In this document: positions 1 to 64,000 of the stretch, one piece after another
Layout of the letters: each line of letters opens with the position of its first letter
Numbering within the stretch: the stretch's first letter is position 1
Source of the DNA: Candidatus Uhrbacteria bacterium
GTDB lineage: Bacteria; Patescibacteriota; Patescibacteriia; UBA9934
Assembly: GCA_018673485.1 (NCBI GenBank)
Contig: JABHCP010000011.1
Coordinates: forward strand, 5,417-69,416
Reading direction: 5' to 3'
DNA: 64,000 nt
Program-made: the position numbers and the translations under genes
Notes under the pieces: generated by a model
Told to the model about the DNA's origin: nothing
Databases searched by the model: none
The model's input: the letters and a program-made list of their open reading frames with translations, nothing else

Positions 1-2
1 CG

Positions 3-866
3 ACAGATATTGGTTACCGGATTGGGCCAAGAATTAATGCGTCAGGAAGAATACGAGAGGCAAAGATCGCTTTCGACGCGATAAATGCAATGGATGCTAA
101 TGAGGCGACAAAGTTTGCGCTCGAGCTTGAGATGATAAATAGAGAGCGACAGAGATTATCCGACGCAGCGTATAAGGAAGCTCGAGTATTGATCGATTTG
201 GATAGGCATGTGCATGTTATTTGGGATCAAACATGGGCACCGGGAATCGTCGGACTCGTAGCAGGCAAGATCGCGCACGAGACTAACACGTCGACATTTG
301 CTCTAACAATCTCTGGAGATCAGTATGTTGGTTCAGGTCGCTCTGCGCGTGGACTTCATTTGGTCGAGGCCATGCACTCATGCGGTGATATTTTTGTAAA
401 AGCAGGCGGGCATCCGGAAGCATGTGGACTAACATTCGAGAGCCTCGAGATGGTTGAGCTGTTTAAAATTAAAGTTAATGAATTCGCTAAGGATCGATTG
501 GCGTTAGCTGAGGAAATGCAGGAGCTACTGATCGACTCAGAGGTCAGCTTTGAGGATATCGATTGGGCGCTCCATGAGCAGGTAGAGAAGTTCGCTCCTT
601 TCGGCAAGGGTAACAGCGAGCCAATTTTTTCCTTGATGAACGTAAGAGTCGCCTCGGTTAAAGTAATTGGGCAAACCGGAAAACATCTTAAGTTACGAGT
701 TGGTTCTGAAGCCCGATCAATCGACTGCATCGGATTTGGTTTCGGAGATTTAGGAACATCACTCAAGATCGGATCAAACATCGACCTCGCCTTTAAGATA
801 GGAGTCAATGAATGGAACGGACAACGTAATCTGCAGTTAATAATTGAGGATATTGTGATAAAATAG
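3..866 (+). CDS. recJ: single-stranded-DNA-specific exonuclease RecJ, C-terminal part (gene continues upstream of window)
   Basis: DHHA1 motif KAGGHPEACG and RecJ-type C-terminal OB tail ...EWNGQRNLQLIIEDI; frame open to window edge, first listed Met at 90. Confidence 0.7.
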   Translation, partial: TDIGYRIGPRINASGRIREAKIAFDAINAMDANEATKFALELEMINRERQRLSDAAYKEARVLIDLDRHVHVIWDQTWAPGIVGLVAGKIAHETNTSTFALTISGDQYVGSGRSARGLHLVEAMHSCGDIFVKAGGHPEACGLTFESLEMVELFKIKVNEFAKDRLALAEEMQELLIDSEVSFEDIDWALHEQVEKFAPFGKGNSEPIFSLMNVRVASVKVIGQTGKHLKLRVGSEARSIDCIGFGFGDLGTSLKIGSNIDLAFKIGVNEWNGQRNLQLIIEDIVIK

Positions 867-872
867 GCGCAT

Positions 873-1292
873 ATGCATGTACGATTATATTCTGATGGTG
901 GAGCGAGAGGGAATCCAGGGCCGGCTGGGGCGGGTTATATTATTTATGCAGTTGATGAGGATGGGAATCAAACGGATAGGCTTTTCGAAGGCAATGAGTA
1001 CATGGGCGTGGCTACAAATAACCAGGCTGAATATCACGCTATTGTGATTGGGCTCGAGAAGGCTCTTGAGCTTAACGCGACGAGCGTTGATTCGGTGCTT
1101 GATTCTGAGCTTTGCGTGAAGCAGTTGAATCGCGAGTATAAGGTTAAGAATGAAATTTTAGCGAAAAAATTTATTGAGGTTTATAACCTGCAGACTAAGT
1201 TTGAAAAAGTTACGTTCAGACATGTCCGGCGTGAGTATAATAAGGAGGCGGACGCTCAAGTTAATATCGCAATTGATGAAGCACTAAAGTAG
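873..1292 (+). CDS. rnhA: ribonuclease HI
   Basis: SDGGARGNPGPAG...TNNQAEY RNase H type-1 motifs, 139 aa. Confidence 0.8.
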   Translation: MHVRLYSDGGARGNPGPAGAGYIIYAVDEDGNQTDRLFEGNEYMGVATNNQAEYHAIVIGLEKALELNATSVDSVLDSELCVKQLNREYKVKNEILAKKFIEVYNLQTKFEKVTFRHVRREYNKEADAQVNIAIDEALK

Positions 1293-1390
1293 CGTCGAAT
1301 TTTACTGCAATCTTTGCTATAATCGAGGTGCAACGAAACTCTATTTTTATTATGAAATTTTTTTCAAAAAAGGATCAGGCAGGCGCGGGC

Positions 1391-2497
1391 ATGATGGGTG
1401 TTGATATTGGCGCTGGCGGAATTAAGATAGTTGAAATTTTACCGCAGAAAGGTAGAGCAAAGCTTTCAACCTATGGTCATGCACAACGTAAGACTCATAC
1501 AGATGGTGCATTGATCGATCAACCACAAAAGGCTGCTAAGTTAATCAGCGCGGTTGTCAAAAAAGCTGGAATGAAATCCGGGCGAGTTAACGCTGCACTT
1601 CCGTCGCAGGCTGTTTTTCATGCCATAGTTACAATTCCGCAACCAAAAAGTAAAAAGGATGATTTGAAGCCATTAATTGAGGCTCAGGTGACAAAACTCT
1701 TACCAAGACCAATCGGCGAGATGATTCTTGATTCGACTGTGATAGACAAGCATTTGCTACCAAAGGATGAATCGGTTAAAGCTAAGAAATCAAAAGATAA
1801 AAAAGACGATAAAAAGTCTGAAGAGATTTTAAAGGCAAAAGAGCGCAAACATATACGAGTTTTGGTGTCAGGTGCTCCGAAAGTTTTGGTACAAAAATAC
1901 GTCGATATATTCAAAGTCGCAAAATTGGAATTGGCGTCTCTGGAGACTGAGGCGTTTGCACTAATCAGATCGTTGGTTGGAAAGGATATGTCTAAAATAA
2001 TGATTGTAGACATTGGTTACGAACGAACTAACATAACCATTGTGAGTCATGGTATTCCATTTTTGCATCGATCAATTAAAGCCGGAGGAATAAATGTAAC
2101 ACAGGCAATCGCAAAACAAATGGGAATATCGCCAGCACAAGCCGAGCAGGTTAAATTTGATTTGGCAATTGGTGCGCAGAAGGAGCAGAAGATGCCAAAT
2201 ATTATCCGTGAATCTGTGATGCCAATATTGCACGAGGTGAAATATGCGCTTGAGCTATACGATCAGCAGGATTTTCATGAGCACTCAGTAGTCGATAAAA
2301 TAATTCTCACCGGTGGGTCTGCACACTTACCATTTCTGGATCCATTCTTGACAGAGGCACTCAATATTAATGTTTACTTGGGTAATCCATGGGCAAGAAT
2401 CGCAACTCCGGAAGGTTCACAGGAGGTATTGAGTGAGATTGGCCCAAGAATGGCAGTTGCTGCCGGTTTAGCCATGAAAGTATCAAAGAATTCATAA
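1391..2497 (+). CDS. pilM: type IV pilus assembly ATPase-like protein PilM (alternative start 1328)
   Basis: actin-like ATPase fold start MMGVDIGAGGIKIVEI, position upstream of pilin and prepilin peptidase; contains K-rich insertion. Confidence 0.7.
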   Translation: MMGVDIGAGGIKIVEILPQKGRAKLSTYGHAQRKTHTDGALIDQPQKAAKLISAVVKKAGMKSGRVNAALPSQAVFHAIVTIPQPKSKKDDLKPLIEAQVTKLLPRPIGEMILDSTVIDKHLLPKDESVKAKKSKDKKDDKKSEEILKAKERKHIRVLVSGAPKVLVQKYVDIFKVAKLELASLETEAFALIRSLVGKDMSKIMIVDIGYERTNITIVSHGIPFLHRSIKAGGINVTQAIAKQMGISPAQAEQVKFDLAIGAQKEQKMPNIIRESVMPILHEVKYALELYDQQDFHEHSVVDKIILTGGSAHLPFLDPFLTEALNINVYLGNPWARIATPEGSQEVLSEIGPRMAVAAGLAMKVSKNS

Positions 2498-2498
2498 T

Positions 2499-2861
2499 AT
2501 GCGTTCGATCTTAATCATTGCGTGCGATTTTTACCTGGCCGGTATATACGGCCGAAAGTTTGAGCACGATGGTTGGGATGTCGAGATTGCTGAGTCGATA
2601 GCTGACGGTAAGACGATGATCGCAAAAATGCAGCCGGACGTTGTATTGCTTGAGAAGGATTGCACAAAAGATATTGTTGATTTGGTGCGAGAACTCAAGG
2701 GCTTGCCAACGATGCAATCTGCTAAGCTAGTTATTTTAGCCAAAGAATCAGATCGTGATGAAATTCAAAAAGCACGAAACGCGGGTGCCGATCAATACCT
2801 TCTTCTGGGACACTTCGTTCCACATGAGGCAGTTGAAAAAATAAGACAACTTGTATCGTGA
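2499..2861 (+). CDS. response-regulator receiver-like (pseudo-receiver) domain protein
   Basis: REC-like layout ILIIACD...PDVVLLEKD...LVILAKES...GADQYLL; the phospho-acceptor Asp position appears to be Glu. Confidence 0.45.
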   Translation: MRSILIIACDFYLAGIYGRKFEHDGWDVEIAESIADGKTMIAKMQPDVVLLEKDCTKDIVDLVRELKGLPTMQSAKLVILAKESDRDEIQKARNAGADQYLLLGHFVPHEAVEKIRQLVS

Positions 2862-2875
2862 TATAATCACAACAT

Positions 2876-3382
2876 ATGTATAAAAGCGGATTTACAAAAA
2901 TTGAGATTCTAATTATTGCGACCATTGTTGGTGTGCTAGGGCTGAGTGCTGTTTTTGCAGTAACGACTGCCAGATCACGAACTCGTGACGCTGTGAGGAT
3001 GTCCGATGTACGACAAGTGCAAGCGGGCCTTGAGGTTTACTTTATAGGCAACAATGCCTATCCGGAGTCGTTGGATTATATGGCGCTAGGAACAGCTACA
3101 ACTAAATGCCTTACTCAAAATGGATTTACATCAAATTGCACGAGCGGTGCATATTTGGAGGCAGTGCCGAGCGCGCCGAGCGCTGGTCTTGCCGGGCTTT
3201 CATCTTGCTTAGGGGTATCTGACGCTTATTGCTATTTAGCTCAAAATGGAGACTATAGAATTCAATTTGAACTTGAACACAATAATAGTTTAGTAGGACT
3301 TCAAAAAGGAGCAAATTGCGCAACTCAAGATGGATTAAAATCTGGCGAGTGTAGTGCTTTGCCAATTGGTGGATCTAATTAG
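2876..3382 (+). CDS. type IV pilin / pseudopilin
   Basis: prepilin N-terminus MYKSGFTKIEILIIATIVG (G/FT-IE class III signal) followed by hydrophobic helix. Confidence 0.7.
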   Translation: MYKSGFTKIEILIIATIVGVLGLSAVFAVTTARSRTRDAVRMSDVRQVQAGLEVYFIGNNAYPESLDYMALGTATTKCLTQNGFTSNCTSGAYLEAVPSAPSAGLAGLSSCLGVSDAYCYLAQNGDYRIQFELEHNNSLVGLQKGANCATQDGLKSGECSALPIGGSN

Positions 3383-3387
3383 AGATT

Positions 3388-4179
3388 ATGACTGAGATCA
3401 TTTGGACAATATTAGTTAGCTTGGGTGGAATCTGCATTGGATCACTTTTAAACACAGTTGTATTTAGGGTGCAGAAAAACATCCCCATCAAAGAACGTTC
3501 AAAATGCATGAAGTGCTTGAAGCCGATTCACTGGGTAGACAAGGTGCCGATTGTAAGCTTCTTCAATCTAAAAGGACGATGTAGAAATTGTTCAGATGTT
3601 ATTTCATGGCAGTACCCAATCATCGAGATGACGACTGGAATACTCATCGGCCTGCTCTTTGTACGTGCACTATTCGGATTCGGATTTTTCGGCTTCGAGG
3701 ATCACACCGAGTGGCTGATCGTATTTGCTCGTGATGCAATAATCGCATGTCTTCTACTTATCATATTTATATATGATTATAAGTATTCGATAATCTTGGA
3801 TCGATTTTCTGTGCCAGCGATTGGTGTCGCGATTGTCTTTAACGTCATTCTTGGCGCAAGTTCGATGGAAATGTTACTTTCTGGTCTTTTGATCGGTGCA
3901 TTCTTCGCATTTCAGTTCTTAGTATCACGTGGAAGATGGGTTGGCTCGGGCGACATTCGTATGGGACTTTTGATCGGGGTCTTATTCGGTGCAAAGCTTG
4001 GAATAGTGGCCTTGCTTCTTTCGTACATTCTGGGTGCATTCGCGGGAGTCTTCTTGATAGTATTCAAGAAAAGAAAACTGGAAAGCCATGTACCATTTGG
4101 TACATTCATGACTTTGGCAATGATACTAACGTTATTCTTCGGAGAGATGCTGGTAGACTGGTACTTGGGAATGTTATAA
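3388..4179 (+). CDS. pilD: prepilin peptidase (A24 family)
   Basis: CxxC...CxxC zinc motif (CMKC...CRNC) followed by multi-TM peptidase domain; directly downstream of pilin. Confidence 0.8.
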   Translation: MTEIIWTILVSLGGICIGSLLNTVVFRVQKNIPIKERSKCMKCLKPIHWVDKVPIVSFFNLKGRCRNCSDVISWQYPIIEMTTGILIGLLFVRALFGFGFFGFEDHTEWLIVFARDAIIACLLLIIFIYDYKYSIILDRFSVPAIGVAIVFNVILGASSMEMLLSGLLIGAFFAFQFLVSRGRWVGSGDIRMGLLIGVLFGAKLGIVALLLSYILGAFAGVFLIVFKKRKLESHVPFGTFMTLAMILTLFFGEMLVDWYLGML

Positions 4180-4192
4180 AATATTTGATAAC

Positions 4193-4338
4193 TAAAAAAC
4201 CACCGCTTACACTGTCCCATCCAGAACGAATGTGAGGGATCTTCTTAGCTCGATCGAAACGAGAAGATTTCTCCCCCTCGACAAGCTCAGGATCTAACGA
4301 CTGGACGTCGAAATGGAAGTGTGAGTGGTGGTTTTTTA
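4193..4338. repeat. structured element A: A-run, long closing stem, internal hairpin atcttct-tagctCGATCGaaacg-agaagat, T-run; paralogous to element at 10863-10992
   Basis: aaaaaaccaccgc...gagtggtggtttttt closing pair; internal sequence alignable with element B. Confidence 0.6.
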
Positions 4339-4362
4339 TTATCAATGTAAATATCTTCTTTT

Positions 4363-4390
4363 CATCATATGTTCGTTCGAACATATGATG
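4363..4390. repeat. perfect inverted repeat catcatatgttcg-tt-cgaacatatgatg
   Basis: 13-bp arms reverse-complementary, read directly. Confidence 0.7.
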
Positions 4391-4440
4391 AAAATTTGTA
4401 TTTCGACAAAAGTCCTTAAAATTAACATCAAAGCAGTTTT

Positions 4441-4482
4441 TTATATTCAACATATGTCCGATCGGACATATGTTGAATATAA
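4441..4482. repeat. 42-bp perfect palindrome with CGATCG centre (ttatattcaacatatgtccgat|cggacatatgttgaatataa)
   Basis: 20-bp arms exactly reverse-complementary; member of CGATCG-centred palindrome family. Confidence 0.75.
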
Positions 4483-4539
4483 AAAAATGATCCCTACTAA
4501 TTGTAAGGATCACCTTATATCACTCAGGTTATTTTATTT

Positions 4540-5181
4540 TTAAAAATCATCAGCTGAAAGTGTTGGTACGGACTCAAGTTCTTTGTATAGATTAGCTTTT
4601 GCTTTTTCTAAATCTTTTGCATCTAATTTTTTGTATTCCGTTTCAATGTACGTATCGACCTTGGCAGCCATTTCCTTTGCGCGTTCAAGCTCGAGTTCAA
4701 GCTCCTGACCTTCAGTTTCAAGTGGCCCATAATTAAGTTCCATGTTTAGCTTAGAGTCTGCGGTGACAATTGTTCCAAGATCGATCGAGTGCCGTCTTAC
4801 ATTGCTTAAATCGCTGGTCGCAGCTCCGATTCGCTGTCGCAGTCCTTTGGATCCATTATGCAATCTAAGAATCGCATCTTTGTGACCAATATCAAATTGA
4901 TCAGCGAGTGTTCCATTTTGAGCTAATTCAGAAAGTTGCTCTAAGCTCATCTTTACGTCACCACCACCAATATTGAACTGATCAGTAATGTTGCTTAGCG
5001 AAGCGATTTCTCGTTTTGCATCCGCAAGGTCTAGTTTTAAATCCTGCATTAGATCTTTACCTTGCTCAAGAGAAGTTTTTTCAACTTGAGCCGCTTTGGG
5101 TGCAATATCAACGATTGGAGTGGCAGTATCAACAGTCGTAGTATCAACATCAGTGCTCGAAGTTCCACCGTCTAAAACCAT
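4540..5181 (-). CDS. hypothetical coiled-coil protein
   Basis: 213-aa ORF, no recognised domain. Confidence 0.5.
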   Translation of the reverse strand: MVLDGGTSSTDVDTTTVDTATPIVDIAPKAAQVEKTSLEQGKDLMQDLKLDLADAKREIASLSNITDQFNIGGGDVKMSLEQLSELAQNGTLADQFDIGHKDAILRLHNGSKGLRQRIGAATSDLSNVRRHSIDLGTIVTADSKLNMELNYGPLETEGQELELELERAKEMAAKVDTYIETEYKKLDAKDLEKAKANLYKELESVPTLSADDF

Positions 5182-5230
5182 ATAAAATTTGTTACTTATT
5201 ACAAGATTATTGTAGCAGTTTTATCAATTA

Positions 5231-5470
5231 GTGCGAGTTTTATCCACAGGAAGCTTACCCCCTGAGAGTCCAACTCCCGAGAGTTCGACTCTGGTTTTGT
5301 TGAGCTATGACTATATCCATAGAATGATAAACCCCCACGTCACGATGACGCGGGGGCGAGGTGCGGCGCTAGGTGTTGTCCTGGCTGCGGAACGGGGCGG
5401 TCAGCTCGATCTCCAAGCGGCCCTTACGGGTCTTGGAGTTGCAGAAACACGGTGTATATTTGGTTCTTAA
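5231..5470. ncRNA. GC-rich structured segment, candidate ncRNA of unknown class (possibly RNase P-like; not confirmed) or GC-rich mosaic repeat
   Basis: about 60 percent GC island in AT-rich intergenic region between two minus-strand genes; multiple stems (cccccacg/cgcggggg, ctccaag/cttggag); segments weakly resembling RNase P CR-I and CR-IV but P4 pairing not satisfied; overlapping ORF 5231-5470 judged spurious. Confidence 0.3.
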
Positions 5471-5486
5471 CATAAAAAATATATCC

Positions 5487-5516
5487 CTGCGTTCGGTGAC
5501 GTAGGGATATATTTTG
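5487..5516. terminator. hairpin with flanking A/T runs, likely terminator of minus-strand gene 5530-6132
   Basis: atatccct...agggatat stem followed by atttt. Confidence 0.5.
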
Positions 5517-5529
5517 GATTTTGATGTTC

Positions 5530-6132
5530 TTATTTTGCGCTTAGCTCAGCTTCTTTTCTTGCTGCATAATCTTCGATCTTCTTCATTTCAGCAAGGAATG
5601 CCTTTGCTTGCTCTATGCTTGCTAAGACTTCTTCAAGATACGGTCGTTCGACGCTTAAGTCTTCTTCAAGATACGGTTGTTCCGTGTTGGTCTTTTCCGA
5701 ATCTTTAATAGCTTGTGCGTATCTCTCTGCTGCTTCTAGTGAATTAATAATCTCTTCTGCATCACTGAGCTGTGCCTCCATTTGTCCTTTTGCGTAATCA
5801 AGAAATTGATTCATTGCATCTACATAGCCACGTGCAGGCTGCTTGATGTCCTCAGCGGCACTATCAATCATGTCCATGGCAAGCTCGAAGGCGACTTTGT
5901 ATCCCCCAATTCCTTCAGGTACAGAGTGACGTTTATTCCCTGGATTTAAATCTCGAATATTGAAACGATATCTTTCATTTTTTTTTAAGGCTTCGTATGT
6001 GGCATCTGCATGTCCAAGTGCGCCAGTAAGTCGATTGTTTGCGGCTACTTCGTCGTCATATACCTGTCTCTCAGCATCATTGTCCAAGGTTCGTTTCTGA
6101 CTAATTTTTTCCAGCTCAGGTTTTGTGTCCAT
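5530..6132 (-). CDS. hypothetical protein (contains short tandem PYLEE repeat)
   Basis: 200-aa ORF; DNA repeat tcttcaagatacggt x2 at 5636-5690. Confidence 0.5.
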   Translation of the reverse strand: MDTKPELEKISQKRTLDNDAERQVYDDEVAANNRLTGALGHADATYEALKKNERYRFNIRDLNPGNKRHSVPEGIGGYKVAFELAMDMIDSAAEDIKQPARGYVDAMNQFLDYAKGQMEAQLSDAEEIINSLEAAERYAQAIKDSEKTNTEQPYLEEDLSVERPYLEEVLASIEQAKAFLAEMKKIEDYAARKEAELSAK

Positions 6133-6286
6133 AATTGAATGTGTGTTAATTATAGTTCAATATTAACATATTTTCCCCTGCAAAAAAGTCTTATCCACAC
6201 CATTATAACCAAGGGTAAAAGCGTATTATTTTTTTGGATATAGATACACACAGACTTCGTTTCGTAGATGAGGTGAGATTTGATAA

Positions 6287-8347
<2,061 letters not shown>

Positions 8348-8350
8348 AAT

Positions 8351-8644
8351 ATGCCTAATATAGAATTTGACATAGATCACGTTGCAAAGTTAGCAATGCT
8401 CGACATTAATGATGAAGAGCGCGCTATGTTTGCAGAGCAGCTACCGTCCATTCTTGCATACGTAGGTAAACTGGCAGAAGTTGACACTGAAGGAGTTGAT
8501 TCTTCAGCGTATATTTCTGATCTTCAAGATGTAATGCGTAAGGATGAAGAGGTTAGATCATCTAATGAGCTTCGAGCGAGCCTTATAAAATCATTTCCAA
8601 AAGAGTCAGGTGGTGCGCTTGAAGTGCCAGCGGTTTTTGAATAA
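8351..8644 (+). CDS. gatC: Asp-tRNA(Asn)/Glu-tRNA(Gln) amidotransferase subunit C
   Basis: 97 aa, typical GatC N-terminus, immediately upstream of gatA. Confidence 0.8.
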   Translation: MPNIEFDIDHVAKLAMLDINDEERAMFAEQLPSILAYVGKLAEVDTEGVDSSAYISDLQDVMRKDEEVRSSNELRASLIKSFPKESGGALEVPAVFE

Positions 8645-8649
8645 TAGAT

Positions 8650-10074
8650 ATGGAATATACAACAGCAGTACAAATTAGAAATGCGATTGAAAATAAGAAG
8701 GTGACAGCCATTGAAGTGTTGGAGCACTATTTGGATATTATCGCGCAGAAAGATAAAGAGATCGGTGCGTTTTTAGAAGTGTTTGAAGACGACGCTCGTG
8801 CTCAGGCAAAAAAGATAGATGAGATGGTAGCCTCTGGTGAATCATTGCCACGCATGGCCGGAGTGCCAATTGCGGTCAAGGATAATATTTTAGTGAAGGG
8901 GCACATTGCGAGCGCTGGCTCTAAGATACTCGAGAATCACGTTGCGACGTATGATGCAACTGCAGTCGCAAATCTTAAAGAAGCTGGAGCGGTCATTATA
9001 GGACGAACGAACATGGATGAGTTTGCGATGGGATCTTCTACTGAAACTAGTTTTTGGCAGGTGACAAAAAACCCAGTTGATACAACCAAGGTTCCGGGTG
9101 GGTCTTCAGGTGGTTCAGTGGCAGCAGTTGCCGCTGGAATGGTCCCAGTAGCTCTAGGATCAAGCACAGGGGGCTCTATACAACAACCTGCGTCATTGTG
9201 TGGAGTTTATGGAATGAAGCCAACATACGGCTTTGTATCGCGTTATGGTTTGATTGCGCTTGGTTCAAGTTTGGATCAAATTGGCGCGATTACTAATGAC
9301 GCGAAAGATATGGCGCTTGTTTTGGAAGTTATAGAGGGTATTGATGAGCATGATGCAACCAGCGTTGATATTCCTGAGGTTGTAACACATGAGCTTTTGC
9401 AAGACAATTTTGAAGGTATGACGTTTGGAGTTCCAAAAGAATACTTCGTTGACGAGATGGATGCTGATGTGAAGAAATTAGTGGAAGAGGCGATCGAGAA
9501 GATAAAAAGTGCAGGTGGTACAATTAAAGAAGTTAGCTTACCACTTACTGAGTACGCGCTTCCGGCTTATTACATTATCCAGCCTGCTGAGGCGAGCTCT
9601 AACCTGGGACGATTCGATGGAATGCGATATGGAACGCGAGCTCAATCTGACAAGCTTAAGGAAAGTTACTTGATGTCTCGCGGTGGGGGATTTGGAAAAG
9701 AGGTAAAAAGACGAATAATGATCGGTACCTATGTTCTCTCAGCCGGTTATTATGACGCGTATTACAAAAAGGCGCTTCAAATCAGGCAGATGATCTCTAA
9801 AGACTTCGAGCGTGTTTTTGAGGAAGTTGATGTACTTGTGGGACCAACCTCACCGGTCGTTGCTTGGGGACTTGGGGATAAGTTTGACGACCCAATTGCG
9901 ATGTATCTGGCTGATATTTTCACAGTTTCGGTTAACATTGCAGGAATTTCTAGTATTTCAGTACCGTGTGGTTTAGCCAAAGGGCTTCCAGTCGGTTTAC
10001 AGTTTTTGGCAGGAGCCGGACAAGATGGTAAAATTTTGCGTGCAGCAGCAGCCTTTGAGGCGCTGACAAAATAA
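8650..10074 (+). CDS. gatA: Glu-tRNA(Gln) amidotransferase subunit A (amidase)
   Basis: amidase signature GGSSGGSVAAVAAG. Confidence 0.9.
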   Translation: MEYTTAVQIRNAIENKKVTAIEVLEHYLDIIAQKDKEIGAFLEVFEDDARAQAKKIDEMVASGESLPRMAGVPIAVKDNILVKGHIASAGSKILENHVATYDATAVANLKEAGAVIIGRTNMDEFAMGSSTETSFWQVTKNPVDTTKVPGGSSGGSVAAVAAGMVPVALGSSTGGSIQQPASLCGVYGMKPTYGFVSRYGLIALGSSLDQIGAITNDAKDMALVLEVIEGIDEHDATSVDIPEVVTHELLQDNFEGMTFGVPKEYFVDEMDADVKKLVEEAIEKIKSAGGTIKEVSLPLTEYALPAYYIIQPAEASSNLGRFDGMRYGTRAQSDKLKESYLMSRGGGFGKEVKRRIMIGTYVLSAGYYDAYYKKALQIRQMISKDFERVFEEVDVLVGPTSPVVAWGLGDKFDDPIAMYLADIFTVSVNIAGISSISVPCGLAKGLPVGLQFLAGAGQDGKILRAAAAFEALTK

Positions 10075-10134
10075 GCACATGTATGGCTCGATATGAGCTG
10101 TACGGGGGAAATTAATAAACTAAATATTTGTTCT

Positions 10135-10845
10135 ATGGAAGAAAAATCAAATGGATTTTTTGACGCAAACCCAAAGATGTTGTTCGTTTTCGGACTTGTC
10201 TGTGGTATTGCGGTTACATTAATAATCGGAGGGGCGTGGCCTGACTTTGATTCGCTGGGTGATGATTCCGACGACGACATAGTTGTGGTTGATGCGGGAT
10301 CAGATCTACCAGATGAGGAGCCTGCAGTTCTCGCAACGGTAACTGAGGATGATCATATTCGAGGAGATATCAATAACGCTAAGGTAGTAATTATCGAGTA
10401 CTCTGACTTTGAGTGCCCATACTGCAGTAACCATCATCCAACATTGGTTGATGTAAGCGAGACATATGGTGACGATGTTGCGTGGGTGTACCGACACTTC
10501 CCACTCTCATTCCACGCAGAGGCAGTGCCATCAGCGCTTGCGTCTGAGTGTGCAGCAGATCAAGACATGTTCTGGGACTACGCTGACGCTCTTTACGAGA
10601 ATCAGTCTGAGCTAGGAGATGATCTATATGTTGAATTAGCAACTGACTTAGGGCTTGACGTGAGTCAGTTCTCTGATTGCTACGAAAGCGAGAAGTACAT
10701 GGATGATATCCAAGAAGACTTGGATAGCGGAGCCGCTGCAGGAGTTACTGGAACCCCAGGAAACTTTGTTAACGGAATCGCAGTATCAGGCGCGCAACCT
10801 GCCTCAGTATTCGAAGGTTTGATTGATCAAATACTAGCTGAGTAA
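10135..10845 (+). CDS. membrane-anchored DsbA-family thiol:disulfide oxidoreductase (ORF opens at 10093)
   Basis: TM helix then thioredoxin fold with FECPYC active site. Confidence 0.7.
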   Translation: MEEKSNGFFDANPKMLFVFGLVCGIAVTLIIGGAWPDFDSLGDDSDDDIVVVDAGSDLPDEEPAVLATVTEDDHIRGDINNAKVVIIEYSDFECPYCSNHHPTLVDVSETYGDDVAWVYRHFPLSFHAEAVPSALASECAADQDMFWDYADALYENQSELGDDLYVELATDLGLDVSQFSDCYESEKYMDDIQEDLDSGAAAGVTGTPGNFVNGIAVSGAQPASVFEGLIDQILAE

Positions 10846-10862
10846 GTTCAATACAGAATTAA

Positions 10863-10992
10863 GAAAAACCGCCCTAATCACCATTTCGAAGGCCGTTCGA
10901 CGGTCGAGAAATCTTCTGACTTCGATCGAACTCAAGAAGATCTCTCACCCCTTCGGGGATTCGAGATGGAAGATCAGTTGGCGGTTTTTTGG
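10863..10992. repeat. structured element B (paralog of element A): A-run, closing stem aaaaaccgcc/ggcggttttt, hairpin atcttct-gacttCGATCGaactca-agaagat, C(UUCG)G tetraloop hairpin, T-run
   Basis: direct alignment to 4193-4338; likely elaborate bidirectional terminator or small RNA. Confidence 0.6.
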
Positions 10993-11013
10993 TCTAACTT
11001 TAGCGCCTTACTA

Positions 11014-11042
11014 TTGACAAAAGTGCTTTTTTGTGTTATATT
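11014..11042 (+). promoter_or_regulatory. sigma-70-type promoter TTGACA-17-TATATT
   Basis: near-consensus hexamers read directly; AGGAGA RBS 9 nt before ATG at 11092. Confidence 0.55.
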
Positions 11043-11091
11043 TGTTTGTTCGAGAAAATCAATCACACCCACCTATAGGAGATGGCAAGCC

Positions 11092-11463
11092 ATGAGTGCT
11101 ACCCATCAGTACACTGAAAAGAGGCTGGCAGTTCGCTGGTACGACTACTACAGCGACAACACATCTGCTGACCAGTTCCTAGTGAGCATCCACCACTGGG
11201 ATATCGAAGACTTGGAGCGGGAGCTCGAGGGTAAGAAGGTCCCGGGACCAGATGGAACCTCCCGCACGGTCATGGCCGGTCCGGATCGTCACGGCCGCGT
11301 CATGTTCGAGGATGGCTCTGAGGCTTTCCTCCACTGCGAGCACTTTTTCGGGCAAGATACGCTCGAGGGTCGCATTGAAGTGCGACGCCAGGATCGTCAG
11401 CTCCGTGAGGAAGCCGGCCTGGTCTGGGACGCATCGAAGTGCGCCCCACGCTCCACCCTGTAA
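11092..11463 (+). CDS. hypothetical protein, GC-rich foreign-composition gene
   Basis: about 58 percent GC versus AT-rich surroundings; own promoter and RBS; ORF track start 10966 lies in AT-rich repeat and is unlikely. Confidence 0.5.
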   Translation: MSATHQYTEKRLAVRWYDYYSDNTSADQFLVSIHHWDIEDLERELEGKKVPGPDGTSRTVMAGPDRHGRVMFEDGSEAFLHCEHFFGQDTLEGRIEVRRQDRQLREEAGLVWDASKCAPRSTL

Positions 11464-11532
11464 CAGCGCCCACGTGTCGCAAGACGCATCTTCTTCACCC
11501 GCATCATCCGTGATGTGGGTGATGTTTTTTAA

Positions 11533-11556
11533 AAAGGCCTTGCGGCCTTTGTTTAT
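11533..11556 (+). terminator. rho-independent terminator aaaaaggccttgcggcctttgttt
   Basis: aggcc/ggcct stem plus T-run. Confidence 0.55.
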
Positions 11557-11870
11557 TTTGGATTTTTTATGCACCAGTTTACCCAGCCTGTGATTCTCAT
11601 TAATTCTTTTTCGACAACCGGGGAATCGTATTCAGCATTGTGCATGTGGCCTCCGCCATAGCCTGGTTTTTTTTGGTCGATGTGAAGATCAAAGGTGACT
11701 TTATCTGCTGATTTTTTTAGATACAAATGAAACCTTGGGTAGAATCCAGAAGTTAGTCGAAGAATGAAGCTCTCGTTTTTTGTGCGAGGGTCAACAAAAG
11801 GCGAATACCCAGCTTTGCGAAGAACTGCTAGAGGGTTAGGAACGTGCAGGGTTTGGAATGACGCTTTCAT
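11553..11870 (-). CDS. hypothetical protein (ORF extends to 11921 but overlaps udk; shorter start assumed)
   Basis: ORF only; start uncertain. Confidence 0.35.
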   Translation of the reverse strand: MKASFQTLHVPNPLAVLRKAGYSPFVDPRTKNESFILRLTSGFYPRFHLYLKKSADKVTFDLHIDQKKPGYGGGHMHNAEYDSPVVEKELMRITGWVNWCIKNPK

Positions 11871-12510
11871 ACGACTTTGGGTGATAAAGATGTTCAACTT
11901 TTGATTTTTGGAACTTATCAACTTTTACTTGTTTGAAGTGGCTGTGAATTACATTGATGCATTGTTCGGCAACACCGGTAGGATTCATCTCTGCGTTTAT
12001 TACGTAGTCTGCATATTGTTTTGTGGGCGCAATGAACTCACGAGCGGCAGGAAGCATGATCGAGTGCAGATAATCATCCTGCACCCATGGCTGACGCATT
12101 TTCCGTCGCTTTACCTGACTGTCCTCAGATAGATCGAAATAAAGTTTTAGATCTATTAATTCGCGAAGTTCAGGGTTGACTAAGGTCATGAATCCATCAA
12201 ACAGCATGACATCGGCTGGAAACACACACTTCTCACCCACGCACCTATCTTCTTTACGTGAGTAGTGCGGAACCATTGCATGTTGACCAGATTTCAAATC
12301 CTGCGCCGCCTTAATCATTGGATCCCATTTCAAGCTATCCGGATGATCCCAGTTAACGCAACCATCAATCACTGGCACGTCTTGGATGTCTCTGAAGAAA
12401 TCATCAAGCTTAAGACGGGAAACATTTGAATACCTTGATTGCAATATACGACAAAACAACGACTTACCACCCCCCGACGGTCCCGCAACTGCAATAAAAT
12501 AAGGTTTCAT
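11836..12510 (-). CDS. udk: uridine kinase / phosphoribulokinase-family nucleoside kinase
   Basis: P-loop AVAGPSGGGKS at N-terminus, 224 aa. Confidence 0.75.
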   Translation of the reverse strand: MKPYFIAVAGPSGGGKSLFCRILQSRYSNVSRLKLDDFFRDIQDVPVIDGCVNWDHPDSLKWDPMIKAAQDLKSGQHAMVPHYSRKEDRCVGEKCVFPADVMLFDGFMTLVNPELRELIDLKLYFDLSEDSQVKRRKMRQPWVQDDYLHSIMLPAAREFIAPTKQYADYVINAEMNPTGVAEQCINVIHSHFKQVKVDKFQKSKVEHLYHPKSYESVIPNPARS

Positions 12511-12530
12511 AGCATAAACATTATATCATT

Positions 12531-12574
12531 AAATAAAGCATGTAAGCGACGATCGTCACTTATGTGCTTTATTG
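12531..12574. repeat. near-perfect 44-bp palindrome with CGATCG centre (aaataaagcatgtaagcgacgat|cgtcacttatgtgctttatt) in divergent promoter region
   Basis: arms reverse-complementary with 2-3 mismatches; CACTTATGTG arm shared with palindromes at 46110 and 46184. Confidence 0.6.
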
Positions 12575-12657
12575 TGCCTAGTCCAATTGACGAGCGCGTG
12601 ACCCTGTTGTGTCTCAGCTCATTAGTTAGCTCAAATAATTACATTTTGATAGAATTC

Positions 12658-13092
12658 ATGTATAAATTATTAGTAATAACTGCAACTATGAAAAGTGCAA
12701 CTTCGTTTGCTATAAAGGCGAACATTGCGTCCTGGATTTTTTTCTTGCTAATTATGGTGGTGATAACATTTCTTCTTGGAGAAAACACCGTTGTGTTGAT
12801 GGCGAATAAATTATTCGCTGGTATTCTTAGCGTCGCTGCTATATTTGTTTCACTATATGTTGCCGCAAGGACGTTACTTAAGAATTCAAAGTTAACCGGT
12901 AAGAATAAAGCCGCTGCTTTGCAGAGCACGTGGTATACATTCATTATCATAACTTTAGTGTTTCTAGTGTTTGGATTTAAAGATACAGTCACACAATTCG
13001 GGTTCCTATATCAGTTGATCGCACTAGTTGCACAAATCGCCGCAGCCTACTTAGCAGTTTGGCTACTAATGGATAAGCCGTCAGCAAAATAA
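12658..13092 (+). CDS. small multi-pass membrane protein (ORF opens at 12439 inside udk)
   Basis: hydrophobic helices; Met at 12658 after divergent intergenic region. Confidence 0.5.
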   Translation: MYKLLVITATMKSATSFAIKANIASWIFFLLIMVVITFLLGENTVVLMANKLFAGILSVAAIFVSLYVAARTLLKNSKLTGKNKAAALQSTWYTFIIITLVFLVFGFKDTVTQFGFLYQLIALVAQIAAAYLAVWLLMDKPSAK

Positions 13093-13132
13093 AATCTCAA
13101 TTAGCCCAGTCTCACAACAGTAAGCTACTTTT

Positions 13133-13313
13133 GGGGTCAGGTCGTTAATTGTAGCGTTTACTACTTTTACAAGGAGTTATTCATTTTTTCGGTTTTATAA
13201 AAAAATTCAACAAAACGATGACGGTTTGTTTTCCCTTTAAAAACATCAAAACGCTACAATTAACGACCTGACCCCACGATGTACTACAATTAACGACCTG
13301 ACCCCACGATGTA
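13133..13313. repeat. inverted-repeat element: 24-bp IRs ggggtcaggtcgttaattgtagcg / cgctacaattaacgacctgacccc around an AT-rich spacer, right end carries perfect 30-bp tandem duplication
   Basis: read directly; lies 90 bp upstream of tRNA-Ser. Confidence 0.65.
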
Positions 13314-13402
13314 AAATAAATGCTTCACATTCGACGCGATCGTGACACATTTGAAACATTATTCTTGATATTTTTTTGATAAATGCTATCATCGCGACAC
13401 AC

Positions 13403-13525
<123 letters not shown>

Positions 13526-14050
13526 TTATTTGATGAGATTTTTCGATTTTAGCTCATCTACTATTTGGCGGGTTATTCTTTGTTTGCCACGTTGGTAGAT
13601 TGAGTCTATTAGTTCTTGGGCTTCTTCGTAGTTTGTCCATTTGTGATGGTCAAATTCTGTTTTTTCTATGTCAAGCTCTGTGGTTGAGGATTCAGACGCC
13701 AGGACGAAGTAGACTTTGCCTTTCATGAAGATGTCTTGGCCATCATCGGTCTTGAGTGATCGTGATCCTTGTTTTGCTGGTGGGAAGGTGCTCTGATCTT
13801 CTAGGATGAAATTCAAGTTTCGATCAAACTTATCAACAAACTCATTACCGAGCTCTTCGCCCATTTCACGCCAAAAGGCCACCTCGAGGCTTTCCCCGTT
13901 GTCTATCCCACCCTGTGGAAACATCCAAAGGTCGTATTCTTTGTGGTATACAAAGAGAACCTTACTGTCATTGGTAGTAATACCAATGACTTGCGGTCTG
14001 TAGCCGCTTTTTCGAATATCGTTGATTTCACTTTGGGATAGGTCTAGCAT
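13526..14050 (-). CDS. NUDIX hydrolase (RppH-like)
   Basis: Nudix box GGIDNGESLEVAFWREMGEELG. Confidence 0.8.
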   Translation of the reverse strand: MLDLSQSEINDIRKSGYRPQVIGITTNDSKVLFVYHKEYDLWMFPQGGIDNGESLEVAFWREMGEELGNEFVDKFDRNLNFILEDQSTFPPAKQGSRSLKTDDGQDIFMKGKVYFVLASESSTTELDIEKTEFDHHKWTNYEEAQELIDSIYQRGKQRITRQIVDELKSKNLIK

Positions 14051-14084
14051 ATGTTTATATTTGTTATCAAATGATAAACTATAT

Positions 14085-14543
14085 ATGCATATGTTTGCAA
14101 ATCGAAGCTATAGAAAAAGTAATAGAACAAAGAAGGTTCATTTTAAGATATCTGAGCTTGCCTACGGCATTTCGGCAGAAATTCTACAAAGTTCCGAGGT
14201 TGATCACAGGCAAAGACTCAGCACTGAGCTTTTGGACGAATTGTGTGACTTAGCACGGATCGATATAGTGAATGTGGAAATCTCAAGCGCTAAACAGCAT
14301 CATAGAAGATCAAAGGGTAGGGTGTCGATGAGACAATACGGTTACTATAAGCCTGATGTTCGCTATATCTATATTACAAATCACACAGCAGTGCGTGGCC
14401 AGCCCTTGGCCGCAAAGACGTTTTTGAATACACTGTTGCATGAGTGGATGCATCACTACGATACTCACAAATTAAAAATTAACTCGATGCACACTAAAGG
14501 ATTTTATTTACGATTAGGACAACTCGAAAAGAACTTGAGATAA
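14085..14543 (+). CDS. putative HExxH zinc metallopeptidase (SprT/WLM/DUF45-like)
   Basis: LLHEWMHH motif; start chosen at MHMFAN, ORF opens 14022. Confidence 0.4.
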   Translation: MHMFANRSYRKSNRTKKVHFKISELAYGISAEILQSSEVDHRQRLSTELLDELCDLARIDIVNVEISSAKQHHRRSKGRVSMRQYGYYKPDVRYIYITNHTAVRGQPLAAKTFLNTLLHEWMHHYDTHKLKINSMHTKGFYLRLGQLEKNLR

Positions 14544-14546
14544 TTT

Positions 14547-15704
14547 ATGAAAGATAGCCTTCACAAAGAAATAATGGAAATGACCCAAGCCCTTGTTCGT
14601 ATACCTTCAAGAACAGAGAAGGAGTCTGAGCAAGTTATAGCTGGTTATGTAAAACGTAAACTTGAAGAGTTTGGATTTTCACCAGAATATATTGGACCCC
14701 AAACACAGCCTTCGGTTATGTGTTACATCGAGAAAGATCCAGAAGCTAAAACTATTTGGCTCGAAGCTCCATTGGACACCTCCAGATCATCTGACGCTGG
14801 TGCTTGGAAGTATCCGCCTTTTGAAGGGGTGGTCGATGGAGACAAAATGTACGGCTGCGGTGTAGCCAGTTGCAAAATTGCAATCGCGATGTATAGCTTG
14901 CTGGCGCGCGAGCTTGCCAACGATCCAGATTTTAAGGGAAACATATTTCTAGCGTTTAATGCCGATGAGCAGTGCGGTAGTTTAACGGGAGCTCGTGAAA
15001 TAATACATCGCGCACCTAAAGCTGATATTTGTTTACTTGGGTATCAGGGCAACAAAGAGATATCAATTGGTGCTCGTGGGTGGCTCCGAATGCATGTTCA
15101 GACTATGGGTAAATCGCATCACACCGGTGCACGCTCTGCTAAGGGAGTTAATGCCATTCATTCAATGTCACGGATTATCAACGCTATTAGCTCACTTAGC
15201 TTAAAGTTTAAAAAAGATACGTTCTTTTGGTTCGGTCCATCGATCCATGTAACCACCATTCGTGGGGGCGTTGCTATGAATATTGTTCCAGATTATTGCC
15301 GTGTTAATATCGACATTCGACTTGTGCCTGGCCAAGATGACAAGTCAGTGATCAAGCAGGTGGAGCGTGAGCTTGAGAAAATGAAAAAGAGAGATAAAAA
15401 CTTCGAATACCTACTAGATGTCTTCCAATATCAGAGCGCATATTTAACCGATCCAACACATCCGTTTATTAATATCCTGCAATCAAAAATAAAGGACTCC
15501 ACTGGGTCAAGAGTTCCGCTTGTTGCTAGTGGGCACGGGAGCGCTGGAAATTTGATTAGTGAGCTTGGAGTGCCGATCATTAACGCCTTCGGAGTTGAGG
15601 GTGGGGAAGAACATTCACCTGATGAATGGGTTAGTGTAAAGAGTATTGCACAAACTTTTGATATACTAAGTGCATCACTAAGTGAGTTTACAAAAGAAAA
15701 ATAA
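14547..15704 (+). CDS. M20-family metallopeptidase (ArgE/DapE-like deacylase)
   Basis: 385 aa, M20 layout with N-terminal LVRIPS motif and metal-binding H/D/E positions. Confidence 0.65.
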   Translation: MKDSLHKEIMEMTQALVRIPSRTEKESEQVIAGYVKRKLEEFGFSPEYIGPQTQPSVMCYIEKDPEAKTIWLEAPLDTSRSSDAGAWKYPPFEGVVDGDKMYGCGVASCKIAIAMYSLLARELANDPDFKGNIFLAFNADEQCGSLTGAREIIHRAPKADICLLGYQGNKEISIGARGWLRMHVQTMGKSHHTGARSAKGVNAIHSMSRIINAISSLSLKFKKDTFFWFGPSIHVTTIRGGVAMNIVPDYCRVNIDIRLVPGQDDKSVIKQVERELEKMKKRDKNFEYLLDVFQYQSAYLTDPTHPFINILQSKIKDSTGSRVPLVASGHGSAGNLISELGVPIINAFGVEGGEEHSPDEWVSVKSIAQTFDILSASLSEFTKEK

Positions 15705-15707
15705 ACT

Positions 15708-16688
15708 ATGGAGGTTTTTACAAATATAATATTCCTGCTCGCCGGCTTTTTCATGCTCATTAAGGGAGCGGACTATCTGATCGACGGTGCTAGCTCGATA
15801 GCAAAGCGCTTCGGTATTCCGACATTGGTTATCGGGCTTACCGTTGTTGCCTTCGGTACCTCGGCTCCAGAGATTGTTGTTAACTTGGTGGCGGCCATAG
15901 GCGGTAATCCAGAAATAGCACTTGGAAACATTAACGGAACTGTAATTGCGAATACACTATTGATCCTTGGAATCGGGGCATTTATTTCAAAAATTCCAGT
16001 GAAAAGCAGAACTGTTGTAAAGGAGATTCCATTCATGATTCTGGCTGCTCTTGTGCTTTTGATTTTTACGCTCGATCAATTTATCAACGGAGATGCGCAA
16101 GCAGTATTATCAAGAATTGATGGAATCATCATGATATTGATCTTCGGTGTATTTTTGTACTATCTATTTCTTTCAGTTAAGGGCTCGCCATTTGCCAAAG
16201 AGAAAACTAAGATGCGCGTTCCAAAAGCAATCGGGCTTACACTTTTTGGATTGTTGGGCCTAATGCTCGGTGCACACCTAACTGTTGACGGAGCGTCGGG
16301 GCTCGCTATCGCTGCAGGAGTGTCAGAGTCTTTAGTTGCTCTAACAGTGGTGGCGCTCGGTACGTCACTACCAGAGCTCACGGCGGCAATCATGGCAGCG
16401 CGTAAGGGTGAGATGGATTTGGCAGTTGGTTCGGTTGTAGGATCTAACATCTTTGATATTTTGCTTGGGCTTGGGCTCTCAGCTGTAATTGCTCCAATGG
16501 TAATCTCGAACTCTACAATAATCGATGTCGCGATTGTTCTTGCCTCACTTACAATATTGCTGATTGCACTTTTCATAACGCGAAGAAATGCAGACGATGG
16601 TGAACATCGAGTGCTTGATAGACGTGAAGGTATTATCCTTTTAAGCCTGTACGTGCTCTATATTGTGTATGTTGTAATTAGAGGCTAG
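15708..16688 (+). CDS. Ca2+/Na+ antiporter, CaCA family
   Basis: duplicated alpha-repeat motifs GTSAPE and GTSLPE in a 10-TM protein. Confidence 0.8.
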   Translation: MEVFTNIIFLLAGFFMLIKGADYLIDGASSIAKRFGIPTLVIGLTVVAFGTSAPEIVVNLVAAIGGNPEIALGNINGTVIANTLLILGIGAFISKIPVKSRTVVKEIPFMILAALVLLIFTLDQFINGDAQAVLSRIDGIIMILIFGVFLYYLFLSVKGSPFAKEKTKMRVPKAIGLTLFGLLGLMLGAHLTVDGASGLAIAAGVSESLVALTVVALGTSLPELTAAIMAARKGEMDLAVGSVVGSNIFDILLGLGLSAVIAPMVISNSTIIDVAIVLASLTILLIALFITRRNADDGEHRVLDRREGIILLSLYVLYIVYVVIRG

Positions 16689-16706
16689 AGGCGGTAAAGT
16701 AGTAGC

Positions 16707-18524
16707 ATGCTAGACCCAAAAGATGAGATAAAACAAAGGCTCGATGTAGTTGAGATAATTTCGGAATATTTACCGCTCAAACCAGCTGGTTCGAGCGGCT
16801 TTAAAGCATGCTGTCCTTTTCATGGCGAAAAGACTCCATCTTTCCACGTATCTCGCGAAAAACAGATTTGGCATTGCTTTGGTTGCAATAAGGGCGGAGA
16901 TCTTTTTGCTTTTGTGATGGATCTTGAAGGTATGAATTTTCCTAGTGTACTCGAGCTAATGGCTGGAAAAGCTGGAGTCAAGTTACCAGAGCGTACGCAA
17001 AGTCAGGCGTCAAAAGAGTCCAAAAAAGAACGTGATGTACTGCTTGACCTGCACATAATTGCGCAAAAGTTTTACACAAAGATTTTGACAGAGCATGAGT
17101 ACGGCGCCGACGCTCGTAAGTACTTGAAAGATCGAGGCATTACAGATGACTTGATTGAGAAGTTTGGTTTGGGATTTGCATCAGATCAGTGGAGCATGAT
17201 GGCGAACTATCTTCAAAAAAGGGATTACGACGATGAGCTAATAATCAAGAGTGGTCTCGCGAAAAAGAAATTATCAGGTGACGGTATTATCGACAGGTTT
17301 AGAAATCGAATACTTGTTCCCCTTCATGACGCGCGTGGAAGGGTAATTGGATTTACCGGGCGGTCTCTTGTTGAGACTGATAAGAGTGGGCCAAAGTATT
17401 TAAACTCGCCTGAAACTGATATTTACAATAAGCGAGCGGTGCTTTATGGTTTGCATTTGGCGAAAACTGCAATAAGACAAAATAAGTCGGTAATTATCGT
17501 TGAAGGCAACTTGGACGTAATTGCGTCACACAAAGCAGGAGTTGAAAATATTGTGGCTAGTTCAGGAACAGCGCTTACTGACATTCAACTGCAAACTTTA
17601 AAAAAACTTACCAATCATTTAATCTTCTGTTTTGATTCTGACAATGCTGGCTTTGAAGCGGCGCGAAGAGGAATCCGCTTAGCTCAGCAAATGGACTTTG
17701 ATGTCCACGTTATTTTAATTCCGGATGAAATGGGCAAGGATCCAGATGATGTAGTACAAAACGATCCAGAAAAATGGGTGCAGATCGCAAGTAAGCCAAT
17801 TCATATAATCAAATATTATTTTAATCGGATTTTTGCAAAGAGCGACATATCAAATATCACACAGAAAAAAGAAGCCACGAAGTTCATGCTTTCAGAGATT
17901 GCTCAGTATACCGACGCGGTTGAACGTGAGCATTGGTTAATGCAACTCTCTGATAGGACAATGATTGGAATAGATGTACTGCGCAGTGAGATAAAAAAGC
18001 ATGCTCAGACTCAAAAAACACCAGAAGCTAAAGCTCCAATCAAGCCGTCTGAGCAAAAAAAGACAAGAAATGATTCAGTGGTGAGCTTTCTTTTAGGAGT
18101 CTTGCTTGTTCACCCGCAGTATTTTGATGATATTTCCAATAATCTTAGCCAAGAGACAATTAAAAGCGATCAGCTCAGAGTGGTTTACAAAGATATCAAG
18201 TCAGCGTATACTCAAGCCAATACGCCATCAACCACGCAAAAAACTACTTTCTCAATCCTCTCTGCGCTCTATAAGCAGGAACAAAGGACAGACGATGCGA
18301 ACTGCATTAATGCCTTAACCCTCAAAACTGAGCAAATATTAGATGGATTCCAAGAGAAACAGGTGCGTGAAGAAATTGATAGGCATTTAGAAATTTTAGT
18401 CCAAGCTCCGCGCAAGGCGCATCTTTTGGAGCTGGAGAGCAATATTCGCCAGGCAGAAATGGCTGGTGATAAACAGCGCGCTCGTCAACTTACTGATGAG
18501 TATTTAGAAGTACTCAAGTCATAA
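16707..18524 (+). CDS. dnaG: DNA primase
   Basis: CHC2 zinc finger CPFHGEKTPSFHVS...CFGC, Toprim domain. Confidence 0.9.
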   Translation: MLDPKDEIKQRLDVVEIISEYLPLKPAGSSGFKACCPFHGEKTPSFHVSREKQIWHCFGCNKGGDLFAFVMDLEGMNFPSVLELMAGKAGVKLPERTQSQASKESKKERDVLLDLHIIAQKFYTKILTEHEYGADARKYLKDRGITDDLIEKFGLGFASDQWSMMANYLQKRDYDDELIIKSGLAKKKLSGDGIIDRFRNRILVPLHDARGRVIGFTGRSLVETDKSGPKYLNSPETDIYNKRAVLYGLHLAKTAIRQNKSVIIVEGNLDVIASHKAGVENIVASSGTALTDIQLQTLKKLTNHLIFCFDSDNAGFEAARRGIRLAQQMDFDVHVILIPDEMGKDPDDVVQNDPEKWVQIASKPIHIIKYYFNRIFAKSDISNITQKKEATKFMLSEIAQYTDAVEREHWLMQLSDRTMIGIDVLRSEIKKHAQTQKTPEAKAPIKPSEQKKTRNDSVVSFLLGVLLVHPQYFDDISNNLSQETIKSDQLRVVYKDIKSAYTQANTPSTTQKTTFSILSALYKQEQRTDDANCINALTLKTEQILDGFQEKQVREEIDRHLEILVQAPRKAHLLELESNIRQAEMAGDKQRARQLTDEYLEVLKS

Positions 18525-18543
18525 AAAATGACCAAAAATTAGT

Positions 18544-19797
18544 ATGCCCGCAAAAAAGGCAAGCAAAAAAACAATCGTGAAGAAAAAGACAGCTAAAAAG
18601 GTAGTTAAAAAGGCAGAGAAAAAACCTGCTAAAAAGGCTACAAAGAAAATAGTGGCTAAAAAGCCAAGAGTAGTTCGAAAAAAGGTTCCAAAAGAAAGAT
18701 ATAAGAAATCAGCGCCACCGACTGAGGAAGTTTTAGATAGAATAATAGAGCGCGGATTTGCAAAAGGTTTCGTAACTGATACGGAGGTGGTATTTGCATT
18801 TGGGCAAATTGAAGATCATATTGATATCTTTGAGGAATTTTTGGATCAGCTCGAAATCGATGGTGTTCATTTTGTAGAGATGAAGGAAGGCTTTTTAGGA
18901 CACGAAAAATCAGCTGAGGAAATTTACGGAAAACTACGCGTTAAAAGTGAGCCAAGAGGAGACGTATCAGAAGCTACTCAAGATTCAATTCAAATGTACT
19001 TGCGTGAAATCGGAAAGATTCCATTACTTACCGCAGAGGAAGAAATCGCGCTAGCAAAACGAAAAGAGGTTAATGATAAAGAGGCTGAGCGACGACTCAT
19101 CGAGGCAAACCTTAGATTGGTTGTATCAATTGCTAAGAAATTCGTTGGAAAGCAACTTTCACTTCTTGATTTGATTCAGGAGGGAAATGTTGGACTTTTC
19201 AGAGCTGTTAAAAAATTCGAATACAGAAAAGGATATAAGTTCTCAACGTATGCCACTTGGGGGATTCGTCAGGCAATTACCCGTGCGCTTGCTGATCAGT
19301 CCAGAACCATTCGAATTCCTGTGCACATGGTCGAGACCATTAATAAGTTCAAACAAATTCAGCGTCGGTTGATTCAGGATCTTGGACGAGAGCCGCTTCC
19401 AGAGGAAATGTCCTCTGAGATGGACTTGCCAGTTGCGAAAGTTCGGCACATCAAAAAGATTTCACAAGAAACTGTATCGCTTGAAACTTCAGTTGGAGAC
19501 GATGACGAGGATTCAAAGCTTCAGGATTTCATTGAAGACACTAAGACCATCTCGCCTGACAAGGCCGCTGCTCGTGAGTTGCTAAGTGAGTACGTAAAGA
19601 TCGGAATGAGGGATCTGACTCCAAGAGAGCAAAAGATTCTAGAAATGAGATTTGGACTAACCGACGGTGTTAGTCATACGCTCGAAGAAGTTGGACGAGA
19701 GTTTGATGTTACACGTGAGCGTATTCGTCAGATTGAGGCGAAGGCTTTGGAGAAGATTCAACAAAAAGAAATCATTCACAAACTTAGAGATTACTAA
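18544..19797 (+). CDS. rpoD: RNA polymerase sigma-70 factor with lysine-rich N-terminal extension
   Basis: regions 2-4 conserved (region 4 [15 protein letters not shown]); N-terminal KKxxKK tail. Confidence 0.9.
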
Positions 19798-19798
19798 T

Positions 19799-20461
19799 AT
19801 GAAAAAACTAATTTTGGGATTAACGGCATTGACACTTGTTGTGTCAGGGTGCGGTCTAACAGACTCGGCTCCAGTATCTGATGAGGGTTATTGGAAAATT
19901 ACGTTTACAGCCGATGTTTCAGTTTACAATGATGGATCCATTCCAGAGACTACCGGTGGTGGGCCAGTTGCGTGTTTTGCCGATGGCTACATCGGGTCTG
20001 TGCTTTATTTTCCATTCGAAGGTGGGGAAGTCGTAGCGCAAGAATCATTTGTCACCATGAACAATGTTAATTGCATTGAATGCACCAGTGAAATCGCTTC
20101 AAACGCAGTCGAGATACCAATCACCCTAAGCTCAGTTCTTGATATCACAAGCGTGGACGTTCAGGAGGAAGGTAGCGAGATGGTATTTACATACGATGAC
20201 TTTAGAGTTTGGATGGAGAAACCATCGGTATATCCAGTTGATATTCTATACTCATGCCCTGGAGGAACGCCGGGAGTTGCGTCAGACTACGGTGGTTACA
20301 TTTCTCAAATTGTTTCACCACTGTTGACTCAGGTTTGGTCGTTCGCACCAACATACGGTGAGCTAAACACGTCGACATTCCAAGCATATGAGTTCCCGCC
20401 GACGTATATGGCCGATATAGAGTTCAACATCATTGAAGAATACGTTAAGACAATCGACTAA
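19799..20461 (+). CDS. putative lipoprotein (ORF opens 19667 inside rpoD)
   Basis: signal peptide MKKLILGLTALTLVVSGC with lipobox; ATG overlaps rpoD stop (TAATATG). Confidence 0.6.
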   Translation: MKKLILGLTALTLVVSGCGLTDSAPVSDEGYWKITFTADVSVYNDGSIPETTGGGPVACFADGYIGSVLYFPFEGGEVVAQESFVTMNNVNCIECTSEIASNAVEIPITLSSVLDITSVDVQEEGSEMVFTYDDFRVWMEKPSVYPVDILYSCPGGTPGVASDYGGYISQIVSPLLTQVWSFAPTYGELNTSTFQAYEFPPTYMADIEFNIIEEYVKTID

Positions 20462-20463
20462 TT

Positions 20464-21714
20464 ATGATTAAGAAAATACTAATAGCCTTGGTTCTTTCGC
20501 TCGCAATAGTGTCACCAGTTGTGGCACAAGTAAATCCGATTGAAGAATCTGATCAATACGAGGCTCATCTTTATATTTTTCACAGCGAGTCATGTCCGCA
20601 TTGCGTCGCTGAGTTAGAGTTCTTGGTAGGGCTTGCAAAAGAAGAGGCGTATCAGAACGTTCAGTTCTTAGAGTTTGAGGTCACACAAAACGATGACAAC
20701 CTTCAGCTATTTAGGGAAGTAGGCGCAGCGCTGGACATAGATATTTCCGGCGTTCCGTTTACCATTGTTGGATCAGAGGCGATAGCCGGATATTCAACCG
20801 ACGAAACAACGGGGGCACAAATCAGAAATGCACTTGATTATGTGCTTGAAAACGGTGACCCAGATTTAGTGGGTGCGATAATTACAGGTGAAGGTATTGA
20901 TACGACCCCGATTCAAGACGATACCTCAAATGACGAGGTGGATCAAAACGCAAGTACATCCATTCCAGAATCTGTCAGCGTGCCTTTTTTTGGTGAAGTA
21001 AAAACTGCTAATCTTTCATTACCAGCTTTGTCGGTCCTATTAGGATTTATCGATGGCTTTAATCCATGCGCAATGTGGGTATTAGTTTTCCTCATCTCAT
21101 TGATGATTGGAATGAAGGACAGGAAGCGAATGTGGGTTCTTGGAACAACGTTCATCATCGCCTCAGGAGTTGTATATTACTTCTTCATGGCAGCATGGTT
21201 GAATATTTTGCTATTCATCGGATTCCTGTTTGCCGTGCGATTAGTTATTGGATTGGTTGCAATCGGTGGAGGTGCGTATAGCATTCATGATTACTACACA
21301 AACAAAGATGCGGAGTGTAAGGTGGGTGACTTGAGCGAGAAGAAGAAGACAATGGACAAGATGCGAGCTGTCATAAATAAGCCATCATTCATTGCAGCAT
21401 TCTTTGGAATCATTGCGCTCGCTGCCGCTGTTAACATGGTGGAGCTAGTTTGCTCAGCTGGAATCCCAGCAGTGTTCACGCAGATCCTGAACATGGCCGA
21501 CATATCAACTATCGGACGTTACGCGTACATGGCACTCTACATACTGCTCTACATGATCGATGACATCGTCGTGTTCGTAATAGCTATGCTAACACTTCAA
21601 ATTAGTGGAGTCACAGCAAAATACACTCGAGCAACACGATTAATAGGGGGTATCCTAATGGTACTAATTGGTGTACTAATGATCCTGAAGCCAGAGTGGT
21701 TAATGTTCGGATAA
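20464..21714 (+). CDS. thioredoxin-like domain fused to CcdA/DsbD-type membrane thiol-disulfide transporter
   Basis: N-terminal SCPHC thioredoxin motif; membrane core with GFNPC and VCSAGIP cysteines typical of CcdA/DsbD. Confidence 0.65.
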   Translation: MIKKILIALVLSLAIVSPVVAQVNPIEESDQYEAHLYIFHSESCPHCVAELEFLVGLAKEEAYQNVQFLEFEVTQNDDNLQLFREVGAALDIDISGVPFTIVGSEAIAGYSTDETTGAQIRNALDYVLENGDPDLVGAIITGEGIDTTPIQDDTSNDEVDQNASTSIPESVSVPFFGEVKTANLSLPALSVLLGFIDGFNPCAMWVLVFLISLMIGMKDRKRMWVLGTTFIIASGVVYYFFMAAWLNILLFIGFLFAVRLVIGLVAIGGGAYSIHDYYTNKDAECKVGDLSEKKKTMDKMRAVINKPSFIAAFFGIIALAAAVNMVELVCSAGIPAVFTQILNMADISTIGRYAYMALYILLYMIDDIVVFVIAMLTLQISGVTAKYTRATRLIGGILMVLIGVLMILKPEWLMFG

Positions 21715-21780
21715 AATAAAATAGAACCACATAGGTCCTACTTGTTAATTCAGGTGGGGCTTATTTGTTTAGTGTTCGCG

Positions 21781-21818
21781 TCCCCCTTCCCAAGGGGGAC
21801 AACAGGGGGTTGCCGTTA
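21781..21818 (+). repeat. GC-rich palindromic repeat R1 (tcccccttcccaagggggacaacagggggttgccgtta); includes stop codon of DUF559 gene
   Basis: ccccc/ggggg hairpin plus GTTGCCGTTA tail; homologous copies R2-R4 nearby. Confidence 0.75.
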
Positions 21819-22166
21819 CTCTAAATAACTTCTGATTTCACTTAACACATTCTCTAAATCGAAATAAATGTCCTGATTTGTGAATCGAATCACTTTAATT
21901 GAATTCTTATTAAAATATTGGGTTCTTATATCATCCAAGTTCTGTGCGCTTTGTTCAAAGTGTGAATCTCCATCGATCTCCACAATTAATTTCTTTGCAG
22001 GACAATAGAAGTCTACAATATATCGACCGATGCCATGCTGTCTGCGAAATCGATATCCGAGCTTAGATGACTTTAGGTGATTCCAGAGTTGGCGTTCTGC
22101 GATCGTTGAGTCTTGCCGGAGCTTTTTTCGAAGATCTTTCTGATCTCTTCTGTTAAAAACTTTCAT
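21816..22166 (-). CDS. DUF559 endonuclease-domain protein (Vsr/PD-(D/E)xK-like)
   Basis: YIVDFYCPAKKLIVEIDGDSH motif; gene bracketed by inverted copies of repeat R. Confidence 0.7.
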   Translation of the reverse strand: MKVFNRRDQKDLRKKLRQDSTIAERQLWNHLKSSKLGYRFRRQHGIGRYIVDFYCPAKKLIVEIDGDSHFEQSAQNLDDIRTQYFNKNSIKVIRFTNQDIYFDLENVLSEIRSYLE

Positions 22167-22170
22167 AAAA

Positions 22171-22213
22171 TAACGGCAACCTCCCCTAGCCCCTCCTTGG
22201 GAAGGAGGGGGAC
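22171..22213 (-). repeat. GC-rich palindromic repeat R2 (inverse orientation of R1)
   Basis: reverse complement gtccccctccttcccaaggaggggctaggggaggttgccgtta; abuts DUF559 start codon and encodes last 9 codons plus TAG stop of lgt. Confidence 0.75.
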
Positions 22214-23061
22214 TTTAGAACTATATAGATAAACCAACCGATTGAATATACGATGAAAGGCACGCTCAACCACTGGCCCATAGTAAGTCCGGCCTCGAGT
22301 GTGTGGTATTCCTTTACGAATTCGATGAGGAAACGTGTTGAAAAATAGAGAAAAATAAAAGTATGGGTCGGAACTAAATTGAAACCTCCCCACTTCCCCT
22401 GCCTCGCCGGCAGGCAGGCAAGGGGGGACAGAGGGGGGTTGCCGTCATTCGATTTCCTATACATCCACAGCAAAACTCCAAAGATCGCAAAAGCTATCAA
22501 CGCCTCATAAATCTGAGAAGGGTGCCGACCAATCGCACTGAGCTCGAAAAGAGGGAATTGCACTGCCCATGGCAGATCAGTAGCACGTCCAACAATCTCG
22601 GAGTTAAAGAAGTTACCGATACGAATAAACCCAGCAACAAGCGGAATCGGAACTACAAGCAGGTCAGCGTACCTGCGCCACTCGACCCTCCCCCTTCCCA
22701 AGGGGGAGCTGGAGGGGGTTGCCGTTATTCGCATGTAAACCACAAACGCGACTATCAATCCAAAAGTCATCCCATGACTCGACAACCCACCGTGATGGAT
22801 CATGATTACCTCGATTGGATTAGACAGGTAGTAATCGAGATTATAAAAAACAATGTGCCCGATGCGCGCACCAAGGAGTCCACCAATGGTAAGCCATACT
22901 CCGACATTTAAAGCATCATCTGGATTAAGTCCTCTAGATTTAAATAGTTTCATCAAAATCCACAGAGCCAAGCCAGCACTCATACCCAAGAATAGTCCGT
23001 ACCACCGGATTTCAAAAACGCCAACTTCCAGCAAAACTGGGTCGATATTGTTAATAAACAT
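22186..23061 (-). CDS. lgt: prolipoprotein diacylglyceryl transferase carrying two in-frame repeat-derived insertions
   Basis: Lgt signature GFIRIGNFFNSE and conserved H/Y/R positions; two segments (R3, R4) without counterpart in Lgt from other bacteria as recalled. Confidence 0.8.
   Translation of the reverse strand: MFINNIDPVLLEVGVFEIRWYGLFLGMSAGLALWILMKLFKSRGLNPDDALNVGVWLTIGGLLGARIGHIVFYNLDYYLSNPIEVIMIHHGGLSSHGMTFGLIVAFVVYMRITATPSSSPLGRGRVEWRRYADLLVVPIPLVAGFIRIGNFFNSEIVGRATDLPWAVQFPLFELSAIGRHPSQIYEALIAFAIFGVLLWMYRKSNDGNPPLSPLACLPARQGKWGGFNLVPTHTFIFLYFSTRFLIEFVKEYHTLEAGLTMGQWLSVPFIVYSIGWFIYIVLKSPSFPRRG
22386..22448 (+). repeat. repeat R3 (long variant with nested cctgcc...ggcagg hairpin) inside lgt frame, 63 nt
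   Basis: ctccccacttcccctgcctcgccggcaggcaggcaaggggggacagaggggggttgccgtcatt; translates as DGNPPLSPLACLPARQGKWGG within Lgt. Confidence 0.7.
22688..22728 (+). repeat. repeat R4 inside lgt frame
   Basis: ctcccccttcccaagggggagctggagggggttgccgttat; translates as TATPSSSPLGRGRVEW within Lgt. Confidence 0.7.
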
Positions 23062-23063
23062 AT

Positions 23064-23297
23064 CTATAAAATTATAAACAAAGATGCGATCACGATCACA
23101 GCGGCGAGCACCATCGAGCAGCCTCCAGAGCGCTCAAAAAGCACTTTACGCGGGTGCGGAGCGCCAAAGCGCTTAATAGGTCGAAGTGGCCGACGTCTAA
23201 GCCCATGAAGCCTTTTCCTAGAACCTCTTCTGGGCCCTCCAACCTTACCTATCTTTCCCATCGGTCGATTACGTTTCATATAATTGAAGTATATCAA
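23064..23297 (-). CDS. small Arg-rich protein with C-terminal TM helix, hypothetical
   Basis: ORF only, immediately upstream of lgt. Confidence 0.3.
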   Translation of the reverse strand: MIYFNYMKRNRPMGKIGKVGGPRRGSRKRLHGLRRRPLRPIKRFGAPHPRKVLFERSGGCSMVLAAVIVIASLFIIL

Positions 23298-23349
23298 ACT
23301 CTTGCTCTACCAACAGAACCATGATATAGTTTTCGCGCAATTCAAAACA

Positions 23350-23424
23350 ATCCGGGGTAGCTCAGCGGCAGAGCAGCTGACTGTTAATCAGCGGGTCGTG
23401 GGTTCGAACCCCACCCCCGGAGCC
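23350..23424 (+). tRNA. tRNA-Asn (anticodon GTT), CCA encoded
   Basis: acceptor tccgggg/ccccgga, anticodon loop ctGTTaa, T-loop ttcgaac. Confidence 0.85.
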
Positions 23425-24961
23425 AAGTGGAACGATCAGTAGAAGTGCTGATCGTTTTACTTTTGAGTGATGCTAAATCTAGCACGTAATTAAAAGGTTT
23501 TCTTAACTCAAAGACCAGTTCTCGATCCTTCATTTTCGGGTTCTGAACAAGGAAATTTATGAATTGCTGTTTTTCGTGCAATTCAGAACCGTCAAAGATT
23601 TCCTTAGCTCTGCGTGCAACAGAAAGTACTGTACCTACAGTTGTTTTATAGTCGTAGTCTGCTTTTGAGTGTTCTTCTAGTTCAATTCCGAGTTGCTGTA
23701 TGCGGTCATTGAGCTGCTGCAACTTTTTGTCATAGTCTTGCTTAGTAATACTCGGTTCTGGCTTTGTGATCTCATCTAAATAGAAGTCCAGTAACGCATC
23801 TTTTCTTTGCGTTAGCATATTGTGATCTTTTTGGATGCGTGCAACTTGTGCCTTGTGAAAACGTACTTCAGCCTCAGAGGTCTTTCTAAGCTCTTCTACG
23901 AGCTTCTGTTGGGTCTTTTCGGTTATTGTACCGAATCGATCGAGTAATTCATTTATCGGCTGTAGAAGAACTTCCTCATTCACGTATTGTCGTTTACAGT
24001 TACCCTTGGAATTGGTACAGCTATAGTAATTCCGTTTCCAGCCATTTTTTTTACGTTTTTCTTCTGGCGATATAGCACAGCCACAATCAGCACAGGTGAG
24101 TAGACCTGCAAAGATAAAATCCTTCGTTGGTTGCTTGCTACGAGTTTTTCTACGCTTATTACTCACATCCTTACATTTATCAAAGAGTTTTCTGTCAATG
24201 AGTCGAGAATATGGATGTGGGTGTCTTGAATCATACTTCTTAGAATAAAAAATTCCGTAATAATATGACTCGTTTAATATTCTGTGGATTGTGCTAGGTG
24301 AAAGAGGGTTTCCTTTTCTGCTTCTCAGTCCTAGATTCTCAACCTCAGCAGCGATAGATTTTAGTGAATGTAGACCCGTAGCGTACATTTCAAAGATTTT
24401 GATAATTAGGTGCGCACGTTTTGGATCAGGAATAATAGTTTTGTTACCAGATAAATCCTCTGTATTCAAATACCCAATAGGGCAATAGCCCATTGTTTCA
24501 CCTTTACGACGCTTTGTTTCAAATGCTCGCTTTACATTGTCCGAAATAACGTTCGAATAATAACCTGCCATTACGAGATTCATTTCGAAATGCGTTTTCT
24601 GACCAGCAGATAGATCTGAGTTAATAACTTGTCCATCAGAAACAAAATGAAGTTCAATCTTTCCAGCTTTAGCCTGTTCATAGAGTTCAGCAACTCTACG
24701 ATCAAAGATGTTTCTAGAAAAACGATCAACTTTGTCAAAACAGACGGCAATTTTTTCGTCCGTCTGTTTCAAATAGTCCAGTATCTTGTCAAATTCATCT
24801 CGTTTTGTTTTGTAGGCACTTTCGTCGAAACTGAATGTTTCTGCGACTTCAAATTGCTTTCTTTCGCAATAATCTTCGATGCGCTTAATCTGTGCTGGGA
24901 GTGAATTGCCAGCATCTTTTTGTTCTTCGGTAGATACCCGTGCGAGGATTACTGCTTTCAT
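23384..24961 (-). CDS. large serine recombinase (phage-integrase type)
   Basis: N-terminal resolvase catalytic domain AVILARVSTEEQ, recombinase domain, zinc ribbon CADCGCA, coiled-coil; C-terminal 14 codons overlap tRNA-Asn. Confidence 0.85.
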   Translation of the reverse strand: MKAVILARVSTEEQKDAGNSLPAQIKRIEDYCERKQFEVAETFSFDESAYKTKRDEFDKILDYLKQTDEKIAVCFDKVDRFSRNIFDRRVAELYEQAKAGKIELHFVSDGQVINSDLSAGQKTHFEMNLVMAGYYSNVISDNVKRAFETKRRKGETMGYCPIGYLNTEDLSGNKTIIPDPKRAHLIIKIFEMYATGLHSLKSIAAEVENLGLRSRKGNPLSPSTIHRILNESYYYGIFYSKKYDSRHPHPYSRLIDRKLFDKCKDVSNKRRKTRSKQPTKDFIFAGLLTCADCGCAISPEEKRKKNGWKRNYYSCTNSKGNCKRQYVNEEVLLQPINELLDRFGTITEKTQQKLVEELRKTSEAEVRFHKAQVARIQKDHNMLTQRKDALLDFYLDEITKPEPSITKQDYDKKLQQLNDRIQQLGIELEEHSKADYDYKTTVGTVLSVARRAKEIFDGSELHEKQQFINFLVQNPKMKDRELVFELRKPFNYVLDLASLKSKTISTSTDRSTWLRGWGSNPRPAD

Positions 24962-26115
24962 AATTTCAAAAGGTTTTCAAGGAAGTCATTGCCGTTATTC
25001 AAATCAATAGCATTGTTTGGTTTCTTGATAAGTTTTCGTATTGTTTCTCCTTTGAATTGCGTAACGCCACGAGAATTTCTGCCCGCCCAATGTTTTAATA
25101 CGATTGTATTTTTTAGAAGGTCTTTTTGGAAAATTGATACAAGTACCTGATTAGCGATCCCGTCTGGCTCAATGCCTATAAAGTAGAAAAGGAAGACACT
25201 TTGTTCTTTAGAAAGAAATTCAAGTAATTTATCGATATTGTAGGCCTTTGGATTTGAATTTAGAACAAGAACCTTTGTTTTAATGTCTGTACACGTCTTA
25301 AAGTCATCAAAATTTCGCAAATAATCACCAAGTTGGTTGTTGGTGGAAAATTTCTTTACCTTAGTACTTTGATCTTTAATAGCTTTTACTATTTCCTGCT
25401 TTACGTTATCGTCGTTGCCCGCTATTAGATATTCAATAAGTCGCCCTCTGAGATTCACGTTCTCAATGAAGCTAGCTAGGAGGATTTCATTTCTGTATTT
25501 ATTACATCGCTCGTCAAGATCTTTTTTGAGAGTCAAGTAATCATTAGAATGTGAAAAATCGATCGATCGTTCTACTGCATTTGTAATATTACTTAATTCT
25601 TCTGAATCAGGCTGAAACTTCCTTCCACTTGCAACGATATCATTGGTAGCCGAAACCAGCCTTGCCAGATTTCCTTCAAAGCCAATCTCTTTATGGATTG
25701 CAAATAGCTCATCAAAATTGCTTGGCTCATTCGAGATTCCATTAAATGTCTTTTCAATATCAGAACCATTAAAGCTACCCCTGATATTATCGATTCTCAG
25801 CTCTTGAGAACTGTGACTAATTTTTTTCAGAAATGTAGAATTTGCCAGCATTAGGTAGTTTTTTTCAGGGGTAGCAAGGCAGACTATAAAAGGAAGTTCA
25901 TCGAATTTATGAAGGTTAGATAGAGATAGAACCGTGTTTGAAAAACTTTTACTTTTAGATGAACTGAACCTGATTGCAAATTCATCATTGTAATATACAG
26001 ACCTGTCTTTTGTTAGTGAAAACCTTTCCGAAACAAGCTTAGCTAGGCTAGATTTATTCATCTTGCCTGCACTGCCGTTTATTACCTCTAATAGGTCTTT
26101 TATAAAATTCATCAT
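24958..26115 (-). CDS. putative Type II restriction endonuclease (by operon context)
   Basis: 385-aa ORF immediately downstream of and overlapping the methyltransferase gene; no recognised motif. Confidence 0.35.
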   Translation of the reverse strand: MMNFIKDLLEVINGSAGKMNKSSLAKLVSERFSLTKDRSVYYNDEFAIRFSSSKSKSFSNTVLSLSNLHKFDELPFIVCLATPEKNYLMLANSTFLKKISHSSQELRIDNIRGSFNGSDIEKTFNGISNEPSNFDELFAIHKEIGFEGNLARLVSATNDIVASGRKFQPDSEELSNITNAVERSIDFSHSNDYLTLKKDLDERCNKYRNEILLASFIENVNLRGRLIEYLIAGNDDNVKQEIVKAIKDQSTKVKKFSTNNQLGDYLRNFDDFKTCTDIKTKVLVLNSNPKAYNIDKLLEFLSKEQSVFLFYFIGIEPDGIANQVLVSIFQKDLLKNTIVLKHWAGRNSRGVTQFKGETIRKLIKKPNNAIDLNNGNDFLENLLKL

Positions 26116-26117
26116 AT

Positions 26118-27056
26118 TTATTTCTGATCAGACAAGGAATTGCGTTCCCAAAACACACCGTCTTTATATCCTTGAATATCTGGTGATTCATCGGCCATGG
26201 TCAACCTTTTTTCAGCCAAGCAACAATATTCCTCGTTTAATTCAATTCCTATATATTTTCTACCAAGCTTTTTGGCAACAACGGCAGTTGTGCCTGATCC
26301 GATAAATGGATCTAAAACTAAATCATTTTCATTGGTTGAAGCTAATATGGTTTTAGCGACAAGCTTTTCTGGTTTTTGAGTTGGGTGATCGGTATTTTCT
26401 GGCATTGACCAAAAGGGGATCGTTATATCCGTCCATAAGTTGGAAGGGTGTGTGAGTCTGAATTTCTGACCTGCTTCGTGTTGCCAATCTTTCGCTTCTC
26501 CATTGACACGATAAGGTGCAATGACTTTTCTTTTAAGTTTCACAGCATCAACATTGAAAATATAGTCACTAGATAATGTTGCAAACCAGACATCTTCAGA
26601 ACAATTTTTCCAGTTTGATTTAGCTCCTCTACCTTTTTCACGTTCCCAAGTTATTCGGTTCTGCACGATTACATGCCTCTTCAGTACATTAAAAATCGCT
26701 TGAGACGTTTTCCAATCACAACAAACATAAATGGAGGCTGTCGTCTTTAATTTTGGTAAAAGTAGAAGAAACCAATTTTCAAAGATACTTTCATATTTTG
26801 ACTGTTTTGTTTGTTTGAACGTGTTGTTACCATAGTCCTTTGTGAGGTTGTATGGCGGATCGAGAAACAGGAGATCGACAGAATTATCCTCAACCAATCC
26901 AATCCCATCTTCCATGCTAAGATTGATAATCTTATTGAGTGGACTAGTATTCTTGCTGGATTTTGAGAGTAAATGTTTTTTTAGATCGCTTATTTCTTCT
27001 TCAGCAACGAATGTAGTCCGATTATTTTTTGCCCGTTTTTTTTCGTAATTTTTCAT
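26118..27056 (-). CDS. beta-class DNA methyltransferase (N6-adenine or N4-cytosine)
   Basis: motif IV DPPY (LLFLDPPYNL) N-terminal to motif I (DPFIGSGTT) = beta permutation. Confidence 0.8.
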   Translation of the reverse strand: MKNYEKKRAKNNRTTFVAEEEISDLKKHLLSKSSKNTSPLNKIINLSMEDGIGLVEDNSVDLLFLDPPYNLTKDYGNNTFKQTKQSKYESIFENWFLLLLPKLKTTASIYVCCDWKTSQAIFNVLKRHVIVQNRITWEREKGRGAKSNWKNCSEDVWFATLSSDYIFNVDAVKLKRKVIAPYRVNGEAKDWQHEAGQKFRLTHPSNLWTDITIPFWSMPENTDHPTQKPEKLVAKTILASTNENDLVLDPFIGSGTTAVVAKKLGRKYIGIELNEEYCCLAEKRLTMADESPDIQGYKDGVFWERNSLSDQK

Positions 27057-27060
27057 AATG

Positions 27061-27240
27061 TTACTTTTTTGAATCCTCTAAAAATTTACTAAAATCCTTC
27101 TTCATAATTCTGTATTCTTTACCAATCTTATAAGCATTTAGTCTCCTTGATTTTATGTATCGGTAGATTGTCATGATATTAACCTGCAATAGCTCTGCAA
27201 GATCTTCGGCTTTATAGAACTCTTTTTCTTTCTTGGCCAT
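27061..27240 (-). CDS. excisionase-family helix-turn-helix DNA-binding protein (59 aa; not in ORF track)
   Basis: MAKKEKEFYKAEDLAELLQVNIMTIYRYIKSRRLNAYKIGKEYRIMKKDFSKFL matches excisionase/MerR-type HTH pattern; sits 5 nt upstream of methyltransferase. Confidence 0.55.
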   Translation of the reverse strand: MAKKEKEFYKAEDLAELLQVNIMTIYRYIKSRRLNAYKIGKEYRIMKKDFSKFLEDSKK

Positions 27241-27256
27241 ACTCTAATATTATACT

Positions 27257-27520
27257 TTACTTTTCTTTACAGAGCCAGTTATCTAAAACCCCTTTGCCAT
27301 TCTTAAAATCTTCGTCAATGTCATCCCATTGACCGTCCGAGTTGTCGATAGCATCTTTTCCAGCGTGGTACATCATGTCCATGACCGCTGAATCGACCTT
27401 CTCATTTTCTATCAAGGCCATTTTCATTCTATTTAGTTCAAGGGGACTTAGACGTCTGTCTAGATTAGCCTCAAGAAAATCCTGAGCATAGTCCTCCCAT
27501 AGATAAAATAAGCAATCCAT
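27257..27520 (-). CDS. hypothetical acidic protein
   Basis: ORF only. Confidence 0.4.
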   Translation of the reverse strand: MDCLFYLWEDYAQDFLEANLDRRLSPLELNRMKMALIENEKVDSAVMDMMYHAGKDAIDNSDGQWDDIDEDFKNGKGVLDNWLCKEK

Positions 27521-27523
27521 ATA

Positions 27524-28642
27524 TTATTTGTTAATTCTTAATGGTTTATAGTTATTTATTTGATACTCTAAGTCTTTTACCCAATTGCGCAATCTGCCAG
27601 CTGACACAATCTCGCTTATTGATCTATATTCACAAATAAGCCTACTCCAAGTTCGAGTGTCAGCTTTTTTACATATAACCTCTCTCAGTTCCCGTAATCC
27701 GTTGCTTGATTGAGCCATGAGGATTATGCCAGTTAGAAAGATTAGCTGCTTTGGCTTTGTGCTTGGCTTATTGGCGGAGATTCGTTTTAGAAGTTCAATT
27801 GGACTTAATTCAAGCATGAATGAAGCCAAATTTTTTGATTTAACAATATTATTCCAATAGGTCATTAAGACTTCATTGCTAATTTTTGAGCTGAATATAT
27901 CCTTAAAGCATGGGTTCTGCGTAAGTTTAAGTTGCCTAAATACTGAATTCATTTTCTGCTTCTTAGATAGCCTGACCTCCATTCGCAGTACCTCTCTAGC
28001 ATCATTCCTGTTTTTCAGCTCATCAAATAGACTTGTTTGATAGGCTGTTCGATCACGGTCGATTGCTCGTTTTTTACCTTTATTCAAGTCAGCTATTTTG
28101 TCGTAAAAAACTAGTTCATGTGAAGATGTGTGGCAGCAAAGACTTTGACCATCATTGATATATCTAGCTCTTGCGAAATCAAAGCTCTTTCTTAAATCGA
28201 TCCGTCCTATTTGTGAAAGTATGTTCGTTGAAGTTTGCCCTCCCGACAGCATGATATTTCGGCTGTAATGCACAGATGTCACAGGGGCTTCAATTAAGTA
28301 CTTTTTGAATATGGTGACTCCCATACGTCGTAGCCTGTCTTGCAAAGTATCAATGACTTGATCAAAATCCTTATCTGCAAGTTCGTCAAGATTATTTAAG
28401 AAAAGTAGCTTTGGTGCAGAGAATTCAATTTTAATTTGCTGTTCAGGTTGGTATTTTCTGCTATATGCAGTAATTCTAGGGAAGTAAAGTCCAGTATCCT
28501 TTTCGGATTTAGAAGGGTTTCTTACATGTTTCGTGTAATGCTCAGTCCGTGAATATAAATTCCAATTGGGAATCATATTATTGTTTTCATCCATAAGAAT
28601 GATGTTTCGCTCAGGAATGCTCAGACATACGGTATCAATCAT
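27524..28642 (-). CDS. putative rolling-circle replication initiator (Rep_trans-like)
   Basis: HELVFYDK motif resembling the catalytic-Tyr YDK block of Rep_trans family; context in mobile element. Confidence 0.35.
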   Translation of the reverse strand: MIDTVCLSIPERNIILMDENNNMIPNWNLYSRTEHYTKHVRNPSKSEKDTGLYFPRITAYSRKYQPEQQIKIEFSAPKLLFLNNLDELADKDFDQVIDTLQDRLRRMGVTIFKKYLIEAPVTSVHYSRNIMLSGGQTSTNILSQIGRIDLRKSFDFARARYINDGQSLCCHTSSHELVFYDKIADLNKGKKRAIDRDRTAYQTSLFDELKNRNDAREVLRMEVRLSKKQKMNSVFRQLKLTQNPCFKDIFSSKISNEVLMTYWNNIVKSKNLASFMLELSPIELLKRISANKPSTKPKQLIFLTGIILMAQSSNGLRELREVICKKADTRTWSRLICEYRSISEIVSAGRLRNWVKDLEYQINNYKPLRINK

Positions 28643-28842
28643 AAGATTCAGGGTTAATTCTCTTGTCTACGGATATCAAGAGATCGAAGAAGCTAACTAA
28701 AGACTCAAAATCAGGTGCTTCTGATTCATCTTCAATATCTTTAGGTTGTTCTTCTTGTTGATTTAACATAAAAGCCAAGAGCTTTTGCTCCCAGCTTAAA
28801 TGAACGGCTATTTATAAATGTTTGTCTTAATTTATAAACGAT

Positions 28843-29997
28843 TTATAAATCTGGATTTTTATATCGGGGATTGATTCTAAATTTCATAGTTGACCCTTCG
28901 ATGAAATCATCAATTCCTGTAATTCGGTCAACCTCATCATTTATTTTACTCTTTGCGTAATATACTTTATTTTTTGAAGCACGTTGTCGATCATCCTTGG
29001 TGAGACCCCAATCTTCTAAGATTTCTCCACGTTCCATCCATTCATCGTCCTCAGCTTTCATTAAAGATTCCATTAGCCTAGCTGCATCGGTCTTTTTATT
29101 TCCTTTTTGCAGCAAGATCTCCTCATCTGCGAAAGTAATCCGACCCGAATCCTCATCGTAGCATTCAACAACTTGAGAGGGATTATCTTTACGATAGTTG
29201 GAGTCAAGCTCATAAATAAATATATCATTTAATACGAGATTGATTTTGATTCTGCGAATGTCGTCTTTTCTCGCATACTCTTTTTCTGGCCAAAAATCTT
29301 GCACTCCCAAATAGCCCATTTTCTCTAAAGCAAAACAGATCTGTAGCAGTGAAAAGTCGGGCAATGTTTTTGGATTACCGTAGTTGTCAATTTCATCTGA
29401 GACTATAAAGTTATATCCGTAGGTAGTTAGCATTTTTTCCTTCTCGATCTTACGCATTAAAACAAATTTCTGCATCTCAAAAGCGTAAAAATTCTTTCTA
29501 TCAACTAAAAGCCTATCCTCTACAAAGTCCTCCAAGTATTCATCAATTTTCTTGCCTAGTTTAGCTAGAGCCTCCTTGTCTATATTTTTCACTTCAAAAA
29601 CAGCTTTTTTGTAAACTTCCACCCAGACCCAAGAAAGCTGACTGACACGATCTATCGATATAGGCTTTGATTGCTTGATTAGCTCTAAGGTTTTATCAAT
29701 TTCTTTACGTTGTTTATTATTCTTCTTTGCCAATTCATCCGCATCTAATCTTGATTCTATATCAGCAACCTTTCTCACAGTTACTTTCAAATTGAGGCTA
29801 CGGCAAATATTTTCAATATCGCAATAAACGGTTCCTGGATCCTCACCATAATATCGTAAATCCCATAGGGTAAATCCATGCTTCGTTTTGGGGTACTCGC
29901 TCTCACTTTCTTTCTTTTCACTACAAAAATCATAAAGGCACCTAAACCTAAAGAACCTTTCGTCTGTTAGAAATTTTTTGCTATATTCAAAGCTCAT
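28843..29997 (-). CDS. hypothetical protein
   Basis: 384-aa ORF, divergent from nuclease gene with shared operator. Confidence 0.5.
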   Translation of the reverse strand: MSFEYSKKFLTDERFFRFRCLYDFCSEKKESESEYPKTKHGFTLWDLRYYGEDPGTVYCDIENICRSLNLKVTVRKVADIESRLDADELAKKNNKQRKEIDKTLELIKQSKPISIDRVSQLSWVWVEVYKKAVFEVKNIDKEALAKLGKKIDEYLEDFVEDRLLVDRKNFYAFEMQKFVLMRKIEKEKMLTTYGYNFIVSDEIDNYGNPKTLPDFSLLQICFALEKMGYLGVQDFWPEKEYARKDDIRRIKINLVLNDIFIYELDSNYRKDNPSQVVECYDEDSGRITFADEEILLQKGNKKTDAARLMESLMKAEDDEWMERGEILEDWGLTKDDRQRASKNKVYYAKSKINDEVDRITGIDDFIEGSTMKFRINPRYKNPDL

Positions 29998-29999
29998 GG

Positions 30000-30039
30000 C
30001 TATACTTTACTCCATGCAGTAAACAATAGTAAAGTATAG
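30000..30039. promoter_or_regulatory. operator-like inverted repeat ctatactttact-N16-agtaaagtatag in 48-bp divergent intergenic region
   Basis: 12-bp perfect arms; third half-site tatactttact at 27251-27261. Confidence 0.55.
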
Positions 30040-30045
30040 ATCAAT

Positions 30046-31530
30046 ATGCACATCACAAAAACTGACTATCTTGAATATACCTATTGCAAAAAGAATCTCT
30101 GGCTTAAAAAGTATAAACCAGAGCTTTTTGATGGAGTTGAGCTATCCGAGTTTGAGAAGAAGATTATAAAAGAAGGTAATGATGCGGATGAAGCGGCTCG
30201 GAATTTGTTTCCTGATGGTGAATTAGTAGAAATAGTAGGAGTAAATGGCATTCCAATAACAAAAGTATTTCTAGCTAGGAATACATCAACTATCTTTCAA
30301 GGAGCTTTTGAGCATGATGAATTCTTCATTCAAGCTGATGTATTGAAATATAACGATGTTTTGAAAGGTTGGGAGTTGTATGAGGTTAAGGCGACTAATG
30401 ACGTCAAAAGAACTATTCCGCATCATCATGTAAACGACTTGGCTTTTCAGAAGACTGTTATTGAAAATAACGGCGTAGAAATCGTGAAGGCTGGAGTCAT
30501 ACACCTTAATGGCGAGTATAGAAAGCTAAAGAAAGTGAATTACGATGAGCTATTTATTATTGCAGATTTAACAGATGAGGTGCTTGAGGCTCAAGATGAG
30601 GTTAAGCAACAAATGGCTGACCTGAAAACCTATTTGCACATGCCAGAGGAGAAGGGTTGTGAATGCTTGTACAGAGGAAATAATGCTCAATGTACGACTT
30701 TTGAATATTCAAATCCAGACGTGCCAGAGTATTCAGTCCATAATATAAATAGAATTGGTGGAAGTAAAAAGCTGTTTTACGACTGGATTGATCGGGGGAT
30801 ATACCATATTGCAGATATAGATAATCCTGAGAAGCTCACAGGCGCTAAAAAAGCGCAGTATAACGCTTACATGGCTGGAAAGCCGACAGTTGACCATGGA
30901 GCGATAAAAGAAGCGTTAGACGGGCTTACATTCCCTTTGCAGTTCTTTGACTATGAGGGATACTCAAGTGCCATTCCTAGATTTAGAGGCTTTGGTGCAT
31001 ATGAGCAAGTTCCTTTTCAATACTCACTCCATATTTTGCATGAAGACGGTAAGTTGGAGCATAAAGAATACCTAATTACCGATCCGCAAGACGATCTGAC
31101 TCTGCCTTTGATTGAGCAGATGAAAAAAGACTTTGATGAAAATGGCTCGGTAATTTCATGGTACAAGTCTTACGAGTCTCAACGCAATAATAAACTTGCT
31201 GAGCTTCATCCTAATCATGCTGATTTTCTTGAAGCGATGAACGACAGGATGTTTGACTTGATGACGATATTCTCAAAAAATATGTACGTCGACGCTGCAT
31301 TTAAGGGTAGCGCTAGTATTAAGAATGTTTTACCAGTGCTGGTACCTGAGTTGTCTTATAACGCTCTGAATGTACAAAAAGGTGATCAGGCCGTTGAGCG
31401 TTGGGAGAAGATGATCGACTCGAATACACCTAAGGAAGAAAAAGAGCAAATCGCCAAAGATTTGCTCGAATATTGTAAGCTAGACACGATGGCCATGGTT
31501 GAAATTTATAGGTTTTTACTGAGACTGTGA
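30046..31530 (+). CDS. Cas4/RecB-like PD-(D/E)xK nuclease fused to RNase H-like/DEDD-like domain (DUF2779-like)
   Basis: N-terminus TDYLEYTYCKKNLWLKKY resembles Cas4 start; Cys cluster CECLYRGNNAQC; C-terminal FFDYEGYS exonuclease-like motif. Confidence 0.45.
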   Translation: MHITKTDYLEYTYCKKNLWLKKYKPELFDGVELSEFEKKIIKEGNDADEAARNLFPDGELVEIVGVNGIPITKVFLARNTSTIFQGAFEHDEFFIQADVLKYNDVLKGWELYEVKATNDVKRTIPHHHVNDLAFQKTVIENNGVEIVKAGVIHLNGEYRKLKKVNYDELFIIADLTDEVLEAQDEVKQQMADLKTYLHMPEEKGCECLYRGNNAQCTTFEYSNPDVPEYSVHNINRIGGSKKLFYDWIDRGIYHIADIDNPEKLTGAKKAQYNAYMAGKPTVDHGAIKEALDGLTFPLQFFDYEGYSSAIPRFRGFGAYEQVPFQYSLHILHEDGKLEHKEYLITDPQDDLTLPLIEQMKKDFDENGSVISWYKSYESQRNNKLAELHPNHADFLEAMNDRMFDLMTIFSKNMYVDAAFKGSASIKNVLPVLVPELSYNALNVQKGDQAVERWEKMIDSNTPKEEKEQIAKDLLEYCKLDTMAMVEIYRFLLRL

Positions 31531-31594
31531 TGTGTAAAAAATACGTCAGGCCGCTAATTCTCCCAGTATATAAATATTAATAAAAGTATTTACT

Positions 31595-31828
31595 ATGATA
31601 AAAAAGAATCCATTTAAGGCCTATCTTGAGGCCAATAATCTAACGGCATACAAGGTTACCAAGGTAGTTCCATCGGAGTTTTGCGCTACCATCTATCGAC
31701 TAGCCACTCTTAAGTACCCCAGTGAATTGTCCCGCAAAAAAATAGAAGTGATCGCAATGCTTAAATGTAAAACGGGGGTCGATATGTTTGAGTGGTATGT
31801 AGAGTATCTTAAAGATCAGGAAAAATAA
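31595..31828 (+). CDS. hypothetical small protein
   Basis: ORF only. Confidence 0.35.
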   Translation: MIKKNPFKAYLEANNLTAYKVTKVVPSEFCATIYRLATLKYPSELSRKKIEVIAMLKCKTGVDMFEWYVEYLKDQEK

Positions 31829-31855
31829 GTTTATCTAGAATATCAATTCTTAATT

Positions 31856-32134
31856 TTAAAACATCACTACTTTATATTCATCTGTAATTAATCGGCCACC
31901 TTCGCAGCTATAACAGGGCAGGTCATATTCCGTTGACATATATTCACCACCACAAAATTTGCAAACATCAGCCTCTCCTTTTTCAATTTTGGATTTTTTA
32001 TAACAATCTAGGCAATATTTTTGCTCCATCGCTTTTCCATGTACTTCCACTAGCATAGTTTCCCGTTCACTCCTTTGTGAAAGTGTTAGTTGCGATTTGC
32101 ATTTATTGCATTTATATATTTGTGTACTTGCCAT
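31856..32134 (-). CDS. Cys-rich zinc-ribbon protein
   Basis: CNKC...CLDC...CKFC...CYSC pairs. Confidence 0.45.
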   Translation of the reverse strand: MASTQIYKCNKCKSQLTLSQRSERETMLVEVHGKAMEQKYCLDCYKKSKIEKGEADVCKFCGGEYMSTEYDLPCYSCEGGRLITDEYKVVMF

Positions 32135-32210
32135 ATAGTTTATAGTCCCGCATTTTTAATTATAAATCAAACAAACCTACAGAATACCGGCTCTAATTCT
32201 TGCCAGTTAA

Positions 32211-32262
32211 CAGTTCTGAACCCGTTCAGTATTCGGAGCCAGTGGGACTCGAACTAGTAATG
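32211..32262 (+). promoter_or_regulatory. upstream module U1: palindrome CTGAACCCGTTCAG + TATTCGGAGCCA + hairpin/T-run, precedes gene 32306
   Basis: shared with modules at 32941, 34345, 35475. Confidence 0.55.
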
Positions 32263-32305
32263 GTTCGAGTTTTGCTTTATAGTTAGAAAAGAATTTAGAT
32301 CTGAA

Positions 32306-32887
32306 ATGAATTTTATGAAAATACTCGACCATTTATCAAGTAATTGGACCAGACTTTCTACCGCAAAGAAAATGCTGGTTATTTTCTTGTTTGTGCTATT
32401 TTTTCTAAATTCTAATATTACAGCAATAAATCGTGGCCCATGCGTTTCATCACCTTGTGGCGGTGAAAGTTTTAGTTTTTCAGATTCAATGGTCGATATA
32501 GGTAGTAATCCGAGTTATTACATTCACACCGAATCAAACCCAATTCTTGCCCCTACTTCGTTGTTGTTATTATTAACCCCCTATGAAAAAGAGGTTGGAT
32601 TTAGTTTTCTGCAATTTCTTGCTATCGGGTTTGACAACAATCCAGATCATGAAATCGATAAAGCAGATGATGAGAACCGGGCAAGAGTAGCTTACATATT
32701 AGTTAAGGCAATTATCTTACTAAGTTTTCCATTTTGGCTGCTCGTTTCATTGTTGATTGTTAAGAAATGGTATTTCATCGTTCCTGCAATACTAGTTCTA
32801 TTTATAATTTCGTTTTTATCATTCTTCAATTTGTTTGTAATTTCTGATATGGGGGTAACAACAGCAACGTGGAACTGGCTATTTTGA
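32306..32887 (+). CDS. hypothetical membrane protein
   Basis: ORF with TM helices. Confidence 0.5.
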   Translation: MNFMKILDHLSSNWTRLSTAKKMLVIFLFVLFFLNSNITAINRGPCVSSPCGGESFSFSDSMVDIGSNPSYYIHTESNPILAPTSLLLLLTPYEKEVGFSFLQFLAIGFDNNPDHEIDKADDENRARVAYILVKAIILLSFPFWLLVSLLIVKKWYFIVPAILVLFIISFLSFFNLFVISDMGVTTATWNWLF

Positions 32888-32940
32888 TTTATAGATTTGA
32901 TACTTGATTAATTGCAAGCTCAAGCTGATCCCATCTCACC

Positions 32941-32998
32941 GTCCTGAACCCGTTCAGTATTCGAGGCCAACGATAAGCCTCAGTTTTCACTGAGGTTT
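32941..32998 (+). promoter_or_regulatory. upstream module U2: CTGAACCCGTTCAG + tattcgaggcca + terminator hairpin cctcagttttcactgagg-ttttt; TATAAT 5 nt before ATG 33071
   Basis: read directly. Confidence 0.55.
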
Positions 32999-33070
32999 TT
33001 CGTTTATAAATCCACTGACCCCGGATGGGGTTCGAACTGTGATAGAATTATTTGTGAAATATAATCATTT

Positions 33071-34270
33071 ATGAAAAATTCAGAAATACAATCTTTCCAA
33101 CCTGAAAGTGGTGAATCTAAAAAAGAACTTCTTCCAGAGCAGAAACGTAGACTTTCAGAGGTTTGGGAAAGTGTTATATTGGGAACGGATAAAAAAACCG
33201 AGCAAGATGTTGAATCCTTGTCGTCAGTAGAATTAAGAGATTTGTTGCACGGGCTACTTATGCAAGAAGGTGAAGCTCTTCTTGAGGAATGGGGTATTCA
33301 AGTTGACGAGAGTTTGACTGAACGAATTCAACAAGAAGAAGATGAAGTAGAGAAGGCTCAGCTAGAACTGCATTACATTAGACAAATACACGAACAGATA
33401 GATGGGCTAGTGCAGGAATTTGACCGTTCCAAGCCTAAAAGTACAAAGTGGAATTCTTGGCCAGATAGAATGCGTGAGAAAAAAGAATTCAATTGTGTTG
33501 GTGCTATGTTATTAGGTTCTGCTTTACTTGAAAAAGCAGGAATACAGCAGTTTACGGGAAATCCCCCAAGTCATGTTGTAAATATCGTTCGTTTATCAAA
33601 TGGTGATTGGTGGTATGTTGATTTTATGAACGGAAAAAATAATGCACAGCGAATTGAACCAACTGAAAAAGAAATTGCTGGACATCGAGTATTGGATATT
33701 AATCATCCCACGATTGATTATCGTTTAATTCCAATAACACCAAAAGAGGAGGTTGGCACTTATGTAATTGGCAACTTGGCCAGTTTGCAAAAAGACGCTT
33801 ACGACGCAATCGATGATGAACAAAGTGATGATATTGAGGTTGAAGAGGCTGTTAAATATGCGAAGAAACACAATCTATTGGAAATGGATGATTTGAGTGA
33901 ATATGGTGCATATTTATTTCCTCACGATGTGCATATTAATGAAACAGCAGAAATGAAAGAGGAGTCAGTAAGGATTGAAAGAATTCATGACAGAGACGGC
34001 ATTGCAAAAGATTCTATCGCTGGATTGTCAAGAGAGAAAATCATAGAGATGATGCAAGAAATTTCTAAAAGAGAAAGTGAGATTAGAAAATTCTTTTATG
34101 AAGATGATGATTCTGTTATAGGAAAGGCTACACCAGAACTAAAAAAGTTTTTGAATACATATCGTGACGGTTTGGTAGATTTGAAGGAGTCACAACGGGA
34201 AGAATATGAAGAAGCGATAGAAAGGATGTTAAAAAAAGTTATTTTGTTTGTAGTAAAAGAGGAAGATTAA
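33071..34270 (+). CDS. transglutaminase-like cysteine protease-fold protein
   Basis: Cys-His-Asp layout NCVGAMLLGSALLEKAGI...SHVVNIV...GDWWYVDFMNG. Confidence 0.5.
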   Translation: MKNSEIQSFQPESGESKKELLPEQKRRLSEVWESVILGTDKKTEQDVESLSSVELRDLLHGLLMQEGEALLEEWGIQVDESLTERIQQEEDEVEKAQLELHYIRQIHEQIDGLVQEFDRSKPKSTKWNSWPDRMREKKEFNCVGAMLLGSALLEKAGIQQFTGNPPSHVVNIVRLSNGDWWYVDFMNGKNNAQRIEPTEKEIAGHRVLDINHPTIDYRLIPITPKEEVGTYVIGNLASLQKDAYDAIDDEQSDDIEVEEAVKYAKKHNLLEMDDLSEYGAYLFPHDVHINETAEMKEESVRIERIHDRDGIAKDSIAGLSREKIIEMMQEISKRESEIRKFFYEDDDSVIGKATPELKKFLNTYRDGLVDLKESQREEYEEAIERMLKKVILFVVKEED

Positions 34271-34344
34271 ACAGTAGTAAAAGGCATTTGCTGAAACCTA
34301 TCCATACTGATTTTAACTATTTTATAAATCCCACACAGTTCGGT

Positions 34345-34423
34345 AATCAGGTAATCCTTGGAGCCAATAATCCTGCGCTAATTTCAGTGGAGGATTTTTG
34401 ATACCCAAATGTAATTCAGAACT
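34345..34423 (+). promoter_or_regulatory. upstream module U3 (degenerate palindrome, ggagccaataatcct hairpin, T-run, TGgTAAAAT extended -10)
   Basis: near-identical to U4 over about 70 nt. Confidence 0.55.
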
Positions 34424-34444
34424 ATGGTAAAATATTTGTGTATG

Positions 34445-35434
34445 AATGAATTTTTGAAAAGTCCTGAAGCTAAAAAATCGGAGCCAGAAGTTAAGTTTTT
34501 CTTTTCAGCACATGGAACACCTGAAGACTATAGGGGTATCGAGCAGGCATTCAGTGAAGCTGATATTTACGTACTTGAATCTCATGCTTGGAAAGATGGC
34601 GATCTCGAAGAATTAAGATCAATCGCAAGTGGGGACACTGTCCCAACTCATATTAGTGAGGGACGAGAACCGAAGGATGCTATAGAATACGAGGAGGAGC
34701 TTTTATATAAGAGCGGAAAGCGGGTTGAGATCGTAGATGTGCCAATGGAGCATGAATTAGCTAATGAAGATGATGGCTCGAGCAAATACAATGATATTGT
34801 AGATCGGTTTGTAGCACAGGGGGATTTAAATAGCTCAGTAGAGAGCTTGCAGGATACGGCAAGGCAAAATGCTGACTACATAAAAAAGAAAGATGATTAT
34901 GTAGAAAAAGAACTCAAAAAACTCATAGACCAGATTGCAGACGAGTCCCCAGAGGCAAAGATACTTGTACAAATGGGTTCTTCACATTCGGGAATCTCGC
35001 ATAAATTAAGAAAAGAGGGCGTGGCTAAGCGAGTAATGAATGAAGTTCGTTATGATTTCAACGATGAGCTTTTACGAACTTTTCGCTTCAATAAGGAGCC
35101 GAATACGGAGTTAATTTCAAGATCATTAATTGAACAGACAATAAAACGATTCTTTTTTGATGAAATGATAAAGGTTCCATATTTATTAAGAAATAAATTT
35201 TTCAGAGATACTCTTTCGGACATTTCCACTGAACAAGTCCAACAAATGGGACAGATTATGGAGTCTAGATACTTTGACGAAATGATTATGGGAGGCGGTG
35301 ATGATACGCCCGAAACAAATAGAGTGATATTCGTCTATGCATGGGAGGCTGTGATAGGGTCTGATATAAATCTTCTAATATCCCAACTTGAAATGCAGGT
35401 CTCTAACGATGACAAGAAGGAAGATGATGTTTAG
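34445..35434 (+). CDS. hypothetical acidic protein (ORF track start 34424 lies within the -10 element)
   Basis: ORF; leaderless arrangement. Confidence 0.45.
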   Translation, partial: NEFLKSPEAKKSEPEVKFFFSAHGTPEDYRGIEQAFSEADIYVLESHAWKDGDLEELRSIASGDTVPTHISEGREPKDAIEYEEELLYKSGKRVEIVDVPMEHELANEDDGSSKYNDIVDRFVAQGDLNSSVESLQDTARQNADYIKKKDDYVEKELKKLIDQIADESPEAKILVQMGSSHSGISHKLRKEGVAKRVMNEVRYDFNDELLRTFRFNKEPNTELISRSLIEQTIKRFFFDEMIKVPYLLRNKFFRDTLSDISTEQVQQMGQIMESRYFDEMIMGGGDDTPETNRVIFVYAWEAVIGSDINLLISQLEMQVSNDDKKEDDV

Positions 35435-35474
35435 GCGAATCGATGCATACTTTGATTAACTCTACCCCAATCAA

Positions 35475-35579
35475 CAGTCCTGAACCCGTTCAGTATTCGG
35501 AGCCAATAATCCTTCGCTAATTTCAGCGGAGGATTATTTATACCAAAATATAATTCAGAACTGGTATAATATTTCGTGT
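35475..35579 (+). promoter_or_regulatory. upstream module U4: CTGAACCCGTTCAG + tattcggagccaataatcc hairpin + T-run + TGgTATAAT extended -10, 9 nt before ATG
   Basis: read directly. Confidence 0.6.
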
Positions 35580-36302
35580 ATGGATAAAAATAAGCACAAG
35601 ATGATAGTCACCGCATCCTTTTTTAGCATTTTTCTTCTTTGCATATTAAATATAGGAATTATTTTTCTCGATTCACATGTAAGCTTCTGGGAAATGAGCC
35701 TTATGGTTGGATTTATATTATTAATACAAAGTATCTATCTACTCACACGAACTAAATATATTAAGGTAATATTTTTCATTCTGCTTGTGGTAGTTTCAAT
35801 AACATTATTTTTTGTAAATTCGCCATGGAAATTAATCGATACCTCTCAAATGTACTGGATTTGGCAGTATGAGAATTTAGAACCATATTCTTTTACTTTA
35901 TCTGGGCTTGATTTTGAAGCCCCATGCCCCTCCAGCCCCACAATAACTGATACTCAATTTAATTGTGAGAATGGTTTATTGAAAATCGACGTTACTCAAG
36001 ACAACGGCTTTGCTTTTGCGCTTGCAAGTAATGGAGTGTCCATAGGTCATGCACCGATGACTTACCCAGTCCTACATGGAATGTCGCCATTTTCTAGCAT
36101 ATCACTGCATCTGGATGAAGATAATTGCATAACGGCATTACCCCTAATCGCATATGAAGATGTTAGAATTGATTTTTCAGCAAAAGTTTGCGGAGATGAA
36201 GGTGATACTAAGGGTGCAATAACCTCACTTTGGGAACAACGTGCCGAACCTTTAATGAAAGGGGTATCATTCCCAGATGGAGGATACATTTCGGAGTATT
36301 AG
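35580..36302 (+). CDS. hypothetical membrane protein
   Basis: N-terminal TM helices. Confidence 0.5.
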   Translation: MDKNKHKMIVTASFFSIFLLCILNIGIIFLDSHVSFWEMSLMVGFILLIQSIYLLTRTKYIKVIFFILLVVVSITLFFVNSPWKLIDTSQMYWIWQYENLEPYSFTLSGLDFEAPCPSSPTITDTQFNCENGLLKIDVTQDNGFAFALASNGVSIGHAPMTYPVLHGMSPFSSISLHLDEDNCITALPLIAYEDVRIDFSAKVCGDEGDTKGAITSLWEQRAEPLMKGVSFPDGGYISEY

Positions 36303-36311
36303 ACTACATCA

Positions 36312-36929
36312 ATGATTAATATGACAAAGCAAATCAATAAAGTGAACTTCCTTATTCATCCTGGTTGGTTTTATGAATATGCAGTTCAAGATGCGGTGCA
36401 TTATGAAGGCAGTATAGATGAACAGGTTAGAGAAGCGGGTGAGAAGATGCTCGATAGTTATTTGAAACATGTGAAGAGCATTGGGGAAGATGAGATACTT
36501 TTTGTTTTCGCTACTTCATCAGTAGAAAGTATGTTGAACATGAAGGATGAGGGTTTTGGTAAGTCACTCGATACTCTGAGGGAAATAAAAGGTCAACTGG
36601 GAAGGCGTGCAATTATCATCACCGATCCTTTAATAGAAATTAGCAGTGGTGGCGAGAACGTATACAAGAAAGCAAGGCAAATGGCCTTAGCTAGAGGATT
36701 TGAATTTGGCAAGGATGTAACGAGTGAGGCATTTGGTGAGCAGTTGGGTAATTGTGTGGAAAATGGGGCAGAAAAATTCAATGAGATTGAAGGTTTTAGT
36801 ATAAAGACCCTTATTAGACCAGAGCTTTCTGACGCTCCCCATGAACTATTCGGTGAGTACGATCCCAAAGCTCATGAGAAGGAGATGCTCGAAGGTGAAG
36901 ATGGACTTAAAAGAGTTCGTTACAATTAG
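36312..36929 (+). CDS. hypothetical protein
   Basis: ORF only. Confidence 0.45.
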   Translation: MINMTKQINKVNFLIHPGWFYEYAVQDAVHYEGSIDEQVREAGEKMLDSYLKHVKSIGEDEILFVFATSSVESMLNMKDEGFGKSLDTLREIKGQLGRRAIIITDPLIEISSGGENVYKKARQMALARGFEFGKDVTSEAFGEQLGNCVENGAEKFNEIEGFSIKTLIRPELSDAPHELFGEYDPKAHEKEMLEGEDGLKRVRYN

Positions 36930-36944
36930 CCAATCAGCATTGAT

Positions 36945-37106
36945 ATGAATATTAAAATCAAAGTTTTACTTTTCATCTTAGCAATATTGACGGGTGTATT
37001 TATGTTCGTATATGCTGGAATAGATGACAGCCCAGGTGGGCAGTTAATCGGAGTCATAGTATCTATCTTTGGTGCCGTTAGTTTGATAGGGATTAAGAAT
37101 AAGTAA
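36945..37106 (+). CDS. small 2-TM membrane protein (53 aa), paralog of 40122-40298
   Basis: MNIKIKVLLFILAILTGVFMFVYAGIDDSPGGQLIGVIVSIFGAVSLIGIKNK; ORF-track antisense ORF 36926-37114 rejected. Confidence 0.5.
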   Translation: MNIKIKVLLFILAILTGVFMFVYAGIDDSPGGQLIGVIVSIFGAVSLIGIKNK

Positions 37107-37128
37107 GATTTCATTAAAGTAATGTTAT

Positions 37129-37785
37129 ATGAATAGGCGACAAAATGGCCATGATAGTTTCAAAAATCCAAACGATATTCATGACTCCACAACAAAGGAG
37201 GAGATTGAGCGCGAAGTAGATCAAGAAGTGCTCATGAAACAAGCCACCTTCGAGTTTGATGTGGAAGATTTGGATGCTAACAAGGCCAGGCTTTTAGAAA
37301 GTCTGGAGGCAGATATTTTGCGCATTCTTGAAGAATGGAATGTAGCAGTTGGTGATTTGCTGGAGCGCGAATCACGAATAAGTCCAAGGATGAGAGATTT
37401 TATTGAGAAGAGCAATCTTGATCTTCCAACGTTCACCGTTCAATTAAAAGAGCGGTCTGATGAATTTTTGAAAGAGGTGAGCATAGATGCTGAAATTGAT
37501 GATGGTAGTTTTTTGGTCACTTTCAACCTTCCTAAGCCAATGGGTCAATTTTGGTGGAAAGGTGGCGCCCATGAATGGGGTCAGGCCGCCAAAGATGTCC
37601 GTGAAATGGTTATTGAATGGGGGCGTATGTATAGACGTCTTATACCGATCGTATGGAGTGCAACAGATAATGCTGACGTTTACTATCAACGTATTAATCC
37701 GATTGGAATGCATGATCCTAAAAAATATTACTACATTTGGGAAATGAGCGATGAACCTGCGGACTCTTATGACGCAGATTGGTAA
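37129..37785 (+). CDS. hypothetical protein
   Basis: ORF only. Confidence 0.45.
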   Translation: MNRRQNGHDSFKNPNDIHDSTTKEEIEREVDQEVLMKQATFEFDVEDLDANKARLLESLEADILRILEEWNVAVGDLLERESRISPRMRDFIEKSNLDLPTFTVQLKERSDEFLKEVSIDAEIDDGSFLVTFNLPKPMGQFWWKGGAHEWGQAAKDVREMVIEWGRMYRRLIPIVWSATDNADVYYQRINPIGMHDPKKYYYIWEMSDEPADSYDADW

Positions 37786-37849
37786 TAGATTGGATATTTT
37801 AATAAACAAAAAAGATAGCATAAGGCCTATCTTTTTTGTTTATCCGTAA

Positions 37850-38995
37850 CTATTTAAGCTTTTGAACTTGGTCGTATAGTAGTCCGAGGATTGAGCCTAG
37901 AACTGTTACGTATACTATGCAAACTGCTAGCCAGCCGATAATAGGGATTAGTGTTAGTAATGACATTAGTACAACACCGAGTAGGATTCCGTACCATGTT
38001 ATCGCTGTGTTGCTTTGCTTTTTGAACATTCTAATGATCACATTACCAAGCACTGTACCCGTGTAAGCTGTGGCGATAATTGTCAGCAAGCATGCTGCTG
38101 GGGCGAGAGCTGTTGCAAAGGGCCAACCTATGGCGCTAATTAACAAGAGTATTGTTGCAACTGGCACAACGATAACTGTAACGAGCCCAGTCATGAGGCT
38201 GATTGCAAACTTCTTGGTAGAACGATCAGCAATTAATGATGCTGTCTTTGGCCACACTAATCCAACGATCATGCTAATAACTAATATACCGAGGAACTTA
38301 ATAAAAAGTGCGAGTGAGCTAAGTGCTGAGAGAGGTCCGCTAATGTCATCAAGGCCGAAGTCTGATTTAACATTTGTCGCGGCAACACTTTCAACAAAGA
38401 CAACTTCACTGATGTTTGCGTCACCAAAATCAACTTCTTCATCTGTGTGATAAGTCAAAATTCCATCAATCTGCGCTCCGGAACCGATTGTAATTTCGTC
38501 TACATATGCAACGACGTTTCCTAGCACTGTTCCGTTGATGATCGCACTTCCCGCGCCAAGAACCAGGTCGCCATGGATTGTCCCGTCGATAATTACAGCC
38601 GCTGCACCAATGTGCGCGTCACCTTGAACTTCCGAAGTTACCTGCACCAGACTTCCAGCTGCAAAAAGCTCATCTCCAATATTTCCACCTATAATAACGC
38701 TACTTCCTCCAATGCGGGCATCACCTGCAATGTCACCGGTAATAATAACTTGCGATCCAGCTGCAAAAAGGTCCTCTGACACATCGCTCGTCACGTTAAC
38801 ACTGGCACCGGCCACAAACACATCGCTACTCACGGGCGCTGATACGGTAACCATACTTGCCGCCACATAAACATCCTCAGACATCGCCTCATTCACCGAA
38901 ACCTGCTCTCCTGACTCAAAATACGCAGCTGACGCCGTTATTGGCAACGAGAGCGCGATAAAGAGCATCAGAGATACTTTCATTACATTCTTCAT
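37850..38995 (-). CDS. secreted beta-helical repeat protein (bactofilin-like repeats) with C-terminal multi-TM domain
   Basis: signal peptide; repeated V..G..V...GD..G units; hydrophobic C-terminal third. Confidence 0.5.
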   Translation of the reverse strand: MKNVMKVSLMLFIALSLPITASAAYFESGEQVSVNEAMSEDVYVAASMVTVSAPVSSDVFVAGASVNVTSDVSEDLFAAGSQVIITGDIAGDARIGGSSVIIGGNIGDELFAAGSLVQVTSEVQGDAHIGAAAVIIDGTIHGDLVLGAGSAIINGTVLGNVVAYVDEITIGSGAQIDGILTYHTDEEVDFGDANISEVVFVESVAATNVKSDFGLDDISGPLSALSSLALFIKFLGILVISMIVGLVWPKTASLIADRSTKKFAISLMTGLVTVIVVPVATILLLISAIGWPFATALAPAACLLTIIATAYTGTVLGNVIIRMFKKQSNTAITWYGILLGVVLMSLLTLIPIIGWLAVCIVYVTVLGSILGLLYDQVQKLK

Positions 38996-39058
38996 ACAAT
39001 TTTTAAAGATTTATCTATGTATAAAAGTATAGCACTTATGTAATACGGAGCGCAGACT

Positions 39059-40108
39059 ATGATAAAATGTATTCATATGAGAAAACTTTTTTCAGTTATT
39101 GGTATTAGTTCGATGATCATCCTTTCTGCTGTGTTTGCAGTAAATGCGAATGCTAATTCGAATGTTGATGGACGTATTCTTTTGCAGGTAGAAGAAAACG
39201 GAGAGGCTTGGTACGTGTTACCAGATACTAGCGAACGTTTTTATCTTGCCGATGGTGACATTGCCTATGCGGGACTTAGAACATTTGGGCTTGGTATCAC
39301 AAATAGTGACCTCGATAAGATTCCTGTGGGACTCGCGCTCGAGTCCGGTGGGGAAGACAGTGATGGTGACGGACTATCTGATCAACTCGAAGAAGCATTA
39401 CACAGTTCATTAACTGAAATTGATTCCGATCATGATGGGTATGATGATAAGACCGAAATCGAGGGTGGGTATAATCCGATAGCACTTGGTGCTATGGAGT
39501 TCGATAGTGAGCTCACCGAGCGACTCAAAGGTCAGATCCTGATTCAGGTTGAGGACTTGGGGCAAGCATGGTACCTGAATCCCGATGATGGGAAACGATA
39601 TTATATGAAAGACGGTGACGCAGCCTATGAGATCATGCGGTATTTGAGTTTAGGTATAACAAATGACGATCTTGCTACAATCACAACCGACAACAGTATG
39701 CTCGATTGCGGAGACAATAAGGCCTGCCTGGTATCCGCAGTTGAGAAAAATTACTGGGTGTCTGGTGATACCAGAATTATTAATGCAGGCGTATACATTT
39801 ATGACGTTATTTTCACGAACAATCAAACTTCGATTGATCCATACGAGGCAACCTTTACGATCGAGTTTGTAAATTGGGATTTTACAGAAGAATTTTATGA
39901 AGATTCGATTGGGTATGGAAAAACAGAGGAAGAAATTCGTGCGATGGTTCAAGAAGATAGCGCTGATTTATCTGGGTATATAGAGTCATGTAGTACGAAT
40001 GATAAAGACTCACTCCTTATATACGTTGAGAATTCGGACATCAATGAAATGTTTGATTCAATCTTGCAACCCGTAGACTTCGCAACATGCGTAGAACTCG
40101 TGTCTTGA
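39059..40108 (+). CDS. secreted protein with duplicated about 55-aa domain and TSP3-like Ca-binding DxDxDG motifs
   Basis: signal peptide; DSDGDGLSD and DSDHDGYDD motifs; internal repeat ILLQVEENGEAWYV / ILIQVEDLGQAWYL. Confidence 0.5.
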   Translation: MIKCIHMRKLFSVIGISSMIILSAVFAVNANANSNVDGRILLQVEENGEAWYVLPDTSERFYLADGDIAYAGLRTFGLGITNSDLDKIPVGLALESGGEDSDGDGLSDQLEEALHSSLTEIDSDHDGYDDKTEIEGGYNPIALGAMEFDSELTERLKGQILIQVEDLGQAWYLNPDDGKRYYMKDGDAAYEIMRYLSLGITNDDLATITTDNSMLDCGDNKACLVSAVEKNYWVSGDTRIINAGVYIYDVIFTNNQTSIDPYEATFTIEFVNWDFTEEFYEDSIGYGKTEEEIRAMVQEDSADLSGYIESCSTNDKDSLLIYVENSDINEMFDSILQPVDFATCVELVS

Positions 40109-40121
40109 TAATATCGATCCT

Positions 40122-40298
40122 ATGAGTATAAAGATCAAAATTCCAATATTCATCTTGATGATGTTGCTCGGTGTGCTCATGTTCGTATACGCCGGAGTAG
40201 ACGATAGCCCCGGAGGGCAATTGATAGGAGTTGTCGTTGTTATCCTTGGGATCGTTGGTTTGGTAAGGATCATTATTCGATGGAAAAATAATAAATGA
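40122..40298 (+). CDS. small 2-TM membrane protein (58 aa), paralog of 36945-37106
   Basis: MSIKIKIPIFILMMLLGVLMFVYAGVDDSPGGQLIGVVVVILGIVGLVRIIIRWKNNK. Confidence 0.5.
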   Translation: MSIKIKIPIFILMMLLGVLMFVYAGVDDSPGGQLIGVVVVILGIVGLVRIIIRWKNNK

Positions 40299-41290
40299 AT
40301 ATGATGAAAGAGAATGGCTACAGGGAAAAAATAGCATCTTATGCCAGATCTGCCATGGACAGGTTTGGTGAAGCTCGTAGGGAAGAAGTTGTAGTCACCG
40401 TACCATATTTAAAGCATGAAAATAGTTTTAGTGAAGCTCGTAGGGAAGAAGTTGTTTTAATGGTCAATGAATCCATTTCAGATGAGATAAGAGGCGCCAG
40501 CAGAGAAGAGCTCGAGACGATGCGTGGCGATTTAGATAAAGAACCATTTATTACAAGTGCGGAGGCGCATGAGCTTTTTATGTGTGACGCTGAAGATGAA
40601 GGGGTCGCTTTAGTTGATACAAAGGCTATTGTTGGAACTGTATCTGGAGCATTTAAAAATTGGGGTGATGAATATCAGTCAAGGAAGGGTCAGGTTGTAG
40701 ATGTTGCCGAATCCCTTATAAGCGGATCAGATGGGGATGTAGAACGGGTTTTTCATATGAATAGTCCGACGGGTGGTGTAAAGCTCAGAAAAATATCTGG
40801 ACCTAGCGGTGATTTATTTTTTTGTATTGATGGAACACATAGAACTGCCAGCGCGAAGTTGGTAAATCTTGGCGAGATGCCAGCCCGTGTTGAAAATGCA
40901 ACAAATCCAGAGTCTGTTAGTACAAGTGATAAATACGTAAAACGTGAATGGGAAGATAGGATCAAAAGAGGGCTCATAAAGGGGCGTATAGAAAAAGACG
41001 AATATGCTGAAGGTCATGATTCATATTCTCTTATCATTGAGTCTCAGGTATTACCTTGGATGGTGCTTTCACGTCACGGAATGAAGAAAATGACACGGGT
41101 ATATTTAGAAAAATATCCAGGATCGTTGGACGACTTAACAACTTTGGATGGTGAAAAAATACCGCCAGAAGCTTTAGTTGATGAGATAGCCATGAATTTT
41201 TTTATTGCAGGGGAGTGGGATGAATATACACGCAGACAAGAAGAGAAGAAGCTTAGAGAAGCAAGGGCTAATGCTAAGAGCGTTGTTTGA
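40295..41290 (+). CDS. ParB/Srx-fold nuclease-domain protein (DGxHR motif) with N-terminal tandem repeat
   Basis: FFCIDGTHRTASAKL matches ParB-like idGhHRl.Aa block; DNA repeat gaagctcgtagggaagaagttgt x2. Confidence 0.4.
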   Translation: MNMMKENGYREKIASYARSAMDRFGEARREEVVVTVPYLKHENSFSEARREEVVLMVNESISDEIRGASREELETMRGDLDKEPFITSAEAHELFMCDAEDEGVALVDTKAIVGTVSGAFKNWGDEYQSRKGQVVDVAESLISGSDGDVERVFHMNSPTGGVKLRKISGPSGDLFFCIDGTHRTASAKLVNLGEMPARVENATNPESVSTSDKYVKREWEDRIKRGLIKGRIEKDEYAEGHDSYSLIIESQVLPWMVLSRHGMKKMTRVYLEKYPGSLDDLTTLDGEKIPPEALVDEIAMNFFIAGEWDEYTRRQEEKKLREARANAKSVV

Positions 41291-41296
41291 CGTTGT

Positions 41297-41590
41297 GTGC
41301 GGATCTCGCCATTGCATAATTCTAGTTCGATATCGTTATTATCAAGTCATATGACAGACTGGTCAAGGATTTCCAGAAAAAAACAAACCATGCCTGGCTT
41401 TGTCTGCAAAGCTTTGCTTGAGGGTGGTTTAAGTAATGCATTTCAGCAAAGACCAGCGTATCAACAAAATGATTATCTATCATGGATTAAGCGAGCAAAA
41501 AGAAAGGAGACAACGGAAAAGCGCTTAAACCAACTTATTGAAGAATTGCGAAGTGGGGATACATATATGAACATGTATTGGAAAAAATAA
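41297..41590 (+). CDS. YdeI/OmpD-associated family (DUF1801-like) protein
   Basis: NDYLSWIKRAKRKETTEKRLNQLIEELRSG pattern. Confidence 0.45.
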   Translation: MRISPLHNSSSISLLSSHMTDWSRISRKKQTMPGFVCKALLEGGLSNAFQQRPAYQQNDYLSWIKRAKRKETTEKRLNQLIEELRSGDTYMNMYWKK

Positions 41591-41593
41591 TAA

Positions 41594-42187
41594 ATGAATA
41601 TGAGTATAGATATAAAGTACTTTGCATTTGATGCGGCTAAGGCCGATAAAAAATGGGACGAACTACTTCCCAATGTTGAGCGGCTTAGAAATCAGGAACC
41701 TGAACGTGGGGGTTCTGAGGAGGATTTTCGCATTCATGATTGGTTGAATAATAGGGATCCAAATCAGCGGGATCGCCATATTCAGTCTCTTGATCTAATG
41801 TTTGGTGATGTCGCCAGCGGAGTGATCGAAGAAGGAAAAAAGGAATACGGATTGGTTGAAATTCTTTCAGAGATTTTTTATAACAACAAAGCCTTCGAGC
41901 CAACGCGGGACTTAATTCTGAAAACTGCTGACATAACAGAGGAGCAGAAGGCATCAGCGGTCGAGGCGATCAAACAAGAGTTTGATTGTAATGATGACGA
42001 CGCACTCTACTTTCTAAGTCTCTACATTGTAGACACATCTGCGGTAGCGCGATCGCTTAAAGCAAATCCAAACTTTTTCTTCATTGTAGAAACAAACGGC
42101 GAAGTGCACTCAGCCGACCCAAGATCTAAAACTATGCTCAATGAAAGACTGGAAAGTTTACGAAATAAAATAGAAAAAGCAACTTAG
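41594..42187 (+). CDS. hypothetical protein
   Basis: ORF only. Confidence 0.45.
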   Translation: MNMSIDIKYFAFDAAKADKKWDELLPNVERLRNQEPERGGSEEDFRIHDWLNNRDPNQRDRHIQSLDLMFGDVASGVIEEGKKEYGLVEILSEIFYNNKAFEPTRDLILKTADITEEQKASAVEAIKQEFDCNDDDALYFLSLYIVDTSAVARSLKANPNFFFIVETNGEVHSADPRSKTMLNERLESLRNKIEKAT

Positions 42188-42209
42188 GCCTGTGATATAA
42201 TCTCTTCAT

Positions 42210-42491
42210 ATGAAAATATCAAAAGTCACCATCATCTCAATAGTACTATCCATAATTCTAGCGTCTCTGTCGACCCTCATAACAAAGGCCTACATTCTCA
42301 TTGAAGGAATGGAGGGGTATACCACCATGGGATTTCCGTTTGCGATGTTTACAGATCATTGGACTGATGTTGATGTGTTGAACAGTTTAGATATTCACTA
42401 TTTGGGAATCTTGGGGAATCTAGCTATTTATTTTGTTCTTGTGTTCGTCCTACTGAGCCTCATAAATAAGTACGGAGCGAAAAAATCATAA
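42210..42491 (+). CDS. small membrane protein
   Basis: two hydrophobic helices. Confidence 0.4.
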   Translation: MKISKVTIISIVLSIILASLSTLITKAYILIEGMEGYTTMGFPFAMFTDHWTDVDVLNSLDIHYLGILGNLAIYFVLVFVLLSLINKYGAKKS

Positions 42492-42506
42492 ATACAATCG
42501 ACAGTT

Positions 42507-43124
42507 ATGACCAAGCCTCAAAAAGAAAAGAAAGCCAACGAACCTAAGAAGTCCAAAAAGAAACTTGCGATAGCGGGGGGATGCTGTGGGATCGCCTTTG
42601 TAATATTTATTGCAGCGATGGTTCTCCTCACCGTACTCATGAGTCAAACATACTGGCCAAATGAAAATCTAGATGAGGTAGAATGGGTGCAATATGAAAA
42701 CTCCAACCTGGGAATCATTATGGACATTCCGAGTACATTTGACTACTTTGGAGGGTCTTACAGCAAGTCTTCATATGATGGCGAAGAATATTTCTACTCA
42801 AACAAAGTAGACGTTTGGTTTCAAGGTGAAACTATAGACGACAAAGGAATAGTTGAGACATATAGACAGTCAATGCAAATCACTGCTCATAATGGAGAAT
42901 TGCAACCATATGAATACGTGCCTCGTTTTTGCTCTTCAACGAAAGGTTGTCGAGACACAGATCAGGGAGACCTTTATACCCGTCCTGTACTGTATTTCAC
43001 CTTCAACAAAGACGGGCGGCGTGTTGATGTTCGGTTCGTAGGAAACTACGAACTCGACCCGATCGAAAAGATTATCTTGGACTCGATCGTAATAACAGAA
43101 GCAACCTTAGCCCCAACGGAATAA
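42507..43124 (+). CDS. hypothetical membrane-anchored protein
   Basis: K-rich N-terminus then TM helix. Confidence 0.45.
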   Translation: MTKPQKEKKANEPKKSKKKLAIAGGCCGIAFVIFIAAMVLLTVLMSQTYWPNENLDEVEWVQYENSNLGIIMDIPSTFDYFGGSYSKSSYDGEEYFYSNKVDVWFQGETIDDKGIVETYRQSMQITAHNGELQPYEYVPRFCSSTKGCRDTDQGDLYTRPVLYFTFNKDGRRVDVRFVGNYELDPIEKIILDSIVITEATLAPTE

Positions 43125-43135
43125 ATAAAACCACC

Positions 43136-43170
43136 AAAAGAGCTCGCACTTAACGCGAGCTCTTTTGTTT
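43136..43170. terminator. bidirectional terminator aaaa-gagctcgc-acttaac-gcgagctc-tttt
   Basis: 8-bp perfect stem with A-run and T-run. Confidence 0.7.
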
Positions 43171-43250
43171 ATTTCAACTAATCAATATTGACAAAAACCC
43201 ATTTCACCGGTAAGTTTTCCCTGAATTCGGACTCTCACATGGAGGTGAAC

Positions 43251-43985
43251 ATGTCCATTCATATCGGGGCCGAGAAGGGGCAGATTGCTTCCATCGTCCT
43301 CATGCCTGGTGACCCTATCCGAGCCCACTTCATCGCCGAGTACTTGTTCGGTCAGGGCGTCGAGCCAGTCCACAACGTCCGTGCGAACCCGTGCTTCACA
43401 GGCAGGGTAACACGCGATGGCGTGGAGCTCGAGGTCTCGGTTCAGGCGTCAGGCATGGGCATGCCTACTCTAGGCATCTACGCTACCGAGCTCTACGATG
43501 AGTTCGGCGTGAAGATCATCATCCGCGTCGGCACCTTCGGCATCATGCAAGCGGATCTGAAGCCTCGTGACCTGGCACTCGCCCAGTGCGCAAGTACGGA
43601 TGCGAGCTTCATCAGCCTTGAGTTCGGTGGTCGGAACTTTGCGCCTGGCGCAAACCCGGAACTCCTGTTCAACGCTCAGCTCGCTGCTCGCGACAAGGGG
43701 TGGAAGGTTCGTGCTGGCAACATCCTCAGCTCGGACTACTTCTACCACAAGCGCGACCCGGATGCCTGGAAGCTCTGGCAGAGCTACGGTGTGCTCGGTG
43801 TCGAGATGGAAGCCGCACGGCTCTACACCCTCGCCGCAGAAAGGGAGGGTTGTCGCGCCCTTGCCGTGCTCACGGCAAGTGATCATCTCGAAACCAATGA
43901 ACAGATGAGCGCTGATGAACGCGCCACCTGCTTCCCACGCATGGTCGAGCTCGCACTTGCGAGCGCGATACCACTCTACCGCTGA
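43251..43985 (+). CDS. deoD: purine nucleoside phosphorylase, DeoD type; GC-rich foreign-composition gene
   Basis: VLMPGDPIRA, GMGMPT, GVEMEAA motifs; GGAGGTG RBS; about 60 percent GC; TTGACA at 43188 about 40 nt upstream. Confidence 0.8.
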   Translation: MSIHIGAEKGQIASIVLMPGDPIRAHFIAEYLFGQGVEPVHNVRANPCFTGRVTRDGVELEVSVQASGMGMPTLGIYATELYDEFGVKIIIRVGTFGIMQADLKPRDLALAQCASTDASFISLEFGGRNFAPGANPELLFNAQLAARDKGWKVRAGNILSSDYFYHKRDPDAWKLWQSYGVLGVEMEAARLYTLAAEREGCRALAVLTASDHLETNEQMSADERATCFPRMVELALASAIPLYR

Positions 43986-44115
43986 TTCTTGACCGACCTG
44001 CTGATCTTCCGCCTTGCTCCTCGAGCTGGGCGGGCTTTTGCTTTAAAATATCGCAACATCTGCACAAGTATTCAGATTAGTGCTATTATTAGATCATTAA
44101 ACATTGAATTATATT

Positions 44116-44181
44116 ATGGCTAAAGGAAAGAATGCTCGTAAAGAGGTGAAGAAACCAAAAAAGAGCGCAAAGAAGAAGTAA
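44116..44181 (+). CDS. candidate leader peptide MAKGKNARKEVKKPKKSAKKK upstream of ABC-F gene
   Basis: 21-codon ORF followed 18 nt later by strong terminator hairpin. Confidence 0.35.
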   Translation: MAKGKNARKEVKKPKKSAKKK

Positions 44182-44198
44182 AAGTATTGGATCGTGAA

Positions 44199-44231
44199 GC
44201 GACGCAGGAGAACCTCGTCGTTTTTCTTTTT
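44199..44231 (+). terminator. attenuator-like rho-independent terminator in ABC-F leader
   Basis: cgacgcagg-agaa-cctcgtcg stem then tttttcttttt. Confidence 0.6.
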
Positions 44232-44268
44232 CGACAAATCATCGATTATTTGATAGATTCTGTTCACT

Positions 44269-46062
44269 ATGGCGCAGCCTTTACTCGAAGTTAATGGCGT
44301 TTCAAAGACCTACGGAAAGCAGGTTGTTCTTAACGATATCTCTTTTCAGATAGCCCAAGGAAAAAAGATTGCACTAATTGGCCGCAACGGAGCAGGGAAG
44401 TCAACTTTGTTGAAAATTCTAATCGATGAAGTTGAAGCTGATACGGGTAGCGTAAAATTATTTGACTGGACAAGAGTCGGTGTCATTCATCAAAATGAAG
44501 TTTTACCAACAAACAAATCATCCTTGGAGTATTTAGAAGAGCTAAGCGCCAAGCCTTCATGGGAAGTGCGTAAATTAGGAGCCAAGTTTGGCCTGCACGA
44601 TGATCACCTCACAAAATCACCCGGACAGCTCTCAGGGGGCTACCAGATGCGAATAAAGCTAACTGGAATGTTTTTGCAAGACCCGAACTTATTGTTCTTG
44701 GACGAGCCTGTCAACTATCTGGACTTGCAAACTATTTTATTGCTTGAAAATGTTTTAGCTGACTACAAGGGCAGTTTTGTTCTTGTAGCGCATGACCGAA
44801 CTTTTCTGCAAAACACTTGTGATGCGGTTTATGAGATTGAACGCGGAAAACTCACAACGTACAATGGTGACATCCAATCATTTTTAAAATGGAAGCAGGA
44901 GCAAGCCGAATTCACACTTCGCACGAATAAAAAGCTAGTAAAAGAAATGAAGCATCATCAAAAATTTGTTGATCGTTTTGGTTCAAAGGCAAGCTTGGCC
45001 AGCCGAGCACAGAATAAGGTGAAGCATATTTCACGACTTCGATCGAAAATTGTAAAAATAGATGTCGACCTCGCAACTACCAATATTTACATTCCTTCAA
45101 AAGAAGCACACCCCGGTGTTGCTTTGCATGTTGAAGATTTGTCCATCGGATATGAAGAGAATGTACTGAGTAAAGACATATCATTTAGTATCAATCGTGG
45201 CGAGAAGGTGGTAATAGTTGGTGAAAACGGAGCAGGGAAGTCAACACTACTGAAAAGCATCGTTGGGAAAATCAAACCACTGAGCGGTGAGGTTAAATGG
45301 TGGAAACATTCAAGTGTTGGATATTACGACCAGTTAACAAGCTCATCACTTGATGACCGTAATACCGTACTCGATCACCTAACTGAAAGTGCCGATAGTG
45401 CAACATCAGCTGAGCAAATACTCATGATGGCAGGAAACTTCTTATTTAAAGGTGACGACTTGGATAAGCGAGTCAACGTTCTGTCAGGTGGTGAACGTGC
45501 ACGGCTCGCACTCGCCGGCGTGCTTTTGAAAACTCACAATGTTCTGATTTTGGACGAGCCCACCAACCACATGGATGTTGAAACTACTGACGGGTTAGCG
45601 CTAGCACTCAAAAACTATAAAGGCACGGTTATATTTGTTTCGCATGCCCGAACTTTCGTAAGTACACTAGTTGATCGAATCATCGAGGTTCGACACGAGT
45701 CAGTTCGAGAATACATGGGAACTTACGATGAGCATGTTGAAAATGTGATGGAGTTGATGCGCGAGGATGTAAGTGATGCAAATTCAGACTTATCAGATGA
45801 GGGTAAAAGTGGAGATCAAGCATCGCGCAAAGAAAATTATGCGCTAGTAAAAGAAAAGCAACGTGAGCTAAAACGAATCGACGCTCAAATTCAAGTGTTC
45901 GAGTTGGAAAAAAGCGACATTCTAAAATTCTTTTTCGAAAATCCCACAGACTACTCACCACCCCGAGCCCAACGACTAGGACAACTAAAAGATGAACTAG
46001 AAGCAATTGAGAGTAAATGGGTGAAAATTTCAGAAGAGATCGAAGCTCTTAGACAAAACTAA
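44269..46062 (+). CDS. ABC-F family ATPase (two ABC domains, no TMD)
   Basis: two Walker A (GRNGAGKST, GENGAGKST) and two LSGG signatures. Confidence 0.85.
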   Translation: MAQPLLEVNGVSKTYGKQVVLNDISFQIAQGKKIALIGRNGAGKSTLLKILIDEVEADTGSVKLFDWTRVGVIHQNEVLPTNKSSLEYLEELSAKPSWEVRKLGAKFGLHDDHLTKSPGQLSGGYQMRIKLTGMFLQDPNLLFLDEPVNYLDLQTILLLENVLADYKGSFVLVAHDRTFLQNTCDAVYEIERGKLTTYNGDIQSFLKWKQEQAEFTLRTNKKLVKEMKHHQKFVDRFGSKASLASRAQNKVKHISRLRSKIVKIDVDLATTNIYIPSKEAHPGVALHVEDLSIGYEENVLSKDISFSINRGEKVVIVGENGAGKSTLLKSIVGKIKPLSGEVKWWKHSSVGYYDQLTSSSLDDRNTVLDHLTESADSATSAEQILMMAGNFLFKGDDLDKRVNVLSGGERARLALAGVLLKTHNVLILDEPTNHMDVETTDGLALALKNYKGTVIFVSHARTFVSTLVDRIIEVRHESVREYMGTYDEHVENVMELMREDVSDANSDLSDEGKSGDQASRKENYALVKEKQRELKRIDAQIQVFELEKSDILKFFFENPTDYSPPRAQRLGQLKDELEAIESKWVKISEEIEALRQN

Positions 46063-46109
46063 AGATAAAAACAACTCAATATCATCTCGGCTTCGTTGAA
46101 ACTACAATT

Positions 46110-46147
46110 TTTTTCACTTATGTCCCGATCGGGACATAAGTGAAAAA
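46110..46147. repeat. 38-bp perfect palindrome tttttcacttatgtcccgat|cgggacataagtgaaaaa
   Basis: read directly; CGATCG centre. Confidence 0.75.
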
Positions 46148-46183
46148 TTACATATTCGATACGATCGCCTCAAATATGTAATA

Positions 46184-46229
46184 TTTTGACTTCACTTAAG
46201 GTCCGATCGGACCTTATGTGAAGTCAAAA
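46184..46229. repeat. 46-bp near-perfect palindrome ttttgacttcacttaaggtccgat|cggaccttatgtgaagtcaaaa
   Basis: one mismatch; CGATCG centre. Confidence 0.75.
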
Positions 46230-46301
46230 GGAAACTCCAATATTGAAAAACGAGAGTTTCCTATAAAAAACAAGCGGTTTTATACCGCTTGTTTTTTTAA
46301 T

Positions 46302-46955
46302 TTACTTTTTCTTTGGTGCCGGCTTCTTCTTTGCTACTGACTTTTTAGCAGGCTTTTTCTTAGCAGGCTTCTTTGGTGCCGGCTTCTTTACTGCTGGCTT
46401 CTTTTCCTTTTTTGGTTTCACTTCTTTCTTAGCTTTCTTTTCAGCTTTCTCAAGCTTCTTAACTTCCTCTTTCTGAACTTCTACCTCGATCTCATCCTCA
46501 TCAAAGTCGTCAGCGTAAAGCTCATCTTCAACTTCAGAGATTGCTCCAGTAAGCTCAGTTAGAAGCTTGATCATGTGATCCATCTTCACAACCATTGTCT
46601 TTAGGTGCTTTTCTACCTCCTTACCACCTGAATCTGGTGCTGGTCGCTGTCCTCGTGACCGGTCATCTCGTCGTGGTCGGTCAGAACCTCTAGATCGGTC
46701 ATTGTCTCGGCCTCGATCTCTATCACCACCCTCATCATCTCTTACGAAACAATCAGAACAGTAAATTGGCTTTCGACCGTTTGGCTTAAATGGAACTTCG
46801 CATGAAGTATTACACTTCGCACACGTTGCAGGATGCATCTGTGGTCGATCGTTTCCGTAACCACCTCGATCAGAACCACGGTTAGAACCACCACCTCTAG
46901 AGTTGCCTCCGCCTCTCCAGTTATCAAAACTCGAATCATTATTGTAATTTCCCAT
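46302..46955 (-). CDS. RG-rich CxxC-x17-CxxC zinc-ribbon protein (VPF-P...RP-YC motif) with acidic linker and histone H1-like KPAxKK tail
   Basis: CAKCNTSCEVPFKPNGRKPIYCSDCF; C-terminal KKPAPKKPAKKKPAKK repeats. Confidence 0.6.
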   Translation of the reverse strand: MGNYNNDSSFDNWRGGGNSRGGGSNRGSDRGGYGNDRPQMHPATCAKCNTSCEVPFKPNGRKPIYCSDCFVRDDEGGDRDRGRDNDRSRGSDRPRRDDRSRGQRPAPDSGGKEVEKHLKTMVVKMDHMIKLLTELTGAISEVEDELYADDFDEDEIEVEVQKEEVKKLEKAEKKAKKEVKPKKEKKPAVKKPAPKKPAKKKPAKKSVAKKKPAPKKK

Positions 46956-46962
46956 ATATTTT

Positions 46963-48420
46963 TTATTTCTTTAGCTTGGACAGGTCTATTGTTTGATTAA
47001 ATTGAATCTGTTTAACAAAGTCTTGCGCGTGACTTACTACTATCAGACACCCTTCATAATTATCTAGTGCGCGAGCGATGACTGGCAGATGCCGGAAGTT
47101 GATGTGATTAGTCGGCTCATCAAAGATTAACAGTCCAGGCTCTTGAAGCACGAATCGAGCAAAGCACAGTAATCCTTTTTGACCTTCGGACAATGCGCCA
47201 ACTGGAGTCGCAAGCGCCGCACCTCCGAGCAAGAACTTGGCACCAGTGTGCCGAATCACTTGATCGTCTGGTTCGTGCATCATTGAGGCAAGGGAAGCAT
47301 ATGCGGTCTGTTCGAAGTCGAGTCCAGAAAAGTCCTGCTTGTAGTATCCAACTTTCACATCCTCTGCGATAACCGCATGTGGATCCTCGCGGGAGTCCAG
47401 CGCACGTAACAGAGTGCTTTTACCAATTCCATTTGGGCCCTCGATTAATACATGATCATCTTTTCTGAAACTGATCTCTACATTAGCTAGGTGGGCTTCA
47501 TGGTTTTCGATAACCTTGACCTGAGTCAGATCAACAACGCTACCTTTAACGTCCTGCGCGGGAATACTAAAGTCTCCGATTGTTCTGTCATCACGTCGCA
47601 CACCGACCATGCTTGACTCTGCCTCAGCTACCTCGTCTCGAAGTTTACTGGCGAGCTTTCTCATTTTTCCACCTTTGTGTGCAAAAAAGTTAATCTTATC
47701 CTTTCTGTCTTGGATTGTTTTGAGCAACTGAGCATTCTTGGCGCGATCACGCTCAACACGTGCAGAAATCTCCTCCACAACATCAGTATAATTACCATCA
47801 TACTTGTCGATTTTCTTATTGTATACATCAAGGTGCAAAACCCCTTCTGTAAAACTGTTTAGAAAATCAGCATCATGAGAAATAACTAACGCTGTTTTTG
47901 GATACATGATCAAAAAGACTGTAAGATGATCAATTCCATCGCGATCAAGATTGTTCGTCGGCTCGTCAAGCAACAAAATGTCTGGCTCCTGAATCAATGC
48001 GTAGGCAAGCAACAGTCGAGCCTGTTGGCCACCGGACAATTCACCCACGACCTTATCAAGCTTAGTGTTGAAGTTTACAACTTCGAGGACATCTGCAATT
48101 CGTTTATCAAGATTATGAGGAACTTCTTCAAAAGACTGGGCAAAATATTCACGCACGGTCCGTTCTAAATCCTCACGCAACATTACCTGCTTGGTTGCAG
48201 CGATGGTTGCATCTTTTGAGAAATGGATCTGACCTTTGTCAGGTTTGAGCTCTCCAGTGATCAATTTAAAGATCGTACTTTTTCCGGCACCGTTTTGACC
48301 CATAAGTGTCAGCTTTGCATCTTCACGTACAGAAAAACAAGCCTCTTTCAAAAGTGGTTTTTCTGTTACATAACCGAAGGTTACATCTTCAAAACGTACA
48401 CTTACTTTTCCTTGTGCCAT
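46963..48420 (-). CDS. ABC-F family ATPase (second paralog; ORF opens 48480)
   Basis: two ABC domains with LSGGQQARLLLA signature. Confidence 0.8.
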   Translation of the reverse strand: MAQGKVSVRFEDVTFGYVTEKPLLKEACFSVREDAKLTLMGQNGAGKSTIFKLITGELKPDKGQIHFSKDATIAATKQVMLREDLERTVREYFAQSFEEVPHNLDKRIADVLEVVNFNTKLDKVVGELSGGQQARLLLAYALIQEPDILLLDEPTNNLDRDGIDHLTVFLIMYPKTALVISHDADFLNSFTEGVLHLDVYNKKIDKYDGNYTDVVEEISARVERDRAKNAQLLKTIQDRKDKINFFAHKGGKMRKLASKLRDEVAEAESSMVGVRRDDRTIGDFSIPAQDVKGSVVDLTQVKVIENHEAHLANVEISFRKDDHVLIEGPNGIGKSTLLRALDSREDPHAVIAEDVKVGYYKQDFSGLDFEQTAYASLASMMHEPDDQVIRHTGAKFLLGGAALATPVGALSEGQKGLLCFARFVLQEPGLLIFDEPTNHINFRHLPVIARALDNYEGCLIVVSHAQDFVKQIQFNQTIDLSKLKK

Positions 48421-48582
48421 AGCAGCGCAATGTATACCACATAATCCAGATGATTGCAATAGCAATACCCACATCGACAACTCTCAATAGTTAGCTAAAC
48501 TTAGGGGGTTTAGCCTTAAAATATGATATTATCAATCTATCGAAAAACATTATCTTTCCATACCCTTAATTTAACAATAAAT

Positions 48583-49914
48583 ATGCGTGATAAGCAGATG
48601 CGTTCAAAGTACTTTTTGAAAACGTCATTGGCAATTTTTGTCTTGGTCGTCATTTCATCTTTTGGGTCACTAAAACAGGCGATTGGATCCGCAGATTGCT
48701 GGAATATACACATGGTCGATCAATATGCGCTATGTAGTCAGGCTGACCTTCAGTGCTCGTATGACTGCATGGATCTTGGGGTACAAGGCGATGAGCTCTA
48801 TGCATGTTGGGACGCATGTGAAGTATCTCGAGCGGCGTGCACTGCGCAAGCCATCGCTGATCACTCAGCATGCGTGTATGGGCCAAGCGAGCCTGAACCT
48901 GAAGCGGTCGAGATAATCGAATATGCAGAACCTGAGATAGAGGTTTATGAATTAATTGAAGAACCCGTAGCAACCGAGCCCGAGGAGCTAGAAGAAGAGG
49001 TGATAGTGCAAGAACCTATTCTCGAGCCTGCTTTAGAAATTCTAGAGACCCCAGAGCAGCCCGAACTTTTTGAGTCAGAAGATGATTTAATAGATGCCAT
49101 TCAATCGAATGAAGAATATCAAGAAGCGCAGGCAGAGCTCGCTGGCACAAATCAGTATGATGTTGAGCTAATCACTGGGGATGTTTTTGGTGAAGATGTT
49201 GTAGATGCCTTGGATCAAGTTAAACAAGATCTCAATCTTACTCCAGAGCAAGAAAAAACAGCTGATGATTATCTGCAGATGTCACGATCAGGACTTGAGA
49301 CTATTCAAGATATGGCGAGTAGGTATAAAGATATTAGTGAATTCAATGACACTATTGAGTTAATCAAAAAAGGTGAACATGGTAAGTATAATAAGCTTGG
49401 CCTACTAACTGACACAGTCAAAACTCTTGTCGACTATGCAGACATGCGAGATAAAGGGGTGTCAGTTGAAAACGCTACAGCAAAAGCGACAATGGATAAT
49501 TTTGGTACCAGCCTTGTAACACTCATCCCTGTTCTAAAAGCAATTGACGTAGTCGCAACAACACCAGATGCTGTTATGGGATACCTTGGAATTGATAAGG
49601 ATAACTTCATACGCAAATACATCACCGCAGGTTTTATAAAAAAATTCGCACCGAGCGATGTGATAAAAGAAACTACAAATTTAATGATTCAAGATGACTG
49701 GTCAGACATCGGCAACGCACTTACTCATGGTTGGAATCAGGTGGTAGATGCTGAAGGATTCGTCGATACCACATTTGAATCTGGTAAATTACTCGCAGGT
49801 AGCTTAGGTGCCGCTGCAGTCGCATCAGTTAGTGTAGTACGCGATGTAGGTACAGGTGTAGTTTACATTGCCGATGCAGTCGTAGGTTTTGTTGGAAACA
49901 TATTCTCATTCTAA
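48583..49914 (+). CDS. secreted Cys-rich protein with acidic Pro/Glu-rich linker
   Basis: signal peptide after MRDKQMRSKYF; PEPE-rich region. Confidence 0.5.
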   Translation: MRDKQMRSKYFLKTSLAIFVLVVISSFGSLKQAIGSADCWNIHMVDQYALCSQADLQCSYDCMDLGVQGDELYACWDACEVSRAACTAQAIADHSACVYGPSEPEPEAVEIIEYAEPEIEVYELIEEPVATEPEELEEEVIVQEPILEPALEILETPEQPELFESEDDLIDAIQSNEEYQEAQAELAGTNQYDVELITGDVFGEDVVDALDQVKQDLNLTPEQEKTADDYLQMSRSGLETIQDMASRYKDISEFNDTIELIKKGEHGKYNKLGLLTDTVKTLVDYADMRDKGVSVENATAKATMDNFGTSLVTLIPVLKAIDVVATTPDAVMGYLGIDKDNFIRKYITAGFIKKFAPSDVIKETTNLMIQDDWSDIGNALTHGWNQVVDAEGFVDTTFESGKLLAGSLGAAAVASVSVVRDVGTGVVYIADAVVGFVGNIFSF

Positions 49915-50999
49915 CGCGCTACTTCTTCTGTTTTAATTTCATCATCAACGAAACGAATCTTAAACCTGACCACACCGATAGTTTGGCCTCTTGAGGTTTG
50001 TACGTTAACCCTCCAAAATCCTTCAGAGAGGGAAGACTTCTGTGAAAATCCGCGGTAGCCCTCATCTCTTCCACCGTAAATCGTGAATCCTAGCTCGTCT
50101 TTTGTCACCCATCGCTTTGTGTCATTGTCAAAATGCTGCCACTCGTGGATGATCTGCGTATTAAGATCAAAGGGTGCAAAAATCGCGGAATATACGTAAA
50201 CGGGTTCACCTTCGCTGACATGTATCACCTCACCCGGAATCATCTTCTCAAGCAAATTCTGACTTTCAGCTTCTAAGATATATCCACCGTTTGATCGCTC
50301 AATGTGATGGTAAACACCGGCCTCGGTAAGTGACAAGGGAATTGGCGGTATCAGGTTTGTGAAATATAAAAGGTTCATCAATCCAAAGATAATCAGGGCG
50401 ATTACTTGCAATCGCTTTTTTATGAATTGAAGTCTGTGTGCATAACTTGCAAGCATCTCCAAATACAAATAACCAATCATTAAACTGAGAATGCCACCAA
50501 GTGCAAAAATCCACGCTGAAATCGAGTTAAATAGATATGGCAACATCAAGGTGATCAATGAAAGGGTGATGAAATAATACACACTCACCTGAATCATCGG
50601 TCTCATGTAATATTTGCGAAATGCCTCATTGGCAATCATGAGTATCGCGATCAAAAACATAAAGGGCCAGCTAACCGAGAAGGAACCTGAAAACCAATAG
50701 AAAATAAATGATGCGCTAAGTGTAGCTCCGAAAGTGAATTGGATGACAAGCGGCGCAATGATGCTGTAATACTTAGATACAATGTTTTGATGTGTTTGCT
50801 CAGATCCATTACTTCTGTGAATGAAAATAATGGTTGCGCCTGCTATTAGCCAATAAATAGCTAATACAATAAATGCGGAGCTAATCTTGATAGTACGAAA
50901 AGTGACGAAATCTACTATCACACCAAAAATCAGCATCGTTGGAATCAAGATGCGCTCGTTCGCCTTATAGAACTGCTTGAGCTTGGTGATAAATTGCAT
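49911..50999 (-). CDS. multi-pass membrane protein with C-terminal beta-domain (DUF2914-like)
   Basis: 8+ TM helices then HEWQHF...YGGRDEGYRGF segment. Confidence 0.4.
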   Translation of the reverse strand: MQFITKLKQFYKANERILIPTMLIFGVIVDFVTFRTIKISSAFIVLAIYWLIAGATIIFIHRSNGSEQTHQNIVSKYYSIIAPLVIQFTFGATLSASFIFYWFSGSFSVSWPFMFLIAILMIANEAFRKYYMRPMIQVSVYYFITLSLITLMLPYLFNSISAWIFALGGILSLMIGYLYLEMLASYAHRLQFIKKRLQVIALIIFGLMNLLYFTNLIPPIPLSLTEAGVYHHIERSNGGYILEAESQNLLEKMIPGEVIHVSEGEPVYVYSAIFAPFDLNTQIIHEWQHFDNDTKRWVTKDELGFTIYGGRDEGYRGFSQKSSLSEGFWRVNVQTSRGQTIGVVRFKIRFVDDEIKTEEVAR

Positions 51000-51107
51000 G
51001 GAATTATTATAACAGATGACTGCAAGATTAGTGAAAAATTATAGTTATTTTAGCCAAATATTTGACATAAACGACTTTCAACGGTATAGTGCTATTCAAA
51101 CAAACAC

Positions 51108-51476
51108 ATGATTAACACAAAGATTACAATCGTTTGCACACACGGGAGAAACTTAAGCAAGTATTTAAAAGAGCACCTAATGGAGAAGGGGATCAAATCA
51201 CATGCTGTAGGCTTGTATTTTAAAAACTTAGCAACGATCCAAAAAATAAAGAATGCGAAAACTATTATCTGTGTTCATCCAGAAATTCAAAAAGAAGTAG
51301 AAGCAGAATTTGATCTTACAAAAAAGTATGTGATCTGCCTAAACGTAAGTGATTGCCCGAACGAATCAGGAACATCAAAAAATCTTACAGGTGACGTATG
51401 GCTAGAGTATCAAAAAGAATACGTTTATCCAGCGCTTGAAAGTCAAATCAAAAAATATTTAAAAAAATTAGCATAA
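51108..51476 (+). CDS. hypothetical protein (degenerate LMW-PTP-like N-terminus)
   Basis: ITIVCTHGRNLS only loosely resembles CX5R loop. Confidence 0.35.
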   Translation: MINTKITIVCTHGRNLSKYLKEHLMEKGIKSHAVGLYFKNLATIQKIKNAKTIICVHPEIQKEVEAEFDLTKKYVICLNVSDCPNESGTSKNLTGDVWLEYQKEYVYPALESQIKKYLKKLA

Positions 51477-51575
51477 AAATTGACGACACAAGTCGTCTTT
51501 TTTGTTTTTCAACTGATGCACGAAACCCGAGCAAGCACGCAGCTTAACTCGGGTCCACGAAACGAAGAGGGCGCT

Positions 51576-52319
51576 CTACCAGGATAGCAGGAAGAAGATC
51601 GCTTCAGCCTTGGCTATCACTTCCCATTCGTACAATCCGTCCACACCCTGGTGCTCGCGGTAGGTCCTCAAGGCATCGGCCCACTCGATCACGTCCTGGT
51701 AGCGGACGTATCCATTCTCGTCAGCCAGATGACGGCAGATCTGCATCTGCATCCAGTCCCTATTGACGCTGTGGTTGCTGTCGAGGTTGAGCTTGTTGTA
51801 TTCGTGCTCAACACTTGCCATGGCACCAACCGTGATGCTAAGGAGGTGAAACTCCATATCTCCCCAGCCGATACCAGCCTGACCGACATTGGGACGTGAC
51901 TCGATCCCTTCGTCGCGCAGGACAACAGCGTCCAAGCTGTCGTACGTCATGCACGTTGTCTGGGTAGAATCGGTGCACTGGGCCATGGAGGACTTCTCCA
52001 CCACGATGCCGTTTGAGGTGATGGTATCTCGCCTGACATCGACCCAGCTCGGATTGTCGGCATCGAGGTGAGCCGTGACGGCTTCGACCTCACCGGTGAG
52101 CTCGGACTTGCCGAACACGATTCCGTCGGGGTAGGCCTCGGCGTAGCGGGGGTTGAGGTCGGACTGCAGCTCCCGATCGAGCTGCGCAAATGCGCTCTCC
52201 ACTTCGCTCCGTTCGACTGGGAGAGTCTTGAGCATGCCCGTGTGGGCGCAGCCCATGAATGCGAACGTGAGACAGGCGAGGATGAGATAGCTGAGATAGC
52301 GCATGGCGCTTCCTTTCAC
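51576..52319 (-). CDS. lipoprotein, GC-rich foreign-composition gene
   Basis: signal peptide with lipobox FMGC; about 58 percent GC. Confidence 0.55.
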   Translation of the reverse strand: MKGSAMRYLSYLILACLTFAFMGCAHTGMLKTLPVERSEVESAFAQLDRELQSDLNPRYAEAYPDGIVFGKSELTGEVEAVTAHLDADNPSWVDVRRDTITSNGIVVEKSSMAQCTDSTQTTCMTYDSLDAVVLRDEGIESRPNVGQAGIGWGDMEFHLLSITVGAMASVEHEYNKLNLDSNHSVNRDWMQMQICRHLADENGYVRYQDVIEWADALRTYREHQGVDGLYEWEVIAKAEAIFFLLSW

Positions 52320-52432
52320 TTTAATGATCGGCTAGCCCTGCCGTAGGGTTGTCTTTGAGACATAAAAGACTACCAAGAAAATCGCTTTTTGTCAAGCACT
52401 ATTGATCAATCGGCGCAATTATATTAAATTGA

Positions 52433-53413
52433 ATGCATATGAAAATACATCAATACGCAATTTTGATGACATTGCTGTGGATAGTCATCATCGCACTCAT
52501 GGTTGTCTATTCGAATAATGATAATGAGTCTATCGAAAATTCGATTATTGAGGTTGCTCAAGAGGTTGAAGAGGATATAGAGGTTGAAGTTGAGACTGAG
52601 GGCCCCAGCGAGCACAAACTAATAGGGAGCAACCAGTGGACTGCTGCCTATTACACGAATGGGTACGATGTATTTTACAAACGAGCCAATTCAGAGGATC
52701 AACTGGCAATACTCGAGGGGGCTGATCTTCAGACATTTGAAACCACTAGTACTTTCACAGCTAGAGATGCATACCACACCTATGTTCAAAATATTATTGT
52801 TGACTTAAATTCATTTGGAATACTCAACAACTATTATTCAAAGGATGAAAATTACGTTTATACAACTAATGGCCTAGGCTCGCAATGGAATACATATCTC
52901 GGAGATATGGACGCCGCATCGTTTGAGGTGATTGATGATCAATACGCAAAAGATGCTTACGGTGTTTATGGACCATGTTATGGATACGAATGGTTATGTA
53001 TGGATGAGATTGAGGGTGCTGATCCTTATAGCTTTGAGATTATCGGTGATGGATTTTCCAGGGATGCTTATAATTTATTCTTTCTTACAGATCTAATCGA
53101 AGGCGCTGACCCAAATTCGTTCACTCTCTTTGAGGCCGCCGAGTCAGTTTCAAACGGGTATTTTTCTGGCAAATTTTACATCGATGTAAATGCAATATAT
53201 TTCCTAGATCCAATGCATGAGTTCAGATCAGAGATTCAAGACATATCATCGCTAACGTTTGAAAAACAGGAGATCAACGAAAGCGACGGGTCATCTGACA
53301 CTTATATCGTTGATCAATACCAAAGATATATTATTAATTTTATTAAAACCGACAACTGTGCGCCATACGGGTGCAAATTAGATATAAGCATCGACATCGA
53401 ATCACTTCAATAA
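52433..53413 (+). CDS. DKNYY-repeat domain protein
   Basis: repeats KDENYVYTTNG, AKDAYGVYG, SRDAYNLFF; N-terminal TM. Confidence 0.55.
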   Translation: MHMKIHQYAILMTLLWIVIIALMVVYSNNDNESIENSIIEVAQEVEEDIEVEVETEGPSEHKLIGSNQWTAAYYTNGYDVFYKRANSEDQLAILEGADLQTFETTSTFTARDAYHTYVQNIIVDLNSFGILNNYYSKDENYVYTTNGLGSQWNTYLGDMDAASFEVIDDQYAKDAYGVYGPCYGYEWLCMDEIEGADPYSFEIIGDGFSRDAYNLFFLTDLIEGADPNSFTLFEAAESVSNGYFSGKFYIDVNAIYFLDPMHEFRSEIQDISSLTFEKQEINESDGSSDTYIVDQYQRYIINFIKTDNCAPYGCKLDISIDIESLQ

Positions 53414-53844
53414 TGAACTCCGATCAAACCGCAATGTTTTTAAATGACGAAAAGCAACCAGCTGATAAATGGTTGCAATTTCATGCCATAATTGTAGACC
53501 GTGGATCAAAATACAGTGTTACTGCTGGGCACATCGAGAACGCCACCGAACTCAATCAATTTTTAAAAAAGCTCAAATCTGATAAAAAGTATCGCAAAGC
53601 TACTCATAACACGTATGCTGCTCGATATATCGAAAATGGCAAAATCATTGATGTAAAAAGTGATGATGGTGAAACGGGTGCAGGAATGATAGTCCTACGT
53701 GAACTTCAAAGATCGAATACAGCGAATATAATCGTAGTAGTAACTCGTTGGTTTGGAGGCGTGATGTTGCATGGTGATAGGTTCAAACATGTGCAAGATG
53801 CGACACGCAAAATACTAGGAGAATTGACTTTTTCAAAAAAATAG
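53413..53844 (+). CDS. IMPACT/YigZ (UPF0029) family protein
   Basis: ATHNTYAARY...SDDGETGAGMIVLREL...VVVTRWFGG motif series; ATG overlaps upstream stop (TAATG). Confidence 0.65.
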   Translation: MNSDQTAMFLNDEKQPADKWLQFHAIIVDRGSKYSVTAGHIENATELNQFLKKLKSDKKYRKATHNTYAARYIENGKIIDVKSDDGETGAGMIVLRELQRSNTANIIVVVTRWFGGVMLHGDRFKHVQDATRKILGELTFSKK

Positions 53845-53858
53845 GCTAGTTTATTGCC

Positions 53859-54755
53859 ATGAACAAACTCAAAAAAATCAATTTATATAATTCAGATAAA
53901 CGATTCCGCAAGGGATTTTTTGAATTTTGTAAAAAATCAAAAGTTGAAGTCCACAATATTAGACTTCGATATTCGATTATTCATCTGAAGAATAAGAAGG
54001 AGATAAAATTCATTCATCAAAACGATGAGTTTAGCGTTGATGACGCATACAACTATATTAGACTGAGGGGAATAGAGTCCCATACTCCGGCACTCATCGC
54101 TATGTATTGCAAGAAGAAGCGGTTAAAGATGAATGACCCGATAAATGAACATCACACAAAGTCGGTAAATAAAATCACCCAGATGCTAATGCTCTGGTTG
54201 AATAAGTTGCCTATTCCAGAAACTATCATTACCACAAAGTACTCTTACAATAAAAACAAGGAATACATTTTAGAAAATACAAACTTCCCATGTGTTCTAA
54301 AAGGGTACGGTGACCGTGGCACAAGTGTTTGGAAGATCGACAACGCCAAAGAGCTTAATAAGCGGATGAAGCTAACCAAGTCAATGAAACGAAAGATGGT
54401 TAAAGCTGGGAAAATCGAAACTTTCATAATTCAGCAATACATACAAAACACTCATGACTTCCGCGTAACCATGTTTGAGCACGAAGTTTTGGGCGTTATA
54501 AAACGAATTTCAAAAGACGGATTTTATAATAACTTTTCGCTCGGTGCCGACTATGAAGTTTCTGAAATCACTAAAGATGAGGAATTGCTAAGTCAAAAAG
54601 CCTGTGACGCATGTGGTATTGATCTAGGTGGAGTTGATTTTGTACGAACAGATGATGGAATAGTATTTTTCGAGATCAACAAATCTCCTCAAATCAATAA
54701 AAAGTATCCAGCGCTCATCGCACAACGTATAACAGAAAAATACCTTCAAAAGTAA
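53859..54755 (+). CDS. ATP-grasp ligase, RimK-like
   Basis: C-terminal GGVDFVRTDDGIVFFEINKSP ATP-grasp block. Confidence 0.55.
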   Translation: MNKLKKINLYNSDKRFRKGFFEFCKKSKVEVHNIRLRYSIIHLKNKKEIKFIHQNDEFSVDDAYNYIRLRGIESHTPALIAMYCKKKRLKMNDPINEHHTKSVNKITQMLMLWLNKLPIPETIITTKYSYNKNKEYILENTNFPCVLKGYGDRGTSVWKIDNAKELNKRMKLTKSMKRKMVKAGKIETFIIQQYIQNTHDFRVTMFEHEVLGVIKRISKDGFYNNFSLGADYEVSEITKDEELLSQKACDACGIDLGGVDFVRTDDGIVFFEINKSPQINKKYPALIAQRITEKYLQK

Positions 54756-54782
54756 TTTTACTCGATATCGTTTAATTATCTT

Positions 54783-55541
54783 ATGGCGATACACAACCTT
54801 TACAAGCCGATCGGAATTTCACCGCTCGATCTAATAGAGAATTTCAAAAAGAAAAATCCCGAGTTGATAAATGAGAAAATGACATACGCTGGCAGACTTG
54901 ACCCAATAGCTGACGGCGTTGTTTTAATTTTAAGTGGAGAGGATAGATTTGATAAAGATGATTTCCTGAAACTTGATAAAAAGTATAAAGCGCAAATTCT
55001 GTTCGGAATTAAGTCGGACACTTTCGATATACTTGGAATGCCATCAGATCCGATCGACACATCAACGCTCGATATTAAATCAAAAGTGAAGCTCGATGAA
55101 CTTATCGGTACGCATAACATCAAGGTACCATCGTACTCATCTGTAATAGTTGGTAAAAAACCATTATTTGAATGGGCACGGTCTAATCAGTTGGATCAGA
55201 TTTCAATTCCAGAGCGTGAGATGACCATCAAGAGCGCTGAGCTCATCGAAAGCTCGACAGTTGAGAGCCAAGATCTATTAAATCAGATCGAAACTAAAAT
55301 TAAACTAGTACAAGGAGACTTTCGACAAGATGAGATCATCGAGTCTTGGCGTAGTATCTTGAGCACAACGAATAGCAAATTCTCGACAATCACAATCGAC
55401 CTTCATGTGACGTCAGGTACATACATCCGCTCAATAGCACACGAGCTTGGCGCGAAGCTCGGCTGTGGTGCGATACTATTTAGCCTGACAAGAACAGCGG
55501 TTGGTAATCATAATATTCATGATTCGGTAAAAACGGTTTAA
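54783..55541 (+). CDS. truB: tRNA pseudouridine(55) synthase
   Basis: catalytic motif AGRLDPIADGVVLIL. Confidence 0.75.
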   Translation: MAIHNLYKPIGISPLDLIENFKKKNPELINEKMTYAGRLDPIADGVVLILSGEDRFDKDDFLKLDKKYKAQILFGIKSDTFDILGMPSDPIDTSTLDIKSKVKLDELIGTHNIKVPSYSSVIVGKKPLFEWARSNQLDQISIPEREMTIKSAELIESSTVESQDLLNQIETKIKLVQGDFRQDEIIESWRSILSTTNSKFSTITIDLHVTSGTYIRSIAHELGAKLGCGAILFSLTRTAVGNHNIHDSVKTV

Positions 55542-55557
55542 TATACTTGTGCGAATA

Positions 55558-55595
55558 AATTACACATCTGAGTCGATCGACTCAGATGTGTAATT
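55558..55595. repeat. 38-bp perfect palindrome aattacacatctgagtcgat|cgactcagatgtgtaatt
   Basis: read directly; CGATCG centre. Confidence 0.75.
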
Positions 55596-55622
55596 ACACC
55601 AGTCAAGTCTGTCAGCCTAAAA

Positions 55623-55653
55623 TAAAAAAACGAGGACAATCCTCGTTTTTTTA
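55623..55653. terminator. bidirectional terminator aaaaaaacgagg-acaat-cctcgttttttt
   Basis: 6-bp stem between A- and T-runs, between convergent genes. Confidence 0.7.
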
Positions 55654-55661
55654 TTTTACCT

Positions 55662-56468
55662 CTATTCGCAACCCATTTCAGTGCAAAGCCATCCTATCTG
55701 ATCATTGCAACTACATTCATTGCAAATATTTTGATAACTATCTCCAACATGATAACTAATGTTATCAGCTTCGCATGTGTATGGTCGGTGAGAAAGTGTC
55801 TTAATCAACTCCCAAGAATCATCGTCCATATCATCACCCATCTCAAATTGATCGATTTCATCTACATAAAAAGTTCTTATGCCCCAGTCATCATATGCCT
55901 GATCGATATGATCTTCTGCATAACGAATTTCCGATCCATCAAAATAATAACTATTTGACGCTGAAGGATCATCAGGATTATAGGCAAATAATAAAGAGCC
56001 TTCAGGTACCTCACCAGCTTCCAATGGTGCGCCTACAGTATATGAGGGCCAGAAAGCCTCTGAAGTATCACGAACGTATGTCCACCATAAATCTCCGTAA
56101 AGCTCTATCGCATCCGACTCAGACGCTATCAATCTAAGCAATCCACCAGGCTCAACTGCATAAACATCATCAGTGCTTGGCATTGTTAATAAATTCGTAC
56201 CAGGTTGAAACGTGACAACACCACCAATCGGGTATGTTGACAACTCATCACAAGAAACGTCGATAACATCGTTGAAATCCATATACCAAGTGAAGTATGT
56301 TGTCTCATCAGGAAAGACCCAACGTTCATCTGCATCTGATAAATAATAGACTGATGAGTAATCCGCGCATTTAATAAGAGAATTGGTCACCAGTGGACGT
56401 AAGGCATATGCAGAGCTAAACACTGACCCAGACAACGCCACCAACAATAAAACAGCAAGTTTTTTCAT
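55662..56468 (-). CDS. secreted protein with Cys-rich C-terminus
   Basis: signal peptide; C-terminal CNECSCNDQIGWLCTEMGC. Confidence 0.5.
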   Translation of the reverse strand: MKKLAVLLLVALSGSVFSSAYALRPLVTNSLIKCADYSSVYYLSDADERWVFPDETTYFTWYMDFNDVIDVSCDELSTYPIGGVVTFQPGTNLLTMPSTDDVYAVEPGGLLRLIASESDAIELYGDLWWTYVRDTSEAFWPSYTVGAPLEAGEVPEGSLLFAYNPDDPSASNSYYFDGSEIRYAEDHIDQAYDDWGIRTFYVDEIDQFEMGDDMDDDSWELIKTLSHRPYTCEADNISYHVGDSYQNICNECSCNDQIGWLCTEMGCE

Positions 56469-56477
56469 AGGATGTGA

Positions 56478-57872
56478 TTAAAAAAGTTTATCAATTATTA
56501 CTATGATACTAAAGAATCCAAAGAATGCGAATATTAATCCCATGATCAACTTGCGCCACAACCTCGCTCGTGCAAATTTTGGCAATGCTTTTTGGTTTAG
56601 GTATGTGACAAGTCCAACATGCACGAACATCGCAAATGCATTAATGACGGCACCAAGCACAATTAGTGTTTTTGGCTCTGAGAAATTAAGTAAAAAGAGC
56701 AGGGAACCAAATGCAATTTGTGCCCAAACAAAACCGAAATAAATTCTAGAAAGACACACGTTCGCATCTTTACCATTTTTTATCTTAGTTATCGCAAGAT
56801 TCTCCGCCATTATCCTTGAGGTCGAATCCATAACACCAAGCTGAGTCTGGAAAAGCATTATCACGACTACTATCAAGAAAAGAACGCCAGCCCAAGGCCC
56901 AATAACAGCGCCGATCGCTGAGCCTTCATGGATCACAAAATTAATACCCTCAGCAGTTCCTTCGACCCCATACGTTGTCGCATAGGCGAGAATCATCAAC
57001 AATAAGATTGAGATAGCCCCAATAAGCCAAAATACTATCGCATGTTCGATGCTAACGCGTCTCCACCACACATTAAAACGTTTTTTCGATTCTGGAGTAA
57101 TCTCAAAATCCTTACCTTCAAGATCGATCTTTTTCTCATTTTTCAATATTTTAAATAATCCTGAAATCTTTTGAGCGTACTTTCCCATTCCATATCCTTT
57201 TTCTTTAATATAAATTGACTGTGTCAGATTTAAGTTTCCACCAGCGCCAGCATAAGCGAATGCTCCTAGGAACGTCGCCAATACAATTCCTTCTGGCATA
57301 AACCTATATCCTTCCCCCAAACCAACCACACCTTGACTAAGTGCAACCCAGTCCGCACCATCGGTGAGAAGTATCACTAAAATAAATACAAATGGAACTC
57401 CCAAAAGAATAATCGTCTTAGTGATTCGCTCCATCATTCCATAAACTGTTTTTCCAGCACTGAGTATCAAGCCAATCAATACTAAGAATCCAATAGCCAC
57501 AAATCGATGATCTTCAAACCCCACGATGGATGAAAAAACCTTCGCTGATGCTGCGATAATTCCCGGTATACCAAATCCTAAAAATGTGGAGAAGATGAAC
57601 CACGCCGGTGCTAACTTCCAAAACTTAGCAATCCCCACAAACACGCTCTCACCCTTCACAAGCGCATAACGCTCAATCTCCATATTCATGAAGTACTGGA
57701 ATGTGATTCCAATCACCGCACCCCAGGCAATACCTAGTCCATAATTTGATGCTAAGTACGGCCACAAAATCACCTCACCCGACCCCAGTCCAAGGGCAAG
57801 TATAATAAAACTCGGTCCGATCAATTTCTTAAGCGGTAGTGCCTTTGGAAATTCTTTTTTCGATTTGGTCAT
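56478..57872 (-). CDS. multi-pass membrane transporter, family unassigned
   Basis: 464 aa, 11-12 predicted TM helices. Confidence 0.45.
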   Translation of the reverse strand: MTKSKKEFPKALPLKKLIGPSFIILALGLGSGEVILWPYLASNYGLGIAWGAVIGITFQYFMNMEIERYALVKGESVFVGIAKFWKLAPAWFIFSTFLGFGIPGIIAASAKVFSSIVGFEDHRFVAIGFLVLIGLILSAGKTVYGMMERITKTIILLGVPFVFILVILLTDGADWVALSQGVVGLGEGYRFMPEGIVLATFLGAFAYAGAGGNLNLTQSIYIKEKGYGMGKYAQKISGLFKILKNEKKIDLEGKDFEITPESKKRFNVWWRRVSIEHAIVFWLIGAISILLLMILAYATTYGVEGTAEGINFVIHEGSAIGAVIGPWAGVLFLIVVVIMLFQTQLGVMDSTSRIMAENLAITKIKNGKDANVCLSRIYFGFVWAQIAFGSLLFLLNFSEPKTLIVLGAVINAFAMFVHVGLVTYLNQKALPKFARARLWRKLIMGLIFAFFGFFSIIVIIDKLF

Positions 57873-58061
57873 ATGAGAACATTATATCAGAATTATTGAC
57901 ATAAATAGCACACCCATATATTATCGCATTAGTATGATAAAGCGATTTAATTCAAATCAACCGCAGCCGATACTGACCATGATGGACAGCTCGGTATTTT
58001 GTTTATAGAAGATCAATTTTAAAAAGAATATAAAGCTGGCCAATCATGGTCAGCTTTTTGC

Positions 58062-58322
58062 ATGGAGACAATCATGCAGCCAACACGTCTCGTGATTGTG
58101 GCCGATGGCCACGATCTGACCAAAATCATCAACGTACTTGAATCCATTGGGATCAAGCCATCACAGGTCCACGTATCTGTCGATCAATGCAGTGATATAT
58201 TGATCGATCGGGGAGTGGCATTCGATATTCCGAAAGGACAAGTCTATGTGCGCAGATCAACTCCAAGGCGTGTGGGGTACGATGGCGTGACCGGCACCTA
58301 CAGCCACCTTGACAACGACTGA
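58062..58322 (+). CDS. hypothetical protein
   Basis: 86-aa ORF, moderately GC-enriched. Confidence 0.4.
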   Translation: METIMQPTRLVIVADGHDLTKIINVLESIGIKPSQVHVSVDQCSDILIDRGVAFDIPKGQVYVRRSTPRRVGYDGVTGTYSHLDND

Positions 58323-58413
58323 CTGTGAGATCGGGTCAAGCTAAAACTGGGGTCACTCGTGACCCCAGTTCCTCACACTAACTATCAAACTATTTATTAA
58401 ATCGATAAAATGA

Positions 58414-58453
58414 ATGTTTCACTAAGGTCTCGATCGAGACCTTAGTGAAACAT
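58414..58453. repeat. 40-bp perfect palindrome atgtttcactaaggtctcgat|cgagaccttagtgaaacat
   Basis: read directly; CGATCG centre; preceded by hairpin aactggggtcac-tc-gtgaccccagtt at 58345-58370. Confidence 0.75.
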
Positions 58454-58455
58454 AT

Positions 58456-58890
58456 ATGATATTATTTGTGTATATGAATAAATCTATACGCATTATTTTT
58501 TACTTACTGTCATCAAACTTCGTTCTACTGCTTGGAGTTTTCTTTGTGCCACAAATGCAAGAACTATTTCAAGGTGAGGCATTCCTCTTGCCGTGCTTTA
58601 CATTTTCAGTGCTTGGCCTAGCTCTTCTAGTCTCATCACTCAAATCTGAAATTAAACTAAAAGAAAAAAGAGCACTGCTCGCTACTTCCATCGGTGCTCT
58701 TGGATTTTTTGTGTCAATTTTTCTGCACAATGCCTTTTATGCTCTCGCTGAGATCTCATCGTCAATTCCAGTATTACCAACTATCTTCGAATTCCTTCAA
58801 ATCATATTCTTCCTTGCTGCGATTTTCTTAAGTCCAATATTGTTCTTGTTCGGAACAATATCGTTCATCGTTATTACTCGATCGAAATAA
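58456..58890 (+). CDS. hypothetical 4-TM membrane protein
   Basis: hydrophobic helices. Confidence 0.45.
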   Translation: MILFVYMNKSIRIIFYLLSSNFVLLLGVFFVPQMQELFQGEAFLLPCFTFSVLGLALLVSSLKSEIKLKEKRALLATSIGALGFFVSIFLHNAFYALAEISSSIPVLPTIFEFLQIIFFLAAIFLSPILFLFGTISFIVITRSK

Positions 58891-59338
58891 CCTCATACTC
58901 CATAATATCTCCAGCGATCTCCACGCTCACCTTATCACTAACTTTTTTACCTATCAAAGCAGATCCGATGGGGGAGAGGTGAGATATCTTTCCTCTAAGT
59001 GGATCGGTCTCGTGTGATCCTAAAATTTCAAACTGTGTCTGTTTGCCGTCGCGTACAACGATCACAATCGACCCGATTTGCACCAGATCATTAGACACTG
59101 GCTTCTTGATAATAATCGCATTCTTGATTCGCTCCTTAAGCCCCTCGATCTGCCCCATGGTTCTCCGCAGCGTAAACTTAGCTTCTTGATAGGCGGCGTT
59201 TTCACTTAAATCACCCATCTCCTGGGTTCTAGTTACCTCAGCCGCTAAATCTCGCAATGATTTTTCTAAACGCTCTAATTTTTTGCACATCTTATCAAAT
59301 GCATTTTGTGTGATGTGGTTGTCAGTTGTGCGAGACAT
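58874..59338 (-). CDS. greA: transcription elongation factor GreA (ORF opens 59377)
   Basis: GDLSENAAYQEAK motif, 154 aa. Confidence 0.8.
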   Translation of the reverse strand: MSRTTDNHITQNAFDKMCKKLERLEKSLRDLAAEVTRTQEMGDLSENAAYQEAKFTLRRTMGQIEGLKERIKNAIIIKKPVSNDLVQIGSIVIVVRDGKQTQFEILGSHETDPLRGKISHLSPIGSALIGKKVSDKVSVEIAGDIMEYEVISIE

Positions 59339-59412
59339 CTGTCTTTCTCTTTCTTTTTTTCTAGTTGGCAATCGCATAGCTCTTTAGTTATAATGAAACA
59401 AATATATCACAT

Positions 59413-59799
59413 ATGCAAAAAGAAAAAACAAAGTCCAATTTTTGGAAGCCTTTATTAATAACAATTGGCGTTTTAATCGGATTAGGGATTATCGCCGTAA
59501 CGATAATTATAGTTACGCTCTTAATCGTTAAACCTTTTGATATTAATCTAGCCGATGTGCCAGGGGCTATAATAAATGCAACCGATACGGAGTCGAGCTA
59601 CGACCATCCTTTACTATCATCCGATCAAGAGGTTATGCTCGAATCAGTAGGAATAGACACAACGCAACTTCCAACAGAAATAACAACAGAGCAAGTAAAC
59701 TGCGGGGTCGAAGCGCTCGGTCAAGAACGAGTTGATGAAATAATGGCCGGCTCACAACCAACGTTTACAGATATACTAAACGCACAACATTGCTATTAG
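59413..59799 (+). CDS. hypothetical membrane-anchored protein
   Basis: N-terminal TM helix. Confidence 0.4.
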   Translation: MQKEKTKSNFWKPLLITIGVLIGLGIIAVTIIIVTLLIVKPFDINLADVPGAIINATDTESSYDHPLLSSDQEVMLESVGIDTTQLPTEITTEQVNCGVEALGQERVDEIMAGSQPTFTDILNAQHCY

Positions 59800-59809
59800 C
59801 AAAAAAAAT

Positions 59810-60337
59810 ATGTCAGATCAACCGATTGTTAGCCTAGTAAGTGACGATGAAATTCAAGGACCAGCTAAAGAACTTTTTGCAAAAATGACCAAAGCTCAAG
59901 GCGGCGTTCCAAAATGGATGCGAGTTATGGCAAACTGTGACGATATCCTCATGCCATTTTTTGGAATGTTTAAGTCGACAATGGACGACTCACCGCTCAA
60001 TCAAACTTTGAAATGGAAAGTGGCGATGCTTGTATCGAAAATTAACGAATGCACCTACTGCGTCAGCGTAGTCGAATCAAAGCTAAAAGGCTTTGGGCTG
60101 ACTGACGAACAAATAAAATCAGTCACAGAGGAACCAGCTGACGACCGCGAACGTCTAGCATTTGAGTTTGCAAAAAATGCCACGCAGAAAGCCTACAATA
60201 TGGATGTCGATCTAATCGAACAAGTTAAAAAGGAATTCTCTGAATGTGAGATCGTTGAACTTACTGCCGTTGTTGGACTTTTCAGTTACATAAATCGTTT
60301 TAACGACGCGTTAAATATCCTACCCGACATTGACTAG
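59810..60337 (+). CDS. carboxymuconolactone decarboxylase/AhpD-like family protein
   Basis: KINECTYCVSV CMD-family active-site block. Confidence 0.55.
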   Translation: MSDQPIVSLVSDDEIQGPAKELFAKMTKAQGGVPKWMRVMANCDDILMPFFGMFKSTMDDSPLNQTLKWKVAMLVSKINECTYCVSVVESKLKGFGLTDEQIKSVTEEPADDRERLAFEFAKNATQKAYNMDVDLIEQVKKEFSECEIVELTAVVGLFSYINRFNDALNILPDID

Positions 60338-60354
60338 ATCGAACTTCAATAAAA

Positions 60355-60508
60355 GAAAAAACCACCTCCGCCCTCCATCTCGAGGAGCCATGCGACGACC
60401 TGCCGGCAGGCAGGGAGATCTACTTAATAGATTTCCCGGCGGAGCCGGGCCAGGCTACGCCCGGCTCCCAAACCTCGAGATGAGAACTAAGAAGTGGTTT
60501 TTTTTAAT
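60355..60508. repeat. GC-rich structured element C: A-run, closing stem aaaaaaccac/gtggtttttttt, inner stems ccatctcgagg/cctcgagatg and cctgccggcaggcagg
   Basis: same outer architecture as elements A and B; interior resembles repeat R3; ORF 60330-60719 judged spurious translation of it. Confidence 0.55.
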
Positions 60509-60514
60509 TCATTA

Positions 60515-60898
60515 CTATGCCAAGAATCCAAGGTACCCAAGTACCAATCCAATGATTAAAACAATAAATGACGATGCGAATAATGCACCACCGGTTTTCA
60601 TCATGCTCTTTGCAAAATTAGTAAACACTTTTGGAATAAGCAACCAAAAAGCTCCTTTAAGAAGAGTTATCCAACCAATTACAGTGATAATTACTGGCCA
60701 CCCTTCCCAAATATTATGAGATACTACCATAGCTGCACCAAGCAATAGCGCCCAGATAGCAATAGAGAACACAGCAGTGGAATTTTTTATCATCCCATCG
60801 ACTACCTTACCCATGGTTTTAGCATTGAACATCATCCCAAAACCAAATACTACAAAGTAAATTGCGAACACCTTAGCGAAAAATATTGATAATTCCAT
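60515..60898 (-). CDS. small multi-pass membrane protein (ORF opens 61003)
   Basis: hydrophobic helices. Confidence 0.45.
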   Translation of the reverse strand: MELSIFFAKVFAIYFVVFGFGMMFNAKTMGKVVDGMIKNSTAVFSIAIWALLLGAAMVVSHNIWEGWPVIITVIGWITLLKGAFWLLIPKVFTNFAKSMMKTGGALFASSFIVLIIGLVLGYLGFLA

Positions 60899-60947
60899 AT
60901 TATAATTTATAGCAGAAAAGGACCCGTTAAGGCCCTTCTCATTTTTC

Positions 60948-61424
60948 TTATCTAACCAAGCTAATTGCAGCTCCGCCCTCTGGGTCACAAGCTCCAACCT
61001 CAATTGTACCGTTTGTTCCCTTCATCAGATAATAATCTGTTAGAAGTGCGGTACCTGTACTTGGGTCTAGAGGAACCGACCCAAGATATCCTTCAGTGAC
61101 TAACGCTGACAGATCAACACATGCATTCTGTGTAGTTTGCGCTGTACATCCAACGTTACATCCCGTTGCCCCGTTTGTTCCGATCGTGTAGTACAGATCA
61201 TCAGTAAGTGCAACAACTGATGCAACGTATGCTCCACCATTGTCAACCTGGTCGGTAACAACTGCAGTTAGTACATTGTTTAGATCATTGAACCGTCGTG
61301 CATCACGAGCTTCTTGGAACCGAGTCACAGGATCCAAAGCTACGAAAATAGCTGCTGCTAAAATTGCAATAACTGCAATTACGATCAGCAATTCAATCTA
61401 AGTAAAACCTTTTTGGTTTTTCAT
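60948..61424 (-). pseudogene. type IV pilin with in-frame TAG at codon 9 of the prepilin leader (MKNQKGFT*IELLIVIAVIAIL)
   Basis: reverse complement atgaaaaaccaaaaaggttttactTAGattgaattgctgatc; TAG occupies the invariant Leu of GFTLIEL. Confidence 0.6.
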
Positions 61425-61507
61425 ATTTTGAAAAGAAAATTATTAAGTGTTTTGAGTATATCATTTGTACAAGCTATTGTGTATAATGTTATTAAGGTTT
61501 TCCACAT

Positions 61508-62815
61508 ATGTTTTCAAAAAAGGAGGATTCGAAAAAAACCAATGATGCCGTAGGGTCAAAAAAGAACGTTCCAATAATCGGGACTTCTGATTTGGAAAAG
61601 ATGATCAAGGCAGCCGGAACAAAGACAGCGCGAGAAACGCTGGTTATTGAGTTTATGGATGCACTCATGCTCTATGCAAATCAAAACAGAGCGTCGGATG
61701 TTCACCTAGAACCAAAGCGTGAAGGTATGGCGATAGTTAGATTGCGAGTGGATGGAATGCTCCGAGATGAATTTGAAATTCCGTATTCACTGCACAGCCA
61801 GTCTGTTGCGCGATTAAAGATCATGACCAACATGCGCTCGGACGAACATCGCGCACCGCAAGATGGACGATTTTCGTTTAAAACACAAGTTGAAACTGTC
61901 GACGTGCGCGCATCGATAATAGCAACCGTATATGGTGAGAAAGTTGTACTTCGACTCCTCTCAGGCGCAACACACGGACTCACACTTGAAGACTTAGGAT
62001 TTTCTGAAACCGACCTGCAAAGATTACGCGCGCAAATCAAGAAGCCGTGGGGAATGATTTTGGCGACTGGTCCAACTGGATCTGGAAAGACAACATCAAT
62101 TTACGCAGTGCTTGAGGAGCTAAACAGGCGAGAAGTAAACATATCCACAATCGAGGATCCGGTCGAATTCAAATTAGGAGACGTAAACCAAAGCCAAGTA
62201 GATAGACCAGCTGAGTTTACATTCGCGACAGGACTGCGCTCTCTTTTACGACAAGACCCGGATATTATTATGGTGGGTGAGATTCGTGACAAAGAAACTG
62301 CAAAAATAGCTGTAAACGCCGCACTTACTGGACATAAAATGTTATCCACACTGCACACCAACGACGCGCCAACAACAATCCCACGTCTTATGGATATGGG
62401 TGTTGAGCCGTATTTGGTTGCATCGACCTTTAATTGTGCTGTAGGCCAACGTCTTATGCGTCGAGTTTGTGAAAAATGCGCAAAAGAGATTTCTTTAACT
62501 AAAGCTGAAGCTGTCAAAAAATTGCCCGAAGCTACAGTCAAGTTAGTATTCAAAGACAAGGATAGCATCGAGATAATGGAAGCTGTAGGGTGTGAAGCTT
62601 GTGGAAAAAGTGGATATCACGGACGAATAGGAATATATGAAGTGCTGGTCAATACACTGGAAATGCAAAGTCTTATCGCTCAACGTGCTGAAAGCACTGT
62701 AATTCGTGAAAAAGCAATCCAGCAGGGAATGACAACCATGGAAGAAGATGGGGCGCGAAAGCTACTACAAAAAGTTTCAACACTTGATGAATTCATGAGA
62801 GTTTTGCATGAGTAA
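61508..62815 (+). CDS. pilB: type IV pilus assembly ATPase, PilB/GspE family (short form)
   Basis: Walker A GPTGSGKTT, Asp/His boxes, C-terminal CxxC...CxxC. Confidence 0.85.
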   Translation: MFSKKEDSKKTNDAVGSKKNVPIIGTSDLEKMIKAAGTKTARETLVIEFMDALMLYANQNRASDVHLEPKREGMAIVRLRVDGMLRDEFEIPYSLHSQSVARLKIMTNMRSDEHRAPQDGRFSFKTQVETVDVRASIIATVYGEKVVLRLLSGATHGLTLEDLGFSETDLQRLRAQIKKPWGMILATGPTGSGKTTSIYAVLEELNRREVNISTIEDPVEFKLGDVNQSQVDRPAEFTFATGLRSLLRQDPDIIMVGEIRDKETAKIAVNAALTGHKMLSTLHTNDAPTTIPRLMDMGVEPYLVASTFNCAVGQRLMRRVCEKCAKEISLTKAEAVKKLPEATVKLVFKDKDSIEIMEAVGCEACGKSGYHGRIGIYEVLVNTLEMQSLIAQRAESTVIREKAIQQGMTTMEEDGARKLLQKVSTLDEFMRVLHE

Positions 62816-63959
62816 AGAAAAATCTCCTAAAATAAAAAAAGAAAAGGTGGAATCAAAATCTACCGATTCCTCTGAACAGGTACCGATAAAAAAGAAAGTC
62901 TCGCTTTCAACAAGGCTCAATGTAAGATTGGGCTCAAAAGAAAAAGTACTTTTTGTAAAGTACATGTCTGTATTACTTGAATCAGGCCTGCCGCTTGATC
63001 AAGCTTTAGACATTTTACTCACCCAATCAAAAGGACCACTCAAAAAAATCTTAGAATCCGTATCAGTAGAGATTCAAAATGGAAAGCAATTAGCTGACGG
63101 TCTTGAGCACTATCCACACATTTTCTCAGAGGTATTCATTAACTTGATTCGTGCTGGTGAAAATACTGGAACACTTAAAGAAAACTTAGCGTACTTGGCC
63201 GAACAAGCACAAAAACAATACGACTTAAAGCAAAGTATCCGCGGCTCAATGATGTACCCAATCATTGTCTTACTCGGTGGCGCGATTGTGAGTGTATTTA
63301 TCATCGTATTCATTTTCCCAAATATCGTAGCCTTGTTTGACACATTAGATGTTGAGCTTCCGTTTGCCACAAAGGTACTACTTTGGATAGCAGATGTATT
63401 TGAAAACTATCCATTGCATTTAATCGCTGGAATTATACTTGCAATAGCTCTATTTATCATTGCTAGAAAAATTAGAACTACTAGATACATTTTAGATGCA
63501 ATGTTTCTTCGTGTTCCGATCGTTGGACGAATACTGCGCGACAGCACACTGTCAAATGTGTTCAGACTACTGGGCACACTACTCGAAAGTGGAATGCCTT
63601 TGAAGAAATCCATCAAGGTCACGCGTTCGACAGCGAATAATATGGTTTTTCAGAAAATGTTTGACGACCTAGAAGACCAAGTTAATCAAGGTGGGGAACT
63701 AGTCACCGTATTGCGCAAGTATGACCATATTGTTCCACTCATGTCAGTGCGGCTTATCCACGTTGGCGCACAAACTGGTAAGCTCGAACACATGCTTTTG
63801 TATCTAGCAAATTTTTACAGCAAGGAAGTAGACGAACTATCAAAGAAGATCTCTGTAGTCATCGAGCCGATACTAATCATTGGAATAGGTTTCATGATTG
63901 GATTTTTGGCATTCGCGATCATAACACCTATTTATCAAGTAATAACTAGCGTTGGGTAA
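62808..63959 (+). CDS. pilC: type IV pilus platform protein, PilC/GspF family
   Basis: duplicated GspF domain, 3 TM, overlaps pilB stop. Confidence 0.8.
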   Translation: MSKEKSPKIKKEKVESKSTDSSEQVPIKKKVSLSTRLNVRLGSKEKVLFVKYMSVLLESGLPLDQALDILLTQSKGPLKKILESVSVEIQNGKQLADGLEHYPHIFSEVFINLIRAGENTGTLKENLAYLAEQAQKQYDLKQSIRGSMMYPIIVLLGGAIVSVFIIVFIFPNIVALFDTLDVELPFATKVLLWIADVFENYPLHLIAGIILAIALFIIARKIRTTRYILDAMFLRVPIVGRILRDSTLSNVFRLLGTLLESGMPLKKSIKVTRSTANNMVFQKMFDDLEDQVNQGGELVTVLRKYDHIVPLMSVRLIHVGAQTGKLEHMLLYLANFYSKEVDELSKKISVVIEPILIIGIGFMIGFLAFAIITPIYQVITSVG

Positions 63960-64000
63960 TGAAAAAACCAGGATTTACATTTCTTGAAATTTTAGTAGTC
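63959..64000 (+). CDS. type IV pilin, N-terminal fragment (continues beyond window)
   Basis: MKKPGFTFLEILVV prepilin leader; ATG overlaps pilC stop (TAATG). Confidence 0.6.
   Translation, partial: MKKPGFTFLEILVV

What the first reader, a model, noticed from the sequence alone, without database searches (positions are those of the whole stretch)
60948..61424. Pilin gene with a TAG stop replacing the invariant Leu of the prepilin leader (GFT*IELLIVIAV)
The reverse strand reads ATG AAA AAC CAA AAA GGT TTT ACT TAG ATT GAA TTG CTG ATC, which is a canonical class III signal except that TAG sits where TTG or TTA (Leu) is expected. TAG is used as a true stop by neighbouring genes such as recJ and rnhA. 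Candidate explanations are a recent pseudogene, a sequencing error, phase variation by point mutation, or initiation at the downstream TTG giving an unprocessable pilin. Other pilin genes are intact at 2876 and 63959.
Basis: seen in the sequence. Interest (0 to 1): 0.55.

Follow-up and report, generated by a model that had tools for sequence, protein, structure and literature searches.

The report
Amber-stop knockout of a conserved pilin gene
A highly conserved pilus-subunit gene of an uncultured ultrasmall bacterium (Candidatus Uhrbacteria) carries a genuine, recently arisen single-base stop mutation that appears in every assembly of this strain, so it is a young natural knockout and not a sequencing error or a special genetic code.

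Summary
The minus strand at 61424-60948 reads MKNQKGFT-TAG-IELLIVIAV…, a complete 158-codon type IV prepilin gene with TAG (61400-61398) at codon 9.

- **The base is real.** All 13 contigs whose DNA was read, from different samples and three contig-naming styles, carry the same TAG. They are about 100% identical to the window, so they represent one clonal population.
- **It is derived.** The nearest intact orthologs have TTG, TTG or CTA at this codon, so the lesion is one TTG>TAG transversion. Leu is invariant in 55 of 55 orthologs. Paralogs in this window have Lys or Phe there.
- **It is young.** The gene shows no decay: dN/dS is 0.02-0.04, the lowest dN in the neighbourhood. Only two conservative lineage-specific replacements exist, and there are no indels.
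- **The code is standard.** TAG ends 17 of 63 long ORFs, and no suppressor tRNA lies in the window.
- **No other allele is known.** No intact or revertant allele is in a 15-billion-protein collection.
- **It is not recurrent.** A pattern survey found no other genuine pilin with a stop at this codon.

Best reading: a young, apparently fixed nonsense allele (null or strongly hypomorphic) of the pilA-position pilin. Leaky read-through remains possible because this position tolerates other residues. The finding is ordinary in kind.

The parts
60948..61424 (-). Interrupted type IV prepilin gene at the pilA position. It has 158 codons including the internal TAG and ends at TAA 60950-60948.
   Evidence: Sequence read. 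Pfam N_methyl E=1.7e-11 with Leu restored. 80-94% identity to intact orthologs.
61398..61400 (-). Premature amber codon TAG at codon 9 (mature position +3). It is derived from TTG by one T>A change.
   Evidence: Identical in L001-L010 and L028-L030. Orthologs have TTG (L017-L022) or CTA (L012-L016).
61389..61391 (-). TTG codon 12. This is the start that gene callers use for the 147-aa remnant and a possible re-initiation codon. Its product would lack Gly-1, Phe+1 and Glu+5.
   Evidence: No SD-like motif lies at a suitable distance (seen in the sequence).
61455..61483 (-). Promoter-like site with an extended -10 (TG-A-TATACT). The ATGATATACT core is also present in the intact relatives.
   Evidence: The same ATGATATACT core is seen upstream in L017-L022.
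60915..60940 (-). Terminator-like hairpin just after the pilin stop codon.
   Evidence: -15.7 kcal/mol, z = -3.45.
61508..62815 (+). PilB-type assembly ATPase, transcribed divergently from the pilin. Intact.
   Evidence: Pfam T2SSE E=2e-116. dN/dS about 0.03 and no excess lineage-specific changes.
62808..63959 (+). PilC-type platform protein. Intact.
   Evidence: Pfam T2SSF E=8.3e-54..
63959..64000 (+). Start of the next prepilin gene (MKKPGFTFLEILVV…), cut by the window end. It is a 165-aa gene in L001.
2876..3382 (+). Intact paralogous prepilin (MYKSGFTKIEILII…) with Lys at the position equivalent to the TAG.
3388..4179 (+). Prepilin peptidase (A24 family).
   Evidence: Pfam A24_N_bact E=4.3e-25 and Peptidase_A24 E=5.6e-9.
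1328..2497 (+). PilM-type pilus assembly protein.
   Evidence: Pfam PilM_2 E=5e-36.

Best explanation
This is a true type IV prepilin gene of a Candidatus Uhrbacteria (CPR/Patescibacteria) strain. It sits in the classical pilA position, monocistronic and divergent from pilB-pilC. In this strain it has acquired a single T>A transversion that changes the Leu codon TTG (mature position +3) into an amber stop. The mutation is real and is the only allele seen for this clonal population. It is evolutionarily very young. Translation from the normal ATG ends after 8 residues, so the strain makes little or no processable pilin from this gene. It is therefore a natural null or strong hypomorph, that is, an incipient pseudogene. 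The rest of the pilus machinery and the other pilin genes remain intact.

Shown: the DNA change, its polarity, its reproducibility, the absence of decay, and standard use of TAG as a stop.

Inferred: loss of function, and the reason the allele persists. Possible reasons are a dispensable pilus type, escape from a pilus-dependent phage or predator, or hitch-hiking in a clonal bloom.
For: - **TAG in frame in a bona fide pilin.**
- **Reproducible.** The identical TAG is in 13 of 13 contigs read, from ENA and JGI assemblies with three contig-naming styles (k141_, NODE_, scaffold) and several samples. These contigs are 99.97-100% identical to the window.
- **Derived.** The three nearest ortholog lineages are intact with TTG, TTG and CTA. 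Leu9 is invariant in 55 of 55 orthologs.
- **Young.** dN/dS is 0.017-0.037 against relatives at dS>1.3. Only 2 conservative window-specific replacements (T106S, V141I) occur, against 7 and 6 in the intact lineages. There are no indels or second stops.
- **Standard code.** TAG ends 17 of 63 long ORFs. The window holds only tRNA-Ser(GGA) and tRNA-Asn(GTT).
- **No alternative allele.** No intact or revertant allele was found.
- **Not recurrent.** No other genuine pilin carries a stop at this codon in 185,579 genomes or 241 M metagenome records.
- **Redundancy exists.** There are intact paralogs at 2876 and 63959.
- **Precedent.** In the CPR bacterium TM7x one of two pilus types is non-essential and its pilin can be knocked out (PMC11623550).
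Against: - The gene is the most conserved protein in its neighbourhood. Its dN of 0.04-0.05 is below PilB, PilC and GreA. A null allele should therefore be costly, yet it is the only allele seen in 14 or more assemblies.
- Promoter, terminator and the whole coding sequence are still pristine. That fits a very young pseudogene equally well as a gene still expressed through leaky read-through.
- Position +3 tolerates Lys, Phe or Trp in natural pilins, so a read-through product could work.
- No expression or protein data were available.
- Only 64 kb of the genome could be checked for a suppressor tRNA.
- The samples probably come from one environment (Saanich Inlet, inferred from adjacent BioSample numbers). 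'Fixed' therefore means fixed in one local clone.
Confidence: 0.75

Rival explanations
1. Leaky hypomorph. The amber codon is read through at a low level, by a near-cognate tRNA or by an amber suppressor tRNA encoded outside the window. The strain then still makes a reduced amount of full-length, processable pilin with some residue at +3.
For: - Complete absence of decay in a gene under very strong constraint.
- The allele persists as the only one seen.
- Position +3 naturally accepts Lys, Phe or Trp.
- The TAG is followed by A. From my general knowledge of E. coli RF1 context effects this is a relatively weak termination context. However, 7 of the 17 genuine TAG terminators in the window are also followed by A.
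Against: - TAG is a normal terminator for 27% of long ORFs in the window. Some of these would fuse to the next gene if read through.
- No suppressor tRNA lies in the window.
- No recoding-type structure was identified; the local fold is only moderately stable (z = -2.5).
- Basal bacterial UAG read-through is usually at or below 1% (my general knowledge), which is little for a major structural subunit.
- No other pilin shows this arrangement.
Confidence: 0.12
2. Re-initiation after the early stop, at ATT codon 10 or TTG codon 12. This would yield a leaderless, unprocessed membrane-anchored protein (the 147-aa product that databases annotate) with some residual or new function.
For: - A start-capable TTG lies 6 nt after the TAG.
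- This genome hardly uses Shine-Dalgarno sequences (5 of 54 starts), so initiation does not depend on an SD.
- Gene callers annotate this product.
Against: - The product lacks the basic leader, the Gly-1/Phe+1 cleavage site and Glu+5. These are required for prepilin peptidase processing and filament assembly (established pilin biology, my knowledge).
- The truncated product has no Pfam hit on record.
- No relative uses such a start. P0124's short call is only a mis-called start on an intact gene.
Confidence: 0.05
3. Reversible ON/OFF phase variation of pilus expression through TTG<->TAG point mutation.
For: Pilin genes are classic phase-variable loci in other bacteria (my general knowledge). 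A single base separates the ON and OFF states.
Against: - No ON allele, and none of the 7 single-step revertants, exists in the collection.
- All 13 contigs are OFF.
- The switch site is a plain substitution, not a hypermutable repeat or an invertible element.
- No other pilin shows a stop here.
Confidence: 0.04
4. Sequencing or assembly artefact, or a non-standard genetic code in which TAG is a sense codon.
For: A single-base difference is the kind of thing an error could produce. Some lineages reassign stop codons (my general knowledge).
Against: - The same base appears in 13 contigs from different samples, sequencing projects and assemblies.
- TAG ends 17 of 63 long ORFs, and no other gene in the 64 kb is interrupted.
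Confidence: 0.02

Closest known systems
Intact orthologous prepilins of Candidatus Uhrbacteria (for example P0122 in GCA_964452565.1; P0124, P0002, P0006 and P0009)
   Same: Same length (157-163 aa) and 78-94% identity. Same synteny: pilin divergent from pilB-pilC, followed by a 127-aa membrane protein, a CMD-family gene and greA. The leader is identical or near-identical (MKNQKGFT in P0124 and P0002, MRNQKGFT in P0122).
   Different: They have TTG or CTA (Leu) where the window has TAG.
pilA of Pseudomonas aeruginosa-type T4a pilus loci, where the major pilin is divergent from pilB-pilC(-pilD) (my knowledge of the literature)
   Same: Class III signal (short basic leader, Gly-1, Phe+1, Glu+5), a hydrophobic alpha1-N helix, and a monocistronic pilin divergent from the ATPase and platform genes. 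The predicted topology is a long N-terminal helix plus a small beta-sheet head.
   Different: The prepilin peptidase is about 57 kb away, next to another pilin and pilM. The head domain has no significant solved-structure neighbour. The reading frame is broken. Major-pilin status is inferred from position and conservation only.
Geobacter PilA-N ('Geopilin domain 1', PDB 7tgg, 9egp, 2m7g)
   Same: Best sequence match among solved structures. It covers the leader plus the alpha1 helix, residues 1-58 (E=1.8e-6).
   Different: The match covers only the N-terminal helix. The Uhrbacteria protein has its own four-cysteine globular head.
Engineered pilin knock-outs of the non-essential thin pilus (T4P-2) in the CPR bacterium Nanosynbacter lyticus TM7x (PMC11623550)
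   Same: A CPR bacterium with more than one set of pilin genes in which loss of one pilin is viable but affects host binding and fitness.
   Different: Those are laboratory mutants in a different phylum-level lineage (Saccharibacteria). Here the knockout arose naturally, and which pilus type it belongs to is unknown.

Membership tests
Type IV prepilin (class III signal peptide; Pfam PF07963 N_methyl) | Short basic leader ending in Gly(-1), followed by Phe(+1) and Glu(+5) | tested here: met
   MKNQKG|FT*IE is encoded at 61424-61392. G6, F7, T8 and E11 are invariant in the orthologs.
Type IV prepilin (class III signal peptide; Pfam PF07963 N_methyl) | Profile match to the N-terminal methylation motif plus a hydrophobic alpha1-N segment of about 20 residues | tested here: met
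   E=1.7e-11, 43.6 bits against a cutoff of 21.2, but only with Leu put in place of the stop. The 147-aa remnant has no Pfam hit on record.
Type IV prepilin (class III signal peptide; Pfam PF07963 N_methyl) | Uninterrupted reading frame linking leader and mature domain, that is, a functional gene | tested here: not met
   TAG at codon 9 in the window and in 13 other contigs.
Type IV prepilin (class III signal peptide; Pfam PF07963 N_methyl) | Pilin fold: long N-terminal helix packed on a beta-sheet head | tested here: inconclusive
   The AF2 model of the 94%-identical ortholog P0122 has pLDDT 87.8, a helix at 9-61 and 4-5 strands. Foldseek against PDB gave no hit with E below 0.2.
Type IV prepilin (class III signal peptide; Pfam PF07963 N_methyl) | Genomic association with assembly ATPase, platform protein and prepilin peptidase | tested here: met
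   T2SSE at 61508-62815, T2SSF at 62808-63959, A24 peptidase at 3388-4179 and PilM at 1328-2497.
Type IV prepilin (class III signal peptide; Pfam PF07963 N_methyl) | Cleavage, N-methylation and assembly into a filament | not testable with these tools
   Needs proteomics or cryo-ET.
Unitary pseudogene / natural nonsense allele | Premature stop relative to intact orthologs, with derived polarity | tested here: met
   TTG/TTG/CTA in three ortholog lineages against TAG here.
Unitary pseudogene / natural nonsense allele | The lesion is real in the DNA, not an assembly error | tested here: met
   13 of 13 contigs read carry it.
Unitary pseudogene / natural nonsense allele | Relaxed selection or further decay (raised dN/dS, indels, additional stops) | tested here: not met
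   dN/dS is 0.02-0.04, with 2 lineage-specific replacements against 6-7 in intact relatives and no indels. This is compatible only with a very young pseudogene or a still-functional gene.
Unitary pseudogene / natural nonsense allele | Absence of a full-length product | not testable with these tools
   Needs metaproteomics or metatranscriptomics of the source samples.
Phase-variable (contingency) pilin locus | Both ON and OFF alleles present in the population | tested here: not met
   No intact or single-step revertant allele exists among about 15 billion proteins. All contigs are OFF. Read-level minor alleles were not testable.
Phase-variable (contingency) pilin locus | A hypermutable repeat or invertible element at the switch site | tested here: not met
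   The lesion is a base substitution in ACT-TAG-ATT, seen directly in the sequence.
Stop-codon reassignment or global amber suppression | TAG avoided as a terminator, and in-frame TAGs in many genes | tested here: not met
   17 of 63 long ORFs end in TAG. No other interrupted gene was found in 64 kb.
Stop-codon reassignment or global amber suppression | A tRNA with anticodon CUA, or loss of RF1 | tested here: inconclusive
   None in the window, which holds only tRNA-Ser GGA and tRNA-Asn GTT. The rest of the genome could not be reached.

The most novel reading that the evidence does not exclude
The amber codon may not be inactivating. This Uhrbacteria strain might still produce its most conserved pilin at a reduced level. 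That could happen by read-through of UAG at a substitution-tolerant position (+3), or through an amber suppressor tRNA elsewhere in the genome. The nonsense codon would then act as a stable 'dimmer' on pilus expression that selection has kept in a natural CPR population.
Probability: 0.08. Interest if true: 0.55.

Novelty: new member of a known kind. Interest (0 to 1): 0.2.

Why it matters
Taken alone this is an ordinary event: one nonsense mutation in one gene of one strain. It has modest value in three ways.

- **Annotation.** Public databases carry the remnant as a 147-aa 'hypothetical protein' or 'PulG pseudopilin'. It should be flagged as an interrupted prepilin.
- **A natural experiment.** Type IV pili are thought to be central to the episymbiotic lifestyle of CPR bacteria (PMC11623550, PMC9894109). 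Here a wild clonal Uhrbacteria population apparently lives with its most conserved, pilA-position pilin knocked out. It probably comes from the Saanich Inlet time series, which according to my recollection also has metaproteomes, and whose metatranscriptomes are listed in PMC5688066. Whether this pilin is dispensable, leaky, or lost under phage or host pressure could therefore be tested with existing data.
- **Method.** The case shows that cross-assembly comparison can settle an 'error or mutation' question without access to reads.

Tried and rejected
- **Sequencing error.** Rejected: 13 of 13 contigs carry the same TAG.
- **Alternative code or local suppressor.** Rejected for the window: TAG is a normal stop and no tRNA-CUA is present.
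- **A second truncated relative (P0005, 141 aa) as evidence of a conserved stop.** Rejected. Its contig L011 has coverage 1.1 and an unrelated upstream sequence, and looks chimeric.
- **P0124 (150 aa, starting exactly at the Leu codon) as evidence of an upstream lesion.** Rejected. The DNA is intact (ATG…ACT TTG) and the start was simply mis-called.
- **Recurrent stops at this codon in prepilin leaders.** Rejected. The pattern GGNTTYACNTRRATHGARYTNYTNATHGT gave 1 chance hit in genome contigs. In metagenome contigs it gave 3 Trp-variant pilins plus 1 chance hit. The window's own lineage is not in either collection.
- **Phase variation.** No ON allele was found.
- **Recoding RNA structure around the TAG.** Only a moderately stable generic fold was found (z = -2.5). 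Rfam reported nothing but tRNAs.
- **Fold-level classification of the head domain.** Foldseek against PDB returned nothing significant.
- **Direct literature look-up of the sample identifiers.** This found nothing. Provenance rests on adjacent BioSample numbers.
- **Other broken genes in the window.** The larger intergenic gaps examined contain only small ORFs and no split genes.

Full report
**Observation**

On the minus strand the window reads ATG AAA AAC CAA AAA GGT TTT ACT TAG ATT GAA TTG CTG ATC GTA ATT GCA GTT… from 61424. This translates as MKNQKGFT*IELLIVIAV…, and the frame stays open to TAA at 60950-60948. The TAG is codon 9 (61400-61398). The mechanical ORF list shows only the 147-aa remnant starting at TTG codon 12, position 61391.

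**What the gene is**

- With Leu restored, the protein matches the Pfam N-terminal methylation motif (PF07963) at E=1.7e-11.
- It finds 2,482 homologs. The best full-length ones (157-163 aa, 78-94% identical) are named prepilins of Candidatus Uhrbacteria, a CPR/Patescibacteria lineage.
- In an alignment of 55 orthologs, G6, F7, T8, L9 and E11 are invariant, as are C93, C102 and C146; the fourth cysteine, C89, is nearly invariant (90% or more).
- An AlphaFold2 model of the 94%-identical intact ortholog P0122 has pLDDT 87.8. It shows a helix spanning residues 9-61 followed by a small beta-sheet head, which is the pilin 'lollipop' topology.
- Foldseek against PDB returned no significant neighbour. 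At the sequence level only the N-terminal helix matches solved Geobacter PilA-N structures.
- The gene is monocistronic. It has an extended -10 promoter-like site at 61483-61455, whose ATGATATACT core is also present in relatives. A terminator-like hairpin follows at 60940-60915.
- It is divergent from a PilB-type ATPase (61508-62815) and a PilC-type platform protein (62808-63959). Another prepilin starts at 63959.
- From my knowledge of Pseudomonas-type loci, this divergent arrangement is the classical major-pilin (pilA) position. Major-pilin status here is an inference.
- A second pilus locus in the window holds PilM (1328-2497), a paralogous pilin (2876-3382) and the prepilin peptidase (3388-4179).

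**Is the TAG real?**

The exact 147-aa remnant is called on 13 contigs of ENA and NCBI assemblies and on 5 JGI contigs. I read the DNA of 13 of these (L001-L010, L028-L030). Every one has ATG AAA AAC CAA AAA GGT TTT ACT TAG ATT GAA. Three contig-naming styles and several samples are represented.

The ten contigs compared with the window by BLAST (L001-L010) are 99.97-100% identical to it. They therefore sample one clonal population. BioSample numbers adjacent to SAMN05224481 and SAMN05224494 belong to the Saanich Inlet oxygen-minimum-zone series (PMC5688066). The provenance is probably that water column, but this is an inference.

**Polarity and age**

The nearest relatives are only about 72-80% identical in DNA, yet 87-94% identical in this protein. 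All are intact.
- L017-L020 have ACT TTG ATT.
- L021 and L022 have ACC TTG ATT.
- L012-L016 have ACA CTA ATC.

Two apparently truncated relatives turned out to be uninformative.
- P0124 is a mis-called start on an intact gene.
- P0005 sits on a probable chimeric contig with 1.1x coverage.

The lesion is therefore a derived single T>A transversion, TTG>TAG.

Nei-Gojobori estimates:

| Comparison or gene | dN | dS | dN/dS |
|---|---|---|---|
| Pilin, window vs L017 | 0.049 | 1.31 | 0.037 |
| Pilin, window vs L022 | 0.038 | 2.23 | 0.017 |
| PilB | 0.06-0.10 | | |
| PilC | 0.10-0.13 | | |
| Downstream 127-aa gene | 0.17-0.35 | | |
| GreA | 0.19-0.28 | | |

This pilin has the lowest dN in the neighbourhood.

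In a three-taxon comparison the window lineage has only two unique replacements, both conservative (T106S, V141I). The two intact lineages have 7 and 6. There are no indels or further stops.

My rough calculation is as follows. About 351 non-synonymous sites times about 0.65 substitutions per site on the branch gives about 228 expected neutral replacements. The Poisson upper bound for 2-4 observed is 6-9. The gene can therefore have evolved neutrally for no more than about 3-4% of the time since the split from its nearest sequenced relative. The mutation is very young, or it is not inactivating.

**Alternative decoding**

- TAG ends 17 of 63 long ORFs, including the recJ-like and rnhA genes.
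- No other gene in the 64 kb is split.
- The window has only tRNA-Ser(GGA) and tRNA-Asn(GTT).
- No Rfam element lies near the site.
- The local RNA fold is unremarkable (z = -2.5).

A reassigned code is excluded. A suppressor tRNA elsewhere in the genome could not be checked.

**Phase variation**

Exact look-ups were made for the Leu-restored protein and for all single-step revertants (Gln, Tyr, Trp, Ser, Lys, Glu, and X). None was found among about 15 billion proteins. The site is a plain substitution, not a repeat tract. There is no support for an ON/OFF switch, although minor alleles at read level remain untested.

**Is it a recurrent theme?**

A degenerate pattern for G-F-T-(TAA/TAG/TGA/TGG)-I-E-L-L-I-V was scanned against two collections.
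- In 185,579 species-representative genomes it found one chance, non-pilin match.
- In 241 M metagenome records it found three genuine pilins with Trp (GFTWIELLIV) and one chance TGA match.

No other genuine pilin has a stop at this codon. This is a one-off lesion.

**Could a product still be made?**

Two routes are imaginable.

1. **Read-through.** Position +3 is invariant among orthologs but not among pilins generally. It is Lys in the 2876 paralog, Phe in the 63959 paralog and Trp in other taxa. Most near-cognate insertions would therefore probably give a processable pilin. Basal UAG read-through is normally low (my general knowledge). The 3' A context is shared by 7 of the 17 genuine TAG terminators here.
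2. **Re-initiation at ATT codon 10 or TTG codon 12.** This genome almost lacks Shine-Dalgarno motifs (5 of 54 starts), so SD absence is no obstacle. The product would lack the leader, Gly-1, Phe+1 and, for the TTG start, Glu+5. On established pilin biology these are needed for prepilin-peptidase cleavage, N-methylation and assembly.

**Verdict**

The best-supported explanation is a genuine, very recent and apparently fixed amber mutation (confidence about 0.75). It makes the pilA-position pilin of this Uhrbacteria clone a null or strong hypomorph, that is, an incipient pseudogene. PilB, PilC, PilM, the peptidase and the other pilins stay intact.

Why a null in such a conserved gene persists is not shown. 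Three explanations are plausible.
- The pilus type may be dispensable. In the CPR bacterium TM7x one of two pili is non-essential (PMC11623550).
- Loss may be selected, for example by pilus-dependent phage.
- The allele may have hitch-hiked in a clonal bloom.

The main rival is leaky read-through (about 0.12). Re-initiation (0.05), phase variation (0.04) and artefact or alternative code (0.02) are less likely.

In kind this is ordinary: a new instance of a nonsense allele in a known gene family. Its small added interest is as a natural pilin knockout in an uncultured episymbiont lineage for which existing multi-omic data could show whether the pilin is truly off.

Noticed in passing
whole window; examples at 2876(+), 12510(-), 35580(+), 57872(-), 50999(-), 23061(-), 33071(+), 6132(-), 60898(-): Only 5 of 54 confident gene starts have any Shine-Dalgarno-like 4-mer upstream. 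Many have a TATAAT-like box, often TG-extended, ending only about 7-12 nt before the ATG. This suggests that leaderless or SD-independent translation is the norm in this Uhrbacteria genome.
   Followed up: partly
window 90-1292 (+) and 35580-36929 (+): The recJ-like ORF ends in TAG at 864-866 and is followed in the same frame, 2 codons later, by rnhA (873-1292). Likewise 35580-36302 ends in TAG and 36312-36929 continues in frame. Read-through would fuse these pairs. This is probably coincidence, since about one third of neighbouring genes share a frame.
   Followed up: partly
window 60948-61424 and orthologs (A1/A2): This pilin family is unusually conserved for a pilin. Its dN is lower than that of PilB, PilC and GreA across relatives with saturated synonymous sites. 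Three cysteines are invariant and a fourth nearly so, and a DQVDNGG motif is highly conserved (D61, N62 and G64 invariant). Its predicted head domain has no significant match in PDB.
   Followed up: partly
L012 117-563 and L016 216-662: In one intact relative lineage a Y1_Tnp (IS200-type) transposase gene sits immediately upstream of the orthologous pilin gene, where pilB is found in the window.
   Followed up: no
window 60515-61003 (-): Gene callers annotate the downstream membrane protein as 157 aa, overlapping the pilin 3' end by about 41 nt. Relatives and the ATG at 60898 indicate a 127-aa protein. It has no Pfam match.
   Followed up: no
L024, L025, L027: Genuine high-GC pilins naturally carry Trp at mature position +3 (GFTWIELLIV). 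This shows the position is substitution-tolerant.
   Followed up: no
window 2499-2861 (+): A 120-aa response-regulator-receiver-like ORF sits between pilM and the 2876 pilin. Its Pfam Response_reg score of 22.6 bits is below the gathering score of 30.2.
   Followed up: no
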